Notes: generated by a model from the letters alone, not told the origin. 64,000 bases of DNA from an uncultured Fibrobacteraceae bacterium (GCA_964343835.1 CAYFKR010000019.1:3952-67951), one strand, 5' to 3'; positions 1 through 64,000 are shown, counted from the stretch's first letter. A program made the numbers and translations.

Positions 1-3000
1 AGCGCCTGGGCCAACCGCACGCTGCTGGCGGCCGAGGTCCTGTTCTGGACCGACCAGGGCGCCATCTCCCTGGACGGCGCCATCTTCGCCGAGCGCCTCT
101 ACGAGGAGCTTTTCGCGGTCCACACGTCCATGGACGTCACCCGGATGTACGAGACGTACGCCGAGACCGACACCCTGGGCAACCCGCTGTACCCCGGCTC
201 CGTCGACCTGAGCCGCCAGGCGGTCATCGACACCCTGAACACCGGGCGCTACGGCATCTTCGACCAGATCGGCCACGGGTTCTTCTTCAACATGTCCCTG
301 GCCGACGGCAACTTCACGGTCGAGGACGCCGACAACCTCTATAACGGCGGCGACCGGCCCTTCCTGATGTACGCCCTGAACTGCGCCTCGGCGGCCTTCG
401 ACAACAGCTGCCTCATGGAGCGCCTGGTCCAGAACCCCGACGGCGGCTCCTTCGCCTCCATCGGTGCGTCGCGCGCGGCCTTCCCGTACACGTCCAACGA
501 CTTCCAGTACGAGTTCTTCCGCCTGCTGACCGAGGACCACGTGGATCGCGTGGGCGACCTCATGGACCAGAGCCGCCTGCCCTGGCTGGCCCTGGCCTAC
601 TCCAATAGCTTCACGCGCTGGACCTTCTTCAACTACACGCTGCTCGGCGACCCCGCCCAGCGGATCTGGACCGACGCCCCGGCGGCCCTGGCCATGGGGC
701 ACGACGTCTCCATCGCCGGCGGCACCCAGTCCTTCGCGGTGAACGTGACCAGCGGCGGAGTGCCGGTGGAGGGGGCGGTCGTGACCGCCACGGCCGGCGA
801 CCTCTTCGTCACCGGCACGTCGGACGCCTTGGGCGACGTCAGCCTGCCCATGACGGTCAGCGATCCCGGCTCCGTCTCCCTGATCGCCTCGGGCCGCAAT
901 ATGGCCTGGACCCGTCACGTGGTGCCGGTGGACCTCGGCGCCAGCTACGTGGCCATGACCGGCCTCGCGGTGATCGACGACGGCACCATGGGTTCCAGCG
1001 GCAACGGCGACGGCAAGGCCGACGCCGGGGAGACCGTGGCCCTGCTGCCCTCCTTCACCGACAACGGCGGCGCCGGCGCCGGTCCGTCCACCGCGACCCT
1101 GACGGGCACGCTGACGGGCATGACCATCGTCACCCCGACGGCCTCGGTGCCCGCGGTTCCGGCCGGCGGCAGCGTCCAGGCCACCTCGGCCTTCCTGGTC
1201 GACTTCGATTCCACGATGGCCGACGGCAGCTTCGCTGCCCTCGGCGTGAGCGTCGGCGACGGCATGGACGTGTGGACCACCGACTGGGACCTGGAGGTCC
1301 TGGCCCCGGAGACCGAGCCCGTCGCCCTGGAGTGGCACGACACCATCTACGGCAACTCCGACGGCGTGCTGGACTCGGGGGAGCGGGTGACGGTCCTGGT
1401 CACCCTGAAGAACTACGGCGGCGGCGAGTCGGGCCAGATCACCGGTCGCCTGCGCACCGACAGCGGCAACGTGACGCTGAACGACACGGTCGTGGTCTTC
1501 AACGAGATCCCGTCCCTGTCCACGACCAACGGCACCGGCCTGTTCTCCCTGAGCGTGGACGACGTGGGCCTGCCCCACGACGCGTGGATCCTCTTCACCG
1601 ACGCCGACGGACGCACCTTCCGCCACGACTTCTCCATCGTCGTGCCCTCGGTGCCCGACGGACTGGCCACCGACACCACCGGCGGCCCCGACGTGATCGG
1701 CCTGAGCTGGACTCCCGTCGCCGACGAGACCCTGCGCGGCTACCACGTCTACCGCAGCCTCGACGAGGCGGGTCCCTTCGAGCGGGTCACCGCCGACATC
1801 ATCGAGGACATCTCCTACTTCCGCGACACGGGCCTGGACCTGTTGACGCGGTACTACTACAAGGTGTCCGCCGTGGACAGCTCCCTGACCGAGGGCGACG
1901 TCTCCGGCTTCATCGTGCAGAGCACCGCTCCGCCCGAGCTGACCAACTTCCCCCTGACCTTCGCCACCGAGACCAGCGGCCACCTGGCCGTGGGCGACGT
2001 GACCGGCGACGGCGCCCTGGAGATCGTGCTCGGCGCCGACGAGGTCTACGTGTGGCGCGTGGACGGCAACGAGGTCGTCGACGGCGACGGCGATTCCCAG
2101 ACCCTCGGCCCCATCACCGACGTGGGCGGCACCTTCGGCCCCGCCGGCCTCGCCCTGGCCGACCTCGACGGCATGCCCGGCGACGAGATCATCGTCGTCG
2201 AGCGTGACGCGCGGAACATCTACGTGCTCCGCTCGGACGGCACGGTGCTGCCCGGCTGGCCCCAGCACACCGACGACAACTGGGCCTGGGCCACGCCCGC
2301 GGTGGGCGACGTCGACGGCGACGGCGACCCCGAGATCGTGTTGAACAACCTGGCCGGCCAGACCTTCGTCTGGCACGTCGACGGCACCGAACTGGCCGAC
2401 GGCGACGCCGATCCCGCCACCAACGGCGTGCTGATCGACCGCGCCGAGGGACAGTGGGAGTGGGGCCTGTCCTCGCCCGCCCTGTTCGACATCGACGGCG
2501 ACGGCGGCTGCGAGATCATCTTCGGCACCAAGTACGGCTGGAACAACTCCAACAAGCTCCACGCCTTCAAGGACGACGGCACCGAGCCCGTCGGCTTCCC
2601 CATCGATGTGGGCCTGGGCGCCAACATCCTGAGCAGCCCCGCCGTGGCCGACGTCGACGGCGACGGCATCTGGGAGATCGCCTTCATCGACGAGCTGGAC
2701 GTGATGCACCTAGTCCAGCAGGACGGGACCTACTATCCCGGCTTCCCCATCTCCTTCACGGCCAACAACAGCGGCGCCAACTGCCCCAGCCCCGCCTTCG
2801 GCGACTTCGACGCCGACGGCGAGCTGGAGATCTGCGCCGTGGCCGTCCACTCGGCCACCGACGCCTACGTCCACGTCATCGACACGGACAAGTCGGGCGG
2901 TTCCGGATCGCTGCTCCCCGGCTGGCCCCAGCCCGTGGCCGGCGCCTCGGAGTCGAGCCCGGTGGTGGGCGACCTGACCGGCGACGGCATGCCCGACATC

Positions 3001-3609
3001 CTGTTCGGCGTGGGCGGCGTGGACGAGGAGACGCCCAACAACCTCTACGGTTTCGCCCACGACGGCTCGTCCATCGACGGTTTCCCCATCACCCTCGGCG
3101 GTCCGGTGCGGCCCTCGCCGGTGATCACGGACATCGACGACGATCTGGACATCGACATCGTCTACGGCGGCTGGGACCTGCTGATCCACGTATGGGACCT
3201 GCCCGCCCAGACCCAGGGGACGGCCATGCCCTGGCCGACCTTCGGCGGCAACAACACCCGTGACGGCGTCTACCGCATCGTCAGTACGACCGGCGTGGAG
3301 GACGGCGTGCCGACGCCCGACGCCCTGACCGTGTCGTCGGTGCATCCCAACCCGTTCAACCCCAGCACGACGGTCCGCCTGTACGTGCCGGGCGCCACGG
3401 GCTCCAACCCGCACCTGTCGGTGGACGTGTACGACGTGCTCGGCCGCCGCGTGCGCGGGCTCCACGCCGGCCCCATGACCGCCGGATGGGTGGACTTCAT
3501 GTGGGACGGCCGCGGCGACGACGGCCGCATCCAGCCCAGCGGCGTGTACCTGGTGCGCGCCCGCACGGCCCGTCACGCCGTCAGTGCCAAGATGATGCTG
3601 ATGAAGTGA
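1..3609 (+). CDS. Secreted multidomain cysteine peptidase: C25 (gingipain-like) catalytic region, Ig-like spacers, FN3, about eight FG-GAP/VCBS repeats (beta-propeller) and a C-terminal FlgD-Ig/T9SS-type beta-sandwich tail. The 5' end is cut by the window edge.
   Basis: Frame 1 is open from nt 1 with no stop before the ATG at 130, so the track entry 130..3609 starts at an internal Met. The His/Cys context IGHGFFF ... LMYALNCASAAF resembles the C25 dyad. There is an FN3-like LSWTPVADETLRGYHVYRS...YYYKVSAVD. Blades recur as GDVTGDGALEIVLG, GDVDGDGDPEIVLN, FDIDGDGGCEIIFG, ADVDGDGIWEIAFI, GDFDADGELEICAV, GDLTGDGMPDILFG and TDIDDDLDIDIVYG. The tail is VHPNPFNPSTTVRLYVP...VYDVLGRRV...SGVYLVRA. Confidence 0.75.
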   Translation, partial: SAWANRTLLAAEVLFWTDQGAISLDGAIFAERLYEELFAVHTSMDVTRMYETYAETDTLGNPLYPGSVDLSRQAVIDTLNTGRYGIFDQIGHGFFFNMSLADGNFTVEDADNLYNGGDRPFLMYALNCASAAFDNSCLMERLVQNPDGGSFASIGASRAAFPYTSNDFQYEFFRLLTEDHVDRVGDLMDQSRLPWLALAYSNSFTRWTFFNYTLLGDPAQRIWTDAPAALAMGHDVSIAGGTQSFAVNVTSGGVPVEGAVVTATAGDLFVTGTSDALGDVSLPMTVSDPGSVSLIASGRNMAWTRHVVPVDLGASYVAMTGLAVIDDGTMGSSGNGDGKADAGETVALLPSFTDNGGAGAGPSTATLTGTLTGMTIVTPTASVPAVPAGGSVQATSAFLVDFDSTMADGSFAALGVSVGDGMDVWTTDWDLEVLAPETEPVALEWHDTIYGNSDGVLDSGERVTVLVTLKNYGGGESGQITGRLRTDSGNVTLNDTVVVFNEIPSLSTTNGTGLFSLSVDDVGLPHDAWILFTDADGRTFRHDFSIVVPSVPDGLATDTTGGPDVIGLSWTPVADETLRGYHVYRSLDEAGPFERVTADIIEDISYFRDTGLDLLTRYYYKVSAVDSSLTEGDVSGFIVQSTAPPELTNFPLTFATETSGHLAVGDVTGDGALEIVLGADEVYVWRVDGNEVVDGDGDSQTLGPITDVGGTFGPAGLALADLDGMPGDEIIVVERDARNIYVLRSDGTVLPGWPQHTDDNWAWATPAVGDVDGDGDPEIVLNNLAGQTFVWHVDGTELADGDADPATNGVLIDRAEGQWEWGLSSPALFDIDGDGGCEIIFGTKYGWNNSNKLHAFKDDGTEPVGFPIDVGLGANILSSPAVADVDGDGIWEIAFIDELDVMHLVQQDGTYYPGFPISFTANNSGANCPSPAFGDFDADGELEICAVAVHSATDAYVHVIDTDKSGGSGSLLPGWPQPVAGASESSPVVGDLTGDGMPDILFGVGGVDEETPNNLYGFAHDGSSIDGFPITLGGPVRPSPVITDIDDDLDIDIVYGGWDLLIHVWDLPAQTQGTAMPWPTFGGNNTRDGVYRIVSTTGVEDGVPTPDALTVSSVHPNPFNPSTTVRLYVPGATGSNPHLSVDVYDVLGRRVRGLHAGPMTAGWVDFMWDGRGDDGRIQPSGVYLVRARTARHAVSAKMMLMK

Positions 3610-3652
3610 CCCGGGTTGACCGGCCCCCGTGGTCGGCATAGACTGGTGTCAG

Positions 3653-3691
3653 GGGCGCGGTCCTCCCAAGCGGAGAGACCGCGCCCGTTTT
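3653..3691 (+). terminator. Rho-independent terminator after the peptidase gene
   Basis: Perfect 10-bp GC stem GGGCGCGGTC (3653-3662) / GACCGCGCCC (3677-3686) with a 14-nt loop, followed by GTTTT. Confidence 0.6.
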
Positions 3692-3717
3692 ATCACCCGC
3701 TGCCCTCACGGAGGCCC

Positions 3718-5343
3718 ATGACCCGGTTCCGACCCATCGTCGCCCTGACGGCGCTCCTCGGCCTGTTGGCCGGGTGCGGCGGCGACGACGCGCCCGGCGG
3801 CGCGGCGGTCGGTGAGGCCCCCGTCGACGGCGGCGTCGCGGTCGTGGCCCTGGCGTCGGAGCCCCGGGTCCTCAATCCGCTGATCCACACGTCGGCCCAC
3901 GAGGGCCAGCTCATCGTCCTGATGAACGACGTGCTGATGGAGATGGAGGAGGACTACGTCTACCGCCCGCGGGTGGCCCGAAGCCTGACCTTCGCCCCCG
4001 ACAGCCTGTCGGTCTCGGTCCGCCTCCGGCCCTGGTCCTGGAGCGACGGCACGCCCCTGACCTCGGCCGACGTGGCGGCGACGTTCGGCGCCCTGGTGGA
4101 CCCCCGCGTGGGCAACCCGCGGGCCGGCGGCCGCATCTCCAACGTCTCGGCCGTGGAGGTCCTGGACGACTCCACCCTCGTCTACCGTTTCCACCGCCGC
4201 CGCGCCGACCAGACGGCCACCCTGGGGCACGCCCTGCTGCCCGCGACGATCCTGGAGGCCGGCGACCCGGCGGAGGTCCGCTCCTGGCCCATGAACCAGG
4301 CGCCCCCATCCAACGGCATGTTCGTGCTGGACGAATGGGAGCGGGGGAGCCACCTGCTGCTGCGGCGCAACGACGCCTATCCCGGCCGTCGCCCGCATCT
4401 GGGCGGGCTGCTGATCCGCCCCATCCCTGACGAGACGGCCCGCCTCGTGGAGCTCGAGACGGGCGGCGTGGACTTCGTGTCCGACGTGGCCCCGCACCAG
4501 GCGGCGCGCCTGGCCGCCCTGGACGGCGTGGAGGTGGCCACCACCTCGGGCCGTCTCGTGGGCATGGTCTACTGGAACCACGAACGGGAGATGTTCGCCG
4601 ACAGGCGCGTGCGGAAGGCCATGTCCCTGGCCGTGGACCGGTCCGTCTTCATCGACGGCCTGCTGTCCGGGTTCGGGTCGCCCGCCGCCGGCCCCCTGCC
4701 GCCGGTGCTGTGGGCCTTCGACCCATCGGTCGCCGCCGATTCGTTCAATCCCGCCGCCGCGCGACGGCTGCTGGACGAGGCGGGGTGGCGCGACCTCGAC
4801 GGCGACGGCGTCCGCGAGCGCATCGGCGAGCCCCTGGCGTTCACCATGGTCACGCGCAAGGGCGATCCGGTCCGCGAGAACGGCATCGTGGTGCTACGAC
4901 GCCAGCTGGCCGAGGTGGGGGTGGACGTCACGGTGCGGGTGATGGAGTTCTCCACGGTCATCGACCGCGTCAAGAACGGCGACTTCGACGCCTACCTCGG
5001 CGTGTTCTCGGCACGCCTCTCGGTGGATCCCTCGGGCCTGCTCGGCAGCGATGCCTTCGACCGCTGGAACTACGGCCACTACGCCAGCGCCGCCGCCGAC
5101 TCCCTCATGGACCTCGCCCTGTCCCTCGACGACCGCGACGCCGCTCGCCCCGTCTGGAGCGCCTTCCAGCGTCACTGCGCCGAGGACCAGCCCATGATGT
5201 TCCTCTACTACCCCGACGACATCGTGGCGCATTCGTCGCGCCTGAAGGGCGTGGCGCCCCACGTCCTGAGTCCCTTCCAGTCCATCCGCGACTGGTGGAT
5301 CCCCGCTGCGGACCGCAAATACGATCTTACCGACCCGTCATGA
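3718..5343 (+). CDS. ABC-transporter substrate-binding lipoprotein, family 5 (Dpp/Opp/Nik-type). Orphan: no permease or ATPase gene is adjacent.
   Basis: Track ORF is 3616..5343. ATG 3718 has GGAGG just upstream and yields MTRFRPIVALTALLGLLAGCGG, a signal peptide with lipobox LLAGC. Length and body (…YRPRVARS…, …LLLRRNDAYPG…, …VYWNHERE…FADRRVRKAMSLAVDR…) are typical of family-5 SBPs. Confidence 0.8.
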   Translation: MTRFRPIVALTALLGLLAGCGGDDAPGGAAVGEAPVDGGVAVVALASEPRVLNPLIHTSAHEGQLIVLMNDVLMEMEEDYVYRPRVARSLTFAPDSLSVSVRLRPWSWSDGTPLTSADVAATFGALVDPRVGNPRAGGRISNVSAVEVLDDSTLVYRFHRRRADQTATLGHALLPATILEAGDPAEVRSWPMNQAPPSNGMFVLDEWERGSHLLLRRNDAYPGRRPHLGGLLIRPIPDETARLVELETGGVDFVSDVAPHQAARLAALDGVEVATTSGRLVGMVYWNHEREMFADRRVRKAMSLAVDRSVFIDGLLSGFGSPAAGPLPPVLWAFDPSVAADSFNPAAARRLLDEAGWRDLDGDGVRERIGEPLAFTMVTRKGDPVRENGIVVLRRQLAEVGVDVTVRVMEFSTVIDRVKNGDFDAYLGVFSARLSVDPSGLLGSDAFDRWNYGHYASAAADSLMDLALSLDDRDAARPVWSAFQRHCAEDQPMMFLYYPDDIVAHSSRLKGVAPHVLSPFQSIRDWWIPAADRKYDLTDPS

Positions 5344-5347
5344 CATG

Positions 5348-5377
5348 TTGACAAGCCCGTCGGCCGCCCCCTAGGGT
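5348..5377 (+). promoter_or_regulatory. Candidate sigma70-type promoter for the HARE-HTH/H1-like gene
   Basis: TTGACA (5348-5353), 18-nt spacer, TAGGGT (5372-5377). An unusually AT-rich GGTAATATTACT patch follows at 5381-5392. Confidence 0.25.
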
Positions 5378-5418
5378 GACGGTAATATTACTGCATGTCC
5401 GTACCCCGGGGAGGAACC

Positions 5419-6282
5419 ATGAGCAAGAGGATCGTACAGCTGACCGAGGAGCTCACCCTCGATCAGCTCAGGACGCTGCTGAAGGTGAAGCAGGAAATGA
5501 CCGGCCTGGAAGAGAAGCGGGCCAGGCTCGTGGCCGACCTCGCCGACGTCGACGCCCGCCTCGACGCCCTGCGCAAGGGCCTGGGCGGCTCCAAGCCCGT
5601 GCGTCGTGCCCGCACGCCCGGTCGCAAGGCCAAGGCCCCGGCGCGCAAGGCCTCGAGCGGCCGGACCACCGTGGCCGGGGTCGTGGCCGAACTCATCCGC
5701 GCCACGGGCCGGGCCATGAGCTTCCAGGAGATCCTCAAGGCCGTCCGCGACGGAAAGCTCATCAGCACCAAGTCGAAGAACTTCGAGAACGTCCTGCGAC
5801 GCACGCTGTCCACGTCGTCCGAGATCATCCGCGTCGCCCGAGGCATCTACGGCGTCAAGGGCGTGACGAAGCAGGTCGCTTCCGCGCCGGCGAAGAAGAA
5901 GGTGGCGAAGAAGAAGACGGCCAAGAAGAAGACGGCGAAGAAGGCGACCAGGAAGAAGACGACCACCAGGAAGAAGGTCACGAAGAAGAAGGTCGCGAAG
6001 AAGAAGGCCACGAAGAAGAAAGTCGCGAAGAAGAAGACGGTCGCGAAGAAGGCCGCCGGCAGGAAGACCGCGGCAGGTCGCGGGCCCACCGTCGAGAGCG
6101 TCGTGATCGGACTGCTGAAAAAGGCCGGGAAGCCCGTCTCGTTCCAGGACCTCCTGAAGACCATCACCGAGGGCAAGCTGGTCAAGAGCCGCAGCGCGGA
6201 CTTCTCCAACGTCCTGCGCCGGACCCTGTCCACGAGCGAGAAGGTGGTCCGGGCCGGACGCGGCGTCTACAAGCTGGCCTGA
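5419..6282 (+). CDS. Putative nucleoid-associated / DNA-binding protein: N-terminal coiled coil, two HARE-HTH-like winged-helix modules, and a central histone-H1-like lysine-rich tract
   Basis: ATG 5419 is preceded by GGGGAGG. There is an internal duplication: GRAMSFQEILKAVRDGKLISTKSKNFENVLRRTLSTSSEIIRVARGIYGVKG versus GKPVSFQDLLKTITEGKLVKSRSADFSNVLRRTLSTSEKVVRAGRGVYKLA. The linker is AKKKVAKKKTAKKKTAKKATRKKTTTRKKVTKKKVAKKKATKKKVAKKKTVAKK. Confidence 0.8.
   Translation: MSKRIVQLTEELTLDQLRTLLKVKQEMTGLEEKRARLVADLADVDARLDALRKGLGGSKPVRRARTPGRKAKAPARKASSGRTTVAGVVAELIRATGRAMSFQEILKAVRDGKLISTKSKNFENVLRRTLSTSSEIIRVARGIYGVKGVTKQVASAPAKKKVAKKKTAKKKTAKKATRKKTTTRKKVTKKKVAKKKATKKKVAKKKTVAKKAAGRKTAAGRGPTVESVVIGLLKKAGKPVSFQDLLKTITEGKLVKSRSADFSNVLRRTLSTSEKVVRAGRGVYKLA
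5890..6066 (+). repeat. Coding low-complexity tract (GCG/ACG/GTC-AAG-AAG-AAG)n that encodes the (A/T/V)KKK repeats
   Basis: Purine-rich AAGAAGAAG units recur about 12 times in frame with the CDS, with a local GC dip. This is not a CRISPR array or a non-coding microsatellite. Confidence 0.8.
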
Positions 6283-6292
6283 TCCGGATCAG
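6279..6292. other. Perfect 14-nt palindrome CTGATCCGGATCAG that contains both convergent stop codons
   Basis: TGA (6280-6282, + gene) and TCA (6289-6291, the TGA of the minus-strand HIT gene) are mirror halves of the palindrome. Confidence 0.6.
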
Positions 6293-6633
6293 CCCGGAGG
6301 CCAGCCCAGGGCGCGACCGCCCAGCAGATGGAGATGGAGGTGGGGGACGGTCTGGCAGCCGTCCTCCCCGCAATTCACGACCCAACGGTAGCCGTGCTCG
6401 TCCAGTCCGAGCCGACGGGCCACCTTGGCGGCCGTCACCGCGAGCCTGCCCATCATGTCCGCGTCGTCGTCCCCGATCTCCGTCAGGGCCGTCACATGGT
6501 TGCGCGGAATCACCAGCACGTGCGTCGGGGCCTGGGGATTGATGTCGTTGAAGGCCATGAACTCGTCGTCCTCGTGGACGAGGTCGCAGGGAATGGCGCC
6601 GGCGGCGATGCGGCAGAACAGGCAGTCGTCCAT
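6289..6633 (-). CDS. HIT-family (histidine triad) nucleotide hydrolase/transferase
   Basis: CLFCRI, HVLVIPRNH and the histidine triad PHLHLHLLGG. This is the only convincing minus-strand gene in the window. Confidence 0.9.
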   Translation of the reverse strand: MDDCLFCRIAAGAIPCDLVHEDDEFMAFNDINPQAPTHVLVIPRNHVTALTEIGDDDADMMGRLAVTAAKVARRLGLDEHGYRWVVNCGEDGCQTVPHLHLHLLGGRALGWPPG

Positions 6634-6709
6634 CTGGAATCCTTCCGGGTCGGGTGTTGACGGGACGCGAGGCTACCATGGCGGGTCGCAGACAGGCAAG
6701 GAGGAGCCG

Positions 6710-7639
6710 GTGAAGGCGCTGGTGGTGGGCTACAACGCGTGGGACGTGCTGGTGCCGTGCGATGCGCTCCCGGAGCGCGACGCCAAGCGCGAGTATCCGT
6801 TCATCATGTCGGGCGGGGGCGGGCCGGGCGCCACGGCCGCCGTCGCCCTGGCGCGCTTCGGAGTCGAGACCGAGTACGTGGGTGTCCTGGCCGACGACCC
6901 CGCCGGCGCCTGGCAACGGCTCGAGCTCGCCGACGCCGGCGTCCGTACCGACCGCTGCGTCACTCCCGCATCGAGCACCTCGCCCCGGGCCGTGATCCTG
7001 ACCGACCCGGGGACCGGGGAGCGACGGATCTGCTGGAGCCGCGGCGACCTGCGCCGCCTCGACCCGAACGAGACTCCCGTTTCCCTGCTCGACGGCGTGG
7101 ACCTGCTCTACACCGACGGCCACGAACCCGCCGCCCTGGCCGTGCTGGCTCCCGAGGCCCGCCGCCGCGGCATCCCCCTGGTCTACGATGCGGGCTTGCC
7201 CCGCGAGGGCAGCCGGGACCTCGTGACACGGTGCACCGACGTGGTGGGTGCCGCCGGTTTCGCCCCGGCCCTGACCGGTCGCGACGACCTCGTCGCGGCC
7301 CTCGTCGCCCTCCGCGACCTGGGACCCCGGCACGTGGCCTCGACCTTCGGCCCGGCGGGCTGCCTGGCCCTCGGGGCCGACGGCCCCTTCCACGTGCCCG
7401 CCTTCGACGTGCCGGTGGTCGATACCACCGGCGCCGGCGACGTCTTTCACGCGGGGTACGCCTGGGGTCTCCTGCTGGGGGAGGACCTCCTGTCCCGCCT
7501 GCGCCGCGGCGCCGCCGCAGCGGCCCTGTCGTGCCGCGACTGGGGTGGGCGACGCGGGCTCCCGTCCGTCGCCGAAGTGGATCGTCTCCTGTCCTCGGGG
7601 CCCGTCAGGGACGACGTGCCGCCGGGCTGGACGGGCTGA
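6710..7639 (+). CDS. PfkB-family carbohydrate/ribokinase-like kinase
   Basis: GTG 6710 follows AAGGAGGAG. N-terminal GGGGPGATAAVALARFG and C-terminal DTTGAGDVFHAGYAWG (PfkB signature). The track's upstream extension (6425-6709) is antisense to the HIT gene and is rejected. Confidence 0.8.
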   Translation: MKALVVGYNAWDVLVPCDALPERDAKREYPFIMSGGGGPGATAAVALARFGVETEYVGVLADDPAGAWQRLELADAGVRTDRCVTPASSTSPRAVILTDPGTGERRICWSRGDLRRLDPNETPVSLLDGVDLLYTDGHEPAALAVLAPEARRRGIPLVYDAGLPREGSRDLVTRCTDVVGAAGFAPALTGRDDLVAALVALRDLGPRHVASTFGPAGCLALGADGPFHVPAFDVPVVDTTGAGDVFHAGYAWGLLLGEDLLSRLRRGAAAAALSCRDWGGRRGLPSVAEVDRLLSSGPVRDDVPPGWTG

Positions 7640-7662
7640 GCAGCCCCTTGCCGTCGTTGCGG

Positions 7663-7692
7663 TTGACGGCCCGCGGAGCCCGCAGTTACCAT
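7663..7692 (+). promoter_or_regulatory. Candidate sigma70-type promoter for hsp20-lon
   Basis: TTGACG (7663-7668), 18-nt spacer, TACCAT (7687-7692), in the 85-nt gap before hsp20. Confidence 0.3.
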
Positions 7693-7724
7693 GCCCCCGG
7701 ATGACCCGTCGCGAGAGGAGACCC

Positions 7725-8177
7725 ATGATCGGAACAGAGGAAGCCCGTGGCGGATCCGCCGGTTCCGGCGAGATCTTCGAGATCCTCGTGACGTCGTTCC
7801 GGAAGGGGTCGCCTTCCCTCCCCGTGGACGACGACCTGACCTGGAGGCCCGCCACCGACGTCTACGAGACCGACGACGCCTTCATCGTCCAGATGGACCT
7901 CTCGGGCATGGATCCCGGGGCCATCGAGGTGCAGAGCGACGGCGAAGTGCTCGTGGTCCGCGGCCGTCGCGGCGAGATCGCCCCGCCCGGCAAGAAGCAC
8001 TACTTCACCATGGAGATCAGCGTGGGGCCCTTCGCGAGGCGCATCCCCATCCCGATCCCCGTGCGCCCCGAGAGCGCGGAAGCCCGCTACCGGGACGGTT
8101 TCCTCTACGTGACGTTCGCCAAGGGCGAGGACGCCCCGGGCGGCGGACGCCGCCGCATCGACGTGGGCGCCGGCTGA
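7725..8177 (+). CDS. Hsp20/alpha-crystallin family small heat-shock protein
   Basis: ATG 7725 follows GAGAGGAG. Alpha-crystallin domain WRPATDVYETDDAFIVQMDLSGMDPGAIEVQSDGEVLVVRGRR ... ARYRDGFLYVTFAK. Confidence 0.85.
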   Translation: MIGTEEARGGSAGSGEIFEILVTSFRKGSPSLPVDDDLTWRPATDVYETDDAFIVQMDLSGMDPGAIEVQSDGEVLVVRGRRGEIAPPGKKHYFTMEISVGPFARRIPIPIPVRPESAEARYRDGFLYVTFAKGEDAPGGGRRRIDVGAG

Positions 8178-8211
8178 TCGCCGGCACGGACAACCAGGGA
8201 AGGGACACGAG

Positions 8212-10590
<2,379 letters not shown>

Positions 10591-10600
10591 GGGAGACGGC

Positions 10601-11668
10601 GTGGGAGCATCCCGCATGCTCGGCGGTCTCGTGGGAAGGTTCCTCGCCAGGGGCGAGGAGACCTCCTTCACCGTGCCCGGCGCCCTGGGCGCCGAGAGCC
10701 GGATCCTCGCCATCGACACCGGGGACCTGAGCGACCTGCTCTTCCACGTGCCCCTGCTGCGAGCCATCCGGGAGCGGTATCCCCGCTCGAGGATCGACGT
10801 GCTGGCTCCCGAGGAGCACACCTCCCTGATCCGTGAGAGCGGGTTCGCCCGCAACTGCATCGAGTACACGGCCAAGCAGCTGCGCACCTGGACCCCCGGC
10901 TACGTGGCCCTGGCCCGCAGCATGGGCAAGCACGAGTACGACGTGTGCGTGGTGATGTCCTTCGACCCCCACCCGGCCCTGGAGGCGGTGGCCCTGGCCA
11001 GCGGCGCCCCGCTGCGGCTCGGCCCGAGCCACGACGGCTCCTATCCGGCGGTCAACTTCGAGGTCCGTTCGCCCGTGTCCGACGTCCGCTACCGCGGCGC
11101 CCGACTGGGAGCCGCCGTGCCCTTCCTGGGCCTGGGCGACGCCGCCGTGACGCCGGGTTGGCCCCTGCCCGAGGAGAAGGTCCGCCGCACGGGCCAGCTG
11201 GTCCACTTCAACAAACCCCGCAAGGATGAGATCCTGGTGGGGGTGGACCCTGCCATGGGCAAGTCCGGCTCGGCCCTGTCCCTGCCCAACCTGCACTTCC
11301 TGCTCAGCCAGCTCCACAGCCAGATGCCCGTGAGGCTGCTGCCCCTGAGCACCGACCCCGACCCGTCGCGCCTGGACGAATTCCGGGGCGGCCTGAACCA
11401 GGCCCCTCTCGACCTGCCCGGGGACAGCCTCTTCGACACCGTCATGCTCACCTCCCTGTGCGACCTTTTCCTGGCCGGCAACACCGACCTCTTCCACTTC
11501 GCGGCCGCCCAGGGCGTGCCCACCATCGGACTCTTCGTGGCGGGCGACGACGCCACCTGGGAGCCCCACGGCTACGACAACGTCCGGGTGCTGCGGGTGG
11601 CCGAGGGCAAGCGCGTCGAGGTGGACACCCTGCTCGAAGCCGTCGCCGCAACCCGGGGCGCCCGTTGA
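10601..11668 (+). CDS. Glycosyltransferase family 9 (heptosyltransferase-like), divergent paralogue 1
   Basis: ILAIDTGDLSDLLFHVPLLRAIRERYPRSRIDVLAPEEH and the C-terminal LFLAGNTDLFHFAAAQGVPTIGLF match the GT9 layout. The start (GTG 10601 or ATG 10616) is uncertain. Confidence 0.65.
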   Translation: MGASRMLGGLVGRFLARGEETSFTVPGALGAESRILAIDTGDLSDLLFHVPLLRAIRERYPRSRIDVLAPEEHTSLIRESGFARNCIEYTAKQLRTWTPGYVALARSMGKHEYDVCVVMSFDPHPALEAVALASGAPLRLGPSHDGSYPAVNFEVRSPVSDVRYRGARLGAAVPFLGLGDAAVTPGWPLPEEKVRRTGQLVHFNKPRKDEILVGVDPAMGKSGSALSLPNLHFLLSQLHSQMPVRLLPLSTDPDPSRLDEFRGGLNQAPLDLPGDSLFDTVMLTSLCDLFLAGNTDLFHFAAAQGVPTIGLFVAGDDATWEPHGYDNVRVLRVAEGKRVEVDTLLEAVAATRGAR

Positions 11669-12711
11669 AGTCCCGGCCTCGTGCCCGCCGCATCGCGGTG
11701 ATCGCTCCCAACTGGCTCGGGGACCTGGTCATGTCCACGGTCCTGTTCGAGCGCCTCGCCCGGATCGACGGCCTGGAGGTGACGGTGGTGGTGCGCCGCG
11801 CCTGGCGCTCGCTGCTGGAGACGGACGACCGCATCCACGGACTGGTGGAGTACGAGCGCGAGGGCCGCCACCGGGGATTCCTCGGCACAGCGACCCTGGC
11901 CCGGACCGTCCGGTCCCTCGAGGCCGATGCGTGCCTGGTGGTGCCGCCTTCGTTCCGCGCCGCGGCCGTAGCCGCCCTCTCGGGCACGCCGCGCCGCATC
12001 GGCTGGTCGGGGGAGGGCCGTTCCTTCCTGCTGACCGATGCCGTGCCGCGCCGGGTGCGCGGACGACGGCACTTCTGCGACGAGGTGGACGACCTGGCGT
12101 CGGCCCTCTTCGGGCACGATGAATCCGCAAGCGTGCTGCCTCGCCTGGCCGCCGCAGGGTCCTGGCCCGCTTCCGGGCACGTCCGGGGGCCGGGGACGGT
12201 GGCCCTGGCCGTGGGCGCGACCTACGGCGACGCCAAGAGCTGGCCGCCGGAGCTGGCGGCCGGATTCGCCGCCGCACAGGCAGCCCTGGGGCGCCGCGTG
12301 CTGGTGCTCGGCGATGCGGCGGCCCGGAGCCATGCGGATCGTCTGGGGAAGGAGCTGGCCGGCGGCTGGACCGACCCGGCCGACGCATCGCCCGGCGTCG
12401 TCGACCTGGTGGGCCGGACCGGCTTGCGCGAGGTCGCGGCGATCCTCAGGGATGCGGACCTGTTCGTGGGCAACGACAGCGGCCTGATGCACCTGTCGGC
12501 GTCCCTCGGCACCCCGACGCTCGGTCTCTTCGGGTCCACCAATCCGGACTGGACCAGGCCACGGGGGCCGCGGGTCGCTCACGTCGCGGTGGAAGGGTAT
12601 GACTGCAGCCCATGCCACCTGCGCGAATGCCCGCGCGACGACTTCTGCCTGGCCTCGCTTTCGCCCGAGCGCGTGGCCCGGGCCGCCGAAGACCTCCTGG
12701 AGGACGCATGA
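11665..12711 (+). CDS. Glycosyltransferase family 9, WaaF/RfaF-like heptosyltransferase, paralogue 2
   Basis: TTG 11665 overlaps the upstream stop (TTGA). IAVIAPNWLGDLVMSTVLFERL, LFVGNDSGLMHLSASLGTPTLGLFGSTNP, C-terminal CSPCHLRECP..DFCL. The upstream part of the track ORF (11458-) overlaps the previous gene. Confidence 0.75.
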   Translation: MKSRPRARRIAVIAPNWLGDLVMSTVLFERLARIDGLEVTVVVRRAWRSLLETDDRIHGLVEYEREGRHRGFLGTATLARTVRSLEADACLVVPPSFRAAAVAALSGTPRRIGWSGEGRSFLLTDAVPRRVRGRRHFCDEVDDLASALFGHDESASVLPRLAAAGSWPASGHVRGPGTVALAVGATYGDAKSWPPELAAGFAAAQAALGRRVLVLGDAAARSHADRLGKELAGGWTDPADASPGVVDLVGRTGLREVAAILRDADLFVGNDSGLMHLSASLGTPTLGLFGSTNPDWTRPRGPRVAHVAVEGYDCSPCHLRECPRDDFCLASLSPERVARAAEDLLEDA

Positions 12712-13301
12712 CGTTGCAGACCGGCATCTGGCGTGCGACGGACGAGGGTCCCGGAACCCCGAAGCGCCCGACCCTCTTCCTGGACCGGGACGGCGTGCTG
12801 GTGGAAGACGCCCACTACCTCTCGGACCCCGACCAGGTCCGTCTGCTGCCCGGGGCGGGGGAGGCCCTCGCCGCCGTCGCCGCCGCGGGGTGGCGGCTCG
12901 TCTGCGTCACCAACCAGTCGGGCATCGGCCGGGGCTACTACACCCTGGACCAGTTCGCCGCCGTCCAGACGCGGATCGACGAGCTGCTCGCCGGACACGG
13001 CGTCGCGCTGGACGCCCTCTACTACTGTCCCCACGACCCCGATTCGGGATGCGCCTGCCGCAAGCCGGGGCTCGGCATGATCGAGGCGGCGGGCCGCTCC
13101 TACGCCTGGCCCGCCGGTTCCCCCATGGTCGGAGACAAGGCCTCGGACCTGGAACTGGCCGTCGCGGCGGGCCTCGCCCCGCACCTGGTGCGGACCGGTT
13201 ACGGCGACGGGCTCGATCCGGCGGACCTGCCGCCCGGCACCCGGATTCACGACGACCTCGCAGCGGCCGTGAAGGCCGTCCTCGGCGGAGACGCCCCGTG
13301 A
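12708..13301 (+). CDS. gmhB: D-glycero-D-manno-heptose 1,7-bisphosphate phosphatase (HAD-IIIA)
   Basis: ATGA overlap at 12708. LFLDRDGVL, VTNQSGIGRG, Zn-site YYCPHDPDSGCACRKP, GDKASDLELA. Confidence 0.85.
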   Translation: MTLQTGIWRATDEGPGTPKRPTLFLDRDGVLVEDAHYLSDPDQVRLLPGAGEALAAVAAAGWRLVCVTNQSGIGRGYYTLDQFAAVQTRIDELLAGHGVALDALYYCPHDPDSGCACRKPGLGMIEAAGRSYAWPAGSPMVGDKASDLELAVAAGLAPHLVRTGYGDGLDPADLPPGTRIHDDLAAAVKAVLGGDAP

Positions 13302-14422
13302 GCTGGGAGGTGGACGGCCGGCCGCTGGAGCGGGTGCTCGTGACGCGGCTCCGCTACCTGGGCGACGTGGTCATGAGCACCGTCGTCACGGATCTGCTCC
13401 GCGCGGGAGACCCCGACCTCGACATCGGCTTCCTGTGCGAGGCCGCCCATGCCCCGGCCCTGGCATCCCAGGCGCCGTCGCTCCGGCTGCACACCCTCGG
13501 TGCGGCACGCCGCGGCACCGATGCCCGCGCCCGCGCTGGAGCCCCCGGCCGCGAGTCGGGCGGTTCGACCCTCGCCGTCCTGCGGGCGCTGCGCCAGGCC
13601 CGCTACGACGCGGTCGTCGATCTCTTCTTCAACCCCCGCAGCGCCTGGCTGCTGAGGTTCGCCGGCATGCCCGTCCGGATCTGCGGCCGCAGGAACCGCC
13701 GATCGCGCCTCTACACCCACGTGGCGGAGCGGAACGCGGAGCTGGTGCCCGAGCGCCTGGCTCCCGGCGGACTGGGGGAGCACGTGGCGCGGCTGGCGCC
13801 CCTGCGCCATGTCGAATCGGGGCTCCCGTTCGTCGAGTGGTTCACGCAGCGGAACGAGCCCGTCCGACCGGCCATCGCGCCGGAGCCGGGGGAGACCGAC
13901 AGGGCAAGGACCGTCCTGACCGAGGCCGGGGTCGACGGACCGTTCGTCGTGTTCGCTCCCGGGGCGACATGGCCCGCCAAGGCCTGGCCCGCGGAGCGGT
14001 GGCGGCAGGCGGTGGAGGCCGTCGTTCGCCCCGACCGCGCCATCGTGGTGCTCACGCCGCCCGGCGACGACGGCGGCGTGGCCGCCGCACTCGCCGGCGC
14101 CCCCTGTCGTGTCCTGCCCCTGCTCCCGCTGCCGACGGTCCTCGGCGTGCTGGACGCCGCGGCGGCCGTGCTGGCGGTGGACGGTGGCGTGCTCCATGCG
14201 GCCGTAGCCCTGGGGCGACCGACGGTGGGGCTCTTCGGACCCACCGACCCCGCCATCTGGTTCCCCTACGGGCATCTCGATGCGTGCCGAGTCCTGGCCA
14301 CGCGGCCGACCTGCCACCCGTGCGATCTCCATGTCTGCGACGACTGGATCTGCATGCCCGGGCTGACGGCGGACGAAGCGGCTTCGGCCCTGGAGGACGT
14401 GCTGAAGGAGGGGGTGTCGTGA
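13298..14422 (+). CDS. Glycosyltransferase family 9 (heptosyltransferase-like), paralogue 3
   Basis: GTGA overlap at 13298. VLVTRLRYLGDVVMSTVVTDLL, AVDGGVLHAAVALGRPTVGLFGPTDP, CHPCDLHVCDDWICM. Confidence 0.75.
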   Translation: MSWEVDGRPLERVLVTRLRYLGDVVMSTVVTDLLRAGDPDLDIGFLCEAAHAPALASQAPSLRLHTLGAARRGTDARARAGAPGRESGGSTLAVLRALRQARYDAVVDLFFNPRSAWLLRFAGMPVRICGRRNRRSRLYTHVAERNAELVPERLAPGGLGEHVARLAPLRHVESGLPFVEWFTQRNEPVRPAIAPEPGETDRARTVLTEAGVDGPFVVFAPGATWPAKAWPAERWRQAVEAVVRPDRAIVVLTPPGDDGGVAAALAGAPCRVLPLLPLPTVLGVLDAAAAVLAVDGGVLHAAVALGRPTVGLFGPTDPAIWFPYGHLDACRVLATRPTCHPCDLHVCDDWICMPGLTADEAASALEDVLKEGVS

Positions 14423-15474
14423 GCGGTCGGGTCGACATGGCCTCCCTGCGCAGCATCCTGGTGATCCGGCGTCGCGGCCTGGGGGACGCCCTCGTCTCCC
14501 TGCCCGCGGTGGCGGCCCTGGCCGAAGCGGCCCCCGATGCCCGCATCGACCTGCTCATCGATCGCCCTTTCGTGCCTCTCCTGGAGAGGGCCTTCACGAG
14601 TGGCCACGTCGTGCCGTGGCCGCCGGCCGAAGACGCCGCCGGCCCCTGGCGGGGACGGCTGTCCGGCCCTCCCTACGACCTGGTGCTGGATCTGCTGAGC
14701 ACGCCCCGCACGGCCCTCTGGACCGCCCTGAGCGGCGCCCGTCTGCGCGTGGGCTACGACCTGCCCTGGCGGCGCTGGGCCTACAACGTGCGGGTGCCGC
14801 GCAACGCCGACGCGGGCAGGCTCCTGGGGCAGTTCGCCGGCGAGAGCTTCCTGGATCCCCTGCGGGCCCTGGGCCTCGAACCCGGGCCCTGGACGCCCGC
14901 CGGAATCGGGGCTCAACGGGACGACGGTCTCGACGAAACCTACAGGACCTGGCGCGCTACGACGGCGCCCGACCCTGATCGGGACGTGGCGCTGGTGCTC
15001 AGCGCGGGTTGGCCGGCCAAGGCTTGGCCCACGGAGAATGCCGCCGGCTTCGTCGCCACGGCCCGGCGTGCAGGCGTACGCTGCATCCTGATCCCGGGCC
15101 CCGGGGACGAGGCCCTGACCGCCGCCCTCATGGCCGAAGTGCCCGACCTGGTCGTCGCCCCGCCGACCGGGCTGGTGGAACTGGCGGATCTGCTGGCGCG
15201 CTGCCGCGCCTACGTGGGGACCGACGGCGGTGCCCGGCACGTGGCCGCCTGCCTGGGGCGACCGACGTGCACCCTGTTCGGTCCCACCGACCCGTCGGGG
15301 TGGAACCGGGAGCACCCGGACCATGTTGCCGTCAGGACGGGCGAAGAGTGCTCGCCCTGCGACCTGCGGACCTGCCCCGTGCCGGGGCACCCCTGCATGT
15401 CGGGTCTGACGGCGGATGCGGTGTGGAAGGCCTGCGGCCCTCTGCTCGGATCCGGAGAGGAGGAGGAACGATGA
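14419..15474 (+). CDS. Glycosyltransferase family 9 (heptosyltransferase-like), paralogue 4
   Basis: GTGA overlap at 14419 (alternative ATG 14437). ILVIRRRGLGDALVSLPAVAAL, YVGTDGGARHVAACLGRPTCTLFGPTDP, CSPCDLRTCPVPGHPCM. Confidence 0.75.
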   Translation: MSGRVDMASLRSILVIRRRGLGDALVSLPAVAALAEAAPDARIDLLIDRPFVPLLERAFTSGHVVPWPPAEDAAGPWRGRLSGPPYDLVLDLLSTPRTALWTALSGARLRVGYDLPWRRWAYNVRVPRNADAGRLLGQFAGESFLDPLRALGLEPGPWTPAGIGAQRDDGLDETYRTWRATTAPDPDRDVALVLSAGWPAKAWPTENAAGFVATARRAGVRCILIPGPGDEALTAALMAEVPDLVVAPPTGLVELADLLARCRAYVGTDGGARHVAACLGRPTCTLFGPTDPSGWNREHPDHVAVRTGEECSPCDLRTCPVPGHPCMSGLTADAVWKACGPLLGSGEEEER

Positions 15475-16265
15475 CGCGACGCATCTTCATCATCACGGCC
15501 CTGGCCGCGGCCCTGTTCGGCATGACGCCGGTCCTGGCGACGTCCGCCGCCGAGGCCGAGGACGCCGGCCTGCGTCCCGTTCCCTTCGGCCCCGGCGAGG
15601 AGCTGGTCTTCGACATCAGCTACGGGGTGATCCATGCGGGCGAGGCGTCGCTGAAGGTGCGCGGCATCGTGGATTCCGACGGCCATGAATGCTTCCACGT
15701 GGAGAGCACGGCCCGCTCCAACCGCTTCTTCTCCACCCTCTACAAGGTGCGCGACAAGGTGGTCTCGCACTTCGAGACCGGCACGCTCCACAGCCACTAC
15801 TTCTCCAAGCGGATCCACGAGGGCGACTACCGCAAGAACGTGCAGGTGAGGTTCGACCAGGAAGCCCACGTGGCCCGCTACAAGGACGGCAAGGAGCGCG
15901 AGATCCAGCCGGCCTGCCACGACATCCTGGCCGCCTTCTACGTGGTGCGCACGCTGCCGCTGATCCCCGGCGAGCCGACCCACGTCAAGACCCACAGCTC
16001 GCGCAAGAACTACGACCTAGAGGTGATCGTGCACGGGCGTGAGACCATCGAGGTCCCCGCCGGCACCTTCGAGTGCCTCAAGGTGGAGCCGGTGATCCAG
16101 GGGGAGGGGCTCTTCCAGTTCGAGGGGCGCATCACCATCTGGCTCACCGACGACGAGCGCCGCCTGCCCGTGCTCATGAAGACCAAGGTCAAGATCGGGG
16201 CCGTGGACGCCGCCCTGAAGTCGTTCGCTGCCGTGGAGCCCTGGCGACCCCGGGAGTCGCCGTGA
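15471..16265 (+). CDS. Secreted DUF3108-family protein
   Basis: ATGA overlap at 15471. Signal peptide MTRRIFIITALAAALFGMTPVLATSAAEA. LVFDISYGVIHAGEASLKV...STLYKVRD...S.F...T...H.F.K..HEG and the ...TIWLTDDERRLPVLMKTKVKIGAV pattern are typical of DUF3108. Confidence 0.7.
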   Translation: MTRRIFIITALAAALFGMTPVLATSAAEAEDAGLRPVPFGPGEELVFDISYGVIHAGEASLKVRGIVDSDGHECFHVESTARSNRFFSTLYKVRDKVVSHFETGTLHSHYFSKRIHEGDYRKNVQVRFDQEAHVARYKDGKEREIQPACHDILAAFYVVRTLPLIPGEPTHVKTHSSRKNYDLEVIVHGRETIEVPAGTFECLKVEPVIQGEGLFQFEGRITIWLTDDERRLPVLMKTKVKIGAVDAALKSFAAVEPWRPRESP

Positions 16266-17857
16266 GCCGGCCCGGTCGTGAACGCGGCGGCTGGTTGCCG
16301 CCCTCGGAATGGCTGGGCGTGCCGTCGGACTCCCCCCGGACGACGGTGCTGGCGCTGGCCACGGTGCTGGCGCTGCTGCTGAGGCTGGTGTACCTGGGAC
16401 GGCATCCCCTCTGGATCGACGAGTACCTCACGTGGACCTTCCTGCATCCCGACGGCGGGGCCGGTTTCGCTGAACAGGTCATGGACGTGTTCCAGACCCC
16501 CCTGACCATCGCCGTGCTGTGGCCCCTGTCCAGGGGCGAGTGCTCCGAGTGGCTGCTGCGTCTGCCGTCGGCCCTGGCGGGGACCGCCGCGGTGCCGGTG
16601 GGCGCCCTGGTCGCCGCCCGTTTCGGCGGCCGCCGCACGGGCGAATGGGCGGCCCTGCTGCTGGCCCTCAGCCCCTTCCTCGTGTGGTTCAGCCAGGACG
16701 CCAGGGGCTACGCCTTCCAGATCCTGCTGACGGCGGCGGCGACGCTCCAGCTCCTGCGCATGATGCGGGAGGGGCCGACGACCGGCGGCGCGGTGGTCTA
16801 CGGCTGCCTGGCCGGCCTCGGCGTCCTCGCCAACAACTCCACCGTCTTCCTGGTGGCCGCCCAGGGGTTGTCGGTGGTCCTGCTGGCGACTCCCCGTGAC
16901 CGCGGGGGATGGCTGCGCTGGGCCGCGGCCTTCGGCCTGGCCGCACTGGTGGGCCTGCCCTGGCTGCTGCGGGCGGCGGGCATCCTGGAGGTGGGCCGTC
17001 TCGCCCCCGGAGCCGAGACCGGCCCGGCCCTGCGCCACGAGCCCGGCTTCACGCCCTGGGCCTGGCCCTTCACCGCCCACACCCTCGTCTACGGCTTCAG
17101 CCTGGGGCCGAGCCTGGAGGAACTGCGCTCGCCGGACCGGCTGCAGGTGGTGACGTCGTGGCTGCCGCTGCTGGCTCCGGCGGCCGCGGTGGCCGGTTTC
17201 CTGGTGCTGGGCGGTCTGAGCCGCCTCCCGCGACGATCGGCCGTGGCGGCCGTGATCTGGATCCTGGTGCCGCTGATGGCCGTCTCGTTCCTGGCGATGC
17301 GCAACGTGAAATCCTACAACCCGCGCTATCTCGCCATGATCCTGCCCGTGGTGACGATGCTGGCGGCCCACGGCGCGGCCCGGCTGCGCTACGGTCGGAT
17401 CGCCGGCGGCACCCTGCTGGTGCTGGTGCTCGTGTCCCTCGGCGGGTACCATGGCGCCGACCGTTACGCCCGGGAGGACCTGCGGGCCGCGGCGCGGATC
17501 GTGGAACAGGACGCCCGCTCCGGCGACGTGATCCTGGCGCCGCTGATCAGCGGCCTGCTCGGCCACTATCACCAGGGCCCCGGGACCATCAAGAGTTTCT
17601 GGGACTGTCCGAAGATCACCTCCGGGGAACAGGCACGCGAGGCGCTGCGCACGAGGATCGGCGACGCCGACCGGGCCTGGCTGGTGCTCAACCGGTCGCG
17701 CAACATCGACCCGGGGGACCGGCTGCCGGCAGCGCTGGAGGAACTGGGGACCGTCGTGGAGCACCGCGAGGTCCCGGGCGTCCGCCTTTACGCCTGGCGG
17801 GCGGGACGAGCGGCCCCGTCGGAAACGGATCGACCCGAGGAGAACCCGCGACGATGA
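16262..17857 (+). CDS. Polytopic membrane glycosyltransferase of the ArnT/PMT type (GT39/GT83-like, uses a lipid-linked sugar donor)
   Basis: GTGA overlap at 16262. About 12 hydrophobic segments precede a soluble C-terminal domain. The N-terminal LLLRLVYLGRHPLWIDEYLTW motif is like ArnT-family enzymes. Confidence 0.7.
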   Translation: MSRPGRERGGWLPPSEWLGVPSDSPRTTVLALATVLALLLRLVYLGRHPLWIDEYLTWTFLHPDGGAGFAEQVMDVFQTPLTIAVLWPLSRGECSEWLLRLPSALAGTAAVPVGALVAARFGGRRTGEWAALLLALSPFLVWFSQDARGYAFQILLTAAATLQLLRMMREGPTTGGAVVYGCLAGLGVLANNSTVFLVAAQGLSVVLLATPRDRGGWLRWAAAFGLAALVGLPWLLRAAGILEVGRLAPGAETGPALRHEPGFTPWAWPFTAHTLVYGFSLGPSLEELRSPDRLQVVTSWLPLLAPAAAVAGFLVLGGLSRLPRRSAVAAVIWILVPLMAVSFLAMRNVKSYNPRYLAMILPVVTMLAAHGAARLRYGRIAGGTLLVLVLVSLGGYHGADRYAREDLRAAARIVEQDARSGDVILAPLISGLLGHYHQGPGTIKSFWDCPKITSGEQAREALRTRIGDADRAWLVLNRSRNIDPGDRLPAALEELGTVVEHREVPGVRLYAWRAGRAAPSETDRPEENPRR

Positions 17858-18555
17858 CCCGGAAGGGCCACACCACCTGCGCCTTCGCCGACCACGGCGG
17901 ATACGACGCCTTCATCGGCACCGACCCTGAGGGGCCGGTGCCCGGCCGCAGTCGCCTCTACGACGCCGTCAAACGGCTCATCGACATCGGCGGCGCCACG
18001 GTCGGCCTGCTCCTGCTCATGCCCCTCTATCCGTTCCTGGTCCTGCTCATCAAGCTGGACTCCCCGGGGCCCCTCTACTTCCGTCAGCGTCGGGTGGGTG
18101 AGGACGGCCGATTCTTCGACTGCTACAAGTTCCGCTCCATGGTGGTGGACGCCGAGGCGCGCAAGGGCGAACTGGCCCACATGAACGAGGCGTCGGGGGC
18201 TGCGTTCAAGATTCGCCGGGACCCGCGCATCACCGGTGTCGGACGCTTCATCCGCAGCAGCAGCCTGGACGAGTTCCCCCAGCTCTTCAACGTGCTCAAG
18301 GGGGACATGAGCATCGTCGGGCCCCGGCCGCAGATCCCGTCCGAGGTGGCGGAGTACACGCCCCGCCAGGCCCGCCGCCTCCAGGTCAAACCCGGCCTGA
18401 CCTGCCTGTGGCAGGTGTCGGGACGCAGCCAGCTCGACTTCGAGGAGTGGATGAACCTGGACCTCGAATACGTGCGGCGGCGCAGCCTCGGCTTCGACCT
18501 CTGGATCCTCTCGCGGACCATTCCCGCGGTCATCGAGCGCAAGGGGGCGTACTGA
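17854..18555 (+). CDS. Polyprenyl-phosphate sugar-phosphate transferase (bacterial sugar transferase, WbaP/EpsL C-terminal type)
   Basis: ATGA overlap at 17854. YKFRSM, DPRITGVGRFIRSSSLDEFPQLFNVLKGDMSIVGPRP, GLTCLWQVSGRS. Confidence 0.85.
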   Translation: MTRKGHTTCAFADHGGYDAFIGTDPEGPVPGRSRLYDAVKRLIDIGGATVGLLLLMPLYPFLVLLIKLDSPGPLYFRQRRVGEDGRFFDCYKFRSMVVDAEARKGELAHMNEASGAAFKIRRDPRITGVGRFIRSSSLDEFPQLFNVLKGDMSIVGPRPQIPSEVAEYTPRQARRLQVKPGLTCLWQVSGRSQLDFEEWMNLDLEYVRRRSLGFDLWILSRTIPAVIERKGAY

Positions 18556-18926
18556 TGCGCGGCCTCGGCGTGGACGTGGTCTCGGTGGAACGCATCGCCG
18601 GCGCCCTGGATCGGCACGGCGACCGGTTCCTGACGCGCTGCTTCCGCGAGGGCGAGATCGAGGTCCACCGGAGGCGGGGGAGGGCCGGCGTCCAGGCCCT
18701 GGCCGCCCGCTGGGCCGCCAAGGAGGCGTTCGTGAAGGCCGTGGGCGCCGCCGCCGGCGTGTTCGGCTATCGCGACGTGGAAGTGGTGTCCGGGGAATCC
18801 GGCGCCCCAACCCTCCGGCTCCACGGGGCGGCCGGCGAGGCCCTGGCCGCCACCGGCGGCGACCGCGTGATGGTGAGCCTCAGCCACGAGCGCGACGCGG
18901 CCGTGGCCGTGGTCGTGATCCCCTGA
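18555..18926 (+). CDS. acpS: Holo-[acyl-carrier-protein] synthase (4'-phosphopantetheinyl transferase)
   Basis: ATG 18555 shares one nt with the upstream TGA. GVDVVSVERI, ARWAAKEAFVKA, SLSHERDAAVAVVV. Confidence 0.85.
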   Translation: MRGLGVDVVSVERIAGALDRHGDRFLTRCFREGEIEVHRRRGRAGVQALAARWAAKEAFVKAVGAAAGVFGYRDVEVVSGESGAPTLRLHGAAGEALAATGGDRVMVSLSHERDAAVAVVVIP

Positions 18927-18942
18927 CGGCCCGACGATCCTC

Positions 18943-18971
18943 TTGCCCCTGCGGCGTCCGATCGCTACACT
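18943..18971 (+). promoter_or_regulatory. Candidate sigma70-type promoter for the phzF-like gene, ACAD and membrane cassette unit
   Basis: TTGCCC (18943-18948), 17-nt spacer, TACACT (18966-18971). Confidence 0.3.
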
Positions 18972-19013
18972 CCCGTCCGTACGCAACGCCAACCCTCTTC
19001 CTGGCGGTCCACC

Positions 19014-19943
19014 TTGGTCCGACGCGATTACCTGTTGCTGGACGTCTTCACCGACGTACCCTTCGGGGGCAGCCGTCTCGCGCTGTTCCCCGACGGACGC
19101 GGCCTCTCCACCGGCATGATGCAGATCATCGCCCGGGAGATGGGCACGGGCGAGACGGCCTTCGTCTTTCCCGACGACGACGCCTCCGCCCGCCCCGGCC
19201 TGCGCATCTTCACGCCCTCCGCGGAGATCCCCCACTCGGGCCTGTCCCTGGTGGGCGCCACCGCGGCCCTGGACAGGCGCGGCGACCTCGTGCGTGCCGG
19301 CGGCGAGACCCACGTCACCTGGAAGACCGAGGCCGGCCTGTTCCCCGTGGTCGTGGGCGACCCCGGTTCAGGCCCCCTCTATTCCCTCGTGCTCGAGCCC
19401 GCCGAGTTCATCGGCGAGTACTACCAGCGGGGGAAGGTGGCCCGGGCCCTCGGCCTGCCCGAGCAGGAGATCGCCATCACCGGCCTGCCCTGTGAGATCG
19501 TCTCGACGGGGCTGCCCATCCACATCGTCCCGGTCGGGTCGCTGGACGCGGTGCGCGCCATCCGCCTGAGCCGGTCGTCCGCGGCGGCCATCGTCAAGGA
19601 CCTGGGCTTCGGCGACCTCTTCGTCTTCACCTGCGAGACCGAGGGCGAGGACGCCGACGTCCACTGCCGCATGTTCGCCCACGACTTCGGCATTCCCGAG
19701 GACGCCGCCACCGGTTCCGCCTGCGGCTCGCTCATCGCCTACATGGTCAAGCATCGCCTGGTGCGCCGCGAACCCCGCGTGCGCATCGTCTGCGAGCAGG
19801 GCCTGGAGATGGGCCGCCCGAGCCGCCTGGTCGTGGAGGCCGACGTCTCCGACGACCGCGTCCGCTCCATCCGCGTGGGCGGCACCTGCGTGACCGTGGG
19901 CGAGGGACGACTCGAATTCGACGCCGACGCCGTCGTCGGCTGA
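19014..19943 (+). CDS. PhzF-family isomerase-like protein
   Basis: LLDVFTDVPFGGSRLALF, GETAFVF, EDAATGSACGSLIAYM. TTG start as in the track (uncertain). Confidence 0.8.
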   Translation: MVRRDYLLLDVFTDVPFGGSRLALFPDGRGLSTGMMQIIAREMGTGETAFVFPDDDASARPGLRIFTPSAEIPHSGLSLVGATAALDRRGDLVRAGGETHVTWKTEAGLFPVVVGDPGSGPLYSLVLEPAEFIGEYYQRGKVARALGLPEQEIAITGLPCEIVSTGLPIHIVPVGSLDAVRAIRLSRSSAAAIVKDLGFGDLFVFTCETEGEDADVHCRMFAHDFGIPEDAATGSACGSLIAYMVKHRLVRREPRVRIVCEQGLEMGRPSRLVVEADVSDDRVRSIRVGGTCVTVGEGRLEFDADAVVG

Positions 19944-19987
19944 ACCCTGAACCGACAACGACAGCACTGCTGACTCCCGGAGGAGCC

Positions 19988-21631
19988 ATGACCCAGACCG
20001 CCGGCCTGACCCCCGAAATGCGCGAGATGATGGTCCAGACCATGAAGCAGGTCGTCCAGCGCGACCTGCCCGACGCCGAGCTCCTCGGCCTGGACGAGCG
20101 CGACGAGTTCCCCGCGGAGTTCATCAAGGAGCTCCTGTCGCCCAACGTGGGGCTGCACCTTGTCTTCCTGCCCGAGTCGGTGGGCGGCCTGGGCGGCGGC
20201 GCCCTGGACATCTGCGAGGTCTCCATGGAGATGGCGGCCATGGACCTGGGCGTGGCCACGGCCTTCCTGGCCATCTGCCTGGGCACCGATCCCATCGTCG
20301 TCGGCGGCACCGACGAGCAGAAGGCCCACTGGCTGGGGCGCATCGCCTCAGAGGGCCTGATCGTGGCCTATGGCGTCACCGAGCCCGCCGCCGGCAGCAA
20401 CGTGGCCTCGCTGCAGACCGTCGCCGAGCGCATCTGCGACGACGACGGCAACGTGACCCACTACCGCCTCAACGGCACCAAGCAGTTCATCACCAACGGC
20501 AGCGTGGCCCAGCTCTACACCATCCTGGCCAAGACGCCCGACGGCCCCACGTTCTTCATCGTCGAGAGCGACGCCGAAGGCCTGCAGGCCGGCAAGCACG
20601 AGGACAAGCACGGCATCCGCGCCAGCGATACCGCGGGCGTGATCCTGGAGGACGTGGTCGTGCCCGTGGACCAGCTCATCGGCGGCGTGGAGGGCCAGGG
20701 CCTGAAGCAGGCCAACGAGGTCTTCGGCTACACGCGCCTGATGGTGGGCGCCTTCGGCCTGGGCTGCGGACGCGACGCCATGCGCCGCGCCGTGCGCTAC
20801 GCCGGCGAGCGCATCCAGTTCGGCTCGCCCCTGATCGAGAAGGAAGGCTACGCCGCCAAGCTGCTCAGCTCCCACTGGGTGGACCTGGAGGCAGGCCGCT
20901 CCTACATGGAGGCCGTGGCCGATCGGCTGGACTCGGGGGAGAAGGATCTGCAGGTGGAGGGCTCGGTGGCCAAGCTGTGGTGCACCGAGGCCGGCAACCG
21001 CGCCGCCGACGCCGCCATCCAGGCCCTCGGCGGCTACGGCTACGCCCGCGAGTACATGGTGGAGAAGATCCGGCGCGACGTGCGCATCACCACCATCTAC
21101 GAAGGCACCAGCGAGATCCAGCAGTCCATCATCGGGCTCTATCGCTGGAAGGCAACCGTCCGCTCGAAGGGCGGCTTCTACGAGGAGATGGCCGCGAAGG
21201 TCGACGCCGCCCACGCCGCGAACGCGGACCTCTGCGGCGACCTCATGGCCGCCGCCATCCGCGACCTCAACGCCGTCATCCAGCACGTCCACGGCAAGCG
21301 CATCGCCAGCCGGCAGGCCGTGCAGTTCCTGCTGGCGGACATGATGACCGTGTGCGAGGTGGGCGCTGCCTACGTGGAGCGCACCGCCGCCGCGGCCGAC
21401 GCCGCCGCGCAGGCTCCCCTGGTTCGCGCCTTCGTGCGCCGGGCCCTGGCCGACATGCGCCGCGGCGCCGTGCAGTGCGTGATGGGCTACGCCGACGTGG
21501 ACGACGCCGACGCCCTGGCCGAGGCCCGCACCTTCCTGGACGGTCTGGTCACCGCCGACCCCGTGGCCACCGATGCCGGCCGCCTGGCCGACCTGGGCGC
21601 CGTGACCGAGACCCTGAAGGCCATGGCCTGA
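19988..21631 (+). CDS. Acyl-CoA dehydrogenase family protein with a roughly 165-aa C-terminal extension
   Basis: GGAGGAG RBS. YGVTEPAAGSNVASL, FITNG, GYGYAREYMVEKIRRDVRITTIYEGTSEIQ. An additional helical Ala-rich domain follows. Confidence 0.85.
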   Translation: MTQTAGLTPEMREMMVQTMKQVVQRDLPDAELLGLDERDEFPAEFIKELLSPNVGLHLVFLPESVGGLGGGALDICEVSMEMAAMDLGVATAFLAICLGTDPIVVGGTDEQKAHWLGRIASEGLIVAYGVTEPAAGSNVASLQTVAERICDDDGNVTHYRLNGTKQFITNGSVAQLYTILAKTPDGPTFFIVESDAEGLQAGKHEDKHGIRASDTAGVILEDVVVPVDQLIGGVEGQGLKQANEVFGYTRLMVGAFGLGCGRDAMRRAVRYAGERIQFGSPLIEKEGYAAKLLSSHWVDLEAGRSYMEAVADRLDSGEKDLQVEGSVAKLWCTEAGNRAADAAIQALGGYGYAREYMVEKIRRDVRITTIYEGTSEIQQSIIGLYRWKATVRSKGGFYEEMAAKVDAAHAANADLCGDLMAAAIRDLNAVIQHVHGKRIASRQAVQFLLADMMTVCEVGAAYVERTAAAADAAAQAPLVRAFVRRALADMRRGAVQCVMGYADVDDADALAEARTFLDGLVTADPVATDAGRLADLGAVTETLKAMA

Positions 21632-21936
21632 TGACCGTCCCGGCCACGACACGGTCCGATATCGGGGACGGGACGGGCGATTCGCCCGCCCCGTCCGCCG
21701 AGGACCGTTTCGCGGTTTCCCTCCGCCGGCGCGGCCTGGCCGCGCCGGCCCTCCTCTGGGGCGCCGCCCTGCGCCCCCTTTCCTTCGTCGGCGGCCAGAC
21801 CCTGCGGCTCGCCGCCCCCCTCTGGTCCCTCTTCGACGACGGCGACGGGCTGCAGGACGCCGTGGACGTCCTGGAGGACCGCCGCCGGTTCGACCGCTTC
21901 CTTGACCTCCTCGAGAACGGGGAGGCCGCTCCGTGA
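21631..21936 (+). CDS. Hypothetical small protein (P1, 101 aa) with one hydrophobic segment
   Basis: ATG 21631 shares one nt with the ACAD stop. Third-codon positions are almost all G/C, as in neighbouring real genes. I recognise no family. Confidence 0.5.
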   Translation: MTVPATTRSDIGDGTGDSPAPSAEDRFAVSLRRRGLAAPALLWGAALRPLSFVGGQTLRLAAPLWSLFDDGDGLQDAVDVLEDRRRFDRFLDLLENGEAAP

Positions 21937-22742
21937 CCCCCGCAACCGCCACCGTCTGGAACGTCGCCCTGTTCACGGCCCTGCTGCTGGGGCTCGTGGT
22001 CTGGAGCGTGCGTCGAGTCCGTTCGGGGCGGCCGGTGGAGGTCCGTTCCCTGCGCGGCGTCCGGGCCGTCTTCGAGGCCGTGGAGCAGGCCGCCGCGTCC
22101 GGCCGCCCGGTGCTGTTCGTGACCGGCGTGCGCGACCTGGACAACATGCAGACCGTGGCCGGCCTCGCCATCCTCGAACCCGTGGCGCGGACCTGCGCCG
22201 AGCAGGGCGTCGAGCTGCTCGTTCCGGTGAACCGCAGCCTGGTGATGGAGGAGGCCCGCGCGGCCTGCAGGCGCGGTTTCGCCTCGGCGGGGCGCGAACA
22301 CGCCTGGGACGACGACAACGTGACCTACATCTCCGACGACCAGCTGGGGTTCGTGGCCCGGGTCGACGGCATGATCGCCCGGGAGCGGCCGGGCGCCTGC
22401 TTCTTCTTCGGCTTCTTCGCCTCGGAGTCGCTGCTCCTGGCCGAGGGGGGGCGCCAGGTGGGCGCCGTCCAGGTGGCCGGGACCGCCAGCCCGGTGCAGC
22501 TGCCGTTCTTCGTCGCCGCCTGCGACCACACCCTGATGGGCGAGGAGCTCTTCGCCGCCGGGGCCTCCATGTCCGGCGACTCGGCCCTGCTCGGCAGTCT
22601 GCGGGGGCAGGACCTCGGTCGCATGGTGGCGGTGGGCCTGATCCTGGCGGGCACCGTCGTGGCCACCCTGGTCGCCATGGCGCCGTGGCCCTGGGCCGCC
22701 GCCCTCCGCGACGCCCTGGGCGTCCTGCTGGAGACGAGGTGA
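21933..22742 (+). CDS. Hypothetical bitopic membrane protein (P2): N-terminal TM, soluble domain of about 190 aa, C-terminal TM
   Basis: GTGA overlap at 21933. TM segments VWNVALFTALLLGLVVWSV and MVAVGLILAGTVVATLVAMAPW. I recognise no family. Confidence 0.6.
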   Translation: MTPATATVWNVALFTALLLGLVVWSVRRVRSGRPVEVRSLRGVRAVFEAVEQAAASGRPVLFVTGVRDLDNMQTVAGLAILEPVARTCAEQGVELLVPVNRSLVMEEARAACRRGFASAGREHAWDDDNVTYISDDQLGFVARVDGMIARERPGACFFFGFFASESLLLAEGGRQVGAVQVAGTASPVQLPFFVAACDHTLMGEELFAAGASMSGDSALLGSLRGQDLGRMVAVGLILAGTVVATLVAMAPWPWAAALRDALGVLLETR

Positions 22743-22746
22743 GGCC

Positions 22747-23427
22747 GTGAAGCGTCCGACGCCACAGCATCTGCTCGCCGTGGTGGCCGTGGTGCTGCTG
22801 CTGGCAGCCTTCGTGGCCCCGCCCGGGGCCGGGACCTCTGACGGCATCGCAGCCCCCTTCGCGTGGGCCGACCGGCACTTCTCCTCGTGGTTCGGCATCC
22901 TGGCCGTCTTCGCCTTTTTGCTCGGGGGCATCAGCCTGGTGCGGAGCCACGGCAGGCGCGTGCTGGAGCGAGGAGCGGACTGGGGCTACTCCGCCGTGAC
23001 CCTCGTCGCCTTCGCCGTGGTCCTGGTGGTCGGCATGTTCAAGCTGGGAGGCGCGCCCGGCCTGACCGGCGACCCCACCGCCGCCGACAGCTGGCTGACG
23101 AAGGTCTTCGAGGCCGTCCTCAGCCCCCTCCACGCCACCATGTATTCGTTGCTGGCCTTCTACGTGGCCTCGGCGTCGTACCGTGCGTTCCGGGCCCACG
23201 GCGTCGAGACGGCCGTGCTGCTGATCGCGGCCCTGGCCGTGCTGGTCGGACGGTTGCCCGCGGCGGTGATCCCGCTGCGTCTGGAGGACCTGGGCCTGTG
23301 GATCCTGACGGTCCCCAACACGGCGGGGCAGCGTGCGCTGATGATCGGCATCGCCCTGGGTGTGGCGGCCCTCGCCGTGCGCATGGTGATGGGACTGGAG
23401 CGGGGACGGGGAGGGGACGGCTCGTGA
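22747..23427 (+). CDS. Hypothetical polytopic membrane protein (P3, about 6 TM)
   Basis: GTG 22747 lies 4 nt after the P2 stop. There are six hydrophobic stretches, for example WFGILAVFAFLLGGISLV and ALMIGIALGVAALAVRMVMGL. Confidence 0.6.
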   Translation: MKRPTPQHLLAVVAVVLLLAAFVAPPGAGTSDGIAAPFAWADRHFSSWFGILAVFAFLLGGISLVRSHGRRVLERGADWGYSAVTLVAFAVVLVVGMFKLGGAPGLTGDPTAADSWLTKVFEAVLSPLHATMYSLLAFYVASASYRAFRAHGVETAVLLIAALAVLVGRLPAAVIPLRLEDLGLWILTVPNTAGQRALMIGIALGVAALAVRMVMGLERGRGGDGS

Positions 23428-24284
23428 AGACCCGACTCGGAGCCCTGGAGCGGATCGACCGGCGCTGGATCTACCTGATCCTGGCGGCGGCCGTGGTGGC
23501 TGCGGTCCTGGCGCGGCCGGTGTTCCGCGACCGGCCCGGGAAGCTGTCGCAGCCCGTCTTCGACCTCGTGGAATCGCTGCCGCCCGGCACGCCCATGCTG
23601 CTCTCCCTGGACTACTCGCCCAGTTCCGCCCCGGAGCTGGAACCCGTGGCCGAGGCCCTCGCGCGCCACGCCCTGATCCGCGGCCTGCCCCTGTGCACCA
23701 TGTCGCTGTGGCCCACGGGCAACCACATGGCCCAGCGCCTCGCGTCCAACGTCATCGAGCCTGAGTTCCCCGATGCCGTGCAGGGCCGTGACTGGGTCTC
23801 CCTCGGTTTCCAGGCCGGGGGTGAATTGCTGGTGCATGCGCTGGTCGATTCCCTCGGCTCGCGCTACGCCACCGACGTGCGGGGAGTACCGCTGGACTCC
23901 CTGCCGGCCCTGGCGGGCGTCGAGAACCTGGGCGGGTTCGGACTCGTCATGAGCCTTTCGGCCGGTACGCCGGGACTCAAGGAATGGGTCCTGTACGGCG
24001 GGGACGTGGGCGGATTCGCCCTCGCCGGCGCCTGCACCGGCGTCGGGGCGCCCCAGTTCTTCCCGTACTACCCGCGCCAGGTCTTCGGACTGCTGGCGGC
24101 CCTCAAGGGCGGGGCCGAGTACGAGGCCGCCCTGACCGCGCGCTACCCCGACCGCGTGCCGCCGGTGATGCGCGCCACCCGCGGCATGGGCCCCCAGACG
24201 GCGGCCCACCTGGTGATCGTGGCCTTCGTGGTGCTGGGCAACGCCGGTCTGCTGATCCGCCGCCTGAAGGGAGGCGGGTCATGA
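23424..24284 (+). CDS. Hypothetical bitopic membrane protein (P4), same architecture as P2 and a possible distant paralogue
   Basis: GTGA overlap at 23424. TM segments WIYLILAAAVVAAVLA and AAHLVIVAFVVLGNAGLLI. Similarity to P2 is by eye: VFDLVE..GTPMLL, ELEPVAEALA, AGACTGVGAPQFFPYYP. Confidence 0.6.
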   Translation: MKTRLGALERIDRRWIYLILAAAVVAAVLARPVFRDRPGKLSQPVFDLVESLPPGTPMLLSLDYSPSSAPELEPVAEALARHALIRGLPLCTMSLWPTGNHMAQRLASNVIEPEFPDAVQGRDWVSLGFQAGGELLVHALVDSLGSRYATDVRGVPLDSLPALAGVENLGGFGLVMSLSAGTPGLKEWVLYGGDVGGFALAGACTGVGAPQFFPYYPRQVFGLLAALKGGAEYEAALTARYPDRVPPVMRATRGMGPQTAAHLVIVAFVVLGNAGLLIRRLKGGGS

Positions 24285-24976
24285 TCGTCCCCTGCGCCGT
24301 GAGTCACGACCTCGAGATCTGGGTGGGCGCGCTGCTGACGCTGATGGTCTTCTCGTTCCTGTGGCGGGACAATCCCTTCTACAAGTTCGCGGAGCATGTC
24401 TTCGTCGGGGCGTCGGCGGCCTACTGGATGGTCATCGGCTTCTGGACCACGCTCTGGCCGCGGGTGGTGGTGCCCCTGATGCCCGAGGCCCAGCGGGTCG
24501 TCCGACCCGATGCGCCCCTTCCCGAACGCGACCTGACGGCCCTGGTGCCCGCCCTGCTCGGCCTGCTGATGCTCACACGCCTGATTCCGAGGGTGTCGTC
24601 GTGGGCGCGCTGGCCCACGGCCTTCGTGCTGGGGACCACGGCAGGGTACGCCGTCGTCCGCTACGTAAGGTCGGACTTCGTCTTCCAGATCCGTGCGGCG
24701 ATCGGAGAGGGGCTGCTGCTGCGCGCCCCTGACGGAGGCTGGGACGTGGGTGCGTCCCTGTCGGCCGTGGTGATCCTGGCGGGTACCGTGTGCGGCCTGG
24801 TGTACTTCATGAACACCCGTCGCGGGGGCTCGGTGAGCGGGCCTGCCGCGCGCATCGGCCTGCTGGTGCTCATGGTGACCTTCGGCGCCTCGTTCGGCTC
24901 CGCGGTCATGGCCCGCATCAGCCTGCTCGTCGGCCGGCTCCAGATGCTGCTGGGCGATTGGCTCGGCCTGATCTGA
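24281..24976 (+). CDS. Hypothetical polytopic membrane protein (P5, about 6 TM)
   Basis: ATGA overlap at 24281. Hydrophobic stretches include IWVGALLTLMVFSFLW, HVFVGASAAYWMVIGFWTTLW and IGLLVLMVTFGASFGSAVMA. Confidence 0.6.
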   Translation: MIVPCAVSHDLEIWVGALLTLMVFSFLWRDNPFYKFAEHVFVGASAAYWMVIGFWTTLWPRVVVPLMPEAQRVVRPDAPLPERDLTALVPALLGLLMLTRLIPRVSSWARWPTAFVLGTTAGYAVVRYVRSDFVFQIRAAIGEGLLLRAPDGGWDVGASLSAVVILAGTVCGLVYFMNTRRGGSVSGPAARIGLLVLMVTFGASFGSAVMARISLLVGRLQMLLGDWLGLI

Positions 24977-24985
24977 GCAACCGCC

Positions 24986-25015
24986 TTGACGCCCGGCGGT
25001 CCGGTTCCCTAGACT
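24986..25015 (+). promoter_or_regulatory. Candidate sigma70-type promoter for the TPR gene and aroQ
   Basis: TTGACG (24986-24991), 18-nt spacer, TAGACT (25010-25015). Confidence 0.3.
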
Positions 25016-25082
25016 TGTCGATCCGAGCCGGCACGCCTCCGGCCTCCGTCGACGTCAGCACCTCGAGCCCCGGGACCCGCCC

Positions 25083-25796
25083 TTGAATTTCGACCGACAG
25101 ATCCGCTACTTCGAGATGCAGGACCAGCGCGTGCCCGACGCCCGCTTCTGGTTGCCCCTGGCCGACCTCCACCGCCGCAACGGGGACCCCGAGATCGCCC
25201 TGCGCGTGGTGCAGGAGGGCATGGCCGGCCGCGCCGCCGGCGCCGCCGCCCACTGGGTGCTGGCCTGCACCCTGCGCGACCTGGGCCGTCTGGACGAGGC
25301 GCGACGCGAAGCCGCAGCGGTCCTCGAGCTCGACCCCGCCCATCGGGGAGCCCCTGGTCTCCTGGCCCTCGAGGATCCGGTCGTCGAGGCCCCCGAGGTG
25401 ACTCCGGACGATGCGGCCGAGGAGACGGCGCAGGAGCTCGAAGAACCCGCCGCCGCGGAACAGGCAGAGCCGGCTCCCGCCCCGGAGCCCGCACCCCCCG
25501 TGCCCGAGACGACCGCCGCCGGCGAGTCCGGCCGCGGCGTGTTCGTGACCCGCACCCTGGCCGACATCTACCTCTCCCAGGGGCACCAGGACAAGGCCCT
25601 GGACATCCTCTACAAGGTCCTCGAGCAGCATCCGGAGCGGGAGGACATCGTGGCCCAGATCGCCGCCGTGGAGGCGAGCTCCGGCCGCGACGGCGATGCG
25701 GCCCGGCCGGCACGCCGCCCCGACGCGGCCCGCGACGAGGCCAACCGGGAGCGCTTCGACGCCTGGCTCGAGCGCGAGGCCGGGGGAGAGTCGTGA
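25083..25796 (+). CDS. Tetratricopeptide-repeat protein with an acidic Pro/Ala/Glu-rich linker
   Basis: TPR-like helices LPLADLHRRNGDPEIALRVVQEG, LACTLRDLGRLDEARREAAAVLELDP and LADIYLSQGHQDKALDILYKVLEQHP. The start is uncertain (TTG 25083 or ATG 25116). Confidence 0.55.
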   Translation: MNFDRQIRYFEMQDQRVPDARFWLPLADLHRRNGDPEIALRVVQEGMAGRAAGAAAHWVLACTLRDLGRLDEARREAAAVLELDPAHRGAPGLLALEDPVVEAPEVTPDDAAEETAQELEEPAAAEQAEPAPAPEPAPPVPETTAAGESGRGVFVTRTLADIYLSQGHQDKALDILYKVLEQHPEREDIVAQIAAVEASSGRDGDAARPARRPDAARDEANRERFDAWLEREAGGES

Positions 25797-26239
25797 GCCG
25801 GGTCATCCACGTGCTCAACGGGCCCAACCTGGACCGCCTCGGGGTACGCGAGCCGGAGGTCTACGGCTCGACCACCTACGACGACCTGGTCGGCGACCTC
25901 CTGGCCGCAGCCGGGGAGACCGGCGTCGACCTCCACTGCCGACAGACGGCGGGCGAGGGCGAGCTGGTCACCTGGATCCACGAAGCCGACGCCGAGGCTG
26001 ACGGCCTGATCCTCAACGCCGCCGCCTACACCCACACGTCGGTGGCCGTGCGCGACGCCCTGCTGTCGGTCTCGATCCCCGTGATCGAGGTCCACATCTC
26101 CAACCCCCACGCCCGCGAGGACTTCCGCCGCACGAACCTCATTTCCGACACCGTGGCCGCCACGGTCCAGGGGTTCGGTGTCCGCGGCTACCGCATGGCC
26201 CTCCAGGGCCTCCTGGGCCTACTCGACGACGCCGGCTGA
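25793..26239 (+). CDS. aroQ: Type II 3-dehydroquinate dehydratase
   Basis: GTGA overlap. VLNGPNLDRLGVREPEVYG, NAAAYTHTSVAVRDA, EVHISNPHAREDFR. Confidence 0.9.
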   Translation: MSRVIHVLNGPNLDRLGVREPEVYGSTTYDDLVGDLLAAAGETGVDLHCRQTAGEGELVTWIHEADAEADGLILNAAAYTHTSVAVRDALLSVSIPVIEVHISNPHAREDFRRTNLISDTVAATVQGFGVRGYRMALQGLLGLLDDAG

Positions 26240-26255
26240 GGACCCACCGCCCCGA

Positions 26256-26284
26256 TTGCTTTTCCGGAGCCTCCATGTTATCAA
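26256..26284 (+). promoter_or_regulatory. Candidate sigma70-type promoter for efp-accB-accC
   Basis: TTGCTT (26256-26261), 17-nt spacer, TATCAA (26279-26284). Confidence 0.3.
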
Positions 26285-26340
26285 TGGGGGCGATCCAGAC
26301 CACCACACGGCCCCTCGCCGGGCCCACAAGGAGACGAGAG

Positions 26341-26898
26341 TTGGCCGATACCAGCGACTTCCGCACCGGCATGGTGATCAACCACAAGAGCAATCTGTGG
26401 TCCATCGTCGAGTTCCAGCACGTGAAGCCGGGCAAGGGCCCCGCCTTCGTGCGCACCAAGCTCAAGCAGGTCGAGAGCGGCAAGGTGGTCGAGGAGACCT
26501 TCCGCGCCGGGGAGAAGATCGAGGAGATCCGCCTCGAACGGCGCGACTACCAGTTCCTCTACAAGGACGGCGAATTCCTCACCTTCATGAGCATGGAGAC
26601 CTACGAGCAGATCTCCCTGCCCGCCGACACCATGGAGGACCTGACGAAGTACGTGAAGGAGAGCGAGACCGTCAGCATGCTCCTGCGCGACGGCAACCCC
26701 CTGATCGTGGAACCCCCCGTGAACGTGGAACTGACGGTGACCCAGACCGACCCCGGCCTGCGCGGCGACACCGCCCAGGGCGGCACCAAGCCGGCCACCA
26801 TGGAGACCGGCCTGGTGGTCCAGGTTCCGCTGTTCATCGAGGAGGGGGAGGTCCTGAAGATCGACACCCGTACGGGCAAGTACCTGGGCCGCGTCTGA
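26341..26898 (+). CDS. efp: Translation elongation factor P
   Basis: TTG 26341 lies 7 nt after AAGGAG and gives the canonical length of about 185 aa. [36 protein letters not shown]. Confidence 0.9.
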
Positions 26899-26920
26899 GG
26901 CGGCCCCGACGGAAAGGCAC

Positions 26921-27400
26921 ATGATGGACATCGCGAAGGTCCGCGAACTGGTCGAGCTGGTCGAGAACAGCAAGATCGGCGAGCTCGAGATCACGAGCAA
27001 GGACGCCACCATCCGCATCCAGAAGACCGCAGCCACCGAGACCGTCGTGACGGTCCCGGCCGCTGCGGTCGCCGCCGCTCCCGTTCCCGCTCCGGCCGCC
27101 GCGCCGGCGCCCGAGGCCGCTCCCGCGGCCGCCGCGGCTCCGTCGCCCGAGCGGGCCAAGTGGAAGGAGCTGCGGTCGCCCATCGTGGGCACCCTGTACC
27201 GGGCCCCGTCGCCGGAATCCCCGAACTTCGTGAACGTGGGTGACACGGTCACGGTTGGCCAGACCCTCTGCATCATCGAGGCCATGAAGGTGATGAACGA
27301 GATCGAGGCCGAGTTCGCCGGTACGGTGAAGGAGATCCTGGTGGAGAACGGCTCGCCCGTGGAGGCGGAGGCCGTGATCTTCCTGATCGACCCCTCCTGA
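26921..27400 (+). CDS. accB: Acetyl-CoA carboxylase biotin carboxyl carrier protein
   Basis: Ala/Pro linker and the biotinyl-lysine motif [15 protein letters not shown]. Confidence 0.9.
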
Positions 27401-27419
27401 CCCAGGCCCGCACGCCCCG

Positions 27420-27445
27420 GACGCTCCTCCCCTCGGAGGAGCGTC
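27420..27445 (+). promoter_or_regulatory. Perfect 11-bp hairpin between accB and accC (attenuator, processing or stabiliser candidate, with no U-tract)
   Basis: GACGCTCCTCC (27420-27430), loop CCTC, GGAGGAGCGTC (27435-27445). Confidence 0.4.
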
Positions 27446-27523
27446 TGCCGTGAATCCAACCTCCGCTTGCCTCGGACGCCGGGAACGGGGACAATGGATC
27501 CCCCGATGGCCGACAACAGGGAG

Positions 27524-28892
<1,369 letters not shown>

Positions 28893-28918
<26 letters not shown>

Positions 28919-31379
28919 TTCCCGTCGCAAGCGTCGTCCCGTCTGGGAGTCGCCGCGCCTCGGCGGTCTGCTCCAGACGGCCCTCGGCCTGTGGCTGCTG
29001 CTGTCCCTGACGGGTTCGTCGCCCAGCTGGTGGGGTGCGCTGCAGGACCGCGCCACGGTGGATCTCTTCGCCGCGGACAACCCCGGCGGACCCGTGGGCA
29101 GTCTGGCCGCCTTCGCCCTGCGCCTGGTCTTCGGCGCCGTTTGGGCCTGGGCCGCCGCAGCCTGGCTCACCGCCCGCGGCGTCGGGCAGGTGGCCGCCGG
29201 CAACGCGCCGCTGCTGCCCTGGGCCGACAAGATCCTCCCGCTCTTCGCCGCCTCTGCCGCCTGGCTCGCCCAGCCCGCCGACTGGTTCTCCACCGCCGAG
29301 GCGGCGTCCCTGGGCGGAGCCCCGGCCTTCTACCTGGCCCGGGGCGTCCACGCCCTGTTCGGCCAGGGCGGCGGACTCATCTTCCTGAGCTTCTTCCTGC
29401 TGACGGCCGTCGTGCTGATCTTCCGGCCCTGGCTGGGGCCCGTCGTGGACGCCCTCGGATCGTTCCTGTCGGCCTCGGGCGCAGCCCTGCGCACCCTCGG
29501 CGGCTGGCTGCTGGTCCTGCTGGCCCTGCCCTGGCGCCTGCTCAAGGGGACGGTGGGCGTGTGGCGCGGCGTGGGCGGCGACATGGCACGCCGCCGCGAG
29601 GAGAAGGGCGCGCGCAAGGCGGACAACAAGGCCACGAAAGCCGCGAAGACCAAGGCCGCCGCCGTGGTCGCCGAGGAGGCGCCCGAACCCGCCGTCGATG
29701 AACCGGTCGAGGCCGAGCCGCGTCGCGTCCACAAGCCCAGGCTGGAGGAGACCCCCGCACCGGAGTCCGTCCCGGAACCGGTGGAACCCGTCGCCGACAC
29801 GCCCCCGGTCACCCGCCGCACCAGGGGCGGCGGCAGCGTCTCGACCCTGGTCAAGGGCGAGGGAGGCGACGAGGTCTTCGCCGAGGCAGACGGCGCCCTG
29901 CTCAGCGAGCCCGGCGTGGAGATTCCCCTGCCCGACGTGGACCTGCTCAACGACATCCCCGTCCAGACCGCGACGGTGGACGAGGACGCCCTGCACGCGT
30001 CCGCCGACCTCCTGGAGACCACCCTGAAGTCCTTCGGCGTGGACGGCGCCGTGCGCGACGTGCGCCCGGGGCCCGTGGTCACCACCTTCGAGTACCAGCC
30101 GGCGTCGGGCGTGAAGGTCAACGCCATCGTCCAGCGCACCGACGACCTGGCCCTGGCCATGAAGGCCCGCTCCATCCGCATGGAGGCGCCCATCCCGGGC
30201 AAGGCGGCCGTGGGCATCGAGATCCCCAACCCGGAATCCCAGATCGTGTCCATGAAGGAGGTCTGGAACCTGGCGGAGGACTCCATGGAGGGTCCGTTGT
30301 CGGTGATCCTGGGGCGGGACGTCTTCGGCGACGCCGTGGCCATCGACCTGGCGGCCCAGCCCCACCTTCTGGTGGCGGGTTCCACGGGCAGCGGCAAGAG
30401 CGTGTGCGTGAACGCCATGATCACGTCGCTGCTGCTGCGCTGCGACCCGTCCCTGGTGCGCCTGCTGCTCATCGATCCCAAGATGCTGGAGCTGAACGTC
30501 TACAACGACATCCCGCACCTGCTGCTGCCGGTGGTGACGGACCCCAAGGAGGCCCTGCGCGCCCTGAAGTGGATGGAGGCGCAGATGGACCACCGCTACC
30601 GGCGGCTGGCCAAGCACAGCGTGCGGAACATCGAGGGGTACAACAAGAAGATCGAGGCGGGGAAGATCCTGGACAACGACGGGCAGCCGGTGAAGGAGCC
30701 CATGCCCTACTACGTGTGCGTGGTGGACGAGCTGGCCGACCTCATGGTCCAGCTCGGGCAGGAGATCGAGCTGCCCATCACCCGCATCGCCCAGAAGGCC
30801 CGCGCCGTGGGCATCCACCTGGTGCTGGCCACCCAGCGGCCCAGCGTGGACGTGCTGACCGGCGTGATCAAGGCCAACATCCCCTGCCGGATCGCCTTCC
30901 GGGTGATCCAGAAGAACGACTCGCGCACCATCCTGGACGCCAACGGCGCCGAAAAGCTCCTGGGTCGGGGAGACATGCTCTACCTCCAGCCCGGTCGGGC
31001 CCAGCCCGTGCGCGTCCACGGCGCCTTCGTGGACATCGACGAGGCCGAGGCCGTGGCCGACCACTGGCGCCAGTTCAAGGACACCACCCGTCCCATCACC
31101 CTGGAGGAGGAGCGGGAGGAGTCGACGATCACGGACCTGGAGTCGGACCCGCTGTTCGACCAGGCCCGGGAGATCATCGTGCTCTCCCAGCACGGCTCCA
31201 CCTCCATGCTCCAGCGCAAGCTCCAGGTGGGCTACGCCCGCGCGGGCCGCCTGATGGACCTGCTCGAGCACGCCGGCGTGGTGGGGCCGTTCATCGGCAG
31301 CAAGGCCCGCGAGGTGCTGCTCAAGCCCGACGACCTCCGCGCCCTCGAGGCCGCCGAGGGAGGGGACGACCTGCCGTGA
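28893..31379 (+). CDS. ftsK: DNA translocase FtsK
   Basis: GTG 28893 is the only plausible start and overlaps accC by 26 nt. Basic N-terminus, 4-5 TM segments, Pro/basic linker, Walker [13 protein letters not shown], Walker [10 protein letters not shown], gamma w[27 protein letters not shown]. Confidence 0.9.
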
Positions 31380-32782
31380 GCCGCCGCACCGTCTACGCCG
31401 CCACCCTGGGTTGCGACAAGAACCTCGTGGACAGCGAAGCCCTCCTCGGGCGCTTCGCCGCCCGGGGCATGCTCGTGACCGACGACCCCGACGCCGCGGA
31501 CGTGTGGATCCTGAACACCTGCGGCTTCATCGAGGCCGCGCGGCAGGACAGTTACGACGCCATCGAGACCATGTGCGAGGAGAAGGGCGACCGCCTGCTC
31601 ATCGTGACCGGCTGCCTGACCCAGGAGCGGGGCGAGGAGATCCGGCGCGACTACCCAGAGATCGACCTGGTGTCCGGCGTGGGGAACTTCGACCGCATCG
31701 TCGAAGCCCTGGAGATCGGCGACGACACCGTGCCGGTGGGGCGCCCCGACGACGCCCGCTACGACGGCCTCGCCGACCGCCCCCTGCTCACGCCGGCCCA
31801 CCTGGCCTTCGTGAAGATCAGCGAGGGCTGCAACTTCCGCTGCAGCTTCTGCCGCATCCCCCTGATCCGCGGCGACCAGCGCAGCCGTCGCGTCGCCGAG
31901 CTGCGCGACGAGGTGGCGCGGCTCTGCGATCGGGGTGTGGGCGAGGTCATGCTGGTGTCCCAGAACACCAGCGATTTCGGACGCGACACCGGCGAGGGCC
32001 TGGGCGACCTGGTGGAGGCGCTGACCGACGTCGACGGCCTCCGCTGGATCCGCCTCCACTACCTCTATCCCGGACTGGTGGGCACGGATGGCCTGCGTCG
32101 CATCCTCGACGCCCCGAAGGTGCTTCCGTACCTCGACATGCCCATCCAGCACGCGGCGCCTGACGTGCTGCGGGCCATGAACCGCCCCGTGAAGGTGGAT
32201 GACCTGGTCGCGACCTACGCGGACCTCCGCGCCGACCGTCCCGACCTCGTGCTGCGCACGACCCTGCTCATGGGGTTCCCGGGGGAGGAAGAGGAACACG
32301 TGGAGCAGGTGCTGGACACCCTGGCCGCGGTCCGGTTTGACCACGTGGGGACCTACCGCTATTCTCCCGAGGCGGGAACCGCAGGGGCGGACCTGCCGTT
32401 GACGGTCGATCCGGAAGAGGTGGCCGACCGCGAGGCCCGCGTCCTGGACCTCCAGGTGGAGATCGCGGGGGAGCGGCAGGCCGCACGACTGGGACGGACC
32501 TTCGACGCCGTCGTCGATTCCGTGGAGGAGGCCGGGCCCTGGCGCGAACTCCTCGACGAACTCGCCGCCGGCATGACCGACGTCCCGGCCTGGATGACGG
32601 ACGACGCGGCCCCGGTGGCCGTGGCCCGCACCAGGCATCATGCCTACGAGATGGACGGCGTCGTCCTTGCCGACGGCGCCCACGCGACCCCCGGGACCTG
32701 GGGCCGGGCCACGCTGACGGCGGTCACGCCGTTCGACGCCCTGGCCGACTTCGTCCCGGAGAATGGGGAAGGTGCCCGATGA
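31376..32782 (+). CDS. rimO: Ribosomal protein S12 methylthiotransferase (radical SAM, MTTase family)
   Basis: GTGA overlap. RimO-type N-terminus LGCDKNLVDSE, radical-SAM CNFRCSFCRIP, and a TRAM-like C-terminus. Confidence 0.8.
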   Translation: MSRRTVYAATLGCDKNLVDSEALLGRFAARGMLVTDDPDAADVWILNTCGFIEAARQDSYDAIETMCEEKGDRLLIVTGCLTQERGEEIRRDYPEIDLVSGVGNFDRIVEALEIGDDTVPVGRPDDARYDGLADRPLLTPAHLAFVKISEGCNFRCSFCRIPLIRGDQRSRRVAELRDEVARLCDRGVGEVMLVSQNTSDFGRDTGEGLGDLVEALTDVDGLRWIRLHYLYPGLVGTDGLRRILDAPKVLPYLDMPIQHAAPDVLRAMNRPVKVDDLVATYADLRADRPDLVLRTTLLMGFPGEEEEHVEQVLDTLAAVRFDHVGTYRYSPEAGTAGADLPLTVDPEEVADREARVLDLQVEIAGERQAARLGRTFDAVVDSVEEAGPWRELLDELAAGMTDVPAWMTDDAAPVAVARTRHHAYEMDGVVLADGAHATPGTWGRATLTAVTPFDALADFVPENGEGAR

Positions 32783-33480
32783 CCCGACGTCGTCTGCCGG
32801 CCGCCGGCCTGCTGATCCTGCTGATGGCCGCCCTGGCCGCCTCCACGGCATCGGCAGCCACCGCGCCCGCCGATACCGTGCGCACGAACCTCTGGATCAC
32901 CCGCGCCCTGATGACGGACCTGCTCCGGGAGGCCCTCGAGCCCCTGCCGGCCGACGCCCTGGGCCTGGTCTACCAGTCCCGCGGCCTCCACGAGGGCCAG
33001 GACCTCATGCAGGTGGCCCTGAGCGATCTGCTCGCCGACCGCGGCATGGAGCTCTATGCGCCGGCTCCGGTGACGGCCGCCGACGATGAGGAAGAGGACG
33101 AGGGCTTCACCGGCACGCCCGGTGTCACCGCGGTGCCCCATGAGCTGGTGGTCCGCCTGGAGGACGTGGAACTTGAGTACCCGGCCGCGGGCCGGCGCCT
33201 CGGCCTGTGGCGGACGTGGCTGGACCGGGAGATCGCCGTGTCGGCCATCGTGGTCCTGCGGGATCGCAGGGACGGCCGGGTGCTGCTGGACCGCAGCCTC
33301 ACGCGTCGCTACGGCGACCGCATCGACGCCGGACGCCACGACGACGTGGAGACCGCCGCCTACGCCTTCACCGAAGGGCGCCTGACCGACCAGGGGATCT
33401 ACGGCATCGTGGAGGAGGTCGTCGTGCTCGGCGCCCTCGCCGGTCTGGTCACCGCCTACTTCGCCACCACCGCCGACTGA
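32779..33480 (+). CDS. Hypothetical exported protein with a C-terminal hydrophobic anchor and an acidic patch
   Basis: ATGA overlap. Signal peptide MTRRRLPAAGLLILLMAALAASTASA, DDEEEDEG patch, C-terminal VVVLGALAGLVTAYFATTA. I recognise no family. Confidence 0.55.
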   Translation: MTRRRLPAAGLLILLMAALAASTASAATAPADTVRTNLWITRALMTDLLREALEPLPADALGLVYQSRGLHEGQDLMQVALSDLLADRGMELYAPAPVTAADDEEEDEGFTGTPGVTAVPHELVVRLEDVELEYPAAGRRLGLWRTWLDREIAVSAIVVLRDRRDGRVLLDRSLTRRYGDRIDAGRHDDVETAAYAFTEGRLTDQGIYGIVEEVVVLGALAGLVTAYFATTAD

Positions 33481-33503
33481 CGTCGAGCAAGGAGCCCGGA
33501 CGC

Positions 33504-34262
33504 GTGACGACACCGCGACCCCGTAACCTGATCCTGCTGAGCACCCTCCTCGTCCTCGTGGCGGCGGGTTGCGGCATGAACAACCCCCATCCCATGGGCA
33601 GCTACGACCGGGCCTGGGCCTTCCAGCAGGCCGGCAAGCACCAGGAGGCCGTGGACGCCTACGGCCAGTTCCTGCGCCGCAGCCCCACCGACAGCCTCGC
33701 GGCCCTGGCCCAGTTCCACAAGGCCGCCGCCTACGTGGACCTGAAGGAGTTCCCGCTGGCCGTGGTGGAGTACCGGATCCTGCGGCAGGAGTATCCCACC
33801 AGCGCCCTGGTGGAGGAGGCCATGTACCGGGAGTGCGAGGCGCGCTTCCTCCAGGTCGGGCGCATCGAACGCGACATCACCTCCGGGCACGAGGCCCGTG
33901 ACAGCTTCCTGGCCTTCCTGCAGACCTACCCCACGTCCCCGTGGCGTCCGGCGGTGGAGGAGCGCCTGGTGGACATCGCCGACATCGTGGTGCGCAAGCA
34001 GCTCAAGTCGGTGGATCTGTACCGCCGCATGGGCAAGGACGAGTCGGCGGCCATCGTGCTGGATCGCCTGCTCGAGACCGAGCGCAAGTCCACCCTCCGC
34101 GACATGCTTTTCTGGGAACGGGCCGAGACGGCCCGTGAACTGGAGGATGCGGACGCCGAGACCACGGCCCTCGAGGGTCTGCTGGAGGAATTCCCCGACA
34201 GCGATCTGGCGGACGACGCGCGCCGACGCCTCGGCGCGCTCCAGGCTCCGTCGGAGTCATGA
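33504..34262 (+). CDS. bamD: Outer-membrane protein assembly factor BamD (YfiO)-like TPR lipoprotein
   Basis: GTG 33504 follows AAGGAG. Lipobox LVAAGCG. Helical repeat content with ...AVDAYGQFLRRSPTDSLAALAQFHKAAAYVDLKEF..A..EY..L..EYPTS... is typical of BamD. Confidence 0.65.
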   Translation: MTTPRPRNLILLSTLLVLVAAGCGMNNPHPMGSYDRAWAFQQAGKHQEAVDAYGQFLRRSPTDSLAALAQFHKAAAYVDLKEFPLAVVEYRILRQEYPTSALVEEAMYRECEARFLQVGRIERDITSGHEARDSFLAFLQTYPTSPWRPAVEERLVDIADIVVRKQLKSVDLYRRMGKDESAAIVLDRLLETERKSTLRDMLFWERAETARELEDADAETTALEGLLEEFPDSDLADDARRRLGALQAPSES

Positions 34263-34852
34263 TCCGCGCCGTCTTCGGCGGCTCCTTCGATCCCTTCCAC
34301 AGGGGGCACCTCGCCATGGTGCTGGAACTGGCGTCGCGCGGCCTCGCCGACGTCGTCCATGTGGTGCCCGCCTACCGCTCCCCGTTCAAGGACGGCACCA
34401 GCGCGCCTCCCGCCGACCGCCTCGCCATGACCCGCGCGTCCCTCGACGAGGTCGACGGTGTCCGGGTGGAGGACCTGGAGGTCGAGCGGGGAGGGGCGAG
34501 CTTCACCATCGAGACCCTCGACGCGTTGCGCGAACGCCATCCCGACGACGAGTGGAAGCTCGTGGTGGGTGCCGACTCCCTGGACGGCCTGCCCCGCTGG
34601 CGCGATGCGGACAGGCTGCTCGACGGGGTCACCCTGCTCGTCTTCCCGCGGGACGGTGAGGCCGTTCAGGCGCCGTCCGGCAGTACGCTCCAGGTCGTGG
34701 ACGACTTCGCCCACGACGTCTCGTCCTCCGACGTACGGCGCAGCCTCGCCGGAGGCATCGTTCCCGCCGATCTCCTCCCACCGGCCGTGGCGCGGATCAT
34801 TCGCGAACGCGGTCTCTACGGCATCGCCCCCGGAGGTGACCCGTGTCCCTGA
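34259..34852 (+). CDS. nadD: Nicotinate-nucleotide adenylyltransferase
   Basis: ATGA overlap. GGSFDPFHRGH (HxGH), SSSDVR. Confidence 0.85.
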   Translation: MIRAVFGGSFDPFHRGHLAMVLELASRGLADVVHVVPAYRSPFKDGTSAPPADRLAMTRASLDEVDGVRVEDLEVERGGASFTIETLDALRERHPDDEWKLVVGADSLDGLPRWRDADRLLDGVTLLVFPRDGEAVQAPSGSTLQVVDDFAHDVSSSDVRRSLAGGIVPADLLPPAVARIIRERGLYGIAPGGDPCP

Positions 34853-37614
34853 TCCTCGTCGATGGATCCGCCCTCTTCTACCGGGCCCACTACGCCTTCG
34901 CCAACCGGCCCCTGACCTCGCCCGACGGCGAGACCACGTCGGTGGCCTTCGGCTTCCTCAACAGCCTGCTGCGGCTCATCCAGGGATACGACCCGTCCCA
35001 CCTGGCGGTGGTCTTCGACCGCAAGGGCAAGGTGTTCCGCCACGACATCTATCCCGAGTACAAGGCCAACCGCAAGCCCATGCCCGAGGAGCTGGCCGCC
35101 CAGCTGCCCCGACTCCACGAACTGCTGGAGGCCTGGGGGCTGGCCGTGTTCGACAAGGAGGGGTTCGAGGCCGACGACATCATCGCCACCCTGGCCCGCC
35201 GTTCCGAGGGCGTGACCGACCGCGTCTGGCTCTACAGCGGCGACAAGGACTTCATGCAGCTCCTCGACGCCCGCACCGGCATGCTGAAGCCGGGCCGCCG
35301 CGGTGCCGACGTCACCGAATTCACCGACGACGACGTGCGCAAGGAGTTCGGCCTGGACCCGAAGGAGCTCATCGACGTCTTCGCCCTGTCCGGCGACACC
35401 AGCGACAACATCCCCGGCGCCCCGGGGGTGGGGCCCAAGACGGCACTGAAGCTCGTGAAGGACTTCGGCAGCCTCGATTCGCTCCTCGAGCGCTTGGATG
35501 CGGACAAGCTCACCGCCCGCATGAAGCGTGTCCTGACGGAGAACCGGGAACAGGTGCTGCTGTCCCGCACGCTGTTCACCATCGACGACGACGTGCCCAT
35601 GGAGGTGGACTGGGAGGCCGTGCGGACGGTCCTGCCCACCTCCGAGCGCCTGACGGCCCTGCTGGACGAGCTGGGGCTGCGGCAGGTGAAGGCCATGGCC
35701 GACCGGCTGATCGGCCGCGAACCCGCGAAGACCGGGGCGGACGAGACCACCGGGTCGACCGACCGGTGGGACGCCGCTGCCCGCGGCTACCGGATCCTCG
35801 CGACCGACGCCGACATCTCCGCCTGGCTGGACGCCCTGCCCGCCGGCGCTCCGCTGGCCGTGGACACCGAGACCGACGACCTGCGCTCCGACCGCGCCCG
35901 CCTCGTTGGGATCTCCCTGTGCGCTTCCGCGGGCGACGCCGTCTACATCCCGGTGCTGACCCGCGAGGGCGACGCTCAGGGCAGCCTGTTTCCGGGGGAG
36001 GGGGAGGTCGACCGGGGTGAGGAGGTCCGTCGCCTGGTGGGCCCCGTCCTGGCAGATCCGGAGCGCCTCAAGGTGGGGCAGAACCTGAAGTACGACGAGT
36101 GGATCCTGGAGCGCCACGGCTACGAGCTGAGCGGTCCCCGCTTCGATACCCTGCTGGCGGCCTACGTGCTGGATTCCGGTCGCATGCGCTACGGCCTGGA
36201 CGAACTGGCGTCCGAGCACCTGGGGCTCGAGATGATCCCCTACGGCGACCTCTTCGAGAAGGGGGACCGGACCCGCGACATCCTGTCGGTGCCGCTGGAG
36301 CGCCTCGCCGTGTACGCCGCCGAGGATGCCGAGGCGGCCCTGCGCCTGCACGGGGCGTTCGCCCCGGAGCTCGAGGCGGAGGAGGCGCTCGGGGCCCTGT
36401 TCCGCGACGTCGAGATCCCCGTGTCCCGCGTGCTCTACCGCATGGAGCGCAACGGGATCCGCGTGGACACCGACTACCTGGAGGAGCTGCACGGCGAATT
36501 CGCCGAGGAACTGGTCCGCCTCGAGGCGTCGTGCCACGAGGCCGCCGGCGTGGAGTTCAACGTCCAGAGCCCCAAGCAGCTGTCGGAGATCCTCTTCGAC
36601 ACCCTGGGCCTCAAGCCCACCAAGAAGACCTCCAGCGGCTGGAGCACCGACGTGTCGGTGCTGGAGCGCCTGGCGGACGACCATCCGCTGCCGGGGCTGA
36701 TCCTCGAGCATCGGCAACTGGCCAAGCTGCAGGGCACCTACGTCGAAAGCCTCAAGGAGCTCGTGAACCCGGAGACGGGCCTCATCCACACCTCCTACAA
36801 CCAGGCCGTGGCCGCCACGGGGCGCCTGTCGTCCAGCGATCCGAATCTCCAGAACATCCCGATCCGCACGTCCCAGGGACGCCGGATCCGCAAGGCGTTC
36901 GTGCCCCGGGCCGAGGGCAACGTGTTCCTGGCCGCCGACTATTCCCAGGTGGAGCTGCGCCTGCTGGCCCACCTGTCCGGAGACGAGCGCCTGGTGCAGA
37001 CCTTTCGCGACGGAGGCGACGTGCACCGCGCCACCGCCGCCCTGATCAACGACGTGGAGCCGGACGCCGTGACCTCCGACATGCGGTCGCGGGCCAAGGC
37101 CATCAACTTCGGCGTGATCTACGGCATGGGAGCCCGCGCCCTGGCCCGCCAGATCGACGTCACGGTGCGCGAGGCGAGCGCCTTCATCGACGGCTACTTC
37201 CGCACGTACCCCGGCGTGAAGGAGTTCATCGACCGCAGCCACGGGGAGGCCCGCGAGACCGGGGTCGCCACCACGCTGCTGGGGCGTCGTCGCCCGTTGC
37301 CGGACATCCTCTCGGACAACCAGCGACTGCGGGCCATGGCCGAGCGCATGGCCATGAACACCCCCATCCAGGGCACCGCCGCCGACCTGATCAAGCTGGC
37401 CATGATTCGCCTCGATCGTGAACTGGCCGAGGGGGGGCACCTGGCCCTCATGCTCCTGCAGGTCCACGACGAGCTCCTGCTCGAGCTGCCGGAGAGTGAG
37501 CTCGAGGCCGTCACGGCCCTGGTCCGCGACTGCATGGAGGGGGTCATGGACCTGTCGGTGCCCCTGACGGTGGAGATCCACGCCGGGGCCGACTGGGAGG
37601 CCGCCCATGGCTGA
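34843..37614 (+). CDS. polA: DNA polymerase I
   Basis: 5'-nuclease LILVDGSALFYRAHYA, exo domain LAVDTETDDL, polymerase motif A DYSQVELRLLAHLSGD, motif C QVHDELLLE. Confidence 0.95.
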   Translation: MSLILVDGSALFYRAHYAFANRPLTSPDGETTSVAFGFLNSLLRLIQGYDPSHLAVVFDRKGKVFRHDIYPEYKANRKPMPEELAAQLPRLHELLEAWGLAVFDKEGFEADDIIATLARRSEGVTDRVWLYSGDKDFMQLLDARTGMLKPGRRGADVTEFTDDDVRKEFGLDPKELIDVFALSGDTSDNIPGAPGVGPKTALKLVKDFGSLDSLLERLDADKLTARMKRVLTENREQVLLSRTLFTIDDDVPMEVDWEAVRTVLPTSERLTALLDELGLRQVKAMADRLIGREPAKTGADETTGSTDRWDAAARGYRILATDADISAWLDALPAGAPLAVDTETDDLRSDRARLVGISLCASAGDAVYIPVLTREGDAQGSLFPGEGEVDRGEEVRRLVGPVLADPERLKVGQNLKYDEWILERHGYELSGPRFDTLLAAYVLDSGRMRYGLDELASEHLGLEMIPYGDLFEKGDRTRDILSVPLERLAVYAAEDAEAALRLHGAFAPELEAEEALGALFRDVEIPVSRVLYRMERNGIRVDTDYLEELHGEFAEELVRLEASCHEAAGVEFNVQSPKQLSEILFDTLGLKPTKKTSSGWSTDVSVLERLADDHPLPGLILEHRQLAKLQGTYVESLKELVNPETGLIHTSYNQAVAATGRLSSSDPNLQNIPIRTSQGRRIRKAFVPRAEGNVFLAADYSQVELRLLAHLSGDERLVQTFRDGGDVHRATAALINDVEPDAVTSDMRSRAKAINFGVIYGMGARALARQIDVTVREASAFIDGYFRTYPGVKEFIDRSHGEARETGVATTLLGRRRPLPDILSDNQRLRAMAERMAMNTPIQGTAADLIKLAMIRLDRELAEGGHLALMLLQVHDELLLELPESELEAVTALVRDCMEGVMDLSVPLTVEIHAGADWEAAHG

Positions 37615-38235
37615 TCCGTACGGGATCCCCGTCTGGGCCCTGACCGGCCCCATCGGCGGCGGCAAGAGCCTCGCCGCCGACGCCTTCGCCGCCGGGGGAG
37701 CCGTGGTCATCGATGCCGACCGGGAAGGCCACGGCGTCCTCGCCGACCCGTCGGTGCGTTCGGAACTGCGGCAGGCGTTCGGTGACGACGTCTTCTGTGG
37801 CGAGGAGGTGGACCGCCCCGTCCTCGGCCGCCTGGTCTTCGGCGACGCCGACGCCCTGGCCCGGCTCGACGCCATCACCCACCCGCGCCTCTCGGCCCGC
37901 CTCGTGGCGCGGCTGCGCGATGCGGCCTCCCGCGACCCCCTGCCGCCCCTTGCGGTGGTGGAGGCGGCCGTTTACTTTCGGTTGCCGCCGTTCGCCGCCG
38001 TGGATCGCGTGATCTGCGTGACGGCGCCGGAGGAGGTCCGGATCGAACGCCTCGCGGCGTCCGGCCGCCTGTCCGCCGACGACGCCCGGGCCCGCGTGGA
38101 GGCCCAGCGTCCCCTGTTGCGCGACTGGGAACGCTCCGATATCGTGCTGGTCAACGACGGCACGCCCGACGACCTGCGCCGCGCCGTGCAGGATCTCCTG
38201 AACGACCCCGCCCAGCGGGGGAGGGATGCGACCCC

Positions 38236-38239
<4 letters not shown>
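37607..38239 (+). CDS. coaE: Dephospho-CoA kinase
   Basis: P-loop LTGPIGGGKS, VIDADREGH. Overlaps the polA end by 8 nt. Confidence 0.85.
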
Positions 38240-39343
<1,104 letters not shown>

Positions 39344-39359
39344 ACCGAGGAGAACCGAC

Positions 39360-40883
39360 GTGACCGCCGACGCGAACAACAACGCCCCCGAGACCGCCCA
39401 GGACGAGGCCGCGCGCCACCGCCTCATCGAGGAGCGCCTGCGCAAGCTCGCCGAGATCCGCGAGACCCGCGACCCCTACCCGCACCACTACGAGCGCACC
39501 CACACCAGCGCCGAACTGCGGGAGCACGAGGCGGAAATCACGGAGTCCGGCGCCAAGGTGCGCATCGCGGGACGGGTCATGGCCAAGCGCAAGGCCGGCA
39601 AGACCATGTTCATTCCGCTCTTCGACGGACCGGGCAAGATCCAGATCTACGTGAAGAAGGACATCCTCGGCGACGTGGACTTCGACTTCTTCAAGAAGAT
39701 GGTCGACACCGGCGACATCATCGGCGTGGAGGGCACGCTGTTCCGCACGCGCACCGAGGAGCTCACCGTCGAGGTCCACGCCTTCGTGCTGCTGACCAAG
39801 TCGCTGCGTCCGCTGCCCGAGAAGTACCACGACATGAGCCTGGAGCTGAAGAGCCGCAAGCGGTACCTGGACCTCATCATGAACCTGGAGACCCGCGAGC
39901 GCTTCCGGGTGCGCTCCCGCGTGCTCGACGAGATCCGCCGCTTCCTGGTGGACGAGGACTTTCTCGAGGTCGAGACGCCCATCCTCCAGCCCCTGTACGG
40001 CGGCGCCACGGCGCGTCCCTTCAAGACGCACCACAACGCCCTGGACCAGACCCTCTACCTGCGCATCGCCGACGAGCTCTACCTCAAGCGCCTGATCGTG
40101 GGCGGCTTCGAGAAGGTCTTCGAGTTCTGCAAGGACTTCCGCAACGAGGGGATGGACCGCACCCACAACCCCGAGTTCACCATGATGGAGTGCTACGCCG
40201 CGTACTGGGACTACCACGGCATGATGGACCTGGTGGAGCGGATGATGCTGCGCCTGGTGGAGCGCTTCGGCACCGACGGGAAGATCACCTACGGCGAGCA
40301 CGAGCTGGACTTCTCCAACGGATTCCGCCGCCTGCGCTTCCTGGACGGCCTGAAGGAGGAGACGGGCGTCGACTTCGCGTCGCTGGACGACGACCAGGTG
40401 GCCGCCGAGGCCAAGCGCCTGGGCGTGGAAGTGAAGAAGGGCATGGGCCGCGACAAGATCCTCGACGAGGTCTTCGGCGAGTTCGTGGAGCCCAAGCTCA
40501 TCCAGCCCACCTTCGTGCTGGACCACCCGGTGGAGCTGTCACCCCTGGCCAAGTGGCACCGGGAGGACGAGGGCCTGGTGGAGCGCTTCGAGGGCTTCAT
40601 CGCCGGCTTCGAGATCTGCAACTCCTTCTCCGAGCTCAACGACCCCCAGGTCCAGCGCGAGCGCTTCATGGCCCAGATGGACCTCAAGGCCAAGGGCGAC
40701 GAGGAGGCCCAGGTGCTGGACGAGGACTTCCTCGAAGCACTGGAGACGGGCATGCCGCCCACCGGCGGCCTCGGCGTGGGCCTGGACCGCCTCGTGATGC
40801 TCTTCACCGACTGCAACAGCATCCGCGACGTGCTGCTCTTCCCGGCCATGCGGCCGGAGGAGAACCCCGGGGGCATGAGCTAG
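39360..40883 (+). CDS. lysS: Lysine--tRNA ligase (class II)
   Basis: GTG follows GAGGAG. FRNEGMDRTHNPEFTMMECY, GGLGVGLDRLVMLF. Confidence 0.95.
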   Translation: MTADANNNAPETAQDEAARHRLIEERLRKLAEIRETRDPYPHHYERTHTSAELREHEAEITESGAKVRIAGRVMAKRKAGKTMFIPLFDGPGKIQIYVKKDILGDVDFDFFKKMVDTGDIIGVEGTLFRTRTEELTVEVHAFVLLTKSLRPLPEKYHDMSLELKSRKRYLDLIMNLETRERFRVRSRVLDEIRRFLVDEDFLEVETPILQPLYGGATARPFKTHHNALDQTLYLRIADELYLKRLIVGGFEKVFEFCKDFRNEGMDRTHNPEFTMMECYAAYWDYHGMMDLVERMMLRLVERFGTDGKITYGEHELDFSNGFRRLRFLDGLKEETGVDFASLDDDQVAAEAKRLGVEVKKGMGRDKILDEVFGEFVEPKLIQPTFVLDHPVELSPLAKWHREDEGLVERFEGFIAGFEICNSFSELNDPQVQRERFMAQMDLKAKGDEEAQVLDEDFLEALETGMPPTGGLGVGLDRLVMLFTDCNSIRDVLLFPAMRPEENPGGMS

Positions 40884-40884
40884 G

Positions 40885-42138
40885 ATGCGTTTCGCGGCCT
40901 ACATCGCCGCCCGCTACCTGCGTTCGCGGGGCAAGTCGCGCCTGCTGAGCCGCGTGACGGTGATCGCCGTCACGGGGATCACCCTGGGCGTGGTCGTCCT
41001 CGACCTGACCCTGGCCATCATGAACGGCCTGCACGCCGAGCTGCGCAGCACCTTCGTGGACAACATGCCCATGGTCACGGTGACCACCAGCCGGCCCGAG
41101 GGCTTCCGGGACCTGGGCCGGGACATGGACACCATCGGCGGCCTCGACGGCGTGACGGGCGTGGCGCCCTTCGTGCGCCAGGAGGTGGTGGCCACCAACC
41201 GCCTCGCCGGGGGCACGGCCCAGCATCGGGCGGCGGTGGTCTGGGGCGTGGATCCCGACCTGCAGGAGACCGTCACCCCGCTGCGGCGCATGATGTACCC
41301 CGCCGGACGCGGCGTCGCGGCCCTGCGCGGCGAGCACGACGGCGTGCCGGGCGTGGTGCTGGGCGCCGAACTCGCCGCCTCTCTCTACGCCGGCCTCGGC
41401 GACACCCTGGTGCTCACCGCCCCCAAGGGCGAGCTCGTGCTGGACGAGATGGAGGCCGAAAGCCGTCGCTACATCGTGGCCGGATTCCTCGAGACGGGCC
41501 TCTACGATTTCGACGCCCGCTTCGCCTACATGGCCCTGGACGAATCCCGCGACTTCTTCGGCTACCCGCCCGACGGCGCCCTGGCCATCGGCGTGAAGGT
41601 GGCCGACATGATGACGGCGCCGGCGGTGGCCGAGGCCATCGAGGACGCCCTCGGCCCCTACGACCACCACTGCAACGACTGGATCGAGCTCAACGCCAAC
41701 CTCTTCCAGTGGGTCAAGCTGGAGAAGGTCATGATGTTCCTGCTGCTGGGGCTGGTGATCCTGGTGGCGGCCTTCAACATCATCGGCATCCTGACCATGA
41801 TGGTGGGGGAGCGGCGCCGGGAGATCGGCATCCTGCTGGCCATGGGCGCGCGCCCGCGCCAGATCAGCGCCATCTTCCTGCTCGACGGTCTGGCCGTGGG
41901 TGCCGCGGGGACCATGCTCGGCAGCCTGCTGGGCTGGCTGGGCGTGCTGTACCTGGAGAAGGTGGGCATCGGCCTGCCCGGCGACGTCTACTTCGTGGAC
42001 CATGTGCCGGTCATCGCCCAGACCACGGATTTCCTGATGGTCGGGGGCGTGGCGCTGCTGATCACGCTGCTGGCCACGTGGCTGCCCAGCGCCGAGGCCT
42101 CGCGCCTGCGGCCCATGGAGATCATCCGCTACACCTAG
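40885..42138 (+). CDS. Lipoprotein-releasing system permease, LolC/LolE (FtsX) family
   Basis: FAAYIAARYLRSRGKSRLLS, a large periplasmic loop, and a C-terminal FtsX domain with 3 TM. Confidence 0.85.
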   Translation: MRFAAYIAARYLRSRGKSRLLSRVTVIAVTGITLGVVVLDLTLAIMNGLHAELRSTFVDNMPMVTVTTSRPEGFRDLGRDMDTIGGLDGVTGVAPFVRQEVVATNRLAGGTAQHRAAVVWGVDPDLQETVTPLRRMMYPAGRGVAALRGEHDGVPGVVLGAELAASLYAGLGDTLVLTAPKGELVLDEMEAESRRYIVAGFLETGLYDFDARFAYMALDESRDFFGYPPDGALAIGVKVADMMTAPAVAEAIEDALGPYDHHCNDWIELNANLFQWVKLEKVMMFLLLGLVILVAAFNIIGILTMMVGERRREIGILLAMGARPRQISAIFLLDGLAVGAAGTMLGSLLGWLGVLYLEKVGIGLPGDVYFVDHVPVIAQTTDFLMVGGVALLITLLATWLPSAEASRLRPMEIIRYT

Positions 42139-42145
42139 GAGCCCC

Positions 42146-42838
42146 ATGCACGCGCTGCTGGATGCACAGGGACTGGACAAGGGCTTCGCCCGCACCGACG
42201 GACGCGTGGACGTGCTGCGCGACTGCTCGGTGAGCCTGGCTGCGGGGGAGAGCCTCGCGGTCATGGGGTCCAGCGGCTCGGGCAAGAGCACGCTCCTGAA
42301 TCTCCTGACCGGACTCGACCGGCCCGACGCCGGCTCCGTGACCTGGCGCGGCGAGGATCTGCTGGCCATGTCGGGGGATCGTCTGAGCCGCTGGCGTCGC
42401 GATGAGCTGGGCTTCGTCTTCCAGTTCCACTTCCTGATGCCGGACCTGACGGCGGAAGAGAACCTGCTGGTGCCCGCCCGCCTGCGCGGGCCCATCGGCC
42501 CGGACGAGCGCGACCGCGCCGCCGACCTCCTCGGACGGATGGGGCTGGCCGACCGCTCCGGCCATCTGCCCGGCGAACTCTCCGGCGGCGAGCAGCAGCG
42601 GGTGGCCATGGCTCGGGCCTTCGTCAACGCCCCGTCGCTGGTGATGGCCGACGAACCCACCGGCAACCTGGACCGGGCCCGCGGCGCCGAACTGGCCGAC
42701 ATGCTTTTCGGCTGGGCCGCCGACCACGGTTCCGCCCTGGTGGTCGTGACCCACGATCCCGACCTCGCCGCCCGCGCCGACCGCACCCTCGTGCTCCGCG
42801 ACGGAGCCCTGCACCCCGACCCGGAGGCGGCGTCGTGA
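42146..42838 (+). CDS. lolD: Lipoprotein-releasing system ATP-binding protein
   Basis: Walker A GSSGSGKST, signature LSGGEQQRVAMARA, Walker B LVMADEPTGNLD. Confidence 0.8.
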   Translation: MHALLDAQGLDKGFARTDGRVDVLRDCSVSLAAGESLAVMGSSGSGKSTLLNLLTGLDRPDAGSVTWRGEDLLAMSGDRLSRWRRDELGFVFQFHFLMPDLTAEENLLVPARLRGPIGPDERDRAADLLGRMGLADRSGHLPGELSGGEQQRVAMARAFVNAPSLVMADEPTGNLDRARGAELADMLFGWAADHGSALVVVTHDPDLAARADRTLVLRDGALHPDPEAAS

Positions 42839-43146
42839 CGCCCTGTCCCACCTGCTCCACGGAACTGGCCGCACTGGCCTCGGACGGTCGCCTGGGCTGC
42901 CCCGACTGCTACCGGCACTTCCACGAGGAGCTCAAGACGATCCTCGAGCGCTTCCACGGCGCTTCGGCCCACATCGGCATGATGCCGGCGGCCACCACGT
43001 CCGCGGAGCTGCGCCGGCGCGAGATCGCCCGCTTTCGGTCCCTGCTCGACCGGGCCGTGGCTGCAGAGGACTTCGAGGAGGCCGCCCGCCTGCGCGACCA
43101 GATCCAGGACATGGAACTGCTGAAGGCCCGGGAGGCGACGTCGTGA
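42835..43146 (+). CDS. mcsA: McsA-like protein (CxxC zinc finger plus UVR motif), activator of protein-arginine kinase
   Basis: GTGA overlap. CPTC...CPDC, UVR-type EDFEEAARLRDQIQDME. Confidence 0.7.
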   Translation: MTPCPTCSTELAALASDGRLGCPDCYRHFHEELKTILERFHGASAHIGMMPAATTSAELRRREIARFRSLLDRAVAAEDFEEAARLRDQIQDMELLKAREATS

Positions 43147-44189
43147 GCCTGCCCCGATTCGAGACCGCGCGCCTGGCCCATCTCGACGGCCGCGGCCCCT
43201 GGTCCCGCACGGTCCTGTGGTCCGAGGCGGAGCTGCGTCGCAGCCTGGAGGGGGAGCGGTTCCCCGGGGGCATGGAGCTGGAGGACCAGGACAGGGTTGG
43301 CCGGCGCATCGTGGCCGCCGCCCGGCTCCTGCCCGCCCTCGCCGAAGCGGAGCCCGGCGGGTTTCTGGACAGCGATCCCACCGAGGTGTTGCGGGCCCGC
43401 GAGGCCGGACTGGTCTCCACCACCCACCGCGACGACCACCTGATCTGCGGATCCTGCCTGGCTGCTCCCGACGGCGGCACCGTCCTGCGCGTCCTGGACC
43501 GCGATCACCTCGTCCTGGCCGTCCGCCGCTCGGGATTCGACCCGGTGGCCGTGACCCGAGAGGTTCTCGCAGCCGAGCGCCGGCTGGACCGAGCCCTGCC
43601 CTTCGCCTACGACGACCGCTTCGGCTACCTCACCGCCGAACCCTCCCGGTGCGGTACCGGGCTGGTCCTGTCGTGCGTCGTCCACCTGCCGGCCCTTTCC
43701 TATTCCGGTGGCGCCGTCGAGGCCCTGGAGGGATTCGGTGAGGCAGGCTGCCGGGTCACTCCGTGGCTGGAGAGTGACGGGACCGTGCACGGCGATCTCT
43801 ACCGCATCCGCACCACCCGCACCCTGGGCGAGAGCGAGAAGGCCATGACCGCCGCCTTCACGCGTCTCGTGGCCGACCTGGTGGGGCGCGAGGCCGCCAT
43901 GGCCGACGTGCTGCAGGAGTCCATGGCCGACGAGCTGGAGGACCGGGCCCACCGGGCCTTCGGCGTGTTGACCCATGCCCGCCGATTGGAATGCGGAGAG
44001 ACCCTGGATCTCCTTTCGCGCCTGATCTTCGCAGTGGAGCGGGGCCTGCTGGAGGTTCCGGACCACGCCGGCTGGCGCCGTCTGCTCCTGGACGTGCGAG
44101 AGGGGCACCTGGAGACCGCCTTCGGGACGCCCGAGGATGCGGACACGCCCGAGCTGCGGGCCGCCGTCGTCCGCGACTTCCTCACCTGA
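43143..44189 (+). CDS. mcsB: McsB-like ATP:guanido phosphotransferase-fold protein with divergent signature residues
   Basis: GTGA overlap. GYLTAEPSRCGTGLVLSCVVHLPAL aligns with the McsB/phosphagen-kinase signature (...CPTN[VL]GTGLRAS..HLPAL). ...RTLGESEKAM aligns with ...ITLGKSEQDI. Confidence 0.7.
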   Translation: MSLPRFETARLAHLDGRGPWSRTVLWSEAELRRSLEGERFPGGMELEDQDRVGRRIVAAARLLPALAEAEPGGFLDSDPTEVLRAREAGLVSTTHRDDHLICGSCLAAPDGGTVLRVLDRDHLVLAVRRSGFDPVAVTREVLAAERRLDRALPFAYDDRFGYLTAEPSRCGTGLVLSCVVHLPALSYSGGAVEALEGFGEAGCRVTPWLESDGTVHGDLYRIRTTRTLGESEKAMTAAFTRLVADLVGREAAMADVLQESMADELEDRAHRAFGVLTHARRLECGETLDLLSRLIFAVERGLLEVPDHAGWRRLLLDVREGHLETAFGTPEDADTPELRAAVVRDFLT

Positions 44190-44242
44190 GGCCGAAATCC
44201 TCTTTCGGTAGTCGCTTATCCTCAAGTCTCTTGCCCCCTGTC

Positions 44243-44261
44243 CGATCCTATGAAAGGATCG
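44243..44261 (+). promoter_or_regulatory. Inverted repeat CGATCC-N7-GGATCG in the low-GC clpC leader (candidate operator)
   Basis: CGATCC (44243-44248), TATGAAA, GGATCG (44256-44261). TTGCCC lies at 44231-44236 and TATATT at 44301-44306. CCTGTGG occurs twice (44273-44279 and 44310-44316). Confidence 0.25.
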
Positions 44262-44362
44262 ACGCACGGACGCCTGTGGTGCCGGTGCGCCGAGTCGATG
44301 TATATTGATCCTGTGGACCGGAGACGCGGGCCCGCCCCGCCAACACGCGAACGGAGACGCTG

Positions 44363-46840
44363 ATGAACGACCGTTTCACCCAGAGAGTGCGCAAGGTGCT
44401 GTTCCTGGCCCGTGACGAGGCCGGCCGCATGCAGCACGACTACATCGGCACCGAGCACCTCCTGCTCGGGATCATCCGCGAGGGCGAGGGGATCGCCGCG
44501 CGGGTGCTCCAGCGTCTGGGCATCGACTTCACGCAGATCCAGCAGGCCATCGAGGAGATCGTGACGCCCCAGAGCGGCACCATCACCATCGGCGAGATCC
44601 CCTTCACGCCTCGCGCCAAGCGGGTCCTGGAGATCTCCATCGACGAGGCCCGGATCCACTCCCACAACTACGTGGGTACCGAGCACCTTCTGCTGGCCCT
44701 GATCAAGGAGGGGGAGGGCGTCGCCTCCCGCGTCCTGGGCGAGCTGGGCGCCGACCACGAGCGCGTGCGCCGCGAGGTGCTGAAGATGCTGGGCAGCTCC
44801 GAGCGCCCCAAGGAGGAGAAGGCCGCCGCCCAGAAGCGCGAGACGCCCATCCTCGACCAGTTCGGCCGCAACCTCACGGACATGGCCCGCGAGGGCAAGC
44901 TGGACCCCACCATCGGCCGCGGCGACGAGATCGAGCGCGTGGTGCAGATCCTCTCGCGTCGGAAGAAGAACAACCCCGTGCTGATCGGCGAGCCCGGCGT
45001 GGGCAAGACCGCCATCGCAGAGGGCCTGGCCTCCCGCATGGTCGAGAACCGCGTGCCTGTGACCCTGCGCGACATGGAGCTCGTGACCCTGGACCTTGCA
45101 AGTGTCGTGGCGGGAACGAAATACCGCGGTCAGTTCGAAGAGCGCCTGAAGCAGATCATGGCGGAGATTCGCGAGAACGAAAACATCATCCTGTTCATCG
45201 ACGAGCTCCACACCATCGTGGGCGCCGGCGGCGCCGAGGGAGCCATCGACGCCTCCAACATGCTCAAGCCGGCCCTGGCCCGCGGCGAGATCCAGTGCAT
45301 CGGCGCCACGACCATGGACGAGTACCGCAAGTTCATCGAGAAGGACGGCGCCCTGGAGCGCCGCTTCCAGACCGTCGTGGTGAACCCGCCGACGGAGGAC
45401 GAGGCCATCCAGATCCTCTTCGGCCTGCGCGACCGCTACGAGGCCCACCACCGCGTGACCTTCGAGGACGACGCCCTGAAGGCCGCCGTCTGGTTGAGCA
45501 ACCGCTACATTAGCGGCCGCTCGCTGCCGGACAAGGCCATCGACGTCATCGACGAGGCCGGGTCGCGGGCCCGCCTGTCCATGGCCGTCGTGCCGCCGGA
45601 CCTGCGCGAGCTGGAGAACCAGATCAGCGAGGTCGTGCGGGAGAAGGAGGCCTCCATCCAGGCCCAGGAGTTCGAGAAGGCCGCCGCCTTCCGCGACGAC
45701 GAGAAGGAGCTCAAGAACAAGCTCTCCGAGCTCAAGAAGAGCTGGAAGCAGGACAACTCCGACCACCAGATCACCGTCTCGACCCAGCTGGTGTGCAAGG
45801 TGATCGCCAACATCACGGGCATTCCGGTGGCCGAGGTGGAGGAGGAGGAGACCCAGAAGCTCCTGCGCATGGAGGACGAGCTGCGCGAGTGGATCATCGG
45901 CCAGGACGAGGCCCTGGACGCCGTGTCCAAGGCCATCCGCCGCAACCGCGCCGGACTGCGCGATCCGCGCCGGCCCATCGGCTCGTTCCTGTTCCTCGGT
46001 CCCACCGGCGTGGGCAAGACCGAGGTGGCCCGCCGCCTCGCCGAGTTCATGTTCGGCGACCAGGCCGCCCTGCTGCGCGTGGACATGTCCGAGTACATGG
46101 AGAAGCACGCGGTGTCGCGCCTGGTGGGCGCGCCTCCGGGCTACGTGGGCTACGACGAGGGCGGCATGCTGACCGAGAAGGTCCGCCGCAAGCCCTACTC
46201 CGTGATCCTGCTGGACGAGATCGAGAAGGCCCATCCGGACGTCTTCAACATCCTGCTGCAGGTCCTCGAGGACGGGCAGCTCACCGATTCCTTCGGCCGC
46301 ACCGTGGACTTCAAGAACACCGTGGTGATCATGACGTCCAATGTGGGCAGCCGCCGCGCCAAGGAGAGCAAGGCCCTGGGCTTCGGCTCCGAGGAGAAGA
46401 AGGCCAGCGAGACCCGCATCCACTCGGTCATCGACCAGGACCTGAAGCGCACCTTCAGTCCCGAGTTCCTGAACCGCGTGGACGAGCTGATCTTCTTCAA
46501 CTCCCTGGGCCGCGAGGACATGCGGTCGATCATCGACATCCTCCTGCGCGACGTGAACAAGCGCCTCGAGAAGATGGAGATCGACTTCGACTTCTCCGAC
46601 GCCGCCAAGGACTACCTCTGCGAGGTGGGCTACGACCCCGACCACGGGGCGCGTCCGCTGCGCAGGGCCATCCAGAAGCACGTGGAGGATCCCCTGAGCG
46701 AGCGCCTGCTCCGGGGCGAGGTGACCCAGCGTTCCACCCTCCAGGTGGACAAGGGCAACGACGGCCTGCTCTTCGAGGTCAGGGAGACCGTCGAGGAAGA
46801 GGCGGAACCTGTCGATTCGGGCAGCCCGTCCGACGCCTGA
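44363..46840 (+). CDS. clpC: ATP-dependent Clp protease ATP-binding subunit ClpC
   Basis: Two Clp_N repeats ([16 protein letters not shown]..., [16 protein letters not shown]...), Walker [11 protein letters not shown] and [11 protein letters not shown], and a UVR-like middle domain. Confidence 0.9.
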
Positions 46841-46863
46841 TTCCGCAGATCGATCCGATACGA

Positions 46864-46897
46864 GGCGGGGACCCCACGGGGTCCCCGCCTTGCGTTT
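46864..46897 (+). terminator. Rho-independent terminator after clpC
   Basis: GGCGGGGACC (46864-46873) / GGTCCCCGCC (46880-46889), followed by TTGCGTTT. Confidence 0.6.
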
Positions 46898-46974
46898 CCG
46901 GAGTGCAGACGACACATTGATGCGTCGGCGGGGAACCCCGCCCCCGGACCGGTGTAGGAGGCGCGGAACCCGAG

Positions 46975-47003
46975 TTGCCGCCGCGGGGACGCTCTGCTAC
47001 CAT
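46975..47003 (+). promoter_or_regulatory. Candidate sigma70-type promoter for the bamA-skp-lpx operon
   Basis: TTGCCG (46975-46980), 17-nt spacer, TACCAT (46998-47003). Confidence 0.3.
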
Positions 47004-47069
47004 GCCCCGGCTCTCGACTCGGACGACCCACCCCGGATCACAGGCTCATCAACGGATCGGTATGCACGG

Positions 47070-49376
47070 ATGAACGCCCGAATTCGAACCTGGCTGGCCG
47101 GCCTCTGTCTGCTCGCCGCCTCCGTCGCCGCCGCGCAGGAGGCGCCGCGGACGATCGTCTCCGTCGACGTCGTCGGGGCCCGCACCGTCAACCCGTCCCA
47201 GGTGCGCGCGTGGGCGGACCTGCAGGAGGGCGACGCCTTTTCGCCCGACGCGGCGGCGTCAGCCATCCGCAGCCTCTTCGAGACCGGCAAGTTCTCGGAC
47301 ATCTACGTGTACCGCCAGGACGAGCCCGGCGGCGTGCGCGTGATCATGAACCTGACGGAGTTCCCCCGCATCAAGGCCATCACCTTCAACGGCAACGAGA
47401 AGGTGAAGGAGAAGGACCTGCGCGAGGCCTTCCCGCCCATGGTGGGCCAGTTCGCCAATCCGGCGGTCATCGTGCGCGAGCTGGAGCCCCTCCGCGAGCT
47501 GTACCAGGAGAAGGGCTACTACAACATGCGCGCCCACATCGACTCGTCGGTGGTGGACGCCTCCCATCTCGAGGAACTCGTCGTGACGATCGACGAGGGG
47601 GAGAAGATCAAGGCCCGCACCATCGCCTTCTCCGGCAACGACGCCTTCAGCGACGACGACCTGCGCGGCAAGATGAAGCAGAGCACCGGCGGTTTCCTGC
47701 GCAGCGCCACCTTCAAGAAGCAGCAATTCGAGCAGGACAAGGAGAAGATCACGGTCTGGTACCGCGACCACGGCTACCTGGACGCCGAGATCACCGGCGT
47801 GGACATGGAGTTCGTGGAGGAGAACACGAAGCTCGACCTGCTGATCCACGTGGACGAGGGCCCCATCTACACCGTGGGCGACATCAACTGGGAGGGCAAC
47901 GAGGCCTTCGACGACATCGCCGTGGCGTCGCGCATCCTCCTGGAGAAGGGCGACACCTTCCGCGAGGTCGACTACCAGGAGACCCTCCACATCCTGCACT
48001 CCATGTACTGGGACACCGGCTACATCTACATCACCGTGGAGCCCGAGCGGCAGATCCGCGGCGACGTGGTGGACGTGACCCTGCGCTTCCGCGAGGGCGA
48101 CCCCGCCCGCATCCGCGACGTGCGCGTGTCCGACAACCTCAAGACCTACGACGAGGTCATCCTGCGCGAGATGCGCCTCTTCCCGGGCGACAAGTTCAGC
48201 AACGCCCTGGTGGAGCTCTCCCAGCGCAACATCTTCCAGCTGGGCTACTTCACCAACGTGATGCCCGAGTTCAAGCCCGCCGACCGCGAGGGCGACATCG
48301 ACCTGGTGATGAAGGTGGAGGAGAAGCAGACGGGCCAGTTCAGCTTCGGCATGGCCTACAGCGCCCAGACTTCGGTCACCGGCTTCATCCAGATCGCCGA
48401 GACCAACTTCCGCGGCAAGGGCCAGAACATCGGCCTCGCGTGGCAGTTCGGTTCGCGTCAGCGCTACGTGGACATCAACTTCACGGAGCCCTGGTTCCTG
48501 GGCACCCCGACGCTGGTGGGCGTGGACGTCTTCGACCGCTACCAGTACAACTTCGACGACTTCTACGAGAGCCGCGTGAAGGGCGCCGCCCTGCGCCTCG
48601 GGCGTCGCATCCCCGGCACGCGCTTCTCGCGGGTGGGCTTCCGCTACGAGCTGTCGGAGACGCGCCTGTCCGAGTTCAGCGGCGCCTACATCGACTACCT
48701 GGACAACCTGGAGTCGCAGGTGGGCGAGGCGGAGCTGCCCTTCCAGCGCCTCGACGAGGTGGACTGGCCGGAGACCAAGAGCGCCGTCTCCATGAGCATC
48801 TCGCGCAACTCCACCGACAATCCGTTCTTCCCCACCGAGGGCTCCAAGACCTCGTACAGCATCGAGCTGTCGGGCGGCGCCCTGGGCGGCGAGATCGACT
48901 ACCAGAAGCACATGTTCCGCCACTCGTACTTCCAGAAGCTGCCGGCGGGCTTCGCCCTGCACCTGAGCAGCTCCATGGGTCTGATCCACGGCCTGGGGAA
49001 CGCGGACGACGTGCCCGACTACGAGAAGTTCCGTCTGGGCGGCAACCGCATCTATCCGCTGCGCGGCTACCGCGACCTGGAGGTCGTGCCCCGCGAGAAC
49101 CCCGGCTTCATCGGCGGTCGCTTCTACGCCATCATGAGCACCGAGCTGCTGTACCCGCTGACCGAAGCGGTCCAGCTGCTGGCCTTCGTGGACCAGGGCG
49201 ACTCCTGGAACAGCTTCACCGAGGCCGATTTCACGAACCTGCGCAAGGGCGCCGGATTCGGCGTGAGGGTCGAGGTCCCCATGATGGGCACCATCGGCTT
49301 CGACTACGGCTACGGCTTCGACCGCATCGACGGACCGAGCTGGGAGCCCCACTTCAACTTCGGCACCTTCTTCTAG
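47070..49376 (+). CDS. bamA: Outer-membrane protein assembly factor BamA
   Basis: ATG 47070 gives the signal peptide MNARIRTWLAGLCLLAASVAAAQ. POTRA repeats, and a C-terminal beta-barrel that ends ...HFNFGTFF. Confidence 0.9.
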   Translation: MNARIRTWLAGLCLLAASVAAAQEAPRTIVSVDVVGARTVNPSQVRAWADLQEGDAFSPDAAASAIRSLFETGKFSDIYVYRQDEPGGVRVIMNLTEFPRIKAITFNGNEKVKEKDLREAFPPMVGQFANPAVIVRELEPLRELYQEKGYYNMRAHIDSSVVDASHLEELVVTIDEGEKIKARTIAFSGNDAFSDDDLRGKMKQSTGGFLRSATFKKQQFEQDKEKITVWYRDHGYLDAEITGVDMEFVEENTKLDLLIHVDEGPIYTVGDINWEGNEAFDDIAVASRILLEKGDTFREVDYQETLHILHSMYWDTGYIYITVEPERQIRGDVVDVTLRFREGDPARIRDVRVSDNLKTYDEVILREMRLFPGDKFSNALVELSQRNIFQLGYFTNVMPEFKPADREGDIDLVMKVEEKQTGQFSFGMAYSAQTSVTGFIQIAETNFRGKGQNIGLAWQFGSRQRYVDINFTEPWFLGTPTLVGVDVFDRYQYNFDDFYESRVKGAALRLGRRIPGTRFSRVGFRYELSETRLSEFSGAYIDYLDNLESQVGEAELPFQRLDEVDWPETKSAVSMSISRNSTDNPFFPTEGSKTSYSIELSGGALGGEIDYQKHMFRHSYFQKLPAGFALHLSSSMGLIHGLGNADDVPDYEKFRLGGNRIYPLRGYRDLEVVPRENPGFIGGRFYAIMSTELLYPLTEAVQLLAFVDQGDSWNSFTEADFTNLRKGAGFGVRVEVPMMGTIGFDYGYGFDRIDGPSWEPHFNFGTFF

Positions 49377-49395
49377 CCGCAATCGAGGAGACGAC

Positions 49396-49926
49396 ATGAT
49401 CCGCACGTGGAACGCCCGGACCTTCGCCGTGATCGCCCTGCTGCTCTGCATGGGCACGGTGGCCGTCGCCGACGACAAGCCCTTCGCCGTCATCGATTCC
49501 CAGCGCATCGTGGACGAGTACGGCGCGGCCAAGGACGCCCAGGAGGCCTACCAGCGGTTCCTGCAGGACAAGGAGCAGGAGATCGTGGACAAGGAGCGCG
49601 AGCTCCAGGTCATGGCCGAGGAGATCGAGAGCCAGAAGCTGCTGCTCGGCGAGGATGCCCTCCGCGCCCGCGTCGAGGAGTTCGAGAGCGCCAAGCAGTC
49701 GTACTTCGACATGCGCCAGCGCGTGGACTCCGAGGCCGAGAGCGAGTACAACGCCAAGATCCAGCCCATCATCGACCAGGTGAAGCTGATCGTGGACCGC
49801 ATCGGCCAGGAGGAGGGCTACGGCATCATCATCGACGCCGCCGGCCTGACCGTCCTGTACATGGACGACCAGGTGGATCTCACCGACAAGGTGATCGAGG
49901 CCCTGGTCCGCGGCGTGGAGGAGTGA
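49396..49926 (+). CDS. skp: OmpH/Skp-family periplasmic chaperone
   Basis: Signal peptide, then FAVIDSQRIVDEYGAAKDAQEAYQRFLQDKEQEI... coiled coil. Canonical position between bamA and lpxD. Confidence 0.85.
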   Translation: MIRTWNARTFAVIALLLCMGTVAVADDKPFAVIDSQRIVDEYGAAKDAQEAYQRFLQDKEQEIVDKERELQVMAEEIESQKLLLGEDALRARVEEFESAKQSYFDMRQRVDSEAESEYNAKIQPIIDQVKLIVDRIGQEEGYGIIIDAAGLTVLYMDDQVDLTDKVIEALVRGVEE

Positions 49927-50082
49927 TCGGCGGTTTTCCGTTGACACCGTCGCCCCACGACGCGACATTTTGACAGAATTCTCAATCGATCGAGCGCCGC
50001 CCCCCTTCGCCGCACCGGATGGAGAGGGGCTGTGCTTCATCTGCCGCGTGTTCGCAGGCGCGGCCGGGAGAGACCGGAACTC

Positions 50083-51120
50083 ATGGAACTGGCGCTGAGC
50101 GAACTGGCGGCGAAACTGGAACTCGACCGCGAGGGAGCCGACGATCCGCTGATCGGCGGCGCCGCCGGTTTCGATGACGCCGGTGACGGCCAGATCGCGT
50201 TCGTGGACGACCCCAAGCTCCTGAAGCGGCTGGACGATACGGCCGCAGCGGCCCTGATCCTGCCGCCGGGCGTCCCCTGCGGGCGACCGGTGCTGCGGGC
50301 CGACGATCCGCGGGCCGCCTTCGCCAGGGTCCTGGGGCTCTTCGCCCCCGACCCGGACCGGGTCTTCCCGGCGGGGCGTCATGCCTCGGCGGTGGTGGAT
50401 CCCACGGCCGACGTGGCCGACGACGTCCGGCTCGGACCCGGTTGCGTGGTGGGCCCGGGAGCCCGCATCGGCGCGGGGACGCGGATGGGGGCCAACGTGG
50501 TCGTGGAGGCCGATGTGACCATCGGCGCCGGATGTTGTCTGTATCATGGGACCGTGATCCGGGAACGGTGCCGCCTGGGCGACCGGGTGATCCTGCACTC
50601 GGGCGTCGTGATCGGAACCGACGGGTTCGGCTATCATCCCGGTCCCCGGGGTCCCGTCAAGATCCCGCAGATCGGGATCGTGGTCCTGGAGGACGACGTG
50701 GAAGTGGGCGCCAACGCCTGCATCGACCGGGCGACGACGGGGGAGACCCGCATCGGCGCCGGTTCCAAGATCGACAACCAGGTCCAGCTGGCGCACAATG
50801 TGACCGTGGGCCGGGCCTGTGCGGTCTCGGCCCAGAGCGGCGTCTCGGGGAGCAGTTCCCTGGGCGACGGCGTGACCCTGGGCGGCCAGGTCGGCGTGGG
50901 CGATCATCTGAGCGTCGGCGACGGCGTGCGGATCGCCGGCGGGTCCGGCGTGACCCGCGACATCGAGCCGGGGAAGACCGTGTTCGGCTACCCGGCCGTG
51001 GATTTCGCCAAGGGGTTCCGCCTGGTGGCCCACTACCACCGGCTGCCGGAACTATTCCGGCGCGTGGCGCGTCTCGAACGCACCGCCCGCGCCGACGCCC
51101 CCGCGGGCGAGGAGGACTGA
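50083..51120 (+). CDS. lpxD: UDP-3-O-acylglucosamine N-acyltransferase
   Basis: ATG 50083. Left-handed beta-helix hexapeptide repeats. GYHPGPRGPVKIPQIGIVVLEDDVEVGANACIDRA. Confidence 0.9.
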   Translation: MELALSELAAKLELDREGADDPLIGGAAGFDDAGDGQIAFVDDPKLLKRLDDTAAAALILPPGVPCGRPVLRADDPRAAFARVLGLFAPDPDRVFPAGRHASAVVDPTADVADDVRLGPGCVVGPGARIGAGTRMGANVVVEADVTIGAGCCLYHGTVIRERCRLGDRVILHSGVVIGTDGFGYHPGPRGPVKIPQIGIVVLEDDVEVGANACIDRATTGETRIGAGSKIDNQVQLAHNVTVGRACAVSAQSGVSGSSSLGDGVTLGGQVGVGDHLSVGDGVRIAGGSGVTRDIEPGKTVFGYPAVDFAKGFRLVAHYHRLPELFRRVARLERTARADAPAGEED

Positions 51121-51122
51121 AC

Positions 51123-52436
51123 GTGCTGTTCCTGCAGAAGACCGTGGCCGAGAGGGTCGAGTTCGAAGGGGTCGGATTGCATTCCGGCGCTCCTTCCCGC
51201 ATCGCCTTCCTGCCCGCCGAGCCCAATACCGGCCTCGTGTTCCGCGTGCTGCGGGGCGACGGCTTCACGGACATTCCGGCCGTGGTCGAGAACGCGCCCG
51301 CCGACCGCGGCGGCCTGCGCAGCACGGCCCTGGTCTCCGGCGACGTCCAGATCCACACCGTCGAGCACGTGCTCTCCGCCCTGCACGGCATGGGCGTGAC
51401 CAACTGCGTCATCGAACTGGATGGCGAGGAGCCTCCCGAACCCGTGGAGGGGAGCACCACCACCTACGTGGACCTCCTGGAGTCGGCGGGCCTGCGCGAG
51501 CAGGGTTTGCCGGGCACCTACTACCGCGTGGACGTGCCGGTGGAGCTGCGCGAGGGCGACGTGCTCCTGAAGGCCGAGCCCTGCGACCGCTTCCTGCTGA
51601 CGTTCCGCATCGACTATCCGGATCCGCTGATCGGCCGCCAGGAGTACACCTTCGAGGTCCGTCCCGACGGATACCGGGAGCAGATCGCCCCCTGCCGCAC
51701 CTTCGCCCTCAAGAAGGACGTGGAGCAGCTCCAGGCCATGGGGCTGGGCCAGGGCGGCACCCTGGAGAACGCACTGATCGTGGACGAAGGCAAGCTCGTC
51801 AACGAGGGCGAGCTGCGCTTCCCCGACGAGTTCGTGCGTCACAAGATCCTGGACCTCATCGGCGATCTGGCCCTGCTGGGAATGCCGGTGCAGGGACACA
51901 TCACCGCCGAGCGTTCGGGACACGACGCCAACGTGGCCTTCACGCGCCTGCTCGCCCGGTCCGAGCGGCGCCAGAACCGTATCTACCCGCCGCGCAAGCC
52001 GACGTGCTGGGACATCGGTTCGATCATGAAGGTGATGCCCCACCGCTACCCGTTCCTGCTGGTGGACCGCATCCTGGAGCTGGAGAGCGGCCAGCGCGTG
52101 ACCGGCCTGAAGAACGTGACCATCAACGAGCCGTTCTTCATGGGGCATTTCCCCGGGCACCCGATCATGCCCGCGGTGTTGATCACCGAGGCCATGGCCC
52201 AGGTGGGCGGCGTGCTGCTGATGAGCAGCGTGCCGGACCCGGAGACCAAACTCGTCTACTTCAGCGGGATCGACAACGCCCGCTTCCGGAGGCCCGTGAC
52301 CCCGGGCGACCAGATCCGCTTCGAGCTGGAGATGGTCAAGATGCGCGGGCCGATCTGCAAGATGAAGGGGGTCGCCAAGGTGGACGGGGAACTCGTCGCC
52401 GAGGCCGATCTCATGTCGACCATCGTGGACCGCTGA
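51123..52436 (+). CDS. lpxC/fabZ: Bifunctional UDP-3-O-acyl-GlcNAc deacetylase / 3-hydroxyacyl-ACP dehydratase (LpxC-FabZ fusion)
   Basis: GTG 51123. LpxC motifs: [13 protein letters not shown] and [14 protein letters not shown]. FabZ hotdog motifs: [13 protein letters not shown] and [23 protein letters not shown]. Confidence 0.9.
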
Positions 52437-52458
52437 TGCGGGACCGAGGAGGACGAAC

Positions 52459-53280
52459 GTGGAACCCATGAACTTCCAGCCGGAATCCCGACTTCGCCCG
52501 GTCCGGACCGCCGAGATCCACTCCACCGCCGTGGTCCATCCGGACGCGCGCATCGGACACAACGTCCAGATCGGTCCCTACTCGGTGATCGGTCCCAACG
52601 TCGAGATCGGTCCCGGCTGCGAGATCGGATCGTCGGTGGTGATCGAGGGGCGTACGACCATCGGCGCCAACAACCGGATCCACCACGGGGCCATCATCGG
52701 CAGCGAGCCGCAGGACCTCAAGTACGCCGACGAGACCTCCTACGTGGTGGTCGGCGACAACAACGTGATCCGCGAGTACGTGACCATCCACCTCGCCTGC
52801 GGCGAGGGGGAGACCACCCGCGTGGGCAACGACTGTCTGCTGATGGCCTACGTGCACGTGGCCCACAACTGCGTGGTGCACGACCACGTGATCCTGGCCA
52901 ACGCCGTGAACCTGGCCGGCCACGTGGATGTGGACGACTGGGCCATCATCGGCGGCATGACCCCGGTGCACCAGTTCGTGAACGTGGGGGCCCACGCCTT
53001 CGTGGGCGGCGGGTCGCGCCTGGCCCAGGACGTGCCCCCGTTCATCCGCGTGGCGGGCAACCCCATCGAGGTGGCCGGCATCAACAGCGTGGGGCTGAAG
53101 CGCCGCGGCTTCACCGATGCGGAGCTGCTGAACCTCAAGAAGGCCTACCGCCTGCTCTACCGCACCGGCATGAACGTGAGCCAGGCCCTCGAGCGCCTGG
53201 CCCTGGACTGCGACCTCGACCGCCATATCGAGAACCTCATGGCGTTCATCCGGCGCAGCGAGCGGGGCATCGTCCGCTGA
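52459..53280 (+). CDS. lpxA: Acyl-ACP--UDP-N-acetylglucosamine O-acyltransferase
   Basis: GAGGAGGA RBS. Hexapeptide repeats (IHSTAVVHPDARIGHNVQIGPYSVIGPNVEIG...). C-terminal helical domain. Confidence 0.9.
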   Translation: MEPMNFQPESRLRPVRTAEIHSTAVVHPDARIGHNVQIGPYSVIGPNVEIGPGCEIGSSVVIEGRTTIGANNRIHHGAIIGSEPQDLKYADETSYVVVGDNNVIREYVTIHLACGEGETTRVGNDCLLMAYVHVAHNCVVHDHVILANAVNLAGHVDVDDWAIIGGMTPVHQFVNVGAHAFVGGGSRLAQDVPPFIRVAGNPIEVAGINSVGLKRRGFTDAELLNLKKAYRLLYRTGMNVSQALERLALDCDLDRHIENLMAFIRRSERGIVR

Positions 53281-53334
53281 TCCGTTCCGCGTGGGGGCCG
53301 CATCGGCCCCCGCGTCACCCCGACGGAGGCGCGC

Positions 53335-54516
53335 TTGACCCGGACTCCCGACCACCGACCCCTCCACATCGTCCTGTCGTGCGGCGAGGCCAGCGGCGAG
53401 CGCTACGGCGCTGCCCTGGTGCGCGCCCTGCGGGAGCTGGAGCCCGACGTGCGCCTCACTGGCATGGGCGGCCCGGCCCTGGCCGACGCCGGGGTGGAGC
53501 TGGCCGTCCGGTCCGATGATCTCGGGGTGATGGGCGTCACCGACGTGGTGTCCGCCCTGCCGCGCATCCTGGGGGCCCGGTCCGCCATGCGACGTCACGC
53601 CTCGGAGTCGGGGGCGGACATCGTGGTGCCCGTGGACCTGCCGGGCTTCAACGTGGCGGTGGCCCGGGCTGCCCGCGACGCCGGCGTGCCCGTCTACTAC
53701 GTGGTGGCCCCGCAGCTCTGGGCGTGGGGGGGATGGCGCATCGGCGGCCTGCGCAAGGCGGTGGACCGCATCGGGACCCTGCTGCCCTTCGAGCGCGACT
53801 TCTTCGAGACGCGCGGGGTGGCGTGCGATCGCCTGGGGCACCCCCTGATGGACGACTACGATCCGAAGACCCTCGCCCCTGCGGAGGAGCGCAGGGAGAG
53901 GGTGCTGAGGGATCCGGCCCGACCCGTTCGCCTGGGACTGCTGCCCGGCAGCCGCCGTCAGGAGCTCACGGCCCTGGCCCCCCTGTTCGCGGAAGCCGTC
54001 GACGGGTTGAAGAGTCGGTGTCCCGACCGTACCTTCCAGTTGATCGCCAGCGCGGCGCCCGGGGTGCCCGACCGGTGGCTCGAGCCCATGGCGCGAGCCG
54101 GCGCCGACGTCGTGCGGACGCCGTTGCCCCGGTTGCTGCCCGACCTGGATCTGGCCGTGGTCTGCAGCGGGACGGCATCGCTCGAGGCGAGCCTCGCCGG
54201 AACGCCCCACGCCCTGGTCTACAGGACCTCGGCCCTGAACTACGCCCTGGCGCGGCGCCTGGTCCGTGTGGACCGCATCGGGCTGGCGAACCTGATCACG
54301 GACGTCGACATGGCCCGGGAGCACATCCAGGGAGCCGCGACGCCCGACGCCCTGGCGGACGACCTGGCCGTCTGGATCCGTTCCACGGTCCGGCGCCGGC
54401 GCTACGCGGGCCATGTCGCCGGCCTGCGCGGACAGCTCGGCGAGCCCGGATTCTGGCATCGCACCGCGGCAGCCGTCATCGGACTCGCGAGGGAGAGGAC
54501 CCGACGTGAACGCTGA
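53335..54516 (+). CDS. lpxB: Lipid-A-disaccharide synthase
   Basis: TTG follows GGAGG. SCGEASGERYGAALVRAL, ...LLPGSRRQE..., ...CSGTASLEA... Confidence 0.85.
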   Translation: MTRTPDHRPLHIVLSCGEASGERYGAALVRALRELEPDVRLTGMGGPALADAGVELAVRSDDLGVMGVTDVVSALPRILGARSAMRRHASESGADIVVPVDLPGFNVAVARAARDAGVPVYYVVAPQLWAWGGWRIGGLRKAVDRIGTLLPFERDFFETRGVACDRLGHPLMDDYDPKTLAPAEERRERVLRDPARPVRLGLLPGSRRQELTALAPLFAEAVDGLKSRCPDRTFQLIASAAPGVPDRWLEPMARAGADVVRTPLPRLLPDLDLAVVCSGTASLEASLAGTPHALVYRTSALNYALARRLVRVDRIGLANLITDVDMAREHIQGAATPDALADDLAVWIRSTVRRRRYAGHVAGLRGQLGEPGFWHRTAAAVIGLARERTRRER

Positions 54517-55099
54517 CCTGGTCCAGACGCTGAAGCTCGGACTCACGCCGTGGCTCTACCGCGGCTTGGGCGCGAGCGTGCGCGTGAACAGGATCGGCGC
54601 CGTTCCCGACGGTCCCTGCATCTTCGCCTGCCTCCACCGCGACATGATCCCCGCCCTGCTGGCCGTCGAACCCTACCGGCCGGCCCTGCTGGTGAGCCGC
54701 AGCCTGGACGGCGAGGTGCTGATCCGCACCCTCGAGGAGCGCGGCTTCTCCTTCATCCGCGGGTCCACGGGCAAGGACGGCGGCAACGCCTTCCGTGCCC
54801 TGCTCCACCGCCTCCGTGACGGCGGATCGGTGGGCATCGCCGTGGACGGCCCCCGCGGCCCCTACGGCAAGATCCACGAGGGTGTGCTGCGGCTGGCGCT
54901 GAGGACCGGCGCGCCCATCGTGCCCGTGGTGGCGGTGCCGGGCAGGCACCTGGCCCTCAAGACCTGGGACCGGACCGTCGTGCCGGCGCCCTGGAGCTCC
55001 CTCGACGTGCACTTCGGTCCGTCGGTGACGGTGGTGGCCGGGGGAGAGCGCGATGCCGCGGGCGCCGTCAGCGACCATCTCCTGGACGGCGCGGCGTGA
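54506..55099 (+). CDS. DUF374 / lysophospholipid-acyltransferase-like protein
   Basis: GTG 54506 overlaps lpxB by 11 nt. FACLHRDMIPALL, ...VSRSLDGE...GF..IRGS...G..A......L..G..VGIAVDGPRGP resembles DUF374 proteins found in Kdo/lipid A loci. Confidence 0.6.
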   Translation: MNADLVQTLKLGLTPWLYRGLGASVRVNRIGAVPDGPCIFACLHRDMIPALLAVEPYRPALLVSRSLDGEVLIRTLEERGFSFIRGSTGKDGGNAFRALLHRLRDGGSVGIAVDGPRGPYGKIHEGVLRLALRTGAPIVPVVAVPGRHLALKTWDRTVVPAPWSSLDVHFGPSVTVVAGGERDAAGAVSDHLLDGAA

Positions 55100-56142
55100 T
55101 GCCGGAGCCGCACATCCTCGACCGCAGACCCGCCCTCCAGTCCTTCGTCGAACACCTCTGGAATCGCTGGGACGCAGCGCCGCCCTCCTGGGCGGCAGCG
55201 GCCATGCGACGGACGGGGGAGATCGTCGATCGCACGACGGCCCGTCGTGCAGCCCGACGTCCCGCACCGCCGGCCGACCGGCTCGTGGTCTCGGTGGGCA
55301 ATCTCCGCGTGGGAGGGACGGGCAAGACCCCCGTCGTGCGTCACCTGATGACGGAGCTGGCGCAGCGCGGCGTCGCGGGCGTCGTGGCGACCCGTGGCTA
55401 CGGTTCGGGCCGTGGGGAACCCTGCCGGGTCACGCCGGACGACGCCGGTTGCGGCGACGAGGCCCGGCTCCTGGCCGCCGACGACGTCTGGCGCGTCTTC
55501 CAGTCGTCGGACCGGCGAGCGGGGTATGCACTCGCCGTCGCGGCGACACCGCACCACGGCGTGCTCCTGCTGGAGGACGCCCACCAGAGCTCGGGCGTGC
55601 CCCGTCACCACGACATCCTGATCGTCGACCGCTGGGACGACGGCCCGGCCACCGGTGCCGTCCTGCCCTGGGGACCGTACCGCGAGGGGCCAGCCGGCGC
55701 GGAGCGGGCGTCCCTCCTGGTGGTGGACGCCGACCAGGTGCCGAACGCCCCGTCGAGCTGGCGGGGGAGGCCGGTCTGCCGGTTCCGTCGACGGACGGTC
55801 CTGCCCGGGGGAGTGGACATCGGTGAACGTCCCTGCGCCGTGGTCAGCGGCCTGGCGAATCCCGGGGGGTTCGAGGCGGCCTGCGCTTCCATCCTGGGGT
55901 GTCCGCCCGTGCTGGCGGCCCGCTACCCCGATCATGCCCCCTACCGCCCCTCCGACGTGGGCGACCTGCTTCGGGCCGGCGACACCGCCGGTGTGGCGGT
56001 CTGGTTGACCACCGGCAAGGATCATGGGAAGCTGGCGGTGTCCTGGCCGACCGATCGTCCCCTGGTCCGCGTGGAACTCGCCCTCGACTGGGACGGTCCT
56101 TCACCCGCCGACCACGTGGCCGGCTGGCTCCCCGGAGACTGA
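55096..56142 (+). CDS. lpxK: Tetraacyldisaccharide 4'-kinase
   Basis: GTGA overlap. P-loop VGNLRVGGTGKTPVV. Confidence 0.85.
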   Translation: MMPEPHILDRRPALQSFVEHLWNRWDAAPPSWAAAAMRRTGEIVDRTTARRAARRPAPPADRLVVSVGNLRVGGTGKTPVVRHLMTELAQRGVAGVVATRGYGSGRGEPCRVTPDDAGCGDEARLLAADDVWRVFQSSDRRAGYALAVAATPHHGVLLLEDAHQSSGVPRHHDILIVDRWDDGPATGAVLPWGPYREGPAGAERASLLVVDADQVPNAPSSWRGRPVCRFRRRTVLPGGVDIGERPCAVVSGLANPGGFEAACASILGCPPVLAARYPDHAPYRPSDVGDLLRAGDTAGVAVWLTTGKDHGKLAVSWPTDRPLVRVELALDWDGPSPADHVAGWLPGD

Positions 56143-56143
56143 G

Positions 56144-57784
56144 ATGCGCAACGGAGAACCCGTGCAGAGCCGCTTCCTGGTGGTGGGGTCCGGCATCGCT
56201 GGCCTGCAGTTCGCCCTGCTCGCCGCCGAGCACGGCGACGTGCGCATCGTCACCAAGAAGGACTCCTCGGAGAGCAACACCAACTACGCGCAGGGGGGCA
56301 TCGCGGCGGCCCTGTCGCCCCTCGACGACTTCGAATCCCACCTGCGCGACACCATCACCGCAGGCGACGGTCTCTGCGACGAGGCCGTGACCCGCGCCAT
56401 GGTGGAGGCCGGTCCCCGGCTCATCGACCGCCTCCTGTCCTACGGCGTGGAGTTCTCCCGCGACGAGGCCGGCGACGGCTTCGCCCTGGGGCGCGAGGGC
56501 GGCCACACCCACAACCGCATCCTCCATGCCGCCGACCTCACCGGACGCGAGCTGGAGCAGCGCCTGCTGGACGCCTGCCGCGCCCACCCCTCCATCGGGA
56601 TCGAGGAAGACCACATCGGGCTGGACCTGATCATGGCCGACGAGCTGGACGGCGAGGGACCCGCCGACGGGGGCGTGGCCGGGTGCCGGGTCCTGGACCG
56701 CACCACCCTGGAGCGCCGACCCTACCTGGCCGACCTGACGGTGCTGGCCACCGGCGGCTGCGGCAAGGTCTACGCCTATACGTCGAACCCGGACATCGCC
56801 ACCGGCGACGGCATGGCCATGGCCTACCGGGCCGGCGCCGTGCTGGCCAACATGGAGTTCGTGCAGTTCCACCCCACCTGCCTGTACCACCCGGACGCCA
56901 AGAGCTTCCTCATCTCCGAGGCCGTGCGAGGGGAGGGGGCGCGCCTGGTGAACGAGCGCGGCGAGCGGTTCATGGAGCGCTACCACCCCATGAAGGAGCT
57001 GGCGCCCAGGGACGTCGTGGCCCGGGCCATCGACCAGGAGCTCAAGCTCAGCGGCGACCACTGCGTCTACCTGGACCTGGGACACCTGGACCCGGACTTC
57101 GTGGTCGGACGCTTCCCCAACCTGGCCCGCCACTGCGCCCGCTTCGGCATCGACATGGCCCGCGACCCCGTCCCCGTGGTGCCCGCGGCCCACTACATGT
57201 GCGGCGGCGTGATGGTGGATGACAGCGGTCGTTCCAGCCTGCCCGGCCTGCTGGCGGTGGGCGAGGTGGCGTGCTCCGGGGTGCACGGCGCCAATCGGCT
57301 GGCCAGCAACTCGCTGCTGGAGGCCGTCTACTTCGCGGAGCGGGCGGCGATGGTGGCGGGAGAGGTCCCCGTCGGGCGCGTGGCCCGGGGCAGCGCCATG
57401 CGTGACCCGGGACCGGTGCCCGCCGCCGACGGCCCCGAGGCCATGGTGGTGGAGCACGACTGGGACGTCGTGCGCCGCGTGATGTGGGACTACGTGGGCA
57501 TCGTGCGCAGCCGGCAACGCCTCGACATCGCTCTGCAGCGGCTGCGGGCAGTGCGCAGGACGGTGGAGGGCATCGCCGCCGAGGCGGTCCTGAGCCCCGA
57601 CCTGGTGGAACTGAGGAACCTGGCGCTGGTGGCGGAGCTCATCGTGCTGTGCGCCCGGGACCGCCGCGAGAGCCGCGGCCTGCACTTCACCACGGACCAC
57701 CCCGCCCGGGACGACACCACCGCCCTGCCCACCCTGGTGGGGCGCGGCACGGAGCTCCAGGCCCTGGACGTGGGCGCCTCATGA
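56144..57784 (+). CDS. nadB: L-aspartate oxidase
   Basis: FAD motif VVGSGIAGL, NTNYAQGGIAAA, HYMCGGV, RLASNSLLE. Confidence 0.9.
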   Translation: MRNGEPVQSRFLVVGSGIAGLQFALLAAEHGDVRIVTKKDSSESNTNYAQGGIAAALSPLDDFESHLRDTITAGDGLCDEAVTRAMVEAGPRLIDRLLSYGVEFSRDEAGDGFALGREGGHTHNRILHAADLTGRELEQRLLDACRAHPSIGIEEDHIGLDLIMADELDGEGPADGGVAGCRVLDRTTLERRPYLADLTVLATGGCGKVYAYTSNPDIATGDGMAMAYRAGAVLANMEFVQFHPTCLYHPDAKSFLISEAVRGEGARLVNERGERFMERYHPMKELAPRDVVARAIDQELKLSGDHCVYLDLGHLDPDFVVGRFPNLARHCARFGIDMARDPVPVVPAAHYMCGGVMVDDSGRSSLPGLLAVGEVACSGVHGANRLASNSLLEAVYFAERAAMVAGEVPVGRVARGSAMRDPGPVPAADGPEAMVVEHDWDVVRRVMWDYVGIVRSRQRLDIALQRLRAVRRTVEGIAAEAVLSPDLVELRNLALVAELIVLCARDRRESRGLHFTTDHPARDDTTALPTLVGRGTELQALDVGAS

Positions 57785-58548
57785 CCCGGCCCGACTGGGT
57801 CCGCGCCGCCTTCGGCGCCCACTATCCCGCCCTCTATCGCCATCGCGACGAGGCCGAGGCCCGCCGCTGCATCGCCCTCGTCGACCGGCTCGTCGGTCTC
57901 GGTGGGCGCCGCGTCCTTGATCTGGGCTGCGGGGCGGGGCGTCATCTGCCGTTCCTCGAAGAGGCCGGCGCCGGCGGCATGGGCATGGACCAGTCGCCCG
58001 AACTCCTGGCGGAAGCCCACCGCTGCGGCAACCAGGGTGCGGCCTTCCGGCTGGTGCGCGGCGACTGGGGCCGGATCCCGGCACCGGACCATGCGTTCGA
58101 CGTGGTGCTCTCCCTGTTCACGGCTTTCGGCTACGGGGACCATCCCGCGGAGCAGCGCAGCATGCTTGGGGAGATCGCACGGGTCCTGGACGACGGCGGC
58201 CGCTGGCTGCTCGACTACCTCAATCCGCGCCTGGTGCGCCGGGAACTGGAGTCGTCGCCGCCGCCCCGCGAGCGCAGGGTGGAAGGCCTGACGGTCCGCG
58301 ACGAGCGCAGCCTCGGCGCCGACGCCCGCAGGGTGGAGAAGAGCGTGACCGTGACCGACGCCGACGGCCGGAACGTGGCCGACTACGTGGAAAGCGTGGC
58401 CCTGATGGATCTCGACGAACTCGACGCCCTGGCCGCCGCCGCCGGACTGGTCCCCGGCCCCCGCGCCGGCGACTACGACGGCGCGCCCTTCGACGCGGAT
58501 GCCTCGCCCCGCTGGATCCTGACCTATGTCCGGGAGGCGCCGGCATGA
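57781..58548 (+). CDS. Class I SAM-dependent methyltransferase (candidate bacillithiol N-methyltransferase; see findings)
   Basis: ATGA overlaps on both sides. Motif I VLDLGCGAGRH. Post-I and II: ...GMDQSPELL..., ...FDVVLSLFTAFGY... Confidence 0.8.
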   Translation: MTRPDWVRAAFGAHYPALYRHRDEAEARRCIALVDRLVGLGGRRVLDLGCGAGRHLPFLEEAGAGGMGMDQSPELLAEAHRCGNQGAAFRLVRGDWGRIPAPDHAFDVVLSLFTAFGYGDHPAEQRSMLGEIARVLDDGGRWLLDYLNPRLVRRELESSPPPRERRVEGLTVRDERSLGADARRVEKSVTVTDADGRNVADYVESVALMDLDELDALAAAAGLVPGPRAGDYDGAPFDADASPRWILTYVREAPA

Positions 58549-60035
58549 AGGCCAGCTGGACGCCCGGCCCGCCCCTGGCGGAAGCCCCCTGGCTCACGCC
58601 CCTGGTCCGCGACTGGATCGCCGACGGCGGTGCGACCTCCGACGTCGCCCGATTCCTCGACCCCGCACCGACCGGCTCCGCCCCGGGCTGGTCCGACGCC
58701 ACATGGTTCCCCGCCTGGCGCGACGACCAGCTCCGCGACCGCGCCGCGGACGCCGACCGCTCCGCCGCGGCCCGCCACCTGGAGGCCCTGGCGGCGGGGG
58801 AGGCCGACGTCGTGGTCACGGGCCAGCAGCCCGGCTACCTGGGCGGTCCCCTGTACACCCTGCTGAAGATGGCCGCCTGCATCGCCGCGGCCGAGGCCCG
58901 TACCCGCGCCGGCCGTCCGACCGTACCCCTCTACTGGAGCGGCGACGACGACGACGACCTGGAAGAGGCCCTGGCCGTCCGGCTCTGGGACCACCGGCGG
59001 CGCGCCTTCCTGCGACCCGCTCCGGGCGGTGAGCGTCCCCGGGGCAGGGTGGGGGCACTGCCGGTGTCGGCCTTCGGCGCGGGCGAGCTCGCCTGGCTCC
59101 GCTCCGACGGCCAGGCCGGCATGGCGGAGCTCCGGGACAGGGCGGCGGCCGAAGGATGGACGCGCGGGCGCTTTCATGCGGCGGCCCTGTACCGGGTGTT
59201 CGACGGGCATGGCCTGCTGACCGTCTCGGGCGACGACGCCGGACTGATGTCGGTGGCTGCGCCGTTATTGGCGGAGGCTACTGCCCGGGTCGGGGAGCTG
59301 GCGGACCTGGCCCGCACCCGCGGCGAGGAGTTGACGGCTGGTGGACATCACGCCCAGATCGGTGACCCGAGTCTGGCGCGCCCCCTGCACGTCGCGGAGG
59401 GGGCCACCCGGATCCGGCTGCCCGACGGGCAGGCGGCCGCGTCGCTGGAACCGTCGTCCCTGAGAGCCGGCGTGCTGCTCCGGTCCCCACTCCAGGACTG
59501 GCTCTTCCGCCCTGCGGCGGTGGTGGTGGGTCCGGGAGAGCGGGCCTACCTTGAACAGCTGAGGCCCGTGTACGAGGCCCTGGGCGTACCACGTCCGCCC
59601 ATGCTGCCCCGGCTGTTCCTGCGTCTGGGGACGATGTCGGGGACGGGTGCGGAAGCCGTGCCAGGTCCGTCGACCGTGGATGTGGACTCGGTGCTGGCCA
59701 CGGCCCGCGAGGCCCTGGCCGCAGCGGCCGATCGCGTGGGGAAGGGGAAGGACGCCGCTGCGGTCGACCGCGCCGTGGAACGCTGGCGGGGCACCGTCGA
59801 ACGCGTGCTGACACCCCGCGCCCGGTCGTCCTCCGAGGCTCGCGAGGACTGGCGCGACACCGACGACACCCGTCGCGAGCGCGAGCTGCCGGCCCTCTGG
59901 GCCACCGGCTTCTTCGACGAGCTGACTGCGATCCTGATGGAAGCCTCGAGGGACCACGTCCGACGCCTGGTCGAGGGTGGTCCCGTGGACTACGTGCTGG
60001 ACGCCGACCAACCCGTACCGGAGGAGACCCCATGA
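58545..60035 (+). CDS. bshC: Bacillithiol biosynthesis cysteine-adding enzyme
   Basis: VVVTGQQPGYLGGPLYTLLKMAACIAAAE matches the BshC hallmark GGQQ.GL..GPLYT..K. Confidence 0.75.
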   Translation: MKASWTPGPPLAEAPWLTPLVRDWIADGGATSDVARFLDPAPTGSAPGWSDATWFPAWRDDQLRDRAADADRSAAARHLEALAAGEADVVVTGQQPGYLGGPLYTLLKMAACIAAAEARTRAGRPTVPLYWSGDDDDDLEEALAVRLWDHRRRAFLRPAPGGERPRGRVGALPVSAFGAGELAWLRSDGQAGMAELRDRAAAEGWTRGRFHAAALYRVFDGHGLLTVSGDDAGLMSVAAPLLAEATARVGELADLARTRGEELTAGGHHAQIGDPSLARPLHVAEGATRIRLPDGQAAASLEPSSLRAGVLLRSPLQDWLFRPAAVVVGPGERAYLEQLRPVYEALGVPRPPMLPRLFLRLGTMSGTGAEAVPGPSTVDVDSVLATAREALAAAADRVGKGKDAAAVDRAVERWRGTVERVLTPRARSSSEAREDWRDTDDTRRERELPALWATGFFDELTAILMEASRDHVRRLVEGGPVDYVLDADQPVPEETP

Positions 60036-60793
60036 CCGCTCACGCATCCGGCTGCGACCTGCTCGTCGTCTCGCCCCACACCGACGACGCCGAGATCGCC
60101 CTGGGCGGCACCATCGCCCTGCTGGCCGACCGCGGCCGCGACGTGCGCCTGCTGGACCTCACCCGGGGTGAGCTGGGCTCCAACGGCACCCCCGACGAGC
60201 GCTGGGCCGAGGCTGCGGAGGCGTCGCGGATCCTCGGCGTGACGGGGCGCATCCAGCTGGAGCTTCCCGACGGCTTCATCGACGCCGGCGACCGGGAGCA
60301 GGTGGAGGCCGTGGCCTCCCTGATCCGGGCCCTGCGTCCCCGCTGGGTCTGCTCGTCGCCCATGCCCAACCGCCATCCCGACCACCGCGCCATCCCCGGG
60401 CTCGTGGAGAAGGCGGCCTTCATGGCCCGCCTCGCCGCCTGGACCCCGCCCGTTCCCGCCATGCGCACCTGGGGCTCCGACGTGCCCGATCCCGCGGACC
60501 GCTGGGCCTGCGAGGCCGTCCTCCACGTGAGCGGCACGGGCGAGACACCGGACCTGCTCTTCGACGTGGGCGCCGTGTGGGAGCGCAAGACCGCGGCCCT
60601 GGCCGCCTACGTCTCCCAGTTCGACGACGGCGGCGGCCGCCGCAGCACTATGATCAACGACCCCGCCTTCCTGGAGCACATCGAGCGCCGCGCCCGCGAG
60701 TGGGGCTTCCGTGCCGGGGCGACCCACGCCGAGGCCCTGAGGACCGCCGCTGCGCCGGTGCTGACGGACCTGCCCGCGGAGCGCTGGTCGTGA
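60032..60793 (+). CDS. bshB: PIG-L/LmbE-family deacetylase, bacillithiol biosynthesis BshB1-like
   Basis: LLVVSPHTDDAEIALGGTIA, DLTRGELGSNGT, HPDH. Confidence 0.75.
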   Translation: MTAHASGCDLLVVSPHTDDAEIALGGTIALLADRGRDVRLLDLTRGELGSNGTPDERWAEAAEASRILGVTGRIQLELPDGFIDAGDREQVEAVASLIRALRPRWVCSSPMPNRHPDHRAIPGLVEKAAFMARLAAWTPPVPAMRTWGSDVPDPADRWACEAVLHVSGTGETPDLLFDVGAVWERKTAALAAYVSQFDDGGGRRSTMINDPAFLEHIERRAREWGFRAGATHAEALRTAAAPVLTDLPAERWS

Positions 60794-61947
60794 CGCGGCT
60801 GCCGGTCATCGGCATCACCTGCTACCCGTCCCAGGGCGGCAGCGGGGTGGTGGCCAGCGAGCTGGGCCTGAACCTGGCCCGCCGGGGCTACGAGGTCCAC
60901 TTCATCACCAGCAGCATGCCGCTGCGCCTGCAGCGCTACGAGTCCAACATCTTCTTCCACCAGGTGGAGGCGGTCAGCTATCCCGTCTTCCAGCACACGC
61001 CCTACACCCTGGCCCTCGCCACCCGCATGAGCGAGGTCGCGGAGGAGCACGGGCTGGACATCCTCCATGTGCATTACGCCATTCCCCATGCCGCCAGCGC
61101 ATTCATGGCCAGGGAGATGGTGGGGCGCGACTCGTTGAGCGTGGTCACGACGCTCCACGGCACCGACATCACCCTGGTGGGGCAGGAGCCCGGCTACTTC
61201 GCCATGACCCGCTTCCTCATCGAGCAGAGCGATGCGGTCACCACCGTCAGTTCGTTCCTGAAGGACGAGACGGAGCGCGTGTTCGGCGTGTCGAAGGAGA
61301 TCGAGGTGATCCCGAACTTCGTGGATCCCCGGCGCTTCCGGCCCCGGCCGGATCTGGACCGGTCGGGTTTCGCGCCCGAGGGTGAGAAGCTGGTGGTCCA
61401 CGCCTCCAACTTCCGCAAGGTGAAGAACGTGGAGACGGTGGTGCGGGCCTTCGCCCTGGCCACGACGGACGTCCCGGCCCGCCTGCTGATGGTGGGCGAG
61501 GGTCCGGAGCGGCGTACCGCCCTGGAACTGGCTCGTCAGCTGGGCGTGGAGGACCGCACCCGATTCCTCGGCCAGGTGGACAACCTGGAAGAGGTGCTGG
61601 CCCAGGCCGACGTCTGCCTGCTGCCGTCGTTGCACGAGTCGTTCGGCCTGGTGGCCCTGGAGGCCATGGCCTGCGGCACGCCGGCGGTGGTCACGGCCAG
61701 GGGCGGTGCAGGGGAGTTCGTGGAGCACGGGGTGACGTCGTACCTGTGCGAGCCCGACGACATCGACTCGGTGGCGGCCCCGCTGCGGCGGCTGCTGACG
61801 GACGACGCCCACCGCGACCACATGGGCGAAGACGCCCTGCGGGCCGCCGTGGGCCGCTTCGGGACCGGCTGCGTGGTGAAGCGCTACGTGGAGCTCTACG
61901 ACCGCGTCCTGGCCGGAACGGGAACTTCCCGGGCGTCGCGGGCGTAG
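60790..61947 (+). CDS. bshA: N-acetyl-alpha-D-glucosaminyl L-malate synthase (GT4)
   Basis: GTGA overlap. [41 protein letters not shown] and HVHYAIPHA closely resemble the Bacillus BshA N-terminus. Confidence 0.85.
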
Positions 61948-61969
61948 AGGGCCGGCGCGTAGTCCGCCC

Positions 61970-61997
61970 TTGCCCGGATCCCTCATCGTGATACATT
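61970..61997 (+). promoter_or_regulatory. Candidate sigma70-type promoter for the tolQ-tolR-tonB/tolA unit
   Basis: TTGCCC (61970-61975), 16-nt spacer, TACATT (61992-61997). Confidence 0.3.
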
Positions 61998-62094
61998 GGG
62001 ACCGCGCGGACCCCGCGCAGGGTGCATTGTTCAGGGATTCCCCCGAATCCCCCGGAGCGGCCGCTTCCGCCGCCCCCCGTCAGAAGGAGCTGAC

Positions 62095-62820
62095 ATGCCG
62101 ACCACCCCGTTCCTGGCCGCCCTCGGCCCACAGGAACTGCTCGGACTGCTGCTCGACACCTCGCTGCTGGGCAAGCTGGTCCTGCTCGTGCTGCTCGTGC
62201 TGTCGATCCTGTCCTGGGCCGTGATGTTCGACAAGGCCCGGGTGCTCTCGCGCATCCGCGCCGGCCACGCCGAATTCTGGGACCGCTGCGAGGACTGGCT
62301 GGAAGGCCGCGCCACCGCCGAGGACGTGTCCGCCTGGGCCGCCACGCGCGGAGACCTGCCCCTGGCCAACCTCTGGACCGACGGCTTCGGCTCCGTCAGC
62401 GCCGCCAACGTGCGCCGCACGTCGGAACGCGTGGCCTACGCGGAGACCGAGGCCCTCGAGCGCTACCTGATCATCCTCTCGACCACCGTGACCATCGCGC
62501 CGTTCCTGGGCCTGATGGGCACCGTGTGGGGCATCATGCAGGCCTTCTGGGACATGTCGGCCATGCACAGCGCCAACCTCACGGTGGTGGCCCCCGGCAT
62601 CGCCGAGGCCCTGGTCACCACCATCGCCGGCCTTTCGGCGGCCATCCCCGCGGTCGTGTTCTACAACATGTTCGTACGGAAGATCGACCTGGTCGGCAAC
62701 GAGATGGAGCGCCTCCGCTCATTGCTGGAGGAGGAGGTGATGGAGCGGACGGGCCAGACGCCGTCGCGGCAGCGGCCGGCGCGACGCCCCGACACCCACG
62801 ACGGGGAGCGGATCCGATGA
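62095..62820 (+). CDS. tolQ: MotA/TolQ/ExbB-family proton channel protein
   Basis: ATG 62095 follows GAAGGAG. LVLLVLLVLSILSWAVMF, APFLGLMGTVWGIMQAF, IAEALVTTIAGL. Tol versus Exb cannot be decided from sequence alone. Confidence 0.8.
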   Translation: MPTTPFLAALGPQELLGLLLDTSLLGKLVLLVLLVLSILSWAVMFDKARVLSRIRAGHAEFWDRCEDWLEGRATAEDVSAWAATRGDLPLANLWTDGFGSVSAANVRRTSERVAYAETEALERYLIILSTTVTIAPFLGLMGTVWGIMQAFWDMSAMHSANLTVVAPGIAEALVTTIAGLSAAIPAVVFYNMFVRKIDLVGNEMERLRSLLEEEVMERTGQTPSRQRPARRPDTHDGERIR

Positions 62821-63230
62821 AACGCTCCAGCTACCGCAGCCTCTCCGAGATCAACATCACCTCGCTGGTGGACGTGACCCTCTGCCTGCTGATCATCTTC
62901 ATGCTCACCGCCCCGTACATCCAGGGCGGCGTGGAGGTGGACCTGCCCAAGGCCGAGACCAGCGACGTGATCGTGCGCGAGGGGCCCATCGTCTCGGTCA
63001 CCCGCAACCGCCAGGTCTTCTACGACGAGGATCCCGTCTCCCTGGAGGAGCTCGAGACCCGTCTCGTGGAGCGGATCGACGAGCGTGAGACCGTGCCGGT
63101 GTACCTCCGCATCGACGAGGAGATCCCCTACGGGTTCGCCCTGCAGGTCATGGCCGTGGTCGAGCGGCTGGGCTTCGAACGCCTGAGCCTGGTGGCCGAC
63201 CCCGACCAGGTCGGACGGGTCGAGCCGTGA
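62817..63230 (+). CDS. tolR: ExbD/TolR-family protein
   Basis: ATGA overlap. EINITSLVDVTLCLLIIFM. Confidence 0.8.
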   Translation: MKRSSYRSLSEINITSLVDVTLCLLIIFMLTAPYIQGGVEVDLPKAETSDVIVREGPIVSVTRNRQVFYDEDPVSLEELETRLVERIDERETVPVYLRIDEEIPYGFALQVMAVVERLGFERLSLVADPDQVGRVEP

Positions 63231-63961
63231 ATCGGGCGCTGCCGGCGTCCGTCTTCGTCCACCTGATCTTCCTGCTGATCGTGGTGATGTTCGGCGCGTG
63301 GGTCGACCGGCCCACGATCTCGCCGCGGCGGAACATCGCGGTGCAGATGGTGACGTTGCCGGAGACGCAGCCGGAGGAGCCCGTGGAAACGGAGGAGGCA
63401 GTGGACCCCGAGCCGGAGCCCGAACCGCCCGCGCCGGTCGAGCCGACGCCCGTGGAGCCGGAGCCGGAGGTCGTGCCCGAGATCGTGCCCCCTGAGCCCG
63501 ACGATCCGGCGCCGGACCCGGAACCCGAACCGCAACAGGTCCGGGAACCCGAACGACCGGTCGACCCTCCCGCCGAGCCCGTGGAGCTGGGCGACGACGC
63601 CGAGGACGTCCCGGTCGAAGCCGCCCCCGACGTTTCGTCGGTCAGCGGCACCGACCAGGAGATCCCGCCCCAGTTCCAGTACTACCTGACCATCCTGCAG
63701 GGGAAGGTCAGCCGCCAGTGGCAGCCCAAGCGGCTGGGCATGCGCACCGGCAGCGAACGCTGGTGCGCCGTCCATTTCTTCGTGGAGCGGGACGGGCGCA
63801 TCACCCGCGAGACCCTGGTGCAGGGATCCGGCGTGTCGCTCTTCGACAAGGAGGCTCTCGGCGCCGTGCGCAGGGCCGGACGCATGCCGCCCCTGCCCGC
63901 GGGCATCAAGGGCGCTTCCCTGGGCGTCACCTTCACCTTCACCCTGAAGACGGGAACCTGA
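63227..63961 (+). CDS. TonB/TolA-like energy transducer (N-terminal TM, Glu/Pro-rich rod, TonB_C-type domain)
   Basis: GTGA overlap. SVFVHLIFLLIVVMF, (E/P)-rich EPEPEPPAPVEPTPVEPEPEVVPE..., C-terminal YYLTILQGKVSRQW...FFVERDGRI......GSGVSLFDKEALGAVRRA..PPLP. Confidence 0.7.
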   Translation: MNRALPASVFVHLIFLLIVVMFGAWVDRPTISPRRNIAVQMVTLPETQPEEPVETEEAVDPEPEPEPPAPVEPTPVEPEPEVVPEIVPPEPDDPAPDPEPEPQQVREPERPVDPPAEPVELGDDAEDVPVEAAPDVSSVSGTDQEIPPQFQYYLTILQGKVSRQWQPKRLGMRTGSERWCAVHFFVERDGRITRETLVQGSGVSLFDKEALGAVRRAGRMPPLPAGIKGASLGVTFTFTLKTGT

Positions 63962-63962
63962 C

Positions 63963-64000
63963 GTGAACACGATCCGACACCTCGCCCTCCTCACCGCCCT
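63963..64000 (+). CDS. 5' end of a further + strand gene (the Tol-Pal order would predict tolB), truncated by the window
   Basis: GTG 63963, then NTIRHLALLTA, the beginning of a signal-peptide-like segment. Only 12 codons are visible. Confidence 0.3.
   Translation, partial: MNTIRHLALLTA

Follow-up and report, generated by a model that had tools for sequence, protein, structure and literature searches.

An undescribed P2–P5 membrane module conserved across bacterial phyla and encoded in an uncultured Fibrobacteraceae bacterium

Introduction

A 64,000-nucleotide stretch of DNA from an uncultured Fibrobacteraceae bacterium (hereafter, the window) carries four adjacent genes, P2–P5, which constitute a real and undescribed system. 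These genes form a fixed-order module in at least 586 species-level genomes from more than ten phyla. The expectation of the initial annotation that this region encodes an undescribed, co-conserved membrane system was borne out: it matches no characterized family, solved structure, defense model or paper. However, the initial annotation took the unit to be five genes attached to an acyl-CoA dehydrogenase (ACAD) gene, and this did not hold. The conserved core is P2–P5, and P1 normally precedes two further genes, which code for a GlmL/MutL-like ATPase of the ASKHA fold and a protein of approximately 380 residues designated here as X381. The explanation that we favor, with a probability of about 0.5 including the mechanism proposed below, is that P2–P5 form a hetero-oligomeric inner-membrane module conserved as a unit across many phyla. 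As to function, we would guess, with low confidence, at a machine for translocation or group transfer across the inner membrane that is normally coupled to ATP.

Gene organization of the locus

The genes and sites considered in this study are as follows (positions in the window, all on the + strand).

19014–19943, +: PhzF-family isomerase-like gene (PF02567 at 2e-47; TIGR00654)
19988–21631, +: long acyl-CoA dehydrogenase, 547 aa; Pfam Acyl-CoA_dh N, M and C domains; translationally coupled to P1
21631–21936, +: P1, 101 aa; motif RPLxFxGxQ; family HMM E = 4e-27
21933–22742, +: P2, 269 aa; DUF6754 (PF20539, 1.1e-83)
22747–23427, +: P3, 226 aa; six transmembrane (TM) segments
23424–24284, +: P4, 286 aa; predicted TM, Rossmann-like α/β domain and polar TM
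24281–24976, +: P5, 231 aa; six TM segments
24986–25015, +: sigma-70-like promoter consensus match, TTGACG-18-TAGACT, after P5 and before the TPR gene
25083–25796, +: downstream TPR-repeat protein, a conserved neighbor in Krumholzibacteriota only among the loci compared

All five ORFs were recovered with the previously assigned boundaries, and the close junctions between them could be read directly: TGATG at 21629–21633 combines the ACAD stop with the P1 start in a one-nucleotide overlap, GTGA overlaps occur at 21933 (P1/P2) and 23424 (P3/P4), an ATGA overlap occurs at 24281 (P4/P5), and P2 and P3 are separated by 4 nucleotides at 22743–22746 (TGA, GGCC, GTG). The coding-like third positions were also evident, GC3 being 0.91–0.96 in each ORF versus approximately 0.5 at second positions. 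P1–P5 are real genes, and homologs of each are kept in many genomes.

Hydropathy analysis agreed with the layout proposed for P2 and P4, in which one N-terminal and one C-terminal TM segment flank a soluble domain of about 200 residues, and with approximately six TM segments each in P3 and P5. The single hydrophobic segment ascribed to P1 proved to be a moderately hydrophobic stretch below the TM threshold used. Walker A, CxxC and CxxCH motifs are absent from all five proteins, as had been noted. The view that none of the five could be assigned to a family stood for P1, P3, P4 and P5, which have no curated family, and failed for P2, which belongs to the function-less family DUF6754. Searches of Pfam and NCBIfam with P1 gave no match. 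Of the two promoter-like elements thought to bracket the genes, the one at 24986 is present, matching 9 of the 12 consensus positions (0.1 such sites are expected from shuffled sequence), while the one at 18943 was not found by the consensus scan.

Distribution of the module and forms of the operon

We defined the module operationally as homologs of P2, P3, P4 and P5 that are adjacent, on one strand and in that order. The window contains such a module, with the four family HMMs matching in order at E values of 2e-76 to 7e-109. A neighborhood survey demonstrated that P2–P5 travel together across phyla, as had been supposed: P2, P3, P4 and P5 were present in 80, 79, 76 and 74 of 80 loci, respectively, in fixed order and in many phyla, and the same order was found in most loci of an ATPase-based scan. 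The organisms that possess the module include Krumholzibacteriota, Zixibacteria, Ignavibacteria, Gemmatimonadota, WOR-3, Planctomycetota, Nitrospira, Latescibacterota and Elusimicrobia. None of the PADLOC defense models matched P1–P5, the ATPase or X381 at E values up to 0.1, and a defense role is also disfavored by the stable synteny with housekeeping genes.

The usual operon consists of seven genes, namely P1, the ASKHA ATPase, X381 and then P2–P5, and also occurs in Nitrospira, Latescibacterota, Elusimicrobia, Methylomirabilis, Armatimonadota and Planctomycetota. Several other arrangements were observed. Three or four tandem modules lie behind a single ATPase–X381 pair in Zixibacteria and Ignavibacteria, and one genome has both a complete operon and, at a separate locus, a module standing alone (L165, L030). 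In WOR-3, some loci have P1, the ATPase and X381 without the module and others have the module without the ATPase set (L107 and L049, which belong to two different genomes), and modules of the stand-alone kind are frequent in other phyla. The Krumholzibacteriota sub-clade to which the window belongs has a reduced form, in which P1 and the module are present and P2 follows P1 directly, without the ATPase and X381 genes. At least 10 additional species-level genomes, as well as independent metagenome contigs, share this compact layout, and identities across the clade are 58–80% for P2–P5 and 47–51% for P1.

The adjacency of ACAD, PhzF and TPR genes is confined to Krumholzibacteriota among the matches listed. 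The order PhzF–ACAD–P1 is maintained throughout this phylum, down to 52% P2 identity. ACAD genes also adjoin P2 in WOR-3 and Stahlbacteria, although those of WOR-3 are divergent and short, lie on the opposite strand and are not clearly orthologous. No ACAD gene was found near the system in Planctomycetota, Nitrospira, Zixibacteria, Ignavibacteria, Latescibacterota and the other loci inspected. On this comparison of gene neighborhoods, ACAD and PhzF are lineage-specific neighbors, and ACAD lies outside the conserved system.

Sequence and predicted structure of P2–P5

P2 is a full-length member of DUF6754, with a score of 280.7 bits where the cut-off is 27 and with residues 9–247 aligned to profile positions 11–249 of 257. 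No function is assigned to this family, and of the four module proteins it includes only P2. There are 672 homologs of P2, and identity was 43–67% among the matches listed. The AlphaFold2 model of P2 (pLDDT 92.4) gave no match below 1e-3 in a Foldseek search against the PDB, and its predicted Rossmann-like α/β domain is very conserved. The model of P4 (pLDDT 92.8) exhibited only a weak likeness to one half of a glycosyltransferase of the GT-B fold (TM-score approximately 0.33), and the TM segment on the C-terminal side is conserved and polar (MGPQxxAH...GN). The P4 family comprises 4,901 cluster representatives at the 50% identity level within 1.84 billion proteins, and one variant carries a CARDB domain insertion. 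P3, P4 and P5 are without a family model although the P4 family alone has approximately 4,900 representatives. When conservation was mapped on the AlphaFold2 models, the invariant polar residues of both P2 and P4 gathered behind the β-strands, a region that is the customary ligand site in α/β folds.

P3 displays the conserved motifs ATMFxLLAFxxASAxYRAFRA and AGQRAIxIGxALG, and P5 displays SFLYKDNPFYKFAEH and FGASFGYTVMARISLLxGR. Neither gave a consistent Pfam match (31 members of the P3 family and 30 homologs of P5), and their membrane segments have few conserved charged residues.

The proposal that P2 and P4 are distant paralogs, and that P3 and P5 are a second duplicated pair, found no backing in sequence comparison. 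BLASTP gave E = 0.67 for P2/P4 and 8.3 for P3/P5; the hhalign probability was 0.9–2.8% for P2/P4 and 0.3–2.8% for the two pairs together, and the stretches of P2 and P4 aligned by hhalign consist of one TM helix and part of an N-terminal FN3 extension, and nothing else. The AlphaFold2 models of P2 and P4 nevertheless have an identical order of helices and strands on a TM–Rossmann-like–TM plan, and the motifs originally matched by eye fall on equivalent structural elements. Each model retrieves only generic Rossmann-like matches with Foldseek. An ancient duplication of P2 and P4 is possible but unproven, and if it occurred, the two proteins are predicted to be oppositely oriented in the membrane at present.

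Predicted membrane topology

P2 is predicted to have its N-terminus outside, a cytoplasmic Rossmann-like domain between the two TM segments, and its C-terminus outside, given the K+R counts and the N-terminal extensions of homologs that consist of a signal peptide and FN3. Both termini of P3 are predicted to be inside, the averages of K+R being 2.2, 4.5 and 2.1 in the even loops versus 0.5, 0.9 and 0.8 in the odd loops. An arrangement of P4 with both termini inside and the Rossmann-like domain in the periplasm is moderately supported, as is the orientation of P5, whose N-terminus is probably outside. Thus, the soluble domains of P2 and P4 are predicted to face opposite sides of the membrane, and P3 and P5 to be oppositely oriented. 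Apart from positive-inside statistics, this topology is supported by natural P4–P5 fusion proteins, in which every linker has one added TM segment. Extracytoplasmic-type domains occur solely at predicted periplasmic positions, namely FN3 at the N-terminus of P2, an FG-GAP propeller in loop 3 of P3 (L024) and CARDB in the P4 domain.

P1, the GlmL-like ATPase and X381

P1 homologs are encoded 5' of the GlmL-like ATPase gene in most full operons, and at two loci (L026 and L034) P1 and the ATPase share one stop-to-stop open frame, so that P1 is probably an adaptor of the ATPase. The P1 of the window is 39–51% identical to its Krumholzibacteriota homologs and retains the family motif RPLxFxGxQ. ASKHA phosphate motifs are present in the ATPase, which is recognized by the Pfam MutL model at 9.5e-129 and has an additional C-terminal domain of about 120 residues. 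X381 consists of a barrel-sandwich domain and a KOW-like domain, its N-terminus matching the barrel-sandwich domains Biotin_lipoyl, RnfC_N and NQRA_N in 21, 19 and 8 of 30 members, respectively. Coupling of the ATPase to the module is inferred from gene neighborhood alone.

Of the components that precede the module in the full operon, the window has a P1 homolog; tblastn and HMM searches found neither a GlmL/MutL-like ATPase gene nor an X381 gene in the whole 64 kb, and the overlap of the P1 stop with the P2 start leaves no such gene between P1 and P2. ATPase-less neighborhoods occur at many loci in addition to this one.

Comparison with known systems

The ATPase shares its fold and family signature with GlmL/MutL of B12-dependent glutamate mutase and ornithine degradation (PF13941, TIGR01319), but differs in its extra C-terminal domain and its scores, those of the relatives' ATPases lying under every NCBIfam GlmL cut-off (239 vs 475, 210 vs 600 and 173 vs 204). 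No mutase gene was found beside it in the loci inspected (Gimesia and Nitrospira). Because of these scores, the lack of mutase neighbors and the absence of the ATPase from the window, we rejected a system for the reactivation of glutamate mutase or another B12 mutase. The supply of several membrane modules, in tandem or at other loci, by one cytoplasmic energizing gene set resembles ABC and ECF importers, but the module has no ABC ATPase, Walker A motif or EcfT/S-like protein, and its putative energizer has the ASKHA fold. An ABC/ECF transporter was also rejected, since P1–P5 have no Walker A motif and the conserved operons inspected have no ABC gene.

Proposed mechanism and alternative explanations

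The module would comprise approximately 16 predicted TM helices, two each in P2 and P4 and six each in P3 and P5. P1, the ASKHA ATPase and X381 would be cytoplasmic or membrane-associated partners, encoded directly 5' of the module in most genomes, and one set of partners may serve up to four tandem modules. We propose that a substrate is moved, or a chemical group passed, across the cytoplasmic membrane by the module, with the α/β domains of P2 and P4 providing the sites for ligands or catalysis on the cytoplasmic and periplasmic sides, respectively, and the P3/P5 pair forming the membrane path. GlmL-like ATP hydrolysis would drive or prime the step, and P1 would be a tether. In this organism, the ATPase may come from another locus, or the module may be independent of it. 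What speaks against this explanation is that Pfam and NCBIfam place none of the components in a known family of transporters or enzymes, that P3 and P5 are poor in conserved intramembrane charges, and that the ATPase gene is missing near many modules.

One more specific version of this explanation, and not a true alternative to it, is modification of the envelope via a lipid carrier: P2 would load a group, the P3/P5 pair would flip it and P4 would hand it on to an acceptor in the envelope. By analogy, the ArnC/ArnEF/ArnT and GtrA/GtrB/GtrC systems combine a tethered cytoplasmic α/β domain with small polytopic proteins and a step that faces the periplasm. The weak GT-B likeness of P4 fits this version, as do a PMT_2 (GT-C) gene within the operon in three Elusimicrobia genomes, PMT_2, Bac_transf and GT9 genes closely 5' in the lineage of the window, and the periplasmic FN3, FG-GAP and CARDB additions, which hint at envelope contact. 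However, the Foldseek matches are generic Rossmann-like ones at TM-scores of about 0.33, P2 and P4 have no glycosyltransferase motif or Pfam match of that kind, P2–P5 have no homology to the GT-A, SMR and GT-C families, the PMT_2 association is limited to two lineages, and the ATPase and X381 are left without a role; we regard this version as rather unlikely. A redox-driven or ion-translocating complex like Na+-NQR or Rnf, with X381 corresponding to NqrA/RnfC, P3/P5 to NqrD/NqrE and P2/P4 to NqrF/NqrC, is suggested by the barrel-sandwich matches of X381, by the subunit count and sizes, by the opposed six-helix pair of about 200–230 residues and by the anchored single-domain subunits on each face. 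Such a complex is very unlikely, given that there is no sequence relationship, that no Rnf-Nqr, FMN, Fe-S or NAD(P)-binding family matched the P3 and P5 homologs (31 and 30, respectively, E up to 5), that conserved cysteine pairs, haem motifs and an NqrB/RnfD counterpart are missing, and that the partner is an ASKHA ATPase instead of a dehydrogenase.

Two further explanations concern the window itself. The translational coupling of the 547-residue ACAD to P1 raises the idea that the cassette serves fatty-acid or acyl-CoA metabolism in an accessory role, such as an anchor or an uptake/export path for the ACAD substrate, and the conserved PhzF–ACAD–P1 order and the ACAD genes of WOR-3 and Stahlbacteria are in line with it. 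The many phyla whose systems have no ACAD nearby and the doubtful orthology of the WOR-3 enzymes make it an unlikely one, and because ACAD genes are abundant, they could plausibly have come to adjoin the system by chance in two lineages. Alternatively, the copy in the window might be a decaying, non-functional remnant left after loss of the ATPase and X381, genes conserved elsewhere; the P0-like N-terminal part of L001 is likewise missing. Against such decay stand the five intact ORFs with their strong coding signature, the recurrence of the compact layout at the identities given above, the retained P1 motif and the commonness of stand-alone modules in other phyla, and we consider it very improbable.

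To return to the ATP-coupled inner-membrane machine, its most far-reaching form is tentative and appears less probable than not: the module, P1, the ASKHA ATPase and X381 would represent an unrecognized class of ATP-coupled membrane machine, built on a core of opposed P2+P3 and P4+P5 units with ligand-binding α/β domains on both faces, and with a distribution that extends from Planctomycetota and Nitrospira as far as the FCB phyla. If this is true, the machine would be the first among transporters and translocases to be run by an ASKHA-fold rather than a P-loop ATPase, and the window would offer a natural example of the membrane module separated genetically from that ATPase.

Gene arrangement of the P1–P5 cassette

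The G+C content of the window is approximately 70%, and the five ORFs P1–P5 lie exactly where the initial annotation had placed them.

Coding features of the cassette
P1, 21631-21936, + strand, 101 aa
P2, 21933-22742, + strand, 269 aa
P3, 22747-23427, + strand, 226 aa
P4, 23424-24284, + strand, 286 aa
P5, 24281-24976, + strand, 231 aa

The tight junctions described for these genes are present in the sequence: TGATG, in which the stop codon of the gene for a 547-aa acyl-CoA dehydrogenase (ACAD, 19988-21631) and the start codon of P1 have one base in common, followed by GTGA, a 4-nt gap, GTGA and ATGA. Third positions are coding-like in all five ORFs (GC 0.91–0.96). Hydropathy analysis reproduced the layout claimed for P2 and P4, with one transmembrane (TM) segment at each end and a soluble stretch of approximately 200 aa between them, as well as approximately six TM segments in each of P3 and P5. 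The single hydrophobic segment ascribed to P1 proved to be only a moderately hydrophobic stretch. A motif scan of P1–P5 agreed that Walker A, CxxC and CxxCH motifs are absent. Two promoter-like elements had been said to bracket the unit; the site at 24986 was reproduced and that at 18943 was not.

The P1 frame is open for about 1.7 kb further upstream (window 19951-21933, +), across ACAD in another frame, which is an effect of the high GC content. Homology starts only at approximately 21625, which speaks for the ATG at 21631 as start codon of P1. Three terminator-like hairpins occur within P1 and P2 (window 21758-21777, 22376-22395 and 22492-22505); this number is near the expectation from shuffled sequence (1.3, sd 1.3), and the hairpins are therefore probably due to chance.

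None of the five proteins had initially been placed in a family. This stands for P1, P3, P4 and P5, which have no Pfam or NCBIfam match, but not for P2, a full-length member of Pfam DUF6754 (1.1e-83), a family without known function. A homologue search with P2 yielded 672 proteins (43–67% identity among the matches listed), which are labelled as hypothetical or fibronectin type III (FN3) domain-containing by their sources; the closest named sources were Candidatus Krumholzibacteria, which assigns the window to this phylum of the FCB group.

Distribution of the P2–P5 module

Scanning one genome per species confirmed at least 586 relatives of P2. Among 80 loci examined, homologues of P2, P3, P4 and P5 were found in 80, 79, 76 and 74, respectively, and their order, P2-P3-P4-P5, on a single strand was constant. 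These loci span Zixibacteria, Ignavibacteria, Gemmatimonadota, Eisenbacteria, Krumholzibacteriota, WOR-3, Fermentibacteria, Cloacimonadota, Marinimicrobia and Planctomycetota (including Gimesia, Singulisphaera and Phycisphaera). Further loci came from a search that started with the partner ATPase described below, namely from Nitrospira (one of them in a RefSeq genome), Latescibacterota, Elusimicrobia, Methylomirabilis and Armatimonadota. The arrangement of the genes does not vary across more than 10 phyla. When 1.84 billion proteins were searched with a P4 profile, 4,901 cluster representatives matched (3,576 at E ≤1e-10); no Pfam model covers this family.

P4 and P5 are naturally fused in three proteins of approximately 580–600 aa from the representative library (P0253, P0254 and P0262), which is independent evidence of physical association. 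P2–P5 form a co-inherited membrane module, and the fusions indicate a physical link within it. Tandem repetition of the entire module, to three or four copies, occurs in Zixibacteria and Ignavibacteria. Tandem modules were seen in loci L006, L009, L016, L022, L024, L025, L032, L042, L050, L053, L072 and L076, with one ATPase-X381 gene pair (see below) ahead of all copies where upstream sequence was available; P2 distances place the third copies with the type of Nitrospira and Latescibacterota.

The cassette had been described as attached to ACAD. The conserved unit is instead P2–P5, and the link to ACAD is lineage-specific: the PhzF gene (19014-19943), the long ACAD gene and the downstream TPR gene (25083-25796) flank the system in Krumholzibacteriota only. 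In WOR-3 and Stahlbacteria, shorter ACADs lie beside P2 on the opposite strand; in other phyla there is no ACAD by the system, and the neighbours in Nitrospira and Gimesia are unrelated. The flanks of the window are syntenic with those of relatives at 16073-18926 and 25793-28918. The upstream flank encodes a PMT_2-like membrane glycosyltransferase (three genes upstream of ACAD, window ~16073-17857), a Bac_transf sugar transferase and a 4'-phosphopantetheinyl transferase, and the downstream flank encodes type II dehydroquinase, EF-P, AccB and AccC, so that the cassette is set among housekeeping and envelope genes.

Partner genes and the compact form

In most genomes, P2 is preceded at about 3.5 kb by a P1 homologue, and two genes fill the interval. 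The first encodes an ASKHA-fold ATPase of about 610 aa belonging to the GlmL/MutL family (Pfam MutL, 9.5e-129). The second encodes X381, a protein of about 380 aa with a KOW-like C-terminus and a barrel-sandwich N-terminus that matched Biotin_lipoyl, RnfC_N and NQRA_N in 21, 19 and 8 of 30 members, respectively (Pfam, E up to 5). Because one open frame holds both P1 and the ATPase in two loci (L026 and L034), P1 is probably an adaptor of the ATPase. The partner ATPase differs from GlmL in that it falls below every curated GlmL cut-off and never adjoins mutase genes in the loci inspected. The module is usually encoded with this ATPase set, and one set may precede several modules. Clustering of neighbour genes added only P0, a two-TM protein, and found no other partner conserved across phyla.

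Eleven loci, mostly of Planctomycetota, have P0 upstream of P1 (L046:3070-3615); in L001 (4091-4990), from Krumholzibacteriota, the P0 region forms the N-terminus of the P1 ORF. P0 is not present in the window. Many Armatimonadota carry a close homologue of the ATPase (47–50% identity) with no other system gene within 6 kb (L102, L103, L105, L110, L115, L117, L145 and L147), and in L110 it adjoins a zinc-type alcohol-dehydrogenase-like gene. In Elusimicrobia, a gene for a 736-aa PMT_2-type (GT-C) glycosyltransferase is located between X381 and P2 (L113:9091-11301, also L109 and L119).

Neither the ATPase nor X381 was found anywhere in the 64-kb window, where P1 is directly followed by P2–P5. 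This compact layout is not an assembly artefact, since it recurs in a contig of 99% identity from an independent sample, in relatives with 66% P2 identity and in at least 10 species-level Krumholzibacteriota genomes, and since other Krumholzibacteriota carry the full operon within the same PhzF-ACAD and TPR context. Within the compact clade, identity is 58–80% for P2–P5 and 47–51% for P1. Lone modules are common in other lineages, too: about one third of loci have no ATPase or X381 gene in the available upstream sequence. In WOR-3, two different genomes exemplify P1-ATPase-X381 without the module (L107) and the module without the ATPase set (L049), and assembly JAOZOU01 contains both a full seven-gene operon and a lone P2–P5 module on different contigs (L165 and L030).

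Comparison with known systems

The Gimesia versions gave nothing beyond the window results in Pfam and NCBIfam, and for P3 and P5 a Pfam scan of each aligned member, at E up to 5, produced noise only. Sequence and profile searches of the PDB with P2, P4, X381 and the ATPase returned FN3, which came from N-terminal extensions of P2 homologues, and a weak KOW match, and nothing else. PADLOC defence models gave no match. A cobalamin-binding domain in P2 was rejected because P2 lacks a DxHxxG motif and the Foldseek matches include no B12-domain structure; ApbE-type flavinylation sites are absent, and no haem or Fe-S ligands are conserved. Our literature search found no paper on DUF6754, PF20539 or PF13941, and nothing relevant on GlmL or on glutamate mutase with Nitrospira. 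Beyond the DUF label of P2, nothing among characterised families, solved structures or defence models corresponds to the system. We rate it as a candidate new kind of system; P3, P5 and X381 were compared by sequence, and for these a remote tie to a known transporter class is possible.

Predicted structures and topology

The paralogy of P2 and P4 proposed by eye was not significant (BLASTP E=0.67; profile-profile probability 0.9–2.8%), and in two profile comparisons only a TM helix and part of the N-terminal FN3 extension were aligned. Pairwise and profile tests of P3 against P5 were likewise non-significant. The AlphaFold2 models of P2 and P4, both confident (pLDDT 92.4 and 92.8, respectively), have a common order of a TM helix, six beta-alpha units forming a Rossmann-like sandwich and a TM helix, and the three motif pairs on which the proposal was based fall on equivalent elements of the models. 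On these models, a very old duplication is possible but unproven. Foldseek searches of the PDB with both models gave generic Rossmann-like matches with TM-scores of at most 0.44; nothing fell below E=1e-3 for P2, and the matches of P4, to one half of a GT-B glycosyltransferase, were all weak (TM-score ~0.33).

Predicted topology and supporting K+R values
P2: N-terminus outside, domain cytoplasmic; flanks 5.7 versus 0.5 on the N-terminal tail
P3: N- and C-termini inside; 2.2, 4.5 and 2.1 versus 0.5, 0.9 and 0.8
P4: both termini inside, domain periplasmic; moderate support
P5: N-terminus outside; moderate support

Many P2 homologues gain an N-terminal signal peptide and an FN3 domain, consistent with an N-terminus outside. 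An FG-GAP propeller inserted in loop 3 of P3, predicted to be periplasmic, and a CARDB domain that one variant carries within its P4 domain also agree with the topology. The P3 variants with loop-3 inserts of approximately 370–390 aa are at L024:12719-14497 (FG-GAP beta-propeller) and L013:4176-6017 (an unassigned domain). All three P4-P5 fusions have exactly one extra linker TM segment, so that P4 ends on one face of the membrane and P5 begins on the other. From these data, P2+P3 and P4+P5 look like two oppositely inserted units.

Discussion

The invariant polar residues of P2 (R38, D68, Q73, T74, R101, Y132, R150, E171, Q189, C197, E204, E205 and D227) and of P4 (E232, Y233 and E234, plus Q258, H262 and N273 in the second TM segment) are grouped after beta-strands in the models, which suggests ligand or catalytic sites on both membrane faces. 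Membrane pathways are commonly built from two six-helix proteins in inverted orientation. The clustering of the residues and the inverted six-helix pair favour a translocation or group-transfer machine. We put the probability of the whole proposal, that the system would act in the inner membrane as a machine for translocation or group transfer, normally coupled to ATP, at about 0.5; that ATP drives a translocation step is a more tentative idea, which we consider rather unlikely.

A more specific version of this machine would modify the envelope by way of a lipid carrier, and the GT-C genes within the Elusimicrobia operons and just upstream in the lineage of the window speak for it. The other explanations are disfavoured. 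An NQR/Rnf-like redox pump would be expected to show itself in cofactor motifs or family matches, and there are none; a role tied to ACAD is at odds with the phyletic pattern; and the conservation within the compact clade argues against gene decay.

The identity among P2 proteins, the fixed gene order and the thousands of P4 representatives together make a basic function in the cell envelope or membrane likely for this gene set. Its carriers are of wide interest, as they include nitrite-oxidising Nitrospira, Planctomycetota and many uncultured FCB lineages, and some are genetically tractable. The natural variants, namely the compact form, tandem triplications, P4-P5 fusions and split loci, offer comparisons for the dependence among the parts. 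To our knowledge, the sole recorded role of the GlmL family is as an accessory of B12 mutases. If the ATPase drives the module, this would be a new role for that family and a new means of energising a membrane process.
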